From contig NZ_CP007496.1 in NCBI RefSeq assembly GCF_000803625.1, positions 600,001 through 632,000 of the forward strand: a DNA stretch of 32,000 nucleotides, in the 5' to 3' direction. Every line of letters starts with the position of its first letter. Position 1 is the first letter of the stretch. The notes beneath the pieces were generated by a model that made no database searches, had not been told where the DNA came from, and saw only the letters and a program-made list of their open reading frames with translations. The stretch is from Candidatus Nanosynbacter lyticus. Lineage in GTDB: Bacteria; Patescibacteriota; Saccharimonadia; Saccharimonadales; Saccharimonadaceae. The translations under genes were made by a program, and so were the position numbers. Of the stretch, positions 1 through 32,000 are shown piece by piece.

Positions 1-1
1 T

Positions 2-361
2 TTATTTTGGCAGTATATGCGACCAGTGGAGACAAACAATCAACCAAATAAAACCGTGGCAGCAACACTAGCGAAGCACTTCGGCTCGGTGAAAGCATTT
101 CAAGAAGCTTTTACTAAGGCGGCTACGGGGCATTTTGGATCAGGCTGGGCGTGGTTAGTGCGAGATGATAGCGGCGTACTGTCGATTATGTCAACTGCAA
201 ATCAAGACAATCCCATTACTCACGGCCTAGTGCCGCTACTCGGACTTGACGTCTGGGAACATGCTTATTATCTACGTTATCAAAACCGCCGCGCCGAATA
301 TGTCGACGTCTGGTGGTCGGTAGTAGACTGGAATCGCCTGGCCGATACTATTACAACATAG
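2..361 (+). CDS. sodA: Mn-type superoxide dismutase (Fe/Mn SOD family), C-terminal part; the 5' end lies upstream of the window
   Basis: The frame is open from nt 2. SOD C-terminal domain motifs [17 protein letters not shown] and STANQDNP are present; Gln at the ANQD position is the Mn-SOD pattern (compare E. coli SodA STANQDSP). Stop TAG at 359-361. Confidence 0.9.
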
Positions 362-391
362 TGACGTAAATCAGCGGCTACAATTCATAAA

Positions 392-424
392 AATACCGCC
401 CCATTATTAGAGCGGTATTTTTTC
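392..424. terminator. Intrinsic terminator hairpin between convergent sodA and dnaK
   Basis: Stem AATACCGC (392-399) pairs with GCGGTATT (412-419) around a 12-nt loop and is followed by a T-run to 424. An A-run on the other side makes it usable from both strands. Confidence 0.75.
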
Positions 425-438
425 ATTGGCAGCGAGGA

Positions 439-2331
439 CTACTTCTTATCAACCACCTCGCCTTCGACTGGTTCGTCTTTGTCAGATTTTTTGTCGTCCT
501 TAGACTCATCAGTCTTGCTTTCCTCAGCGGATTGCTGGTACATTTTGGCACCGATTGGAATAATGGCGTCCTGCAAGGCCTTAGCTGCTGCTTCCAGCTC
601 GTCTTTGTCATCAGCGTCTTTATGCTTTTCCGCTTCCTTGACTGCTTCGTCAATCGCCTTTTTGTCGTCGTCAGAAATCTTATCTTTGAACTCATCCGGC
701 ATTTTCTTTGCCTGGTAGATGGCGTTTTCTAGCTGATTTTTAGCATCAACGGTTTCACGCTTTTTCTTATCTTCATCAGCGTGCAACTCAGCTTCTTTCT
801 GGGCTTTTTCAATATCTTCCTTACTCATGTTGCCAGAGTTTTGGATGGTAATCGATTGCTCCTTGCCAGTGCCCTTGTCCTTGGCAGTAACGTTGAGGAT
901 ACCATTCGCGTCGATATTGAACGTCACTTCAATCTGCGGCACGCCGCGCGGTGCTGGCGCGATACCGTCAAGCACGAAGCGACCCAAACTCTTGTTGTCA
1001 TTAGCGAATTCGCGCTCACCCTGCAAGACGTGGATCTCCACTTGCGGCTGATTGTCGGCAGCCGTCGAGAAGACTTCCGACTTACTGGTTGGTACGGTGG
1101 TATTGCGCTCGATCAGCTTGGTCGACACCCCACCCATTGTCTCAATACCAAGACTCAACGGCGTCACATCCAGCAGCAGCACGTCCTTGACGTCGCCTGC
1201 CAACACGCCGCCTTGAATAGCTGCACCGACAGCCACCACTTCGTCCGGGTTAACACCTTGCATTGGATCTTTACCGAACAACTTCTTCACTCGCTCAACC
1301 ACTGCTGGCATCCGGGTCATACCGCCAACCATAACGATTTCATTAACGTCAGATTTGGATAGTTTAGCGTCTTTGAGCGCCTTTTCGACTGGTATATCCA
1401 GGCGATCCAGCAAATCTTTTACCAAATCTTCCAACTTAGCCCGCGTCAGGCTCAGCTCAAAGTGCTTTGGCCCATCAGCATCAGCGGTAATGAACGGAAT
1501 GTTAACTTCATATTCAGTGACTGTCGACAGCTCCTTTTTGGCCTTTTCAGCTTCGTCCTTTAGTCGCTGCATGGCCGCATTGTCTTTGCGCAGGTCAATG
1601 CCTTCTTTAGACTTAAAGTCATCCAGGAAGTAGTTGACGATGACATTGTCAAAGTCCTCACCGCCCAGGTGGGTGTCGCCATTCGTCGCCTTCACCTCAA
1701 ACACGCCATCGCCGAGTTCCAAGATGGAAACGTCGAAGGTACCACCACCAAGGTCAAACACCACGATGGTTTCGTCATTTTTACCTTTTTCCAGACCGTA
1801 CGCCAGAGCAGCGGCCGTTGGCTCATTGATGATGCGCTTAACTTCCAGGCCAGCGATTTTACCAGCGTCTTTGGTTGCTTGACGCTGAGAATCGTCAAAG
1901 TAGGCTGGCACGGTGATAACCGCTTCAGTAACTTTTTCACCCAAGAATGCTTCAGCATCAGCCTTGATTTTGCTGAGGATCATGGCTGAAACTTCTTCTG
2001 GCGTGTATTCTTTGTCGCCCATTTCCACGGCCACACCAGTACCTTTTTTAACAATCTGGTACGGCATGATATCGAGGTCTTTCTGGACTTCCTTGTCAGT
2101 AAACTTACGACCAATCAAACGCTTGACACCGTAAATTGTATTCTTTGGATTGGTTACACGTTGGCGCTGTGCCACTTGCCCAACCAAGCGTTCACCCTTT
2201 TTATTAATCGCCACCACTGATGGCGTGGTACGGTTACCTTCGGCGTTAGCGATAACTTCTGGCTTACCTGCCAGCATGTACGCAAAGGCGCTATTCGTCG
2301 TACCGAGGTCAATTCCGATAATTTTACCCAT
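439..2331 (-). CDS. dnaK: Chaperone DnaK (Hsp70)
   Basis: Begins [14 protein letters not shown]; contains DLGGGTFD and the full Hsp70 architecture with an acidic/Lys-rich tail. I moved the start to ATG 2331 because an AAAGGGG Shine-Dalgarno lies 7 nt upstream; the ORF-track start at 2379 adds 16 non-homologous residues. Confidence 0.97.
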
Positions 2332-2380
2332 ATGATTCCCCTTTCTATTATGATCACATCTGGTTTTTCTTATATCCATT

Positions 2381-2407
2381 TTAGCACTCTTTTATGTCGA
2401 GTGCCAA
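2381..2407 (-). promoter_or_regulatory. CIRCE operator (HrcA binding site), dnaK-proximal, predicted at the 5' end of the dnaK transcript
   Basis: TTAGCACTC-N9-GAGTGCCAA against the CIRCE consensus TTAGCACTC-N9-GAGTGCTAA (one mismatch). Confidence 0.9.
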
Positions 2408-2414
2408 CTATTTC

Positions 2415-2443
2415 AGTATAAATAATTAGCACTCCCGTGTCAA
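2415..2443 (-). promoter_or_regulatory. Sigma-70-type promoter for dnaK
   Basis: The minus strand reads TTGACA (2443-2438), a 17-nt spacer, then TATACT (2420-2415). The -35 lies inside the spacer of the upstream CIRCE. Confidence 0.7.
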
Positions 2444-2452
2444 GAGTGCTAA
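2426..2452 (-). promoter_or_regulatory. CIRCE operator overlapping the dnaK promoter
   Basis: TTAGCACTC-N9-GAGTGCTAA is a perfect consensus inverted repeat. Confidence 0.92.
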
Positions 2453-2471
2453 TTCATTTTGTGACGACTAG

Positions 2472-2996
2472 TTATTTCTCTGATATGTCAGTATTTTCTT
2501 TGACATTCGTATGCGGCAGTTCCAATGACTGACGCGTAACTTTAACCATCGAATCACGAATAACGGAGCCATTCAGCGTATAGCCAGCTCGCAACTCCTC
2601 AGCAATCACTTCTTTATCACCTTCTGCCTCTTCGTCAAATTGAACCGCCTGATGTAATTCAGGATTAAACGGCGCACCAGGTTTAGCGTTAATTTTCTCG
2701 AGGCCGATTTCTTTGAGCTGTTTGTCGAGCTGCTTACTTAGACCAGCCACACCTTTCGCCCAAGCATTATCTGCTAATTCTTCTGGGACATTGGCAGTCG
2801 CCCGCTCAATCGTATCAATCACTGGTAATAGTTTCATCACCGACTTGGCCTGACCCATGTTGTGCGCTGACTGTTTTTCTGCCTCGACACGCTTGCGATA
2901 GTTCTCGAAATCCGCTCGCGTCCGCTGCAAATCTAGCGTCAGTTCACCCAATTGCTGCTCTAAATCTTCAGTTTTCTTAGTCTTACTTTTCGTCAT
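2472..2996 (-). CDS. grpE: Nucleotide exchange factor GrpE
   Basis: The GrpE coiled-coil motif RTRADFENYRKRVEAEK is present, with an AGGAGG Shine-Dalgarno 5 nt upstream of ATG 2996. The gene sits between hrcA and dnaK. Confidence 0.93.
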   Translation of the reverse strand: MTKSKTKKTEDLEQQLGELTLDLQRTRADFENYRKRVEAEKQSAHNMGQAKSVMKLLPVIDTIERATANVPEELADNAWAKGVAGLSKQLDKQLKEIGLEKINAKPGAPFNPELHQAVQFDEEAEGDKEVIAEELRAGYTLNGSVIRDSMVKVTRQSLELPHTNVKENTDISEK

Positions 2997-3005
2997 TTTT
3001 TCCTC

Positions 3006-3716
3006 CTACAACATTTCCTCCAGCATAGCGCCAGTTCGGCGCACCAGCTCCATCGTTCGACGGTAATTCTGCCGCGTCGGACCAATCACGCCGATGTAAC
3101 TATTATTACTAAACTGTGAACAAAACCTACTAATAATCAACGTCGCACCGGAACTTTTACCAATCGGGTTTTCGCTGCCGATAAATACATTCAACGGCTC
3201 ATTTGGCACCGCTTCACGTAGCCACCGCTCGATATTATCAATCAGCCGAGCAATCGCTTGCACGTGTCCGCCCTCGATAAATTCCGGTTGACTAAACAAC
3301 TGCGTCATACCATTCATATACAAATGTTCACCAAACGACGCAAAGCCGAAATTGCCCGTCAACTCCACCAGACTATCAACCGCACTGCGGATGGCTCGGT
3401 CAGACTTATCAACATGCGAGTTAACGTGCGCTTCGATCGCTCTCGCACTGCGATCGATGCCGCTTGGTAATTCTGTCATCTGAGCGTCAGTGATGCCATT
3501 GACATACACGCGGTATCCTTTATCCGTGGGAATTCGACCGGCGCTGGTGTGCGGCGCCTCAATAAAACCCATCTCTTCCAGCTTGGCCATTTCGCTACGG
3601 ATAGTAGCACTGGACACGCCGAATAATTTGGCTAACGTGACGCTACCAACTGGCGCGGCAATTTCCGCATATTGCTCAATAATCGCGACAAGAATCGCCT
3701 GTTGACGTTCGGTCAT
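3006..3716 (-). CDS. hrcA: Heat-inducible transcription repressor HrcA
   Basis: [16 protein letters not shown]...PVGS...[19 protein letters not shown] aligns from residue 1 with B. subtilis HrcA (MLTNRQLLIL...). Alternative upstream starts (ATG 3734, GTG 3743) would put the CIRCE and the -10 box inside the coding region. Confidence 0.88.
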
Positions 3717-3722
3717 GACCTG

Positions 3723-3751
3723 ATTATAACTCATACTTGGCACTCATACAA
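3723..3751 (-). promoter_or_regulatory. Putative hrcA promoter; predicts a leaderless hrcA mRNA
   Basis: The minus strand reads TTGTAT (3751-3746), a 17-nt spacer, TATAAT (3728-3723), then 6 nt (CAGGTC) and ATG 3716. The -35 lies in the CIRCE spacer. Confidence 0.55.
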
Positions 3752-3763
3752 GTAGAGTGCTAG
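3737..3763 (-). promoter_or_regulatory. CIRCE operator upstream of hrcA
   Basis: TTGGCACTC-N9-GAGTGCTAG has two mismatches to the CIRCE consensus with the inverted repeat preserved. Confidence 0.85.
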
Positions 3764-3773
3764 AGTTTTAGTC

Positions 3774-5141
3774 CTATCGTCGCTCCGTAAAATAGCGCGC
3801 CGCATCTGAGGAAAACAGCATCATAATCATGATATGTACGCCGATTGAAGTTAGCAATAATACAGCTGAAGCATTAATCCTTCCGGTCGTCACCGACAAT
3901 GATTCAGTAATAATAGCAAGCATTGCCACCGCCAATAGTGAGATGCGCGCTCGATTACTACCCCGAAGCAGTAGCCCAACCAAGATAAACTCCACGATCA
4001 CCAATAGAATATTCAAGACGGCCATGATTGATAATGCCGTGTTGGCCAGATTGATGTCGATCTGCTCAATATTCGTAACCACCGCCAAGGTTTCCGTCCA
4101 GCTAGAAATATCAACCAAGGTTTGACCGACAGCAAACAGCGACGCCAATATCATCAAAACACTGCCAATCAAAATCTGCGGCGGCCGACGACTCCACAGC
4201 TCTTCCAGTAGCGTTTCGTGGTTGCGAGGACAGCGGTCATGAATTGTACCGTCCATAATAATCCCAAAACGCTTCAAGGTGGCAATAGGCTTATCAATCC
4301 TGACACGACCAACCTCCAGAATAGGCAAATCACCGTCAGTACGAATCAAATCACCGCTCCCATTACGCGAATGATAGCCTGTCGAAAAATCTTTCAAAAC
4401 TGTTACACGAATATACTTTTCGCTTTTTTTAACAGATTCGATAATGTAGTCTCTTTCAATATCAATATCTTCGTCAATTTTATGCGTCAACTGAAAGGTA
4501 AACAACGACAATCCGACACTTTTATCGTAAGAGCCAGCCGCCAACCAATCCACCCGATGACCACCCGGTAGCAGCCAACCATCTGGACAACGCCAGAATC
4601 GCACATGATGACGACGCCTTGGATTGCCATCAACTTCTTGTTGGTAAGCAAAATCTTGTCGCCGCCCAAACAAAAAAGCTGGCGAGACTGGGGCGTTAGG
4701 ATAACTACGCCCGCTTAATACGGTAAGGACCATCTTCCAAGCAGATCGCGGCGTAATGTCATCGGCCAGCACCCAGCCAGCCGCAGTCATAGCCTTATGC
4801 AACTTCTCTTCAGACCCACGCACACTCAGGTTGATAGGGTCGCTTAATATGCCGTCGGCAGTTCGGGTTCTACCAATAAAATAATTTGGCACATACATAT
4901 TGCTCAATATTCTATGTAGACGTGGCAGCGCCAGATAAGAAACAATTGCCCAAACCACAAAAAATAGACCAACCAGCCACCAGCCGCCCGTCGCCAAGCC
5001 CTCCCTAAACACCAGCCAGGCTAACCAAAACGACGCCAAGCCAGCAAAAATGAAAAACGATTGATCTAGCAGTATGGTGATGGTTTTTGATGACTGAGAG
5101 CCAATAGCTGCTATTTTCTTTGGGGTTTTTATTGAACTCAT
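3774..5141 (-). CDS. LssY C-terminal-domain membrane protein (N-terminal TM pair, LssY_C-like core, C-terminal multi-TM region)
   Basis: The core DPINLSVRGSEEKLHKAMTAAGWVLADDITPRS...NPRRRHHVRFWRC matches my recollection of the LssY_C family pattern (PxNxxxxG...aGWxxAD...RHHxRxW). Hydrophobic segments lie at both ends. Confidence 0.65.
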   Translation of the reverse strand: MSSIKTPKKIAAIGSQSSKTITILLDQSFFIFAGLASFWLAWLVFREGLATGGWWLVGLFFVVWAIVSYLALPRLHRILSNMYVPNYFIGRTRTADGILSDPINLSVRGSEEKLHKAMTAAGWVLADDITPRSAWKMVLTVLSGRSYPNAPVSPAFLFGRRQDFAYQQEVDGNPRRRHHVRFWRCPDGWLLPGGHRVDWLAAGSYDKSVGLSLFTFQLTHKIDEDIDIERDYIIESVKKSEKYIRVTVLKDFSTGYHSRNGSGDLIRTDGDLPILEVGRVRIDKPIATLKRFGIIMDGTIHDRCPRNHETLLEELWSRRPPQILIGSVLMILASLFAVGQTLVDISSWTETLAVVTNIEQIDINLANTALSIMAVLNILLVIVEFILVGLLLRGSNRARISLLAVAMLAIITESLSVTTGRINASAVLLLTSIGVHIMIMMLFSSDAARYFTERR

Positions 5142-5848
5142 ATCTTAATTATATCATTGAGAAGACCCCGGGCCGCCAAACGAGCTTCGTCGTCCTGGCG
5201 CTTAAAAATATCACCCCGTAAAATAATTTCTTCGGTCACCCGAACAGCCCTATCCAAATCGTCATTGATAATCACGTGGTAATATGGCACCTCTAGCGCA
5301 TAAGTTAGTTCACTAATCGCCGACTGGCGGCGTTTTGGCCATTCGACTTGAAAATCCTCCTCGGTGGCGTAGCGTTTTTTGAGCCGCTCAATCCAAGTTT
5401 GATAATCTGGTGGCACAATAAAAATCGCGATACTCTCTGGAGCTAATCGCTCATATTCTTCCACGCCCTGCACGTCAACGTCAGTAATTGCTACACGATT
5501 CTGATCATGTGCTAATTTTAGCTCAGCCACTGACGTGCCATAAACTGTGCCGTGTACAAACTTAGCTTCAATAAATTCATTATTTTGTAGCATTTCCTCA
5601 GCTATTTTTTGATCAATAAAATGATAGTCGACGCCGTCCTGCTCGATAGATCCATTATTAACCCGCGGCGGACGCGTGGTGTGCGAAACGATGTCGCGAA
5701 ATTCCGGCAGCTTTAATAATCGTTTTTTTATCGTATCCTTACCAGCGCCAGAAATTCCCGCCAGCAGCGCAATCTTTGTGTCCCGCACTAACTGGATAGT
5801 TGATTCGGCTGGCTGATAATTGGTGATTAAACTTTCAATCTCAGACAT
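5138..5848 (-). CDS. gmk: Guanylate kinase-like protein
   Basis: P-loop GISGAGKDT and the guanylate-kinase signature SHTTRPPR...DGVDYHFI are present. A 4-nt ATGA overlap links it to the downstream LssY-like gene. Confidence 0.8.
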   Translation of the reverse strand: MSEIESLITNYQPAESTIQLVRDTKIALLAGISGAGKDTIKKRLLKLPEFRDIVSHTTRPPRVNNGSIEQDGVDYHFIDQKIAEEMLQNNEFIEAKFVHGTVYGTSVAELKLAHDQNRVAITDVDVQGVEEYERLAPESIAIFIVPPDYQTWIERLKKRYATEEDFQVEWPKRRQSAISELTYALEVPYYHVIINDDLDRAVRVTEEIILRGDIFKRQDDEARLAARGLLNDIIKI

Positions 5849-5930
5849 AATATTTATTTATGATAACTCATCCAACACCAATTGCCAATCAGGAAATTAA
5901 CCACCCACCAAATCAATTTCTATATAGGAA

Positions 5931-6893
5931 CTAATCCCTCTTCAACATCACCGTAAACGCTTCACTCGGAATGTCAACCTTGCCGAAGCGTTTCATGCGC
6001 TTTTTGCCGCGAGCCTGCTTGGCGAGGAGCTTCTTTTTGCGGCTGACGTCGCCGCCGTACAGATAGCCAGTAACGTCCTTACGGTAAGCACCAATGTTTT
6101 CACGGGCAATGAATCTGCCACCAATTGCCGCCTGCAACGCCACTTCAAAACTCTGACGCGGTACCACTTCTTTGAGTTTTTTGACAATCTCGCGGCCCAA
6201 GCCTGGCGCCTCCGAGCGATGGCACATCACGCTCAGCGCATCAACCATCTCGCCCGCCACATAAAAATCCACCCGCACCAAATCTTCCGGCTGATAGCCC
6301 GCCAGCTCATAATTAAATGAACCATAACCGCTGGTCACCGACTTCAATTGATCATAAAAATCCGTCAGCAAATTGGCCAGCGGTGCCGTAAAGGAAATCA
6401 GCGCCCGCTCATCGATGTAACTGAGATTTTTCTGCCGACCACGCTTGGCGACAATCAGCTGAATCACCGCACCGATATAGTCCTGCGGCACCACAATTTC
6501 GCCGTCAATCCACGGCTCGCGGACCTCAGTAATTTGTGCTGGGTCAGGTAACTCGCTGGCTGATTTAATATCCAGCTCCTCACCGTTCGTCAAACTAACT
6601 TGATAATCAGTACTCGGATTGGTGACAATGAGATCCAAATTATATTCGCGCTCCAGCCGCTCACGAATGATGTCCATATGAAGTAGCCCAAGAAAACCGA
6701 TCCGCACGCCGTAGCCCAGCACTGGCGAATTTTCCGGCTCAAACTGCAGCGCCGAATCGCTCAGGCTCAACTTTTCAATCGCCTCTTTAAGGTCATTATA
6801 ATCTTCGTTAGACACCGGGAAAAAGCCCGCATAGACAAAGGGCTTGACTTCTTTGTAGCCAGGGAGGGGCTGGATGACGATATTTTCAGTCAT
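5931..6893 (-). CDS. lepA: Elongation factor 4 (LepA), C-terminal fragment (domains III, V and the LepA-specific C-terminal domain) as a separate ORF
   Basis: MTENIVIQPLPGYKEVKPFVYAGFFPVS...GFLGLLHMDIIRERLEREYNLDL...YGGDVSRKKKLLAKQARGKKRMK is collinear with E. coli LepA from about residue 285 to the end. It has its own ATG 6893, with TATAAT (6910-6905) 11 nt upstream. Confidence 0.9.
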   Translation of the reverse strand: MTENIVIQPLPGYKEVKPFVYAGFFPVSNEDYNDLKEAIEKLSLSDSALQFEPENSPVLGYGVRIGFLGLLHMDIIRERLEREYNLDLIVTNPSTDYQVSLTNGEELDIKSASELPDPAQITEVREPWIDGEIVVPQDYIGAVIQLIVAKRGRQKNLSYIDERALISFTAPLANLLTDFYDQLKSVTSGYGSFNYELAGYQPEDLVRVDFYVAGEMVDALSVMCHRSEAPGLGREIVKKLKEVVPRQSFEVALQAAIGGRFIARENIGAYRKDVTGYLYGGDVSRKKKLLAKQARGKKRMKRFGKVDIPSEAFTVMLKRD

Positions 6894-7005
6894 AACTATG
6901 TGTTATTATATCAGCTCAGCGTTTTTATATAAACGCACAGTAAATCGCTTCTTGCACGCCTACTTATTCTCGGTAAATTATTCCTTGCGCATACTGCGGA
7001 CTAAT

Positions 7006-7476
7006 TTATAAATTCTCAAAAATCTTATGAGCTTGATTCTTGCCAATAGTCTGAATCAATTCAGCGTAGCCCATCCACCGACCACGTTTTGTCTTGTCAC
7101 GACGACAATCCTTCTCGTCAGTGATATCGCCCTTAACTATCGCATCAACATTACGCCAAGCAGTCCAAGGCATGTTATCGCTCAAAAAGCTATAATCTAA
7201 ATGAACATGATTTTCGTTGACTAGCTTATAATCTGACGATGAAAATCCGCGTGCATACAACTCGCGGAGAATAACGTCTGCCAGCTCGACAAAATTGTCA
7301 GCCGTAACGTATAAAAAGTCATCATATTCCTCACCGAGTTCGTATGATCGTCCATTTATAAAAGCACAATACAAATCATCATCGACAACTTTTTCATCCA
7401 GCCACACGCGGCGGTCGCGTGTTATCGGAATTACGCGGCATCTAATTTTCTCTGTAAAGTTTTTGAAGTTACTCAT
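7006..7476 (-). CDS. Hypothetical protein (156 aa) inside the lepA insertion
   Basis: The ORF is intact but I recognise no motif and see no convincing Shine-Dalgarno. The start could be ATG 7476 or TTG 7500. The sequence is AT-rich compared with flanking lepA. Confidence 0.5.
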   Translation of the reverse strand: MSNFKNFTEKIRCRVIPITRDRRVWLDEKVVDDDLYCAFINGRSYELGEEYDDFLYVTADNFVELADVILRELYARGFSSSDYKLVNENHVHLDYSFLSDNMPWTAWRNVDAIVKGDITDEKDCRRDKTKRGRWMGYAELIQTIGKNQAHKIFENL

Positions 7477-7551
7477 AATTGCTAACAACAGATATATCAA
7501 TACCTATTTCGTGCATTTTATTACATCTGTACCTTTCAATAATAGTATATA

Positions 7552-7866
7552 TTATTTCCACTGCCGCGTCTGGTTGATCTTGTGCTTCTCAAAATATACT
7601 TCCGCCAAATTGACGTCAAACCGATTTGCCAATTCCATCAAATAATTCAACACGTCCGCAAACTCCTCGCGCAGATTATCGTGATTGTCAGGCTTTTTCT
7701 TGCCCTTAAATCTCGTCTCTTTGCGAATTGCTTTCGCCAACTCGCCAACTTCCTCGGTAAACAATAAGAATACTTCGGTAACAGAATTTTTATACCATCC
7801 TTTTTATTTACACGTTTGATCGAGGTGTTTTTGTAATTCAGTTAAGCTGATTATTTGCGAGCTCGT
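7552..7866 (-). pseudogene. MazG-like nucleotide pyrophosphohydrolase, apparently decayed
   Basis: The single reading frame gives ...ISLTELQKHLDQTCK*KGWYKNSVTEVFLLFTEEVGELAKAIRK...EEFADVLNYLMELA, the MazG EExGE...E/D-xx-D pattern, interrupted by an in-frame TAA at 7806-7804. An AAGGAG Shine-Dalgarno (7878-7873) is followed at the ideal 6-nt spacing by ACG (7866-7864) rather than ATG. Only a 70-aa TTG-initiated remnant (7764-7552) stays open. Confidence 0.6.
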
Positions 7867-7888
7867 AGCTTTCTCCTTATTGCTAATT

Positions 7889-8818
7889 TTACTCAAAATA
7901 TTTCTTCAGCGTCACCGTATCACCCACCCGGGCTTCACGGGTAGTCTTCAAGTTGGTGACGATGTAGCCAATTTCGCCAGTATCGAGCGATAGGTCGGGA
8001 ATCATGCCGGGGCTGAGATGGCCAACTTCCAATGCTAAGCCATTTGCACCAGTCGCCATCATGTGGATTGATTCACCTTTTTTGATCTGCCCGTCAACCA
8101 CCCTGACATACAAAATCACCCCGCGGTAATCATCATAATAACTGTCGAAAATCAGTGCCCGGGTCGGATCATCTGGCTGACCAATTGGTGCCGGGATTCG
8201 CTCAACAATCGCCTCTAAAACCTGATCAATATTCTGCCCAGTTTTGGCAGAAATATGAATAATTTCGCTTTCATCGCAGCCCAGCAAATTGATCACCTGC
8301 TTGGATACTCGCGGCACATCGGCAGCTGGCAAATCAACTTTATTGAGCACCGGGATAATCGTCAAATCCTGCTCCATCGCCAAGTAAACATTCGCCAACG
8401 TCTGAGCCTGAATGCCCTGACTGGCATCAACCACCAACACCGCCCCCTCACAGGCCTGCAATGAGCGGCTAACTTCATAACTAAAATCAACGTGGCCAGG
8501 CGTATCGATAAGGTTGAGATCGTAATCTCCAGCTGGCGGTAATCCTTCCAATGAATCGATAGCCCTGTCGCTGGCGTTGTCTGCGACATTCGATTGAGAG
8601 GAAGCGGTTGCCGCTGGCTGACGGTAATGATATTTCATCCGCACCGGCGCCAATTTAATAGTAATACCTTTCTCACGCTCGAGATCCATCGAATCCAGCA
8701 GCTGCGATTTCATCTCGCGCTTCTCCACCGTCCCCGTCATCTCCATCATCCGGTCAGCCAGCGTCGATTTGCCGTGATCAATGTGAGCGATAATGCAAAA
8801 ATTACGAATATTCTCCAT
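7889..8818 (-). CDS. lepA: Elongation factor 4 (LepA), N-terminal fragment (GTPase domain plus domain II) as a separate ORF
   Basis: [39 protein letters not shown] and NKVDLP form the translational GTPase motifs G1-G4. Homology ends at ...ARVGDTVT, followed by six unrelated codons (LKKYFE) and TAA. Confidence 0.92.
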
Positions 8819-10470
8819 TAGCGCATAGACTCCAATCTTCCAAATAGCATCTTTCTTAAGCGCGTCAAAACCGGATCAATTTCTGACAATTTTAGCCACT
8901 TTGACGCGGCGGCGTACACACCAAAGCTAACCATTGAAATAACAACAAACTTCGGAAAAGCACTAAAGAAACTATCATCGTGATAACGAAACGGTAGAAC
9001 CAGCACGCCGACATAACAAACTACGCCGGTAATAATTCCAGCGATTACCATCCTAAAAATTGCCTGCATAAATATCAGATCAAACATCTTTGGCATTTGA
9101 CGATTCATCACAACCAATAAAATCACCACCTCTAAAACTGCTACTGTTGATTGCGCCCAAGCCAAACCATACGCACCCATTTTCAAAACCATAGATAGAA
9201 CAATTGCTAAAATAATGTTCAGAGAAATAGAGAAAATTGAAATATAAAGCGGAGTTTTCGTATCTTGGCGAGCGTAAAATGCTCGCGCGGCCATATGGTA
9301 AATAGTTCGGAATAAAATCGCCACCACTAAGCAGCCTAAAATTCCCGCAATCAATTGGTTACCGCCGTTACGAATAAAATGGACAACGTAACCGCGTGTA
9401 AAGAAAATCACCACTGCCACCGGTAAGGCCATCCAAAAAATAATCCTCAGCAGAGAGCGTAAGTCCTTTTGAAACAGATCATCACGGCCCTCGCCTAAAT
9501 GCTCAGTAAGTTTAGGGAAGGCGGCATTAGAAATTGCCACGCCGATGAGATTAATTGGCATCAAATGTAGGGTTAACGCCTGTTGATACGCCCGAACCGT
9601 ACCGTCCGCCAAACGAGATGCCAAGTTAACTTCGACCAAACTCACCACATAATCCATGCCCTGATCAACCGACCTAGCCGGTAGCAACGATAGGACTTTC
9701 CTAAATCCTCTATTGCGCCAATAGATCTTAAAATTATAGTCAAAGCCCAAACCTGCTAGCCCAACCGCACTCACAATCAGCTGTAGGAATGACCCCAACA
9801 CCACACCAAGCGCCACACCCATAATTCCACCATCAAATATCTGCCAACCGAATAAATTGATACCATTAGTGAACCATACCGTACCAATGATAATTCCGAC
9901 ATTATAAATCATTGGCGCTAGGGCACAGAACATAAATCGCCCAACCGCTTGCTGGATACTGGCAATCACCGAGGCAATAGCAAAAATAAACGGATTCACC
10001 GCAATCACCCGCATCATGCTCACCGCCAAAGCGTGGCCCGACTCACTCAGACCTGGCGCAATTAGATATTTCATCAATGGATCAGCAAAAATAATAATCA
10101 ACACCGACGCGACCATCGTTACTAGCGCCATAAAATTGATCATACTAGAGCTAATCTGCCACGCCGACTGCTTATTTCCCTTAACCCAGCGCTCATTAAA
10201 AACTGGGATAAAAGTCACGCTGAGGGCGCCAGACACCAACACAGCGAACATAAAATCTGGCACCATAAACGCCGCCGTGTAGGCGTCTAATCCGACAGGA
10301 TAGCCAGCCAGCGCGCCGTTTTCGCTTGGCATATAGGCAGAGTTAAGCAATCGATCGCGGAAGAATCCCAGCAAGCTCGACAACAACGTCGAGCCAGCCA
10401 AAATGGTTGCAGCTAACTTGACTGTCAGCCGCTGATTAATTTTATCGACAGTTCTCCGGACGCGCCCCAT
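8818..10470 (-). CDS. murJ: Lipid II flippase MurJ (MviN family)
   Basis: The 550-aa polytopic protein has the N-terminal MurJ pattern [18 protein letters not shown]. Its TAA overlaps the lepA ATG (TAATG at 8816-8820). Confidence 0.85.
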
Positions 10471-10476
10471 AACAAT

Positions 10477-12351
10477 TTACGCGTGTAATTTGGCTTCCTT
10501 TGGCAGCTTTGTTCCCTGGAGAATTTCATCGACTGCCGCCTCTTCTAGAGTTTCATATTTAAGAAGTGCATCCTTAAGATCCTCAAGTGACTTACGATTT
10601 GCAACCAATACCACTTCTGCGCGACGCGCCGCCTCTTTGATTAGTGTCTCAACCTCTTGGTCGATTAACTCAGCAACCGCGTCTGAGTACGGCCGCTCAC
10701 GAGTCATTTTATCAAACATTAGCCCACCGTTATCTTCGTGGAAAACTTGGTCGCGAAGTTTTTGACCCATACCTTGCTCAATCACCATATCACGAGCAAT
10801 TTCAGTAGCTTTCCTTAGGTCTGAACCAGCACCCGTAGTAATGCCATCATCGCCATAGATCAGTTTCTCGGCAATTCGACCGCCCATCGCCCGAGCCAAA
10901 ATATCCTTAAACTCGTAAACGTTCGTGTAGATCTTATCTTCCGGCGGCAAGAACCAAGTCACACCGCCCGTACTGCCGCGCGGAATAATTGTTACCTTAT
11001 GAACTGGATCAGAATCTGGCAGAACATGACCGACAATGGCGTGGCCCGCCTCATGGTAAGCTGTCAATTCTTTCTCGTGTTCATTCATCACCTTAGCTTT
11101 ACGCTCTGGACCGATGGCTACTCGCTCAAACGCTTCAGTCAATTCACCGTTAGAGATCTTCTTTTTATTCCGCCTTGCTGCAATGATTGCTGCCTCATTA
11201 GCTATATTAGCGAGATCCGCACCAGACGAGCCAGCTGTCTTGGCCGCCAATTTATCAAGATCAACAGTGTCGTCAACTGGTTTTTTCTTAAAATGAACCT
11301 TTAAAATTGCTTCACGATCTTTACGCTCCGGCAATGTAATTGTCACTCGCCTATCAAATCGACCCGGTCGCAATAAAGCAGGGTCCAAAACGTCAGCGCG
11401 GTTAGTTGCCGCTAGAACAATGACATTTGTTTCACCATCAAAACCGTCCATTTCCACCAAAATCTGGTTCAAGGTCTGTTCACGCTCATCATGGCCACCA
11501 CCCATACCAGAGCCACGCTTACGCCCCACCGCGTCAATTTCATCAATGAAAATAATACACGGCGCATTTTTCTTTGCTTTAGAGAATAAATCTCGCACTC
11601 GCGAAGCACCAACGCCAACAAACATCTCCACAAACTCTGATCCGGAGATTGAGAAGAACGGCACACCAGCCTCACCCGCTACAGCGCGCGCCAACATGGT
11701 TTTACCAGTACCTGGATTACCGACCAGCAAGACGCCCTTCGGAATCTTAGCCCCCAAATCCTTATACTTCTTTGGGTGTTTTAAGAAATCGACAACTTCT
11801 TGCAAGTCCTGCTTGGCATTATCATTGCCAGCAATATCTGAGAATAAGACTTTTTCTTTATCTTGCCCGTACAGACGAGCCTTACTCTTACCAAAACCCA
11901 TAGCCTGATTATTTTGGCCTTGCGCCTGACGCATCATAAACATAAAGAAGACGACAATAATCAACACTGGCGCCACTATCACCGCCAAGTTCCACACTAC
12001 CTCACCGGTTGTTGATGGTGGAATAACTTTAACCTCTACCTTAGCATCCTTATTTAAGCCCTGCTCATAAATGCTACCAGATTCCTTAACTGATCGCTCG
12101 GTAGGCTTAGGCTGGTCTTTAACGGTGACCTTAATGTCATTGCCCTGAATTTCTAATTGAGCAATCTTACCTTCGTTCGCCCGACGAACCACATCTGATA
12201 AAGCTACGTCCTTAAGGTTAGACACAGGGAAGAGTGTTGCATAAAAAATCAACGCTACAAAAATTATAATTGCCCAAAACAGTCCAAATTTTACAATCTG
12301 ATTTATTCCGTTCTTGCCGTTTCTTTGAGGCATCTTAACAGCCATTCTCAA
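10477..12351 (-). CDS. ftsH: ATP-dependent zinc metalloprotease FtsH
   Basis: Walker A GNPGTGKT, the AAA second region of homology, and zinc site [10 protein letters not shown] are present after N-terminal TM segments. The start could be TTG 12351, ATG 12345 or ATG 12333. Confidence 0.95.
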
Positions 12352-12373
12352 CTAATCCTTTCGCCTATACTAA

Positions 12374-13210
12374 TCAAACTCTGTCTATTATAACATCTCT
12401 CATTGTCAATTTCATCATAATACCACCACCAATTTGCCAACACGAACCAGGTTTTCCGGTTTTTATGGCAATGAGCGTTCGCTCCAACTGAGAACCCAGT
12501 AACGAAACGTCGTAATGTCGTAAAATATAATAGTATATTAATTCTTGTGCGACATTACCGTCAATCATAGTCAAAAAATATCGACTATTTACAGCCTCAT
12601 CAAACCACTCTAGCTCCTGCTCAATCTCTATCCTCAATTTTCTCTGCTGTCGCCAAACCTCATACACGCCAGCCTTTTGATACTCATCAAGTTCACAATT
12701 TATCCGACGCCTAAATCTATTCCTTTGATATGCATCGCTTTGATTTGTTTCATCTTCACACCATTCCAACTTTTGGCGGATTGCATATTCATAAATTCTC
12801 TGCTTCGTCCATCCACTCATTGGCCTAGCAATCTCACTATCACTCATACCAGCCAGTCCACGCCACCTGGAACCACGAGTTAAATTCATGGCCACAGTCT
12901 CAATAATATCTTCTCGATGATGCGCCGTCACTATCATCCCATCAAAATCTGCCGCCACGCCACGCAAAAATTCATAACGCCTTTGTCGCGCCAATTCTTC
13001 GCTAGCGCCAGAACCCAACTTCTCGCGCCTACAAACAAATTGAATCTTATATTTGTCAGCTAAAGCCTCAACAAACCTAGCATCACTTGCCGAATCCTCA
13101 CGAATACCATGATCAAAATGAGCGACCACCAGATCTTTTTCTGTCCGCGACATTAAATCCAGTAATACTACCGAATCAATCCCACCACTGACTGCGACAA
13201 TATATCTCAC
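12374..13210 (-). CDS. tilS: tRNA(Ile)-lysidine synthetase TilS (short form)
   Basis: The PP-loop VAVSGGIDSVVLL is present with a GTG start at 13210. tilS-ftsH linkage is widely conserved. At 278 aa it lacks the long C-terminal domain of E. coli TilS. Confidence 0.85.
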   Translation of the reverse strand: MRYIVAVSGGIDSVVLLDLMSRTEKDLVVAHFDHGIREDSASDARFVEALADKYKIQFVCRREKLGSGASEELARQRRYEFLRGVAADFDGMIVTAHHREDIIETVAMNLTRGSRWRGLAGMSDSEIARPMSGWTKQRIYEYAIRQKLEWCEDETNQSDAYQRNRFRRRINCELDEYQKAGVYEVWRQQRKLRIEIEQELEWFDEAVNSRYFLTMIDGNVAQELIYYYILRHYDVSLLGSQLERTLIAIKTGKPGSCWQIGGGIMMKLTMRDVIIDRV

Positions 13211-13250
13211 CCATCTATTATCTCACAAAATACTTATACCCAAAACGTAT

Positions 13251-13279
13251 TTGGCAAAATCTGTACTATCTGTTACAAT
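13251..13279 (+). promoter_or_regulatory. Promoter of tRNA-CAU no. 1
   Basis: TTGGCA (13251-13256), a 17-nt spacer, then TACAAT (13274-13279), 11 nt upstream of the mature tRNA 5' end. Confidence 0.65.
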
Positions 13280-13290
13280 CAATGAGTCGT

Positions 13291-13367
13291 GGCACCGTAG
13301 CTCAGCTGGTTAGAGCGCAGGACTCATAAGCCTGAGGTCGGTGGTTCGGGTCCACCCGGTGCTACCA
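13291..13367 (+). tRNA. Elongator-type tRNA with CAU anticodon (Met or lysidine-modified Ile2; cannot be distinguished by eye)
   Basis: Folds as a cloverleaf: acceptor GGCACCG/CGGTGCT (G1-U72 wobble), D arm GCTC/GAGC (Y11:R24), anticodon loop CTCATAA, T arm GGTGG-TTCGGGT-CCACC, encoded CCA. There is an A31/G39 mismatch at the base of the anticodon stem. Confidence 0.9.
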
Positions 13368-13380
13368 GAGATTATTTATT

Positions 13381-13407
13381 TTCCTCGTCAACTGGCGAGG
13401 AATTTTA
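13381..13407 (+). terminator. Intrinsic terminator after the tRNA
   Basis: TTCCTCG (13381-13387) pairs with CGAGGAA (13396-13402) and is followed by TTTTA. Confidence 0.7.
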
Positions 13408-13412
13408 TATGA

Positions 13413-13577
13413 CTAGATTAACTCTAATTCATCAGATTGAACACCATCTAGGGCAGCCAGCTGTCGCGACACAAAACTATCCAGCTCCCACGAATTGCGC
13501 TGTCGATCCCAAGTTGCCAATTCCTTTTTTCGAGTTACCTCTAAAAATTCAGACAATTCGCTGATATTTATTTCCAT
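13413..13577 (-). CDS. Small hypothetical protein (54 aa), below the ORF-track cutoff
   Basis: ATG 13577 is preceded by AAAGGA 9 nt upstream. The translation is MEINISELSEFLEVTRKKELATWDRQRNSWELDSFVSRQLAALDGVQSDELELI with stop TAG at 13415-13413. No homology recognised. Confidence 0.4.
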   Translation of the reverse strand: MEINISELSEFLEVTRKKELATWDRQRNSWELDSFVSRQLAALDGVQSDELELI

Positions 13578-13718
13578 GATATTTTTCCTTTTTGTGTTAA
13601 TTATTTAACTGTCCTTATATTATCATAAATTTGACAAAAAAGCAATACCTTTTTAGCCTATTATTTACCTTTTTATTCCGCTTGTGCTACACTAGTGGGG
13701 AAGGATTTATACACAAAC

Positions 13719-14456
13719 ATGACCCCCGTAACAATCTCATCACTAGCCATCATATTTTTTGCGGCAATTATCCACGCCAGCTTTCAACTAAGCGTCAGTG
13801 TATTGACACTGCTAAGCGGTCATTCAATTGGCAAAAAAACTGCTCAACAAAAAATCTTTCGCATGAGTAATAGTTTTGTGATTGGCGTATTGACCACCAC
13901 TCTACTACTGATTAGCTCCGTTTCTTACTTTTTGTCTCTGTTAGTCCATCATGTCACCAGCGCCGAGCAGCTCGTTGCTGCAATTGTTTCCGGAATGATG
14001 TTTGGATTAGGCATCGCCATCTGGGCATTTTATTATCGCCGCCAGCCTGGCACCTCATTATGGATTCCGCGCGGCTTTGCTGATTATCTAAATAAACGCA
14101 CCAAAAAGACTAAAAACTCTTTTGAAAGTTTTGCCCTAGGCCTAACCAGTGTCATTGCAGAAATTATCTTCATCATTGCGCCAGTGATTGCTGCTAGCCT
14201 AGCCATAATCACCTTACCAAACCCATTACTACAAGTTGCCGGCGTCGTTACTTATATCATCATATCAATACTACCCCTTTTAATTATCATTGTGCTAGTC
14301 GGCGGTGGTCACAATATTTCTAGTCTGCAAAAATGGCGAGAAAATCATAAACGATTTATACAATTTGCAAGCGGTGGAAGCTTACTTATCTTAGCCGCCT
14401 TTATGTTTGTTGATCGCGTTATTGGCGTAATCAGCTACGGAGGTAGCCTATGGTAA
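13719..14456 (+). CDS. Polytopic membrane protein (about 6 TM, Cys-free), unknown function
   Basis: Six hydrophobic segments are visible. The start could be ATG 13719 or GTG 13695. The gene is translationally coupled to the next gene by a 7-nt overlap. I recognise no family signature. Confidence 0.6.
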   Translation: MTPVTISSLAIIFFAAIIHASFQLSVSVLTLLSGHSIGKKTAQQKIFRMSNSFVIGVLTTTLLLISSVSYFLSLLVHHVTSAEQLVAAIVSGMMFGLGIAIWAFYYRRQPGTSLWIPRGFADYLNKRTKKTKNSFESFALGLTSVIAEIIFIIAPVIAASLAIITLPNPLLQVAGVVTYIIISILPLLIIIVLVGGGHNISSLQKWRENHKRFIQFASGGSLLILAAFMFVDRVIGVISYGGSLW

Positions 14457-14737
14457 GATCCGAGCAAATTTATGTTACAAAACAAGGGAAGCGACAGTCA
14501 GAAGAATTTAGCCCAGATAAGCTACATAATTCTATATTTGCTACCTGCCTGAGCGTTCGCACGCCAGAAGGACAGGCCCAGGACATTGCAAAAACCGTCA
14601 CTTTAGGTGTTATGAATTGGTGTGAAACTCGCCCGGAAATAACTTCTGCCGACATTCGACGACAAGCTCAGCGTATTATGAAAGACCTACATCCCGACGC
14701 GGCTTATTTATATAAGAATTATAAAACTATAATTTAG
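14450..14737 (+). CDS. Stand-alone ATP-cone domain protein
   Basis: A 95-aa protein with the ATP-cone pattern V.K..G....F...K...SI...........A..I...V............ITS.DI...A...M.......AYLYKNY. A GGAGG Shine-Dalgarno lies 6 nt upstream. There is no zinc ribbon, so it is not NrdR. Confidence 0.7.
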   Translation: MVRSEQIYVTKQGKRQSEEFSPDKLHNSIFATCLSVRTPEGQAQDIAKTVTLGVMNWCETRPEITSADIRRQAQRIMKDLHPDAAYLYKNYKTII

Positions 14738-14745
14738 GAGATTTA

Positions 14746-16119
14746 ATGTCACAAAAACCGACATTTGACTATGACTATATCGTAATTGGTAGCGGCGCTG
14801 GCGGTTCGCCAGCAGCCAGTATATTGGCTAGTACTGGCAAAAAAGTTGCTATTGTAGAAAAATCAACATTTGGCGGGGAATCACCAAATTGGGGAGACGT
14901 ACCGACCGGATTTATGTCCTACACCATCAACACTTATCAGATTGCCAAAAATGCTGCTAAGTTTGGGTTACGCACTAACTCCGTTGGCTATAACTACCCC
15001 TCCCTGCTCTCCTGGAAAGACGTCGTCACCAGAAGAACTGGCGCCGGCGGAAACCGTCGCTACTATGAGAAACAAGGCATTAGCGTGTTTGCAGGAAACG
15101 CCCACTTCTTAAGTCCAAACGAAATTGCCGTAAATCGCAGACACTTATCGGCCCGCAAATTCCTTATTGCCACTGGCTCTGATTGGCAAATTCCAAAAAT
15201 TCCTGGATTAGAAAACACCACATACTACACCCCAAAAACTATCTTCAATCTAAAGCGACTACCGAAGACCATATTTGTTATAGGGTCGAGCACTACAGCC
15301 CTGGAGCTGGCTCATATATTCTCAGTTTTAGGCGCTAAAGTCTATATAACAGAAGAGTCATCGCGAATCTTGCCGAATTTTGACGAGGAAGTTAGCAACC
15401 TCCTAACTAACGACGCAAAGAAAAACCGTAATATATCCGTCCTGACCTACACCAAAGTTATTTCAACCCAAAAATCTTCAATACAAAAACGCATTACTTT
15501 CCTACAGGGTCAAGTTGAAAAATCAGTACGTGTTGATGAGATTTTAATTGCCGACCAACAAATACCTATGACAGACTTGGGATTAGAAAATGCTGGCGTA
15601 AAATACACAAGAAAAGGTGTTTCTGTCGACTCTTCCCTACGAACCTCTGCGCGACATATTTTTGCTGCCGGAAGTGCCGTGGATGTTACCGTTCAAACAC
15701 ATGAAGTTTTAAGCCAAAGCCGTATAGCTGCTCATAATTTGCTGCATAATAACAAGCTAAAGACAGACAGCTCACCACGCTTACAAGTAGCTTTTACACA
15801 ACCGGAGATTACCCAAGTAGGTATGAATGAAAATGATTGCCGAAAGAAAGGCGTAAAAGTTAAAATGGCAATTGTCCCGCTGACAGCCACTGTACGCAGC
15901 AATATTACCGACCAGCGAACAGGATTTGTGAAGTTAATTATTAATCAAAGACGAGTAATTATTGGGGCAACAATCGTCGGACCGCACGCCAGCGACATAA
16001 TAGCTGAACTCTCTCTAGCAATTAGACATAAAATCACTAGCGATGAACTGGCTTCCACACCGCACTGTTTCACTTCCTGGTCAGAAGCTGTACGAATTGC
16101 CGCCGGAAAACTTCTCTAA
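14746..16119 (+). CDS. Pyridine nucleotide-disulfide oxidoreductase family flavoprotein with degenerate active-site motifs
   Basis: The N-terminal FAD fold DYIVIGSGAGGSPAA...VAIVEK is present. Where class-I enzymes have GGTCLNVGCIPSK this protein has GGESPNWGDVPTG, so both redox Cys are absent. The second dinucleotide motif reads GSSTTA instead of GxGxxG/A. A C-terminal dimerisation-domain-like region is present (IVGPHASDIIAE...TPHCFTSWSEA). Confidence 0.8.
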   Translation: MSQKPTFDYDYIVIGSGAGGSPAASILASTGKKVAIVEKSTFGGESPNWGDVPTGFMSYTINTYQIAKNAAKFGLRTNSVGYNYPSLLSWKDVVTRRTGAGGNRRYYEKQGISVFAGNAHFLSPNEIAVNRRHLSARKFLIATGSDWQIPKIPGLENTTYYTPKTIFNLKRLPKTIFVIGSSTTALELAHIFSVLGAKVYITEESSRILPNFDEEVSNLLTNDAKKNRNISVLTYTKVISTQKSSIQKRITFLQGQVEKSVRVDEILIADQQIPMTDLGLENAGVKYTRKGVSVDSSLRTSARHIFAAGSAVDVTVQTHEVLSQSRIAAHNLLHNNKLKTDSSPRLQVAFTQPEITQVGMNENDCRKKGVKVKMAIVPLTATVRSNITDQRTGFVKLIINQRRVIIGATIVGPHASDIIAELSLAIRHKITSDELASTPHCFTSWSEAVRIAAGKLL

Positions 16120-16149
16120 TTACCCCTGATGCGCTATAATAAGCTCCAC

Positions 16150-16225
16150 GGGGGCGTAGCTCAGGGGTTAGAGCAGTCGGCTCATAACCGATTGGTCGCT
16201 GGTTCGATCCCAGCCGCCCCCACCA
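16150..16225 (+). tRNA. Elongator-type tRNA with CAU anticodon (Met or Ile2)
   Basis: Acceptor GGGGGCG/CGCCCCC is fully paired; D arm GCTC/GAGC; anticodon arm GTCGG-CTCATAA-CCGAT; T arm GCTGG-TTCGATC-CCAGC; A73 and encoded CCA. TATAAT at 16135-16140 lies just upstream. Confidence 0.9.
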
Positions 16226-16312
16226 CAGACTGAACTTGAAATTGATAATCATAAGATGAATATTTTTATTATTCCTGCTACAATATTATGTGGTAACTAT
16301 TAAATTTGTAAA

Positions 16313-16738
16313 ATGAACAAACTAAAACTCAAACGATTAATTTACAGAGTACAGCACGATTATTTAACTTTAAATAATATTGTTATTGCTGCGGCTGTTT
16401 TAATTGCCATGAGCTGGGCATGGGGCTCTATTGAATCAATGCAAAAAAATTACGAGCTGCAGCGCACTATTGAGAATAAACGCCAGCAAGTAGAGATCGA
16501 GAAGCTACAAGTTTCCCTACTGGAATATGAGTCAAAATACTACCAAAGTGAAGAGTATCAAGAGCTGACCCTCAGACAACGAACTGGCAAAGGTCTCCCT
16601 GGCGAGAAGCAACTAATCACTCAGTCATTTGAAGATGCGGCTGCTGCAGAAAAACCCACACCAAACACTGTAAGAACCGACAGTAATTTCCAACAATGGA
16701 TGAACTTTTTGTTTGGCGGGAATAGCCGCAGACGCTAA
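16313..16738 (+). CDS. Septum formation initiator-like protein (FtsB/DivIC family)
   Basis: It has a single N-terminal TM, a coiled coil (MQKNYELQRTIENKRQQVEIEKLQ), then SEEYQELTLRQRTGKGLPGEKQLI, which resembles the DivIC/FtsB C-terminal motif. Confidence 0.6.
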   Translation: MNKLKLKRLIYRVQHDYLTLNNIVIAAAVLIAMSWAWGSIESMQKNYELQRTIENKRQQVEIEKLQVSLLEYESKYYQSEEYQELTLRQRTGKGLPGEKQLITQSFEDAAAAEKPTPNTVRTDSNFQQWMNFLFGGNSRRR

Positions 16739-16742
16739 CTTG

Positions 16743-16771
16743 TTGCAATTATTATGCCAACCTGATATTAT
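16743..16771 (+). promoter_or_regulatory. Promoter of the initiator tRNA
   Basis: TTGCAA (16743-16748), a 17-nt spacer, then TATTAT (16766-16771), 10 nt upstream of the tRNA 5' end. Confidence 0.65.
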
Positions 16772-16781
16772 AACTAGGTAT

Positions 16782-16858
16782 CGCGGGGTAGAGCAGCCTG
16801 GTAGCTCGTTTGGCTCATAACCAAAAGGTCGTAGGTTCAAATCCTACCCCCGCCACCA
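16782..16858 (+). tRNA. Initiator tRNA-fMet (CAU)
   Basis: The sequence is near-identical in layout to E. coli tRNA-fMet (CGCGGGG-TA-GAGCAGCCTGGTAGCTC...TTCAAAT...). Positions 1 and 72 are unpaired (C1xC72), A11:U24 is present, and the anticodon loop is CTCATAA with encoded CCA. Confidence 0.88.
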
Positions 16859-16866
16859 AGAAAAAT

Positions 16867-16898
16867 CCCTCTTCTTTCGGAAGGGGGCTTTTTCTTTT
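16867..16898 (+). terminator. Intrinsic terminator after tRNA-fMet
   Basis: CCCTCTTC (16867-16874) pairs with GAAGGGGG (16880-16887, one G-U pair) and is followed by CTTTTTCTTTT. Confidence 0.8.
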
Positions 16899-16914
16899 AG
16901 GTTACTTACATACA

Positions 16915-17340
16915 CTAAAACAATTCTCCCTGACGCTCACCCCAAGAAGCCTCAGCAGACTCAATCATATCTTCCGGCACTTGACAGCTTGAACTTGCAG
17001 CTGAAGAATTTCCATTCTCCCGATTCTTCCTCGCACGCTCCAGAGCCTTACGTGCCAAAGCTGCGCCTCGTCTATTTATCTCTCTTTGCTCCTCGGATAG
17101 TGAGACTCTTCCTGGCTTAGGATGCATCAAATCAGATTCAGACGGCTCTCCATAAGGCCTATGTCGACTTCTGCGCCACAAACCTCTCATATTAGGCCGC
17201 TTTCCGCTACTCGATAAACCACCACTACACTCAGGTCGATCGCCATCAACACTATATCCGTAATCATAATAAGTGCCACAGCCCTGATCAACACGTCGAT
17301 CAGCCTCGCCTTCGGGCGTAGTGTCATATACCGGCAACAT
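16915..17340 (-). CDS. Hypothetical protein (141 aa), low-complexity, Arg/Ser/Gly-rich
   Basis: The ORF is trimmed to ATG 17340, with TATAAT about 23 nt upstream. The C-terminus has a basic helix, LSEEQREINRRGAALARKALERARKNRE. No family recognised. Confidence 0.4.
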   Translation of the reverse strand: MLPVYDTTPEGEADRRVDQGCGTYYDYGYSVDGDRPECSGGLSSSGKRPNMRGLWRRSRHRPYGEPSESDLMHPKPGRVSLSEEQREINRRGAALARKALERARKNRENGNSSAASSSCQVPEDMIESAEASWGERQGELF

Positions 17341-17490
17341 CGGAGTTTTTTCCACAATTGTATTATACCATAATAAATGATAAGTTTCAATACAATCAAA
17401 AAACTCCCCTGCTATTTTGCAGAGGAGTTGTGGCACCTGTTTGTTTGGTTATACTATATCACCAAACACGCTTATGGTGCAAGCAAAAGA

Positions 17491-17697
17491 CTATTTCTTC
17501 TTAGATATTGTCAAGAAACCGTTGCGTGGATTTTCTTTTACAATACGATCTTCTGGCAAATCACATGGAGTGCCCTTCTCATTCTTCTCAACCTTAGCGA
17601 AGAAATAGATGGTTTGAGTCTTGCCGCCGCGCAAAGTTACGTCAGTCTTATGCAAGTAGTATGTGATGCCCTTTGAATTGGTATGCTTGTAAGCCAT
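17491..17697 (-). CDS. Small conserved-looking hypothetical protein (68 aa)
   Basis: An AGGAGG Shine-Dalgarno lies 11 nt upstream and TTGACA is at 17763-17758. The sequence MAYKHTNSKGITYYLHKTDVTLRGGKTQTIYFFAK resembles a widespread small-protein family of unknown function (from memory, unverified). Confidence 0.6.
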   Translation of the reverse strand: MAYKHTNSKGITYYLHKTDVTLRGGKTQTIYFFAKVEKNEKGTPCDLPEDRIVKENPRNGFLTISKKK

Positions 17698-17764
17698 TTG
17701 GTTATGTACCTCCTATTAATGCTATACCTATATAGATTACTATCTCTATATCACCCCTGTCAAG

Positions 17765-18430
17765 CTAAAAAAGCTTATTTCGCTGCTTCAACATTAATTT
17801 TAATACGCCCAAGATAACCAGGCGCACTATAATAATCACGGCAATCAGTATTGTCACCAACAGCGACCATCCAGCAAAGTCAGCAGACCACACTGGTGAT
17901 ACAAACGTATGATAATACGGCTCGGTCGAAGGAGCTTCAAACTGTAGATTAGCAACCTTAGCAGCAGGATACTTCTCCCATTCTTCATTAATACAATTTA
18001 TGTATCTTGGGTCTGCCTGTGTCGTAAATCTACCATAGCCACCCTGCTGAGCCTTGGCATCGCAGACGAAACGAACTTTTGAAACCGTATCATTATTTGA
18101 TCGATTTTTAATTGCCTCTTCAAACTCTTTTAATTTCTGTTCGTACGCTCGCTTATAAGTATGATCTAAGGCTATTTTGCCCGGATGAGCGTTCATATGC
18201 ATTGAAACATATCTCTGCAAATCGTACAGACGTCGCTGAAGACTAACTATGTCACCGGTTTTGTCAGCATTCTCTACAGATTCTCGCCGCTCCACCATGC
18301 CAACATTATTAAGACGAAGAAATGTTGCCGAAATAAAAGAAGACATGACTAATAAAATGACAAGCTGCCAAGTCTTAATTTGACTGAGCCGCTTAATCCT
18401 AAATTTAGTCTTTCTCTTGTCTATTACCAT
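17765..18430 (-). CDS. Hypothetical bitopic membrane protein (N- and C-terminal TM helices, central extracytoplasmic domain)
   Basis: A 221-aa ORF with hydrophobic segments at residues about 21-38 and about 186-208. No family recognised. Confidence 0.55.
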   Translation of the reverse strand: MVIDKRKTKFRIKRLSQIKTWQLVILLVMSSFISATFLRLNNVGMVERRESVENADKTGDIVSLQRRLYDLQRYVSMHMNAHPGKIALDHTYKRAYEQKLKEFEEAIKNRSNNDTVSKVRFVCDAKAQQGGYGRFTTQADPRYINCINEEWEKYPAAKVANLQFEAPSTEPYYHTFVSPVWSADFAGWSLLVTILIAVIIIVRLVILGVLKLMLKQRNKLF

Positions 18431-18498
18431 CCCACCATCTTCTCTCTAATTTTAGTATATCAAATTATCTAAATGACGAGAACCTACCCAACTTACAG

Positions 18499-18507
18499 TG
18501 CTATAAT
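18499..18507 (+). promoter_or_regulatory. Extended -10 box of murC; predicts a leaderless transcript
   Basis: TGcTATAAT is followed by 6 nt (AAAGTT) and ATG 18514. Confidence 0.6.
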
Positions 18508-18513
18508 AAAGTT

Positions 18514-19764
18514 ATGAGGATTTATTTTTCGGGAATTGGTGGTGTCGCCATCGGTCCACTTAGTAGGATTGCCTTAGATGCAGGATATGACGTCTGCGGC
18601 TCAGATAAATCACCAAATCTTATCACTGATGAGCTAGAAGCGGCCGGCATATCTATTTCCTTTGACCAATCTGGTGAATATTTACGGTCAGAGCATAAAA
18701 AGGTGCCTTTTGACTGGTTCATTCATACCGCCGCATTACCTAACAATCACCCAGAGTTAGTTTTAGCCAGAGAATTAGGCATAAAAACCAGTAAGCGCGA
18801 CGAGCTATTGGCGCAGATAATTGCCAACAAGAACCTGAAGCTCATTGCAATTGCCGGCACCCACGGAAAAACCACCACCACAAGCATGTTAGTCTGGGTG
18901 ATGCAGCAACTGCAAATTCCCGTCAGCTATTCTGTTGGCTCGACATTAAGCTTCGCGCCAAGTGGAGAATTTAATGAAAATAGTCAATTTTTCGTGTACG
19001 AGTGTGATGAATTTGATCGCAATTTCTTACATTTTTCTCCGGAAATTAGCGTAATTACTTCGGTAGATTATGACCACCCAGACACATATCCAACAGAAAA
19101 ATCTTATTTAGAGGCTTTCCATGAGTTTGGCGAAAAATCCAAAAAAGTTATTGTCTGGCAAGAAAACTCCACCACATTTAATCCAAAAAACCTAATCACT
19201 TTAAGTGGCGCCGATCAAAATATTACCATACCCGGTAAACATAATCGAAAAAATGCCACACTGATAATTGAAACGTTAAAGCACATACCCACATCCGCCA
19301 ATAAGTCAGAAATATATCAAGCAATTAATTCTTTTCCAGGCTCAGGGCGTCGCTTTGAAAAATTGGCCGACAACTTATATTCTGATTATGGTCATCATCC
19401 AATTGAAATTCGCGCAACATTACAAATGGCCCGGGAGTTATCAGACCAGGTAGTGCTAGTATATCAACCACATCAAAACGTACGTCAGCATGAAATAATA
19501 GACCAGTATAGCGCGGATATTTTCCGTGATGCTAATGAAATTTACTGGCTGCCAACCTACTTAACTAGAGAAAATCCAGACCTACCAATTCTGACACCAC
19601 AACAACTCACCAAAAATATTGATCCAGAAAAACTTCATTTTGCTAATCTTGATGATAATCTGTGGCAAAATATTACCACAGCGCAAAAATCAGGAAAACT
19701 GGTCCTCTGTATGGGTGCGGGTACAATTGATGGCTGGATTCGTGAACAATTAGCTAAAGACTAG
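18514..19764 (+). CDS. murC: UDP-N-acetylmuramate--L-alanine ligase (MurC; Mur ligase family)
   Basis: N-terminal YFSGIGGVAIGPLSRIALDAGYDVCGSD, Mur ligase P-loop IAGTHGKTTTTSM, and a C-terminal Mur ligase domain are present. At 416 aa, an Mpl-like specificity cannot be excluded. Confidence 0.75.
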   Translation: MRIYFSGIGGVAIGPLSRIALDAGYDVCGSDKSPNLITDELEAAGISISFDQSGEYLRSEHKKVPFDWFIHTAALPNNHPELVLARELGIKTSKRDELLAQIIANKNLKLIAIAGTHGKTTTTSMLVWVMQQLQIPVSYSVGSTLSFAPSGEFNENSQFFVYECDEFDRNFLHFSPEISVITSVDYDHPDTYPTEKSYLEAFHEFGEKSKKVIVWQENSTTFNPKNLITLSGADQNITIPGKHNRKNATLIIETLKHIPTSANKSEIYQAINSFPGSGRRFEKLADNLYSDYGHHPIEIRATLQMARELSDQVVLVYQPHQNVRQHEIIDQYSADIFRDANEIYWLPTYLTRENPDLPILTPQQLTKNIDPEKLHFANLDDNLWQNITTAQKSGKLVLCMGAGTIDGWIREQLAKD

Positions 19765-20108
19765 CGATCATCGCCACTGCCGTGAATCTTTCCACGACTC
19801 TGACGACTAAGCAGTTTATCGTTATTTTTACGCGCTACTTCCTCCAAGCTACTGCCAAGCAGATGAGATATAGAATTAATATACCAGAGTGCATCACCCA
19901 GCTCCTTAATGATTGCGGCACGATCATCTTCAGAGATTTTGCCATCTTTGTCCCGTAATATTTTCTTAAATTTCTCCATTACTTCACCGGCTTCGCCACT
20001 CAAACCGAGGACCTGAGACATTAGTCTAGCATCAACATCACCATACTGATGAGAATCTTTATCTGTCAATGTAGAAAGTGCTTTTGTTGAGTAGTCGTTA
20101 AATTTCAT
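19761..20108 (-). CDS. MazG-like nucleotide pyrophosphohydrolase domain protein (intact)
   Basis: It carries LGLSGEAGEVMEKFKK...ELGDALWYINSISHLLG, the EAGE...E..D pattern. An AAGGAG Shine-Dalgarno lies 4 nt upstream. Its stop shares the palindrome CTAG with the murC stop. Confidence 0.75.
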   Translation of the reverse strand: MKFNDYSTKALSTLTDKDSHQYGDVDARLMSQVLGLSGEAGEVMEKFKKILRDKDGKISEDDRAAIIKELGDALWYINSISHLLGSSLEEVARKNNDKLLSRQSRGKIHGSGDDR

Positions 20109-20130
20109 AAAACTCCTTAATTTTAGTATA

Positions 20131-20775
20131 TTATCTGTGCGCCGCTTTTACAAAATTGATAATTCTACCCTCACTCAGCCAACGCTGTTCGTAGGCGGTA
20201 AGGATTTTGTAGTCTTCGCCGAGATCTGACTCGTGCAAATCAAAGGTCAATTCTTTCAAACACCAACCTTCAGTAACCAGCTGCTCGAGACTCCAATTGA
20301 AAAAGTCAGGATTGTCATGTTTGATGATTAGCGACCCGTCAGGTTGTAATAATTCGGCATAAGTTTTTAGAAAATGCGGATGCGTCAAACGACGTCCAGC
20401 ACTGCGCTTTCGCAGAAATGGATCAGAGAAGGTTAGCCAAATAGCATTTAGCGAGTTAGGTGTAAACAACTCGCCAAGCTGATCAGCCCGAGCTCTAACA
20501 AAAAACACATTATTAAGCCCGCGAGCCTCCGCTTCCCGCGCACCTTTCTGCAAGCGATCGCCCTTGACATCAACCGCCACAAACACCTGTTCCGGATGAC
20601 GGGTCGCCAACTCCACTATAAACATACCGTTACCAGCACCAATTTCCACCACATCAACCTGGTGCGGTACCCATTCATCAAACTCAAAGCATAGCGGCGA
20701 GTTGTGAAACAGCGCAAATTTATATTTTTTACGCTTGCGGGTAATAATAAACTGATTCGGATCGACAAAACTCAT
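20131..20775 (-). CDS. trmB: tRNA (guanine46-N7)-methyltransferase TrmB
   Basis: The SAM motif VEIGAGNGMF and the TrmB motif FSDPFLRKRSAGRRLT (compare FPDPWxKxRHxKRR) are present. Confidence 0.85.
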   Translation of the reverse strand: MSFVDPNQFIITRKRKKYKFALFHNSPLCFEFDEWVPHQVDVVEIGAGNGMFIVELATRHPEQVFVAVDVKGDRLQKGAREAEARGLNNVFFVRARADQLGELFTPNSLNAIWLTFSDPFLRKRSAGRRLTHPHFLKTYAELLQPDGSLIIKHDNPDFFNWSLEQLVTEGWCLKELTFDLHESDLGEDYKILTAYEQRWLSEGRIINFVKAAHR

Positions 20776-20799
20776 ATTTTACATTATACTAAATCAATA

Positions 20800-21702
20800 A
20801 TGGATAAGCTTATAAAACAGTTTTTGGACTCTTCTACTTTAGGGCAATGGCTACATGGAAATAACATGGGCTGGCTAATTAGCGAGCGTATTATTGACAC
20901 CATAAGCGTTGTTGCTGGTTCCGTTTTTGTATACTTTATCGTAAAATATTTACTTTCTTCAGCGATACATTACTCAATTCGCTCTACCGCTAAACATCGG
21001 TCCTGGCACCACAAGGATATAGAAAAACGTGAAAAAACCCTTATTCAGTTAACCCGCAGTTTCTGGCGAATTATAATTACGTTTTACGTTGTTGCCATCA
21101 TTGCTAATAAGTTATTTTTGTTCGATTTATCACCGCTCTTTGCTAGCGCCGGAATAATTGGTGTGGCCTTAGGATTTGGCGCCCAGTCACTAGTTAAAGA
21201 CTTCCTGTCTGGAATTTTTATCATCGCCGAGAACCAATATCGCGTCGGTGACGTGGTTGACATCATGGGCGCCGCCGGCACGGTTGAAAGAGTTGGCACT
21301 CGCACCACTGTTATACGCGACTCTGGCGGTAATGTCCATTACGTACCCAACGGCACAATTCAGCATGTCATCAACAAAACGATGGGCTACAGCATGTCGC
21401 GCTTTAGTATTTATATTGACCCCAGCTCTGATATATCTGAGGTTACACACATTATTAATTCTACTGGCGAAAAATTAGCCAAAGAAAAAGCTTGGCAAAA
21501 GAAAATTATTGATCCACCTAAATTTGTTTCTGTCGGTGACATTACTGGGAGAGGTACGGAATTAATTATCGCTGGAAAAACTCAGCCATCCGACCAATGG
21601 GCAGTAACTTCTGAAATGCGTCATCGCTTGTTGCAAAACTTTGACCGCGAAGGAGTCCTTCTGGCAACGCTGCCAACACCAACACCAATAATTAAAAAAT
21701 AG
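20800..21702 (+). CDS. mscS: Small-conductance mechanosensitive channel (MscS family)
   Basis: The pore helix and beta-domain signature GVALGFGAQSLVKDFLSGIFIIAENQYRVGDVVDI is present. I trimmed the start to ATG 20800 because the track ORF start at 20704 overlaps trmB. Confidence 0.85.
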   Translation: MDKLIKQFLDSSTLGQWLHGNNMGWLISERIIDTISVVAGSVFVYFIVKYLLSSAIHYSIRSTAKHRSWHHKDIEKREKTLIQLTRSFWRIIITFYVVAIIANKLFLFDLSPLFASAGIIGVALGFGAQSLVKDFLSGIFIIAENQYRVGDVVDIMGAAGTVERVGTRTTVIRDSGGNVHYVPNGTIQHVINKTMGYSMSRFSIYIDPSSDISEVTHIINSTGEKLAKEKAWQKKIIDPPKFVSVGDITGRGTELIIAGKTQPSDQWAVTSEMRHRLLQNFDREGVLLATLPTPTPIIKK

Positions 21703-21703
21703 T

Positions 21704-22048
21704 TTAGTTACTACGCAGACCCAATTCTTTGTCACTGAGCACATCGTTAGAAAATGCTTTGATTTTGCTTACGTTGTCTACTTCCTTATCATATACACCC
21801 AGGAAGTCTTTTAGCGTACCATGATTAACCTGACCCTGGGCGTCAAATTCACGACTCTTCTCGTTAGCATCTTTACTTATCTGCTTTCGACGTGACGAAT
21901 ATTCAGGACGACTCAAATCCAAACGATAAGCATCAGTTTTATAGTATGTAAACATGGCCACCAGGACCAAAAAAACAGAGATAGTAATTGTTAACCCAAT
22001 AAAAGTCACGAACTTATACTGACACAACAAGTCTTTTAGCCTATCCAT
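21704..22048 (-). CDS. Hypothetical membrane-anchored protein (114 aa)
   Basis: It has one N-terminal TM helix and an 8-nt overlap with the upstream secreted-protein gene. No family recognised. Confidence 0.5.
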   Translation of the reverse strand: MDRLKDLLCQYKFVTFIGLTITISVFLVLVAMFTYYKTDAYRLDLSRPEYSSRRKQISKDANEKSREFDAQGQVNHGTLKDFLGVYDKEVDNVSKIKAFSNDVLSDKELGLRSN

Positions 22049-22583
22049 TTTGGCCTCCAGAAATTGAGCCCTTAACAGCCTGAACCTCTTCCCTATACCT
22101 AATCAACAAATCATTCATCGTCTTTATGTCTTCAGACAAGCGATTTCGCGCGTCTCTGGCAGCAATCAACTTTTGATAGTAATCCGCTATATTATCTAGG
22201 CAACTAGCTCGCTGCAATTCGGTCATTGCTGTATCATAATCATTATAATTACTATTAAACTTAAGTCGCGCTGACTCAAAATTATTAGTGATATTGACTA
22301 ATTTAGAGCTATCCAGCTTGTTAATGGCTAGCCTACCGTTTAATCTGGCCATCAGTTTAGTAGAAATAGAATTATACCTTTGACCAACATTAACCCTAGT
22401 TAATGCGTCATTGGTATGAATATTCTTAACAGCCACTCGCACAGAACTACAGTTTTGACGAAGTGCTTTAGTAATTTCTGAATCAATACTAACGTCCACT
22501 GATTCAGCCAAAACTGTCTGTGGTGTGATTAGCAGACTTGAAGCAACTAAAAAAGACGCGAGATAGAAAGTGGTTTTTCTCAT
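22041..22583 (-). CDS. Hypothetical secreted helical protein with signal peptide
   Basis: The N-terminus MRKTTFYLASFLVASSLLITPQTVLA-ES looks like a Sec signal peptide. The protein has two Cys residues. TTGACT, an 18-nt spacer and GATAAT lie just upstream. The start could be ATG 22583 or GTG 22586. Confidence 0.55.
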   Translation of the reverse strand: MRKTTFYLASFLVASSLLITPQTVLAESVDVSIDSEITKALRQNCSSVRVAVKNIHTNDALTRVNVGQRYNSISTKLMARLNGRLAINKLDSSKLVNITNNFESARLKFNSNYNDYDTAMTELQRASCLDNIADYYQKLIAARDARNRLSEDIKTMNDLLIRYREEVQAVKGSISGGQNG

Positions 22584-22624
22584 CACTTAATATTATCTCA
22601 CGTCTTCTTGAATATAGTCAAATA

Positions 22625-22894
22625 TTACTTAAAGCGCTTTTCGACGTTACCCTTAACGTCTTTCGCAGTTTCCGTGACAGCATCGCCTACTTTTCGGGAA
22701 CCAACTTTTAACGAATCAACGCTATCTTTAGCTACCGCAGCCGCCTTACCGGCAACCTTTTCTGTGTCAGCCTTCAATTTGACGGCTTTCTTCTTTAAAT
22801 CTTTACGAGTCTCTTTACCGCTCTTTGGCGCCGTTAAAATTCCTGCTGCAAAACCTGCTGCTGCTGCACCGATAATTGCTAATACTTTTTTCAT
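22625..22894 (-). CDS. YtxH-like general stress protein
   Basis: MKKVLAIIGAAAAGFAAGILTAPKSGKETRKDLKKK matches the YtxH domain N-terminus. An AAGGAG Shine-Dalgarno lies 7 nt upstream. Confidence 0.75.
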   Translation of the reverse strand: MKKVLAIIGAAAAGFAAGILTAPKSGKETRKDLKKKAVKLKADTEKVAGKAAAVAKDSVDSLKVGSRKVGDAVTETAKDVKGNVEKRFK

Positions 22895-22916
22895 ATTACT
22901 ACTCCTTTTTATTTAA

Positions 22917-23138
22917 TTATTTTTTACGAAACAATCCTGATATTTCACTAAAAACTTTTGTTGGCGACAACCATTCGGTCGCACTGGCAACATTTGTCGT
23001 AATTCTGCCAACACTCTTCATGATTGCGTTAATCCTTACCAACAGGGTAATAACTACCACCAGCAACGCCACGATAATAACAGACAATAACCCGACTATG
23101 ATCGATAATAAGATTATGGTTGTTTGAATATCTTCCAC
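22917..23138 (-). CDS. DUF948-like small membrane protein
   Basis: It has a GTG start and an N-terminal TM helix followed by a helical tail. Its position directly upstream of the ytxH-like gene resembles the Firmicutes arrangement (from memory). Confidence 0.5.
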   Translation of the reverse strand: MEDIQTTIILLSIIVGLLSVIIVALLVVVITLLVRINAIMKSVGRITTNVASATEWLSPTKVFSEISGLFRKK

Positions 23139-23300
23139 GCCTTGCCTTTCTGTAAAAGTTTATATTTCTTATGTTTATTGTAGCATGCTTTACTAATTTG
23201 TTTGTATTAGATAATCTAACTATTTGACTATAGCATAAGCTTATTAAAATGTCAATAGCCCAATCTTCGAACAAAGTTATTGCGGTAAAATAATACGGTT

Positions 23301-23835
23301 ATGCAAAACATTATTAAGAAGTATATTCCAGAATTTGTCTATGGCGCAGTCGATGGCACCGTAACAACATTCGCGGTCGTGGCGGCCTCAGCTGGAGCTG
23401 GAATTTCCAGCGCGGTAATCCTTATTTTAGGTATTGCTAATTTAATTGCCGATGGATTCTCAATGGGATCCAGTGCCTACTTAGCAGCCAGCGCCGAACA
23501 TGACGAGTTGGTTCATAATAAGAAAAAAACAGTCCTCATCAAAAATAATAGGACTAATGACATTTTCAGCCTTCGTCATAGTTGGCAGTGTACTGGTCCT
23601 GCCCTACTTAATTGATGTTATAGTAAACCTAAAAATTTCCAGCACAACATTATTTTACGTTAGCTCAATATTAACTGCTGTCGTATTCGTATTAATCGGC
23701 TTCATTAAAGGAAAAGTTAGCGAGCAATCGCCGTAGCGATCATCCGTAATCACTCTAACGCTAGGTGCAATTGCAGCTGGTTTGGCTTACTTTGCTGGTG
23801 ATATTTTAGCATCTTGGTTAGGTGTTCGAATATAA
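23301..23835 (+). pseudogene. VIT1/CCC1-family (Fe/Mn transporter) gene disrupted by a frameshift and an in-frame TAG
   Basis: Frame A reads YGAVDGTVTTFAVVAASAGAGIS...GIANLIADGFSMGSSAYLAASAEHD (VIT signature). Homology continues in the +1 frame (SSKIIGLMTFSAFVIVGSVLVLPYL...) after the A7 run at 23523-23529. TAG at 23734-23736 then interrupts before the conserved C-terminus RSSVITLTLGAIAAGLAYFAGDIL, which ends at TAA 23833-23835. Confidence 0.75.
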
Positions 23836-23891
23836 CCCTCCGGTCATCTACTTTGGCAGAAAATCCAGATTATTCATGATACAGTAGAAAT

Positions 23892-24893
23892 ATGAGCCAT
23901 CACTCCTCCTCGCCTGCCATGCCCGGTGTCAATCTGGGTGGCTGGCTGGTGCTAGAACGATGGATGACGCCAAGTGTATTTGCCGAAATAGACGCGACCA
24001 ACGAATATGAATTATCTCAAACCGTAGACGGACAGGCGCGCATCCAGCAGCATCGACAAACCTTCATCCAAGAAGCTGACCTCAAATGGCTGGCGCACGC
24101 TGGTATACGACTACTAAGACTGCCGATTGGCTACTGGGCGCTCGAGGATCAGCCGCCGTATCTATCAGCAAAACCACAGATTGATTGGCTGATGGACATG
24201 GCTCGGCAGTATGATTTACAGGTGCTGCTCGATCTCCACGCCGCGCCTGGTGCTCAAAATGCCAGTGACCACAGCGGTAGCGGTAATACCGGTAACGTTC
24301 AATGGTATCAACGCGCCAATCAACAAAAGACCACGCAGATACTACTGGATATCGCCAGTGAATACGGCGGGCATCCAGCGCTATGGGGTATCGAACTGCT
24401 CAATGAGCCCCTGGTGAACACCCGACGTGAACGATGGCAATTGTGGCGGTGGACACGCAAAACGAGCCGAACATTGCGTAGTAAATTGCCGCCTCATGTG
24501 CGCATCGTGGCGTCTGATTGTTACCAGCCAGCCTGGTGGTCGGGGCGCGTCGGGTCTAATACGCTGGATATACATCATTATCAGTGCTTCTCCGATACGG
24601 ACAATCAAGCGACGTCGCTAACTCACCACCGTCAGGTACTTGACCAACGGTCTGGCGAGTACCGCGATTATGCCCAGCAGCAGCCACTAATCATCGGCGA
24701 GTGGAGTGCTGCCCTGCCGCCAGGCGTTGCCAGCGATAGTACCGAATACGCCCACTGCCAATCGCAACTTGCCGTACCAGCAAACGTTGACGCTTGGTTT
24801 TACTGGAGTTACAAGACTGAAAGCCCTGGAGCTTGGAACTTTCGAGATTGCTACAGCAAGGGGTGGTTTAACGGTATGCTTAGCTCACGGTAG
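23892..24893 (+). CDS. Glycoside hydrolase family 5 protein (exo-beta-1,3-glucanase/cellulase-like)
   Basis: VNLGGWLVLERWMTPSVF, GIELLNEP (acid/base Glu in the NEP motif) and IIGEWSAA (nucleophile Glu) are present. No signal peptide is visible. Confidence 0.8.
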   Translation: MSHHSSSPAMPGVNLGGWLVLERWMTPSVFAEIDATNEYELSQTVDGQARIQQHRQTFIQEADLKWLAHAGIRLLRLPIGYWALEDQPPYLSAKPQIDWLMDMARQYDLQVLLDLHAAPGAQNASDHSGSGNTGNVQWYQRANQQKTTQILLDIASEYGGHPALWGIELLNEPLVNTRRERWQLWRWTRKTSRTLRSKLPPHVRIVASDCYQPAWWSGRVGSNTLDIHHYQCFSDTDNQATSLTHHRQVLDQRSGEYRDYAQQQPLIIGEWSAALPPGVASDSTEYAHCQSQLAVPANVDAWFYWSYKTESPGAWNFRDCYSKGWFNGMLSSR

Positions 24894-24909
24894 ATGGTAT
24901 AATGGATAT

Positions 24910-25086
24910 ATGTCTTTTCCTAAATTAATTTACAGTATCGCAGTCCTGGTCATTATCGCTTGGGTATTGAGCATGGTATTTCGCCTTGCCGCCTGGTTGA
25001 TCAACGGGTTGCTTTATGTTGCAGTTCTGGTTGTTGTTATTGGCCTTATTGCACAATTTATCAGCCAGAAAAAGCAGCGAAAATAA
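24910..25086 (+). CDS. Small two-TM hydrophobic protein (58 aa)
   Basis: The translation is MSFPKLIYSIAVLVIIAWVLSMVFRLAAWLINGLLYVAVLVVVIGLIAQFISQKKQRK. TGgTATAAT (24895-24903) lies 6 nt upstream of the ATG. The track ORF (24706) is an out-of-frame overlap with the GH5 gene. Confidence 0.55.
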   Translation: MSFPKLIYSIAVLVIIAWVLSMVFRLAAWLINGLLYVAVLVVVIGLIAQFISQKKQRK

Positions 25087-25107
25087 CTCGCCTGTCACTA
25101 TAGAATA

Positions 25108-25134
25108 ATCACGGCAGATTTACGCCGCCGTGAT
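25108..25134. terminator. Hairpin between the convergent small membrane protein gene and aspS
   Basis: ATCACGGC (25108-25115) pairs with GCCGTGAT (25127-25134) around an 11-nt loop. On the minus strand it is followed by a moderately T-rich tract. Confidence 0.5.
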
Positions 25135-25139
25135 GTATA

Positions 25140-26981
25140 TTATAATCCTAATTCTCGTAGTTGCACTGGATCAACCGTCGACGGTGAGTCCATCATCACA
25201 TCGACACCCGAACCATTCTTTGGAAAGGCTAAGGTTTCGCGAACATTAGTTTCGTCGATGAGCTCCATGAGGATGCGGTCGACGCCAAAGGCGCAACCAG
25301 CGTGTGGCGGTGCGCCGTATTTGAAGGCGTTTAGCATGGCGCCAAATTTTTCTTCGACGTAGCTTTTGCTAAAGCCAAGCAGATCAAACACTTTGTACAG
25401 CACCGCTGGGTTGTGGTTGCGCACGCCGCCAGAGCAAATTTCGTAGCCGTTCATCACCATGTCGAATTGATCAGCCACGATAGCGAGTTTTTCGGTATCG
25501 GTCGTCGCCGATTCCAGCGCCTTTAGACCGCCCTTTGGCATACTAAATGGGTTATGGCCAAAATCAAGCTTCTTGCCGTGGTCGTCCCATTCATAAAACG
25601 GAAAATCGATGATCCAAGCAAACGCCACCACACTCGGGTCTTTCAGGTTGAAATGAGTAGCAAATTCGTTTCTCAGACGGCCAAGCACGGCGTTGACAAC
25701 TGGGCGAGCGTCAGCACCAAAGAATATAACGTCACCGTCCTCAGGGTTCATTTTCTCTATAAGTAATTTGTGTTCTTCGTCTGACAAGAACTTTGCCACT
25801 GGCGAAATCACATCATAAAAACAAGGAGCGTTAGTATGCATTGGTATCACGTGGCCCTGCGCCTCATCTGTATTTTTAATTGTCGCGTACTTGATATAAG
25901 CTAAACCGCCCGCCCCCTCACTTTTGGCAATGTCTGTGAATTGGTCAATTTGCTTGCGGCTGAGACTGGCGCCATTTTTGACGCAAATCGCCTTGATACA
26001 CTCAGCGTTTTTGAACACGCCAAATTCGGTGTCGGCGAATACATCTGTCAGTTCAATCAGCTCCATACCAAAGCGCAAATCCGGCTTGTCCGAGCCATAC
26101 GTCTCCATGGCGTCGCGGTAGGAAATACGCGGAATTGGACTGCCTTCACCAACAGACAGGTCGCTCAAATCCAGCAATTTCTTGCCCGCAAACTCAGTCG
26201 CTAGCTGTCGCATCAACGGTTCGACCTCACGGCGAACTTCCTCGCCGTCCTCAACGAAACTCATCTCCAGATCCAGCTGGTAAAACTCGCCGTACAGTCG
26301 ATCGGCCCGCGGATCTTCGTCGCGAAAACACGCCGCCAACTGGTAATACCGCGGCACGCCGCCAACCATCAGCAGCTGCTTGAACTGCTGCGGTGCTTGC
26401 GGTAGAGCGTAAAACTTACCTTCTTGCAGACGACTGGGGATCAGAAAATCGCGCGCGCCCTCGGGGCTGGAATTTGCCAAAATCGGCGTCTGAATTTCGA
26501 TGAATTGGCGCTCGTCCATGTACTGATGCATCCGTCGGTACATTTCAGCACGTTTTTTCAGCATCTGTTGCATCTTCGGGCGGCGCAGGTCGAGGTAACG
26601 ATACTTAAAACGCAAGTCCTCGCCCGCTTGGTTTTCCTCGGCGAACGGCTGAATTGGCAAGGTCTCAGCACGGTTGAGAATTTCCAGATTTTCCACCACG
26701 ATTTCCACATTACCGCTGGCAATATTTGGGTTTTTCAAACCCTCGCCACGCTCAGTCACCACACCGCTGGCACGAATCACAAACTCATCGCGCAGACTTT
26801 CCGCCAAACGAAAGGCTTCCGCCTGCTCAGGATTAATCACCAGCTGCACCAAGCCAGTATGGTCGCGTAGGTCAATAAAAATCAGCCCGCCGTGATCGCG
26901 CCGGGAGTGTACCCAGCCCGCTACCGTAATACTTTTCCCAACTTCATCAGAGGTCTTTGCTGCCAAAATTCTATTTTTCAT
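25140..26981 (-). CDS. aspS: Aspartyl-tRNA synthetase (bacterial type with insertion domain)
   Basis: An N-terminal OB fold (VAGWVHSRRDHGGLIFIDLRD), class II motifs (FRDEDPRADR..., GGVRNH, GAPPHAGCAFGVDR) and an internal GAD-like insertion are present. Confidence 0.95.
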   Translation of the reverse strand: MKNRILAAKTSDEVGKSITVAGWVHSRRDHGGLIFIDLRDHTGLVQLVINPEQAEAFRLAESLRDEFVIRASGVVTERGEGLKNPNIASGNVEIVVENLEILNRAETLPIQPFAEENQAGEDLRFKYRYLDLRRPKMQQMLKKRAEMYRRMHQYMDERQFIEIQTPILANSSPEGARDFLIPSRLQEGKFYALPQAPQQFKQLLMVGGVPRYYQLAACFRDEDPRADRLYGEFYQLDLEMSFVEDGEEVRREVEPLMRQLATEFAGKKLLDLSDLSVGEGSPIPRISYRDAMETYGSDKPDLRFGMELIELTDVFADTEFGVFKNAECIKAICVKNGASLSRKQIDQFTDIAKSEGAGGLAYIKYATIKNTDEAQGHVIPMHTNAPCFYDVISPVAKFLSDEEHKLLIEKMNPEDGDVIFFGADARPVVNAVLGRLRNEFATHFNLKDPSVVAFAWIIDFPFYEWDDHGKKLDFGHNPFSMPKGGLKALESATTDTEKLAIVADQFDMVMNGYEICSGGVRNHNPAVLYKVFDLLGFSKSYVEEKFGAMLNAFKYGAPPHAGCAFGVDRILMELIDETNVRETLAFPKNGSGVDVMMDSPSTVDPVQLRELGL

Positions 26982-26988
26982 ATCTGTT

Positions 26989-26997
26989 ATTATACCA
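26989..26997 (-). promoter_or_regulatory. Extended -10 box of aspS; predicts a leaderless mRNA
   Basis: The minus strand reads TGgTATAAT, then 7 nt (AACAGAT), then ATG 26981. Confidence 0.6.
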
Positions 26998-27014
26998 CAG
27001 CAGCGACAGTTTTA

Positions 27015-27023
27015 TGCTATAAT
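27015..27023 (+). promoter_or_regulatory. Extended -10 box of the Mrr-like gene; predicts a leaderless mRNA
   Basis: TGcTATAAT, then 6 nt (CACCAC), then ATG 27030. Confidence 0.6.
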
Positions 27024-27029
27024 CACCAC

Positions 27030-27833
27030 ATGGATAGCTATACGGTGGGCACTGTAGTCATCTTTTGTTCAATTACGTGGATTATCGCCAGTCCCCTTGT
27101 GATTTTTCATTATAGAAAATTATATCTCACAGCCTCTCGTGAGCTAGAAGAGTTAAGTCAGAAAAAGACAACCGCAGCAGACGCACAGTCAATCAAGAAA
27201 CCTATCTCGGAAAATGTACAGCTAGACAAGAAGCCCACTGCAGATGACATGTCTAATTCAGCCACATCGCCCAGCGACCATGAACTGCTCACCAAAATTC
27301 GCTCCATGTCACCGTATAATTTCGAAAAATACATCGCTCAATTATTTGAACATTTTGGCTATTCGGCTGCAACCACTCCGTATAAACGTGACGGTGGCAT
27401 TGATATTGTATTATACAAAAACGGCGTCCAGAGTTATGTCCAATGTAAAAAATATATCGAAAAAATTGTTAAAGTATCCGAAATGCGTGATTTTTATGGT
27501 GCGGTTGTTGATCATTTACATGGAGGTGAGGCATTCTTTGTCACTACAAACATCTTCTCCTCAGATGCACGAAAATTTGTGAAATATTCTACCAATGGCA
27601 ACAGAATACGACTTATTGATAACACGGGACTACTTACCATCATCCGCGCCCTTGAAGATAAAGGTGTCGTAATACCAATTCCTGATGTATCAGACATATC
27701 TCAAAAAATTAAACCATGCCCACGCTGTCGCGGCGGTCATCTGGTGATAAGACATAGCAAAAAAGATCGTTCGCCATTTTACGGATGCTCCAATTACCCT
27801 GAATGCCATTACATGCAAAAAATAGACTCTTAG
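27030..27833 (+). CDS. Membrane-anchored restriction-endonuclease-fold (Mrr_cat-like) protein with a C-terminal topoisomerase-type C4 zinc ribbon
   Basis: It has an N-terminal TM helix. The core MSPYNFEKYIAQLFEHFGY...RDGGIDIVLYKNGVQSYVQCKKY...FVTTNIFSSDARKF matches the Mrr catalytic-core pattern D-(D/E)xK. The C-terminus CPRCRGGHLVIRHSKKDRSPFYGCSNYPEC matches zf-C4_Topoisom. Confidence 0.75.
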   Translation: MDSYTVGTVVIFCSITWIIASPLVIFHYRKLYLTASRELEELSQKKTTAADAQSIKKPISENVQLDKKPTADDMSNSATSPSDHELLTKIRSMSPYNFEKYIAQLFEHFGYSAATTPYKRDGGIDIVLYKNGVQSYVQCKKYIEKIVKVSEMRDFYGAVVDHLHGGEAFFVTTNIFSSDARKFVKYSTNGNRIRLIDNTGLLTIIRALEDKGVVIPIPDVSDISQKIKPCPRCRGGHLVIRHSKKDRSPFYGCSNYPECHYMQKIDS

Positions 27834-28837
27834 CTCTTTAAGTCGTCAGTGTTGCGATTTTTATGCTCAATAACCTTACGGAGTTCTTCATCAGAGTCAA
27901 ATTCATTATCTATCTTACGACCCAGCAACTCCTCCATAACATCGCCCAGACTCAGTAAACCCACCGTTTCTCGGATCTCATTAATAACAATAAAAAGATG
28001 ATGCTGAGTTTTTAAGAATGCAGCCAAAGCGTACGATAGAGTCTGATCTTTATCTATATAGTAAATATCTCTACTCATAACTTTTTCTGCACGATAAGAT
28101 TTTGACTTGCAGTCAATGGTTAACAAATCTTGAATCCTTAACATGCCAACTATATGATCAATATCACCTTGGATAACCGGAAACCGGCTATGGCCTTTTT
28201 TATGAAGATCGTCTAAGACTAATGGCCCAAGAAACTCATCCACCGACACCGCCTCGATCATACTTCGTGGCGTCATCACACTCTCAACTATCATATCGTT
28301 AAATTTTAGCCCACTATTAATTAGCTTCTTTTCGTTAGCAGAGAAAACTCTACTCGACCGAGCAACTATCTCCAATAGCTCATCCTTCGATTCAACTACA
28401 CGACTATCATTTACCGTTGGCGAAACCGAACGAATTAGCGAAAACAATAATTGATGACGTTCAATAATCGTTAAGATTTGCTCTTCATATTTTTCATATA
28501 ACTGCTGTGAATATTTTTGCCACAAACGGATCCGCGCCACTGCACCGATTTCAAGAGCAATTATCATTGATGATATGAGTCCAATTGTCCAGTGAAATAA
28601 ATTGACACTAATAACTGTTAAAATAACCAGCAGTAAAGACGCCAGTACTCGTTGCAAAGAAATTATATCGTATAAGAATTTTTGCTGGCGCAAATAAATA
28701 TCGGCCTTTTTATCACCCTTTTTACTTCGACGTTGCAATTCAAATTGACTATGCGACGGCGCATTTGGTCGGATTCCCAGCACAATCAACAACGCCGCTA
28801 AAACAGCTAAATATCCAATAATTAGCATTATCATCAT
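27830..28837 (-). CDS. CNNM/DUF21-CBS-pair transporter (CorC/TlyC-like, lacking the CorC_HlyC C-terminal domain)
   Basis: An N-terminal multi-TM DUF21-like region is followed by a tandem CBS region (VESVMTPRSMIEAVSVDEFL...SRFPVIQGDIDHIVGMLRIQDLL...HLFIVINEIRETVGLLSLGDVMEELLG). Confidence 0.7.
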   Translation of the reverse strand: MMIMLIIGYLAVLAALLIVLGIRPNAPSHSQFELQRRSKKGDKKADIYLRQQKFLYDIISLQRVLASLLLVILTVISVNLFHWTIGLISSMIIALEIGAVARIRLWQKYSQQLYEKYEEQILTIIERHQLLFSLIRSVSPTVNDSRVVESKDELLEIVARSSRVFSANEKKLINSGLKFNDMIVESVMTPRSMIEAVSVDEFLGPLVLDDLHKKGHSRFPVIQGDIDHIVGMLRIQDLLTIDCKSKSYRAEKVMSRDIYYIDKDQTLSYALAAFLKTQHHLFIVINEIRETVGLLSLGDVMEELLGRKIDNEFDSDEELRKVIEHKNRNTDDLKS

Positions 28838-28890
28838 AGTTTTATTGTACCGTATTTCGTGCTATACTTGCTAGAGTAAACGGAGGTAAA

Positions 28891-29583
28891 ATGAACAAGA
28901 AAAGCTGGATAATTTTCTCAATTATTGTAATAGCAATTGTTGGCGGAATGATTTATATTTCAACACAAAATCGACTCAATGTGAGCGATATCACAAACGA
29001 TCAGTTGAACACAGCAATAGCCGCAGAGTCCCGAAACGGCAACATTGCCGACCATGAAATTGGCAGTAAGAACGCTAAGGTGACTATTGTTGAGTACGCG
29101 GACTATCAATGTCCTGGCTGTAGCGCTGCTGCACCAAAAACTGAAGAAATTGCAAAAAAATACAAGGATAATGTAAGGCTTATCTTCCGCAATTTCCCAA
29201 TTGCTGGCTCACACCCAAATGCACGCGCTGCCGCAGCCGTCGCTGAAGCCGCTGGACTGCAAGGAAAATTCTGGGAGATGAATAGTCTCTTATACTCTAG
29301 CCAGGACGCCTGGAAGAATGCCAGTGCCACAGAGCGCGACACGATATTTAGGTCATATGCAGAAAAACTAAACCTCAACATTGATCAGTATAAAATCGAT
29401 GTTGCCAGTAGCAAGGTTAAGAATAAGATTGACTTTGATATGGCGTTGGGACGCAAACATGGTGTTGCCGCCACTCCAACCTTCTATGTCAATGGAAAAA
29501 ACACTGAAATGGATAGCTCGGGCTCAATTGAATCATCAGTAAAAGAAGCGCTTAAAAAGGCTGGCGTAGAAATAAAAGATTAA
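28891..29583 (+). CDS. DsbA-family thiol:disulfide oxidoreductase, membrane-anchored
   Basis: An N-terminal TM anchor is followed by a thioredoxin fold with the CPGC active site (YADYQCPGCSAAAP) and a TPTFYVNG cis-Pro loop region. A GGAGG Shine-Dalgarno and TGcTATACT lie upstream. Confidence 0.8.
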   Translation: MNKKSWIIFSIIVIAIVGGMIYISTQNRLNVSDITNDQLNTAIAAESRNGNIADHEIGSKNAKVTIVEYADYQCPGCSAAAPKTEEIAKKYKDNVRLIFRNFPIAGSHPNARAAAAVAEAAGLQGKFWEMNSLLYSSQDAWKNASATERDTIFRSYAEKLNLNIDQYKIDVASSKVKNKIDFDMALGRKHGVAATPTFYVNGKNTEMDSSGSIESSVKEALKKAGVEIKD

Positions 29584-29603
29584 TATTATTTGACGAAAAG
29601 CCA

Positions 29604-29640
29604 AAATCCCGCTCCGGTGCCTTGGAGCGGGATTTATTTA
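29604..29640 (+). terminator. Intrinsic terminator after the dsbA-like gene
   Basis: A 12-bp stem, AAATCCCGCTCC (29604-29615) pairing with GGAGCGGGATTT (29624-29635), is followed by ATTTA. Confidence 0.8.
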
Positions 29641-29936
29641 TAGTCGTCCCTATTCTATTATGAGAGCGACTGCACTTTTTATTGTGCTATGTATGTTTGC
29701 CATTCGGCAGGCACCACATCCACCGCGATCTTTTTGCGCCGGGATGGCACAAACTTGATTGCTATTGGCATGTGTTTTGCACTCCTTATTATTATGTGCA
29801 GCCCCACGCGCTTCGACCTTTATCACTTATATATATCAGCAATTTAATGCTTCGGCGCGAGACACATCAACAATGGTACCAAACGTCTATTGGCACGTCA
29901 AGCAAAAACATTTTAAAATGCCTACTTATTTATATA

Positions 29937-30857
29937 TTAGAATAAGCGAATTCGCTTGGCAATAACCATAACAAGTAAAATCAACAACGCTGTAAAACTG
30001 GTAATTACTGGATATGCCCAAGGCTCCCCCTGAAACGGCAAGGCAATATTCATTCCATACATACCATAAAAGACATTCGGAATTGCCAGCAAAATAGTAA
30101 TAGCTGTTAAAACTTTCATCCGCTGATTCAAAGTATTATTAGCCACGGTCGAATAGGCATTTTGAATACTTGATATGGTGTGTGCACTGGAGCTAATTGC
30201 TACTAAAATCTGCTTGATATGTAAATCAATATCCGCCAGCGCTTCTAAATCTCGTGTTTTAAACAAATGACGGCGATTCTCCATCAGTTGCGCAATAACA
30301 TGAGATATTCCCTCCAGGCTGCTTTGATACTCATTAAGTGTATCTTCAATTGCTACAAATTTAATAAAATCAGCATTCTCCACCTCGCGACGACTTAGAC
30401 GCCGCCGAGCATCAGCAATCTTCTCCGTTAACAAATGCACACGTTGTTCGTATTGAGCAATAATATATGCTAGATTTGCAGCAAAAATTCCCGCTGGCCG
30501 CTCAGTGGTGCTAAATAAATAATCACTAATTTCTAGAGGCGAGAATTTAGCATACGGCGATATTGTAATATAATGACCGCCCGAAATCGCAATTAAAAAT
30601 GGCACCGTTTTGCCAGAATCAGTTCTCCCAAACGGCATGCGCGTAAAGACATATTCAACACCATCAGAGAATTCTGCTCGAGGAAGTTCATGAATATCAA
30701 GCACATCACGCACTACATTCGTAGACAGCGATAAAGCCTTAGATACACGAACAGCATCAAAACTACCGCCCAAGTGAATCCAGCCATTTTTATGCATTCG
30801 ATTAACTTGCGTCAGCTTCTCGGTCAGTGATCTGCGCTCAAAATAACCCACCACCAT
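29937..30857 (-). CDS. corA: CorA-family Mg2+/Co2+ transporter, paralog 1
   Basis: The C-terminal two-TM unit carries the YGMN signature (FYGMYGMNIALPF). TATAAT lies 6 nt upstream of ATG 30857. Confidence 0.85.
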   Translation of the reverse strand: MVVGYFERRSLTEKLTQVNRMHKNGWIHLGGSFDAVRVSKALSLSTNVVRDVLDIHELPRAEFSDGVEYVFTRMPFGRTDSGKTVPFLIAISGGHYITISPYAKFSPLEISDYLFSTTERPAGIFAANLAYIIAQYEQRVHLLTEKIADARRRLSRREVENADFIKFVAIEDTLNEYQSSLEGISHVIAQLMENRRHLFKTRDLEALADIDLHIKQILVAISSSAHTISSIQNAYSTVANNTLNQRMKVLTAITILLAIPNVFYGMYGMNIALPFQGEPWAYPVITSFTALLILLVMVIAKRIRLF

Positions 30858-30916
30858 GAAAAAATTATAATATACATAAGCTATATTAGCAATTTAGACT
30901 CGAGGTGACGCCCGCG

Positions 30917-31831
30917 CTACCTACGCCTTAAGAAATAATATCCCACAACAACAGCCAGAGCCATACTAATTGCGGCAATAATCCAAAACATCACTGGATT
31001 ATCAGCTCCTGGAACTGGCACGTTCATGCCGTATAAGCCAGCAATCATCATCGGGATAGTCAAAGCTACCGTAATTACCGTTAGAAGACGAATCGTCTCA
31101 TTAAGTCGCGTGTCCATCACTGCTCGGTAGCTATCGCGAACATTTGTAATAGTCCTCAATAAACTTTTACATCGCGCAATTACCTGCTCTAAATCAATCG
31201 AAATATCTTCAACATCTTCCTTATCATCTTCCTTCAGACGCAGTTTTTGGGTTGCTAAAAGGCGCTCGATTGCCCAGTTCATCGGAATGAGAGCGTCTAA
31301 ATAATCGTTCAATTTGCGTTCATATTCAGCCAACGTCGCAATATCATTAACTCTCAATGTATGAATATTATCCGTAGCAGCACGCATTTGACGGTTAATC
31401 GTTGCCACCCGCCTCTGGTATTGAGTTGAAATTGCTTCAACCATAGTAACCAGAAGTTCAATTTGCCGATCAGTTCTAATTCGCGTCTTATCAATAAATG
31501 GCTGCCATAAACGCCCCAAGCTATCCCGCGATAATGTCACAAGATAATCTTTATTCAGACAAAATAATATTGGCGTGGTAAAATCATTAAAATCATCATC
31601 TGTATCTGGTAGACGGGCAATTAGATACGTCCAGTCATTATCAAATTCAATACGCGGCACCTCGTGTGGATCAAGCGCATCACTAATTAAATCCTCGTCC
31701 AGACCTAACGTCAATAGCTGAGCCACCTCCTCATCGCTCGGACGCTCACAGCGCACCCAAGAACCTGTACGCAATTTTTCTTGCGTACTAATCACCGAGT
31801 CGTTACTTGACGAGCGAAGATACTGTAACAT
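30917..31831 (-). CDS. corA: CorA-family Mg2+/Co2+ transporter, paralog 2
   Basis: The C-terminus carries AGLYGMNVPVPG (GMN motif). I trimmed the start to ATG 31831 because the track start at 31867 would run into the upstream terminator hairpin. Confidence 0.85.
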   Translation of the reverse strand: MLQYLRSSSNDSVISTQEKLRTGSWVRCERPSDEEVAQLLTLGLDEDLISDALDPHEVPRIEFDNDWTYLIARLPDTDDDFNDFTTPILFCLNKDYLVTLSRDSLGRLWQPFIDKTRIRTDRQIELLVTMVEAISTQYQRRVATINRQMRAATDNIHTLRVNDIATLAEYERKLNDYLDALIPMNWAIERLLATQKLRLKEDDKEDVEDISIDLEQVIARCKSLLRTITNVRDSYRAVMDTRLNETIRLLTVITVALTIPMMIAGLYGMNVPVPGADNPVMFWIIAAISMALAVVVGYYFLRRR

Positions 31832-31865
31832 AATTTCTATATTATAAAATAAAATATCTATAAAC

Positions 31866-31901
31866 ACAAGAAAACCTGCCCTATCGACAGGAATTTCTTG
31901 T
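31866..31901 (-). terminator. Hairpin terminating the minus-strand gene that enters from the right edge
   Basis: ACAAGAAAACCTG (31866-31878) pairs with CAGGAATTTCTTGT (31888-31901), forming an interrupted stem. On the minus strand it is followed by GTGTTTAT. Confidence 0.5.
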
Positions 31902-31909
31902 GTGCATTA

Positions 31910-31999
31910 TTACGATTTAATTATCGTTCCAGCTGAGCCGTTGATTGCTTCAGCAGTTTTATCTAACGAGGTAATAATTGACGTGCGGCCCGGCTTGCC
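31910..31999 (-). CDS. 3' end (29 codons) of an unidentified gene that extends beyond the window
   Basis: The frame is open from the window edge and reads ...GKPGRTSIITSLDKTAEAINGSAGTIIKS, with stop TAA at 31912-31910 followed by the hairpin. It is too short to identify. Confidence 0.3.
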   Translation of the reverse strand, partial: GKPGRTSIITSLDKTAEAINGSAGTIIKS

Positions 32000-32000
32000 A

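Follow-up and report, generated by a model that had tools for sequence, protein, structure and literature searches.

Conserved fission of lepA around a variable accessory-gene island in Candidatus Nanosynbacter lyticus and related Saccharibacteria

Split genes are a feature of Nanoarchaeum equitans and other organisms with reduced genomes, reverse gyrase and alanyl-tRNA synthetase being examples. In N. equitans, an ultra-small, host-dependent organism, essential or universal genes are cut at domain boundaries, their halves are scattered, and the polypeptides reassemble. Inserted DNA can also change how the remainder of a gene is expressed. The SXT element, which carries an integrase, integrates into the 5' end of prfC and supplies a new promoter and start, by which a full-length gene is restored. 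In phage Aeh1, nrdA is split into nrdA-a and nrdA-b by the homing endonuclease gene mobE, and the tails of the split NrdA are essential for its activity and assembly (Crona et al. 2011, PMC3045599).

Here we describe lepA, the gene encoding the translation factor EF4, in a stretch of 32,000 nucleotides of the oral bacterium Candidatus Nanosynbacter lyticus (NZ_CP007496.1, positions 600,001 to 632,000; hereafter the window). As the original prediction stated, the gene consists of two ORFs, both without an internal stop or frameshift, and our ORF call reproduced their coordinates (Table 1). Like nrdA of Aeh1, lepA is the gene of a single-chain enzyme that has been cut by inserted DNA into two ORFs that are both kept, without RNA or protein splicing and with short new tails. 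Unlike the Aeh1 insert, the lepA gap has no endonuclease gene and carries variable cargo instead of one mobile gene; moreover, the gene belongs to a cell and not to a phage, many species share the split, and docking by the tails is putative. The cut at a domain boundary in an ultra-small, host-dependent organism recalls N. equitans, but the lepA halves have stayed in order where the gene originally lay, separated by an accessory island. As with SXT and prfC, the downstream portion of a gene for a translational GTPase obtains its promoter and start codon from inserted DNA, whereas lepA stays in two pieces and no integrase is involved.

Table 1. Features of the split lepA locus (positions in the window)
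Feature	Position	Strand	Remarks
lepA C-half (EF4-C, 320 aa)	5931..6893	-	domains III, V and LepA C-terminal domain; ORF call
gap between the lepA halves, 995 bp	6894..7888	-	here one version of a variable accessory-gene island
promoter-like site for C-half	6905..6933	-	TTTATA, 17 nt, TG-n-TATAAT; 10/12 matches, best in region
family F2 gene	7006..7476	-	156 aa from ATG at 7476; 164 aa if TTG at 7500
MazG-like nucleotide pyrophosphohydrolase gene, decayed	7552..7896	-	Pfam MazG 2.9e-7, dUTPase_2 5e-6 on a 70-aa piece
lepA N-half (EF4-N, 309 aa)	7889..8818	-	GTPase domain and domain II; ORF call
N-half C-terminal tail L-K-K-Y-F-E and TAA (7891-7889)	7889..7909	-	conserved in split relatives
murJ	8818..10470	-	conserved upstream neighbour, marks the ancestral lepA locus; Pfam MurJ on the same gene in L081-L085

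The two halves together account for a complete EF4. In Pfam, the N-half matches GTP_EFTU (3e-55) and GTP_EFTU_D2 (7e-9), and the C-half matches EFG_C (5e-21), LepA_C (9.5e-43) and, weakly, EFG_III (3.6e-4). Across both halves we find domains II, III and V and the LepA-specific C-terminal domain, without domain IV, as expected for EF4/LepA. The GTPase motifs of the N-half are intact, with G1-G5 ([18 protein letters not shown] and SAK readable in the translation) and the catalytic His of DTPGH. The NCBIfam profile TIGR01393, the equivalog of EF4/LepA, is matched at positions 1-277 by the N-half (4e-125) and at positions 278-594 by the C-half (3e-130). Thus, the halves are exactly complementary, and the C-half resumes where the N-half stops, as had been proposed. 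The best PDB matches of the halves are EF4 structures, and the mapping onto them (N-half residue 305 to E. coli EF4 residue 277, C-half residue 6 to residue 281) places the cut in the domain II/III linker. Instead of one polypeptide of ~600 aa above the curated cut-off of TIGR01393 (533.9 bits), lepA is present as two that score 418.3 and 435.3 bits. Because each half falls below this cut-off, annotation pipelines label both as partial or hypothetical proteins. lepA also serves as a marker in phylogenomics and in estimates of genome completeness, so these Saccharibacteria genomes may be scored as lacking it.

Both cut ends carry short additions of about 5-8 residues (N-half tail 5-6, C-half head 6-9). 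The six codons that close the N-half were originally regarded as unrelated sequence, but they encode a tail that recurs as L-[KRGA]-[KR]-[YF]-[FIVML] in the split relatives with a visible N-half end, that has the form L-[KR]-K-Y-[FIV] in almost all split relatives, and whose codons vary synonymously (AAA/AAG, TAT/TAC, TTT/TTC). The C-half begins M-T-E-N-I-V-I-Q-P-LPGYK, and its head (hydrophobic-x-hydrophobic-(Q/E)-P) is also conserved despite synonymous changes and differing neighbour cassettes. No conserved DNA besides the coding tail and head was found at the gap borders of the split loci compared. Upstream, the ATG of the N-half shares 1 nt with the stop of murJ (TAATG). The TATAAT assigned to the C-half from the outset (6910-6905) belongs to the best promoter-like site of the region. 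This hexamer ends 11 nt before the ATG, which implies that the leader of the C-half is very short. In Nanosynbacter loci TATAAT lies 8-17 nt upstream of the C-half start irrespective of the upstream cassette, and many other genes in the window start with the same architecture.

The split was first seen as a single insertion in this genome. Comparison with related loci shows instead a lineage-wide fission: 25 of 80 related species-level genomes or loci of Saccharibacteria share the cut, with gaps that range from 0.4 kb to >6 kb and hold differing genes. An assembly chimera is excluded by the identical layout in the closed genome CP040011.1 (705 kb) and in independent metagenome contigs from ENA and Logan. 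Nearly all loci, split and unsplit, have murJ directly upstream of lepA or of its N-half. Every locus with enough upstream sequence has both halves, in order, on one strand and at the ancestral locus, and no lineage that keeps one half alone was seen among the loci examined. Relatives of the C-half form >100 protein clusters (316-323 aa, 86-98% identity). Both halves are under purifying selection (median dN/dS 0.059 for the N-half over 51 pairs and 0.023 for the C-half over 138 pairs, at a near-saturated dS of ~1.3-1.4), with no stop or frameshift in either half at any split locus, and their sequence conservation resembles that of unsplit lepA.

In a second clade of Saccharibacteria, lepA is cut at the boundary between the G domain and domain II, without an insert and with an SD-TAATG junction (dN/dS 0.01-0.05). 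This second fission is independent and shows that EF4 in pieces is tolerated in the phylum. When 1.84 billion representative proteins were searched for the split of N. lyticus outside Saccharibacteria, the short matches inspected were mostly truncated full-length genes that retain the VGDT motif, or chimeras. Our literature search turned up no account of a divided lepA or EF4, whether in Saccharibacteria or the candidate phyla radiation, or of an island at the lepA site, and we are aware of no earlier description of EF4 in split form.

The likely explanation is a stable fission of lepA that yields a two-chain EF4, with the gap turned into a slot for accessory genes. The cut in the linker would then fall at the hinge that joins domains I-II, the GTPase block, to the block formed by domains III and V and the C-terminal domain, and the organism would make two polypeptides, EF4-N and EF4-C. 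Translation of EF4-N is presumably coupled to that of murJ, and EF4-C would rely on a -10 box of its own and a leader of very few nucleotides, seemingly the usual type of gene start in this genome. We anticipate that the two chains assemble without a covalent bond, either on the ribosome or away from it, and so provide EF4 activity. By analogy with the NrdA tails, the K-K-Y-hydrophobic end of the N-half and the hydrophobic-x-hydrophobic-(Q/E)-P end of the C-half may aid docking. A more far-reaching version has about an even chance of being correct: EF4 would be a non-covalent two-chain GTPase here and a differently cut two-chain protein in the second clade, the added ends would dock, and the cut would have been co-opted as a lineage-wide slot for accessory and defence genes.

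If the two-chain reading is true, the covalent link between domains I-II and the III/V/C-terminal-domain block is dispensable in a translational GTPase. If the chains cooperate, they offer a ready-made split system for the study of communication between the GTPase block and the C-terminal block on the ribosome. In any case, a translation factor that is universal and whose role is debated has here undergone a natural experiment, and the split genes of ultra-small parasitic archaea gain a bacterial counterpart.

It is conceivable, if rather unlikely, that both halves are kept but no longer cooperate, one as a stand-alone ribosome-binding GTPase and the other as a stand-alone protein of domains III, V and the C-terminal domain. 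Selective constraint on each half is not in itself proof of cooperation. lepA is dispensable in E. coli under standard conditions and non-essential in model bacteria; selection on the halves could therefore concern something besides the classical EF4 function. The C-half has its own promoter in Nanosynbacter, the distance between the halves may exceed 6 kb, and the N-half evolves faster than the C-half and carries a variable insertion in its G domain. Separate functions are harder to reconcile with halves that, in every locus with enough upstream sequence, occur together, in order and on one strand at the ancestral locus, that are conserved like unsplit lepA, and that have left no lineage with one half only among those seen. 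In the minimal forms (L026 and L035), N-half, a single middle gene with a tautomerase fold and C-half are tightly packed, and the stop of the middle gene overlaps the start of the C-half, which also argues for a two-chain EF4.

Apart from the conserved flanks, the gap is a variable mosaic, with 35 cargo families in differing orders over 26 loci. Blocks of cargo are reused in different contexts across loci at 66-100% nucleotide identity, the genes lie on the same strand and are 0-35 bp apart or overlapping, recombination footprints are present at the gap borders, and insert GC in other species is 0.34-0.51. The cargo consists of ordinary enzymes and other genes (the nucleotide-cleaning MazG, NUDIX and Ham1, and DUF218, nitroreductase, GrpB, SemiSWEET transporter, Fic), and three loci (L087-L089) carry defence genes, namely restriction-modification, GmrSD and HEPN genes. 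The locus thereby resembles flexible and defence islands, which also combine a fixed position with strain-variable mosaic content, but its flanks are the halves of one universal gene instead of two genes, and neither a tRNA nor an integrase is involved. The inside of a core gene is an unusual site for a variable accessory or defence island. After the cut, the gap would have become an ordinary intergenic slot, filled by changing, tightly packed same-strand genes from the Saccharibacteria accessory gene pool and probably turned over by recombination, partly illegitimate, and decay.

A site-specific mobile element, a homing endonuclease or integrase that repeatedly cut the lepA linker and left the tail and head as its ends, is a distinctly less probable origin. 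Split and unsplit lineages are interspersed, with 4-6 state changes required on bootstrapped NJ trees, distant split lineages have the tail motif in common, and phages offer precedents (PMC3045599). In addition, a PD...E-V-K motif is visible by eye in the 165-aa product of the gene that immediately follows the N-half in L036. However, the scatter could also result from allele replacement via natural transformation (PMC10633639) or from weak tree resolution. No HNH, GIY-YIG, LAGLIDADG or other nuclease domain was found in the gap proteins of the window and 20 scanned cargo families (Pfam, PHROGs, NCBIfam), and the scanned cargo families and flanking genes likewise have no integrase, transposase or homing-endonuclease domain. 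The border DNA, conserved only in the coding tail and head, also speaks against element ends. As to recent recombination at the borders of the gap, identity at third codon positions shows no trend along the C-half in Nanosynbacter, and it rises by only ~0.05 near the junction when split lineages from different clades are compared.

Two more specific sources of the cargo were considered and rejected. For an integron cassette array, no integrase lies within 6-10 kb and the cassettes are packed too tightly for attC sites. A founder mobile gene was sought in family F19, the sole gene of the smallest gaps, but it has a tautomerase fold and its more distant homologues sit elsewhere in other genomes, which indicates an ordinary relocated gene and counts against a mobile element in the smallest inserts.

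Besides two functional polypeptides, the reading that we favour, the original prediction offered a very recent inactivation and removal of the gap at the RNA level, and both are refuted. That lepA is an insertion-inactivated pseudogene in decay is very improbable: the gene is interrupted, lepA is non-essential in model bacteria, and the neighbouring MazG gene is truly decayed, but start signals are conserved, and 25 species genomes and >100 protein clusters have both halves intact. A pseudogene would be expected to accumulate disabling mutations, to be retained patchily and to approach a dN/dS of 1; here the values are 0.02-0.06 at near-saturated dS. For RNA-level removal, Rfam gave no match between positions 5500 and 9300 at E<=1 apart from a spurious miRNA outside the gap, and none at the gathering score in 10 related loci. 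A group I or II intron was rejected as no catalytic RNA matched Rfam and gap content is not conserved; an intein or split intein requires nucleophilic residues at the junctions and intein blocks that add up to at least ~130 aa around the break, far more than the added ends provide, and no Pfam intein or Hint domain is present. The clean break, at which the halves resume exactly where they left off, would suit an intron, an intein, translational bypass or an assembly artefact, but a gap that varies in size and holds unrelated genes with their own starts and stops, in the same arrangement in a closed genome and in independent contigs, makes all of these practically negligible.

In N. lyticus, the gap contains the decayed MazG gene, a single gene restricted to the lineage and the promoter-like site of the C-half. 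Foreign origin had been suggested from base composition. The hand-counted GC values (0.383 and 0.250 in the gap, 0.550 in lepA) were reproduced exactly and the gap is mildly AT-rich (0.390 vs 0.443 in the whole window), but 8% of equal-size windows are as low, and the GC argument for foreign DNA is weak. The gap is itself a mosaic of blocks common to five other loci (L006, L007, L010, L011 and L012) at 84-91% nucleotide identity. An intact MazG homologue of 104 aa is encoded in L011 (5030-5344); in N. lyticus the usual start codon is replaced by ACG, and continuous-frame translation meets an in-frame TAA (7806-7804) at the codon that is GAA (Glu) in the intact copy. The F2 protein is without a match in Pfam, PHROG and NCBIfam. 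We found 51 homologues, two of which have source names (Nanosynbacter and TM7 oral taxon 346), and by this distribution the family appears to be lineage-restricted. Its AlphaFold2 model (pLDDT 73.5) has as top Foldseek PDB matches exclusively NUDIX hydrolases, at weak similarity (E 9e-5, TM 0.3-0.4), which weakly suggests a NUDIX-like fold.

lepA (EF4) is carried in the window as two intact ORFs, an N-terminal half and a C-terminal half (Table). In the NCBIfam lepA model TIGR01393, positions 1-277 match the N-half (4e-125) and positions 278-594 match the C-half (3e-130). Thus, the second ORF picks up exactly where the first ends. In alignments to solved EF4 structures, the cut falls in the linker between domains II and III: residue 277 of E. 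coli EF4 is matched by N-half residue 305, and its residue 281 by C-half residue 6. These ORFs, their Pfam domains, the lepA model and the structure alignment bear out the original prediction of two intact ORFs that meet at this boundary, the second resuming where the first stops; its hand GC counts were reproduced on recomputation. The cut separates domains I-II from domains III, V and the C-terminal domain, and the GTPase motifs of the N-half are intact. In EF-G-family factors, domains I-II and III-V behave as two blocks and shift with respect to one another. Most economically, the N-half and the C-half would assemble non-covalently into a two-chain EF4; under the main alternative, each half would now act on its own.

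Features of the split lepA locus in the window and in related Saccharibacteria loci (L numbers)
Feature	Locus	Position	Strand	Remarks
lepA N-half	window	8818..7889	-	intact ORF, 309 aa; Pfam GTP_EFTU, GTP_EFTU_D2
lepA C-half	window	6893..5931	-	intact ORF, 320 aa; Pfam EFG_III (weak), EFG_C, LepA_C
MazG-like gene, decayed	window	7552-7896	-	in-frame TAA at 7806-7804; homologue L011 5030-5344 intact
C-half promoter-like site	window	includes TATAAT 6910-6905	-	third component of the window's gap
Three tRNA-Met genes (CAT anticodon)	window	13291-13367, 16150-16225, 16782-16858	+	all within 3.6 kb
Second-fission lepA ORFs	L032, L033	5186-5737, 5737-6963		same coordinates in both
Second-fission lepA ORFs	L038	5165-5716, 5716-6942
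Second-fission lepA ORFs	L045	61-621, 622-1848
Second-fission lepA ORFs	L031	17-1189
F19 (gap gene family)	L026	gap
F19	L035/L090	4001-4396
F19	L096	3001-3390
F19	L022	2450-2839
F19	L036	4917-5309
165-aa gene	L036	4433-4930		first after lepA N-half
C-half remnant (codons ~7-46)	L006	4701-4823
C-half remnant	L009	3970-4095
C-half remnant	L018	3984-4109
gmk::lepA-C chimeric ORF	L087	19828-20442
gmk::lepA-C chimeric ORF	L089
gmk::lepA-C chimeric ORF	L097	19997-20581
gmk::lepA-C chimeric ORF	L098	10308-10892

More than 100 protein clusters are 86-98% identical to the C-half and span 304-345 aa (mostly 316-323 aa); the exception is cluster P0103 (90% identity), an unsplit relative. Among 80 species-representative Saccharibacteria loci, 25 are cut at this domain II/III point, and the linker is uninterrupted in the remainder. 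Pairwise comparisons within the Nanosynbacter clade (dS ~1.3-1.4) give a median dN/dS of 0.059 over 51 N-half pairs and of 0.023 over 138 C-half pairs. The split is evidently old, with both halves under selection; its conservation and these low ratios exclude a drifting pseudogene and the very recent inactivation first entertained. The possibility of an assembly chimera also falls away, because the same layout recurs in a closed genome and in independent records. At least 21 contigs, among them the closed 705,178-bp genome CP040011.1 (GCA_005697395.1), encode an identical C-half protein, and the order murJ, N-half, gap, 156/160-aa gene, C-half is constant in all five independent records with enough upstream sequence. 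Source names of matches place the organism in the Nanosynbacter group of Saccharibacteria (TM7). As murJ lies directly upstream of lepA or its N-half in nearly all 80 loci, split or unsplit, the split gene sits at the ancestral murJ-lepA locus.

On both sides of the cut, the protein ends are conserved. N-halves end in GDTVT-L-[KR]-K-Y-[FIV] and 0-17 variable residues, and the codons of this tail motif differ synonymously among split loci. C-halves start with M, 1-5 residues, then hydrophobic-x-hydrophobic-(Q/E)-P-LPGYK. The linker of unsplit relatives reads GDTVT-V-K-R-S-H-A-S-E-P-LPGY or similar; therefore, K/R-K/R and Q/E-P are ancestral, and only split forms have the hydrophobic residues. 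Among studied cases, the nearest is the ribonucleotide reductase gene of phage Aeh1, which is cut by mobE and whose enzyme cannot work without the tails that arose there (PMC3045599). The conserved lepA ends may have a docking role. Separately, the N-half G domain carries a ~31-residue low-complexity insertion relative to Aquifex and E. coli EF4 (residues 66-96; window 8533-8625), just ahead of the strand running into the DTPGH motif. Its length differs among relatives (N-halves of 276/277, 309, ~318, ~352 and 355 aa).

The gap had been taken for a single insertion; compared across loci, it is a variable island. Its sizes are 400 bp (L035), 410 bp (L026), 685-860 bp, 995 bp (window), 1.4-5.9 kb, 6.3 kb (L087-L089) and >6 kb. 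It holds same-strand, tightly packed ORFs of at least 35 families in differing order, and different genomes have blocks in common in differing contexts. By Pfam, the cargo includes DUF6994, DUF218, nitroreductase, three NUDIX families, Peptidase_S51, GrpB, MazG/dUTPase_2, a SemiSWEET transporter, a short-chain dehydrogenase, Fic with an HTH domain, and Ham1, and HMT-348-like genomes have RE_AlwI, DNA methylase, GmrSD_N and HEPN domains within the gap. The cargo families scanned and the flanking genes include no integrase, transposase or homing endonuclease, and the packed ORFs leave no room for attC sites. An intervening sequence removed at the RNA level, also proposed originally, finds no support in Rfam searches, which gave no match in the window's gap or in 10 related loci. 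The only nuclease-like candidate seen beside a split site is the 165-aa gene of L036, in which a GPD...E-V-K pattern reminiscent of a PD-(D/E)XK nuclease motif can be made out by eye; it has no match in Pfam or PHROGs.

In the window's gap, the TAA of the MazG-like gene replaces a GAA (Glu) codon of the intact L011 copy and the usual start codon reads ACG. This decaying cassette adjoins two perfectly kept lepA halves. The 70-aa MazG piece is called in the gap of three of the five independent records (contigs L081, L082 and L085). The 156-aa gene is lineage-restricted (51 homologues, with Nanosynbacter and TM7 the sole source names), and the predicted fold of its product is weakly NUDIX-like.

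On neighbor-joining trees built from either half or from the two combined, the split state must change 4-6 times in most bootstrap replicates, with as few as 2 changes when only the N-half is used; every change falls inside a single subclade. F19, a conserved 130-aa Saccharibacteria protein with a predicted tautomerase/MIF fold (pLDDT 94) and Ala, not Pro, after the initiator Met, is encoded first or second after the N-half in four of the six non-Nanosynbacter split lineages and is the sole gap gene in L026 and L035. This distribution argues for shared ancestry of the split. More distant homologues (~50% identity) lie elsewhere in other genomes, near ftsZ/ileS or tatD; thus, F19 resembles an ordinary gene that came to lie in the linker. 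Natural competence occurs in Saccharibacteria (PMC10633639). The scatter of the split state could reflect replacement between split and unsplit alleles, in either direction, via homologous recombination, or tree error.

Several structures look like footprints of partly illegitimate recombination. The C-half remnant, which lies inside the island just upstream of the nitroreductase cassette, loses its reading frame farther along and contains stop codons; it probably records a duplicative event. The SemiSWEET cassette in L011 is flanked by a 55-bp direct repeat, and in L087, L089, L097 and L098 a chimeric ORF ~9 kb downstream of the resident lepA-C joins the first ~94 guanylate kinase residues to C-half residues 211-320; this second, partial lepA-C copy shares 82% nucleotide identity with the resident copy. 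The stretch from lepA-C to gmk varies from ~60 bp to 2.8 kb among Nanosynbacter genomes. Within Nanosynbacter, raised synonymous-site identity was not found beside the junction, and there is thus no evidence of frequent sweeps across the borders.

In another Saccharibacteria clade (L031, L032, L033, L038, L045), lepA is divided between the G domain and domain II, and no DNA has been inserted there. Here ORF1 has 183-186 aa and ends ...ERIPSPKEI, ORF2 has 408 aa, and the conserved junction GGAGATTTAATG comprises an SD-like motif and a TAA overlapping the ATG. Judged from the sequences, this is a second, independent fission; with dN/dS of 0.013-0.052 in both ORFs, it shows that the phylum has repeatedly tolerated a fragmented EF4. 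We found no description in the literature of a split lepA/EF4, or of a lepA-gap island, in Saccharibacteria. Gene fission and flexible islands are each already known; the combination of a universal translational GTPase in two pieces, clade-wide fission, an accessory/defence island in the cut and a second cut in a sister clade appears new.

The start codon (ATG) of the N-half overlaps the stop codon of murJ. The predicted TATAAT upstream of the C-half proved to be part of the region's best promoter-like site (TTTATA, 17 nt, TG-n-TATAAT). In Nanosynbacter loci a TATAAT is kept 8-17 nt upstream of the C-half start, whichever cassette precedes it; in other split lineages that start abuts or overlaps the preceding stop (ATGA in L026; an 8-nt overlap in L035/L090). 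Many window genes start 5-12 nt past a TATAAT, an architecture shared by the C-half; such boxes, for example those upstream of 5141, 18514, 20775, 26981, 28837 and 30857, come with no Shine-Dalgarno sequence, which suggests that leaders in this genome are often very short or missing. GGAGG is present at a minority of window genes. A weak Rfam mir-2 match inside murJ (8856-8911, minus strand), which at 27 bits stays below the gathering score of 45.5, is due to chance. The window also encodes a cluster of tRNA-Met genes (Table).
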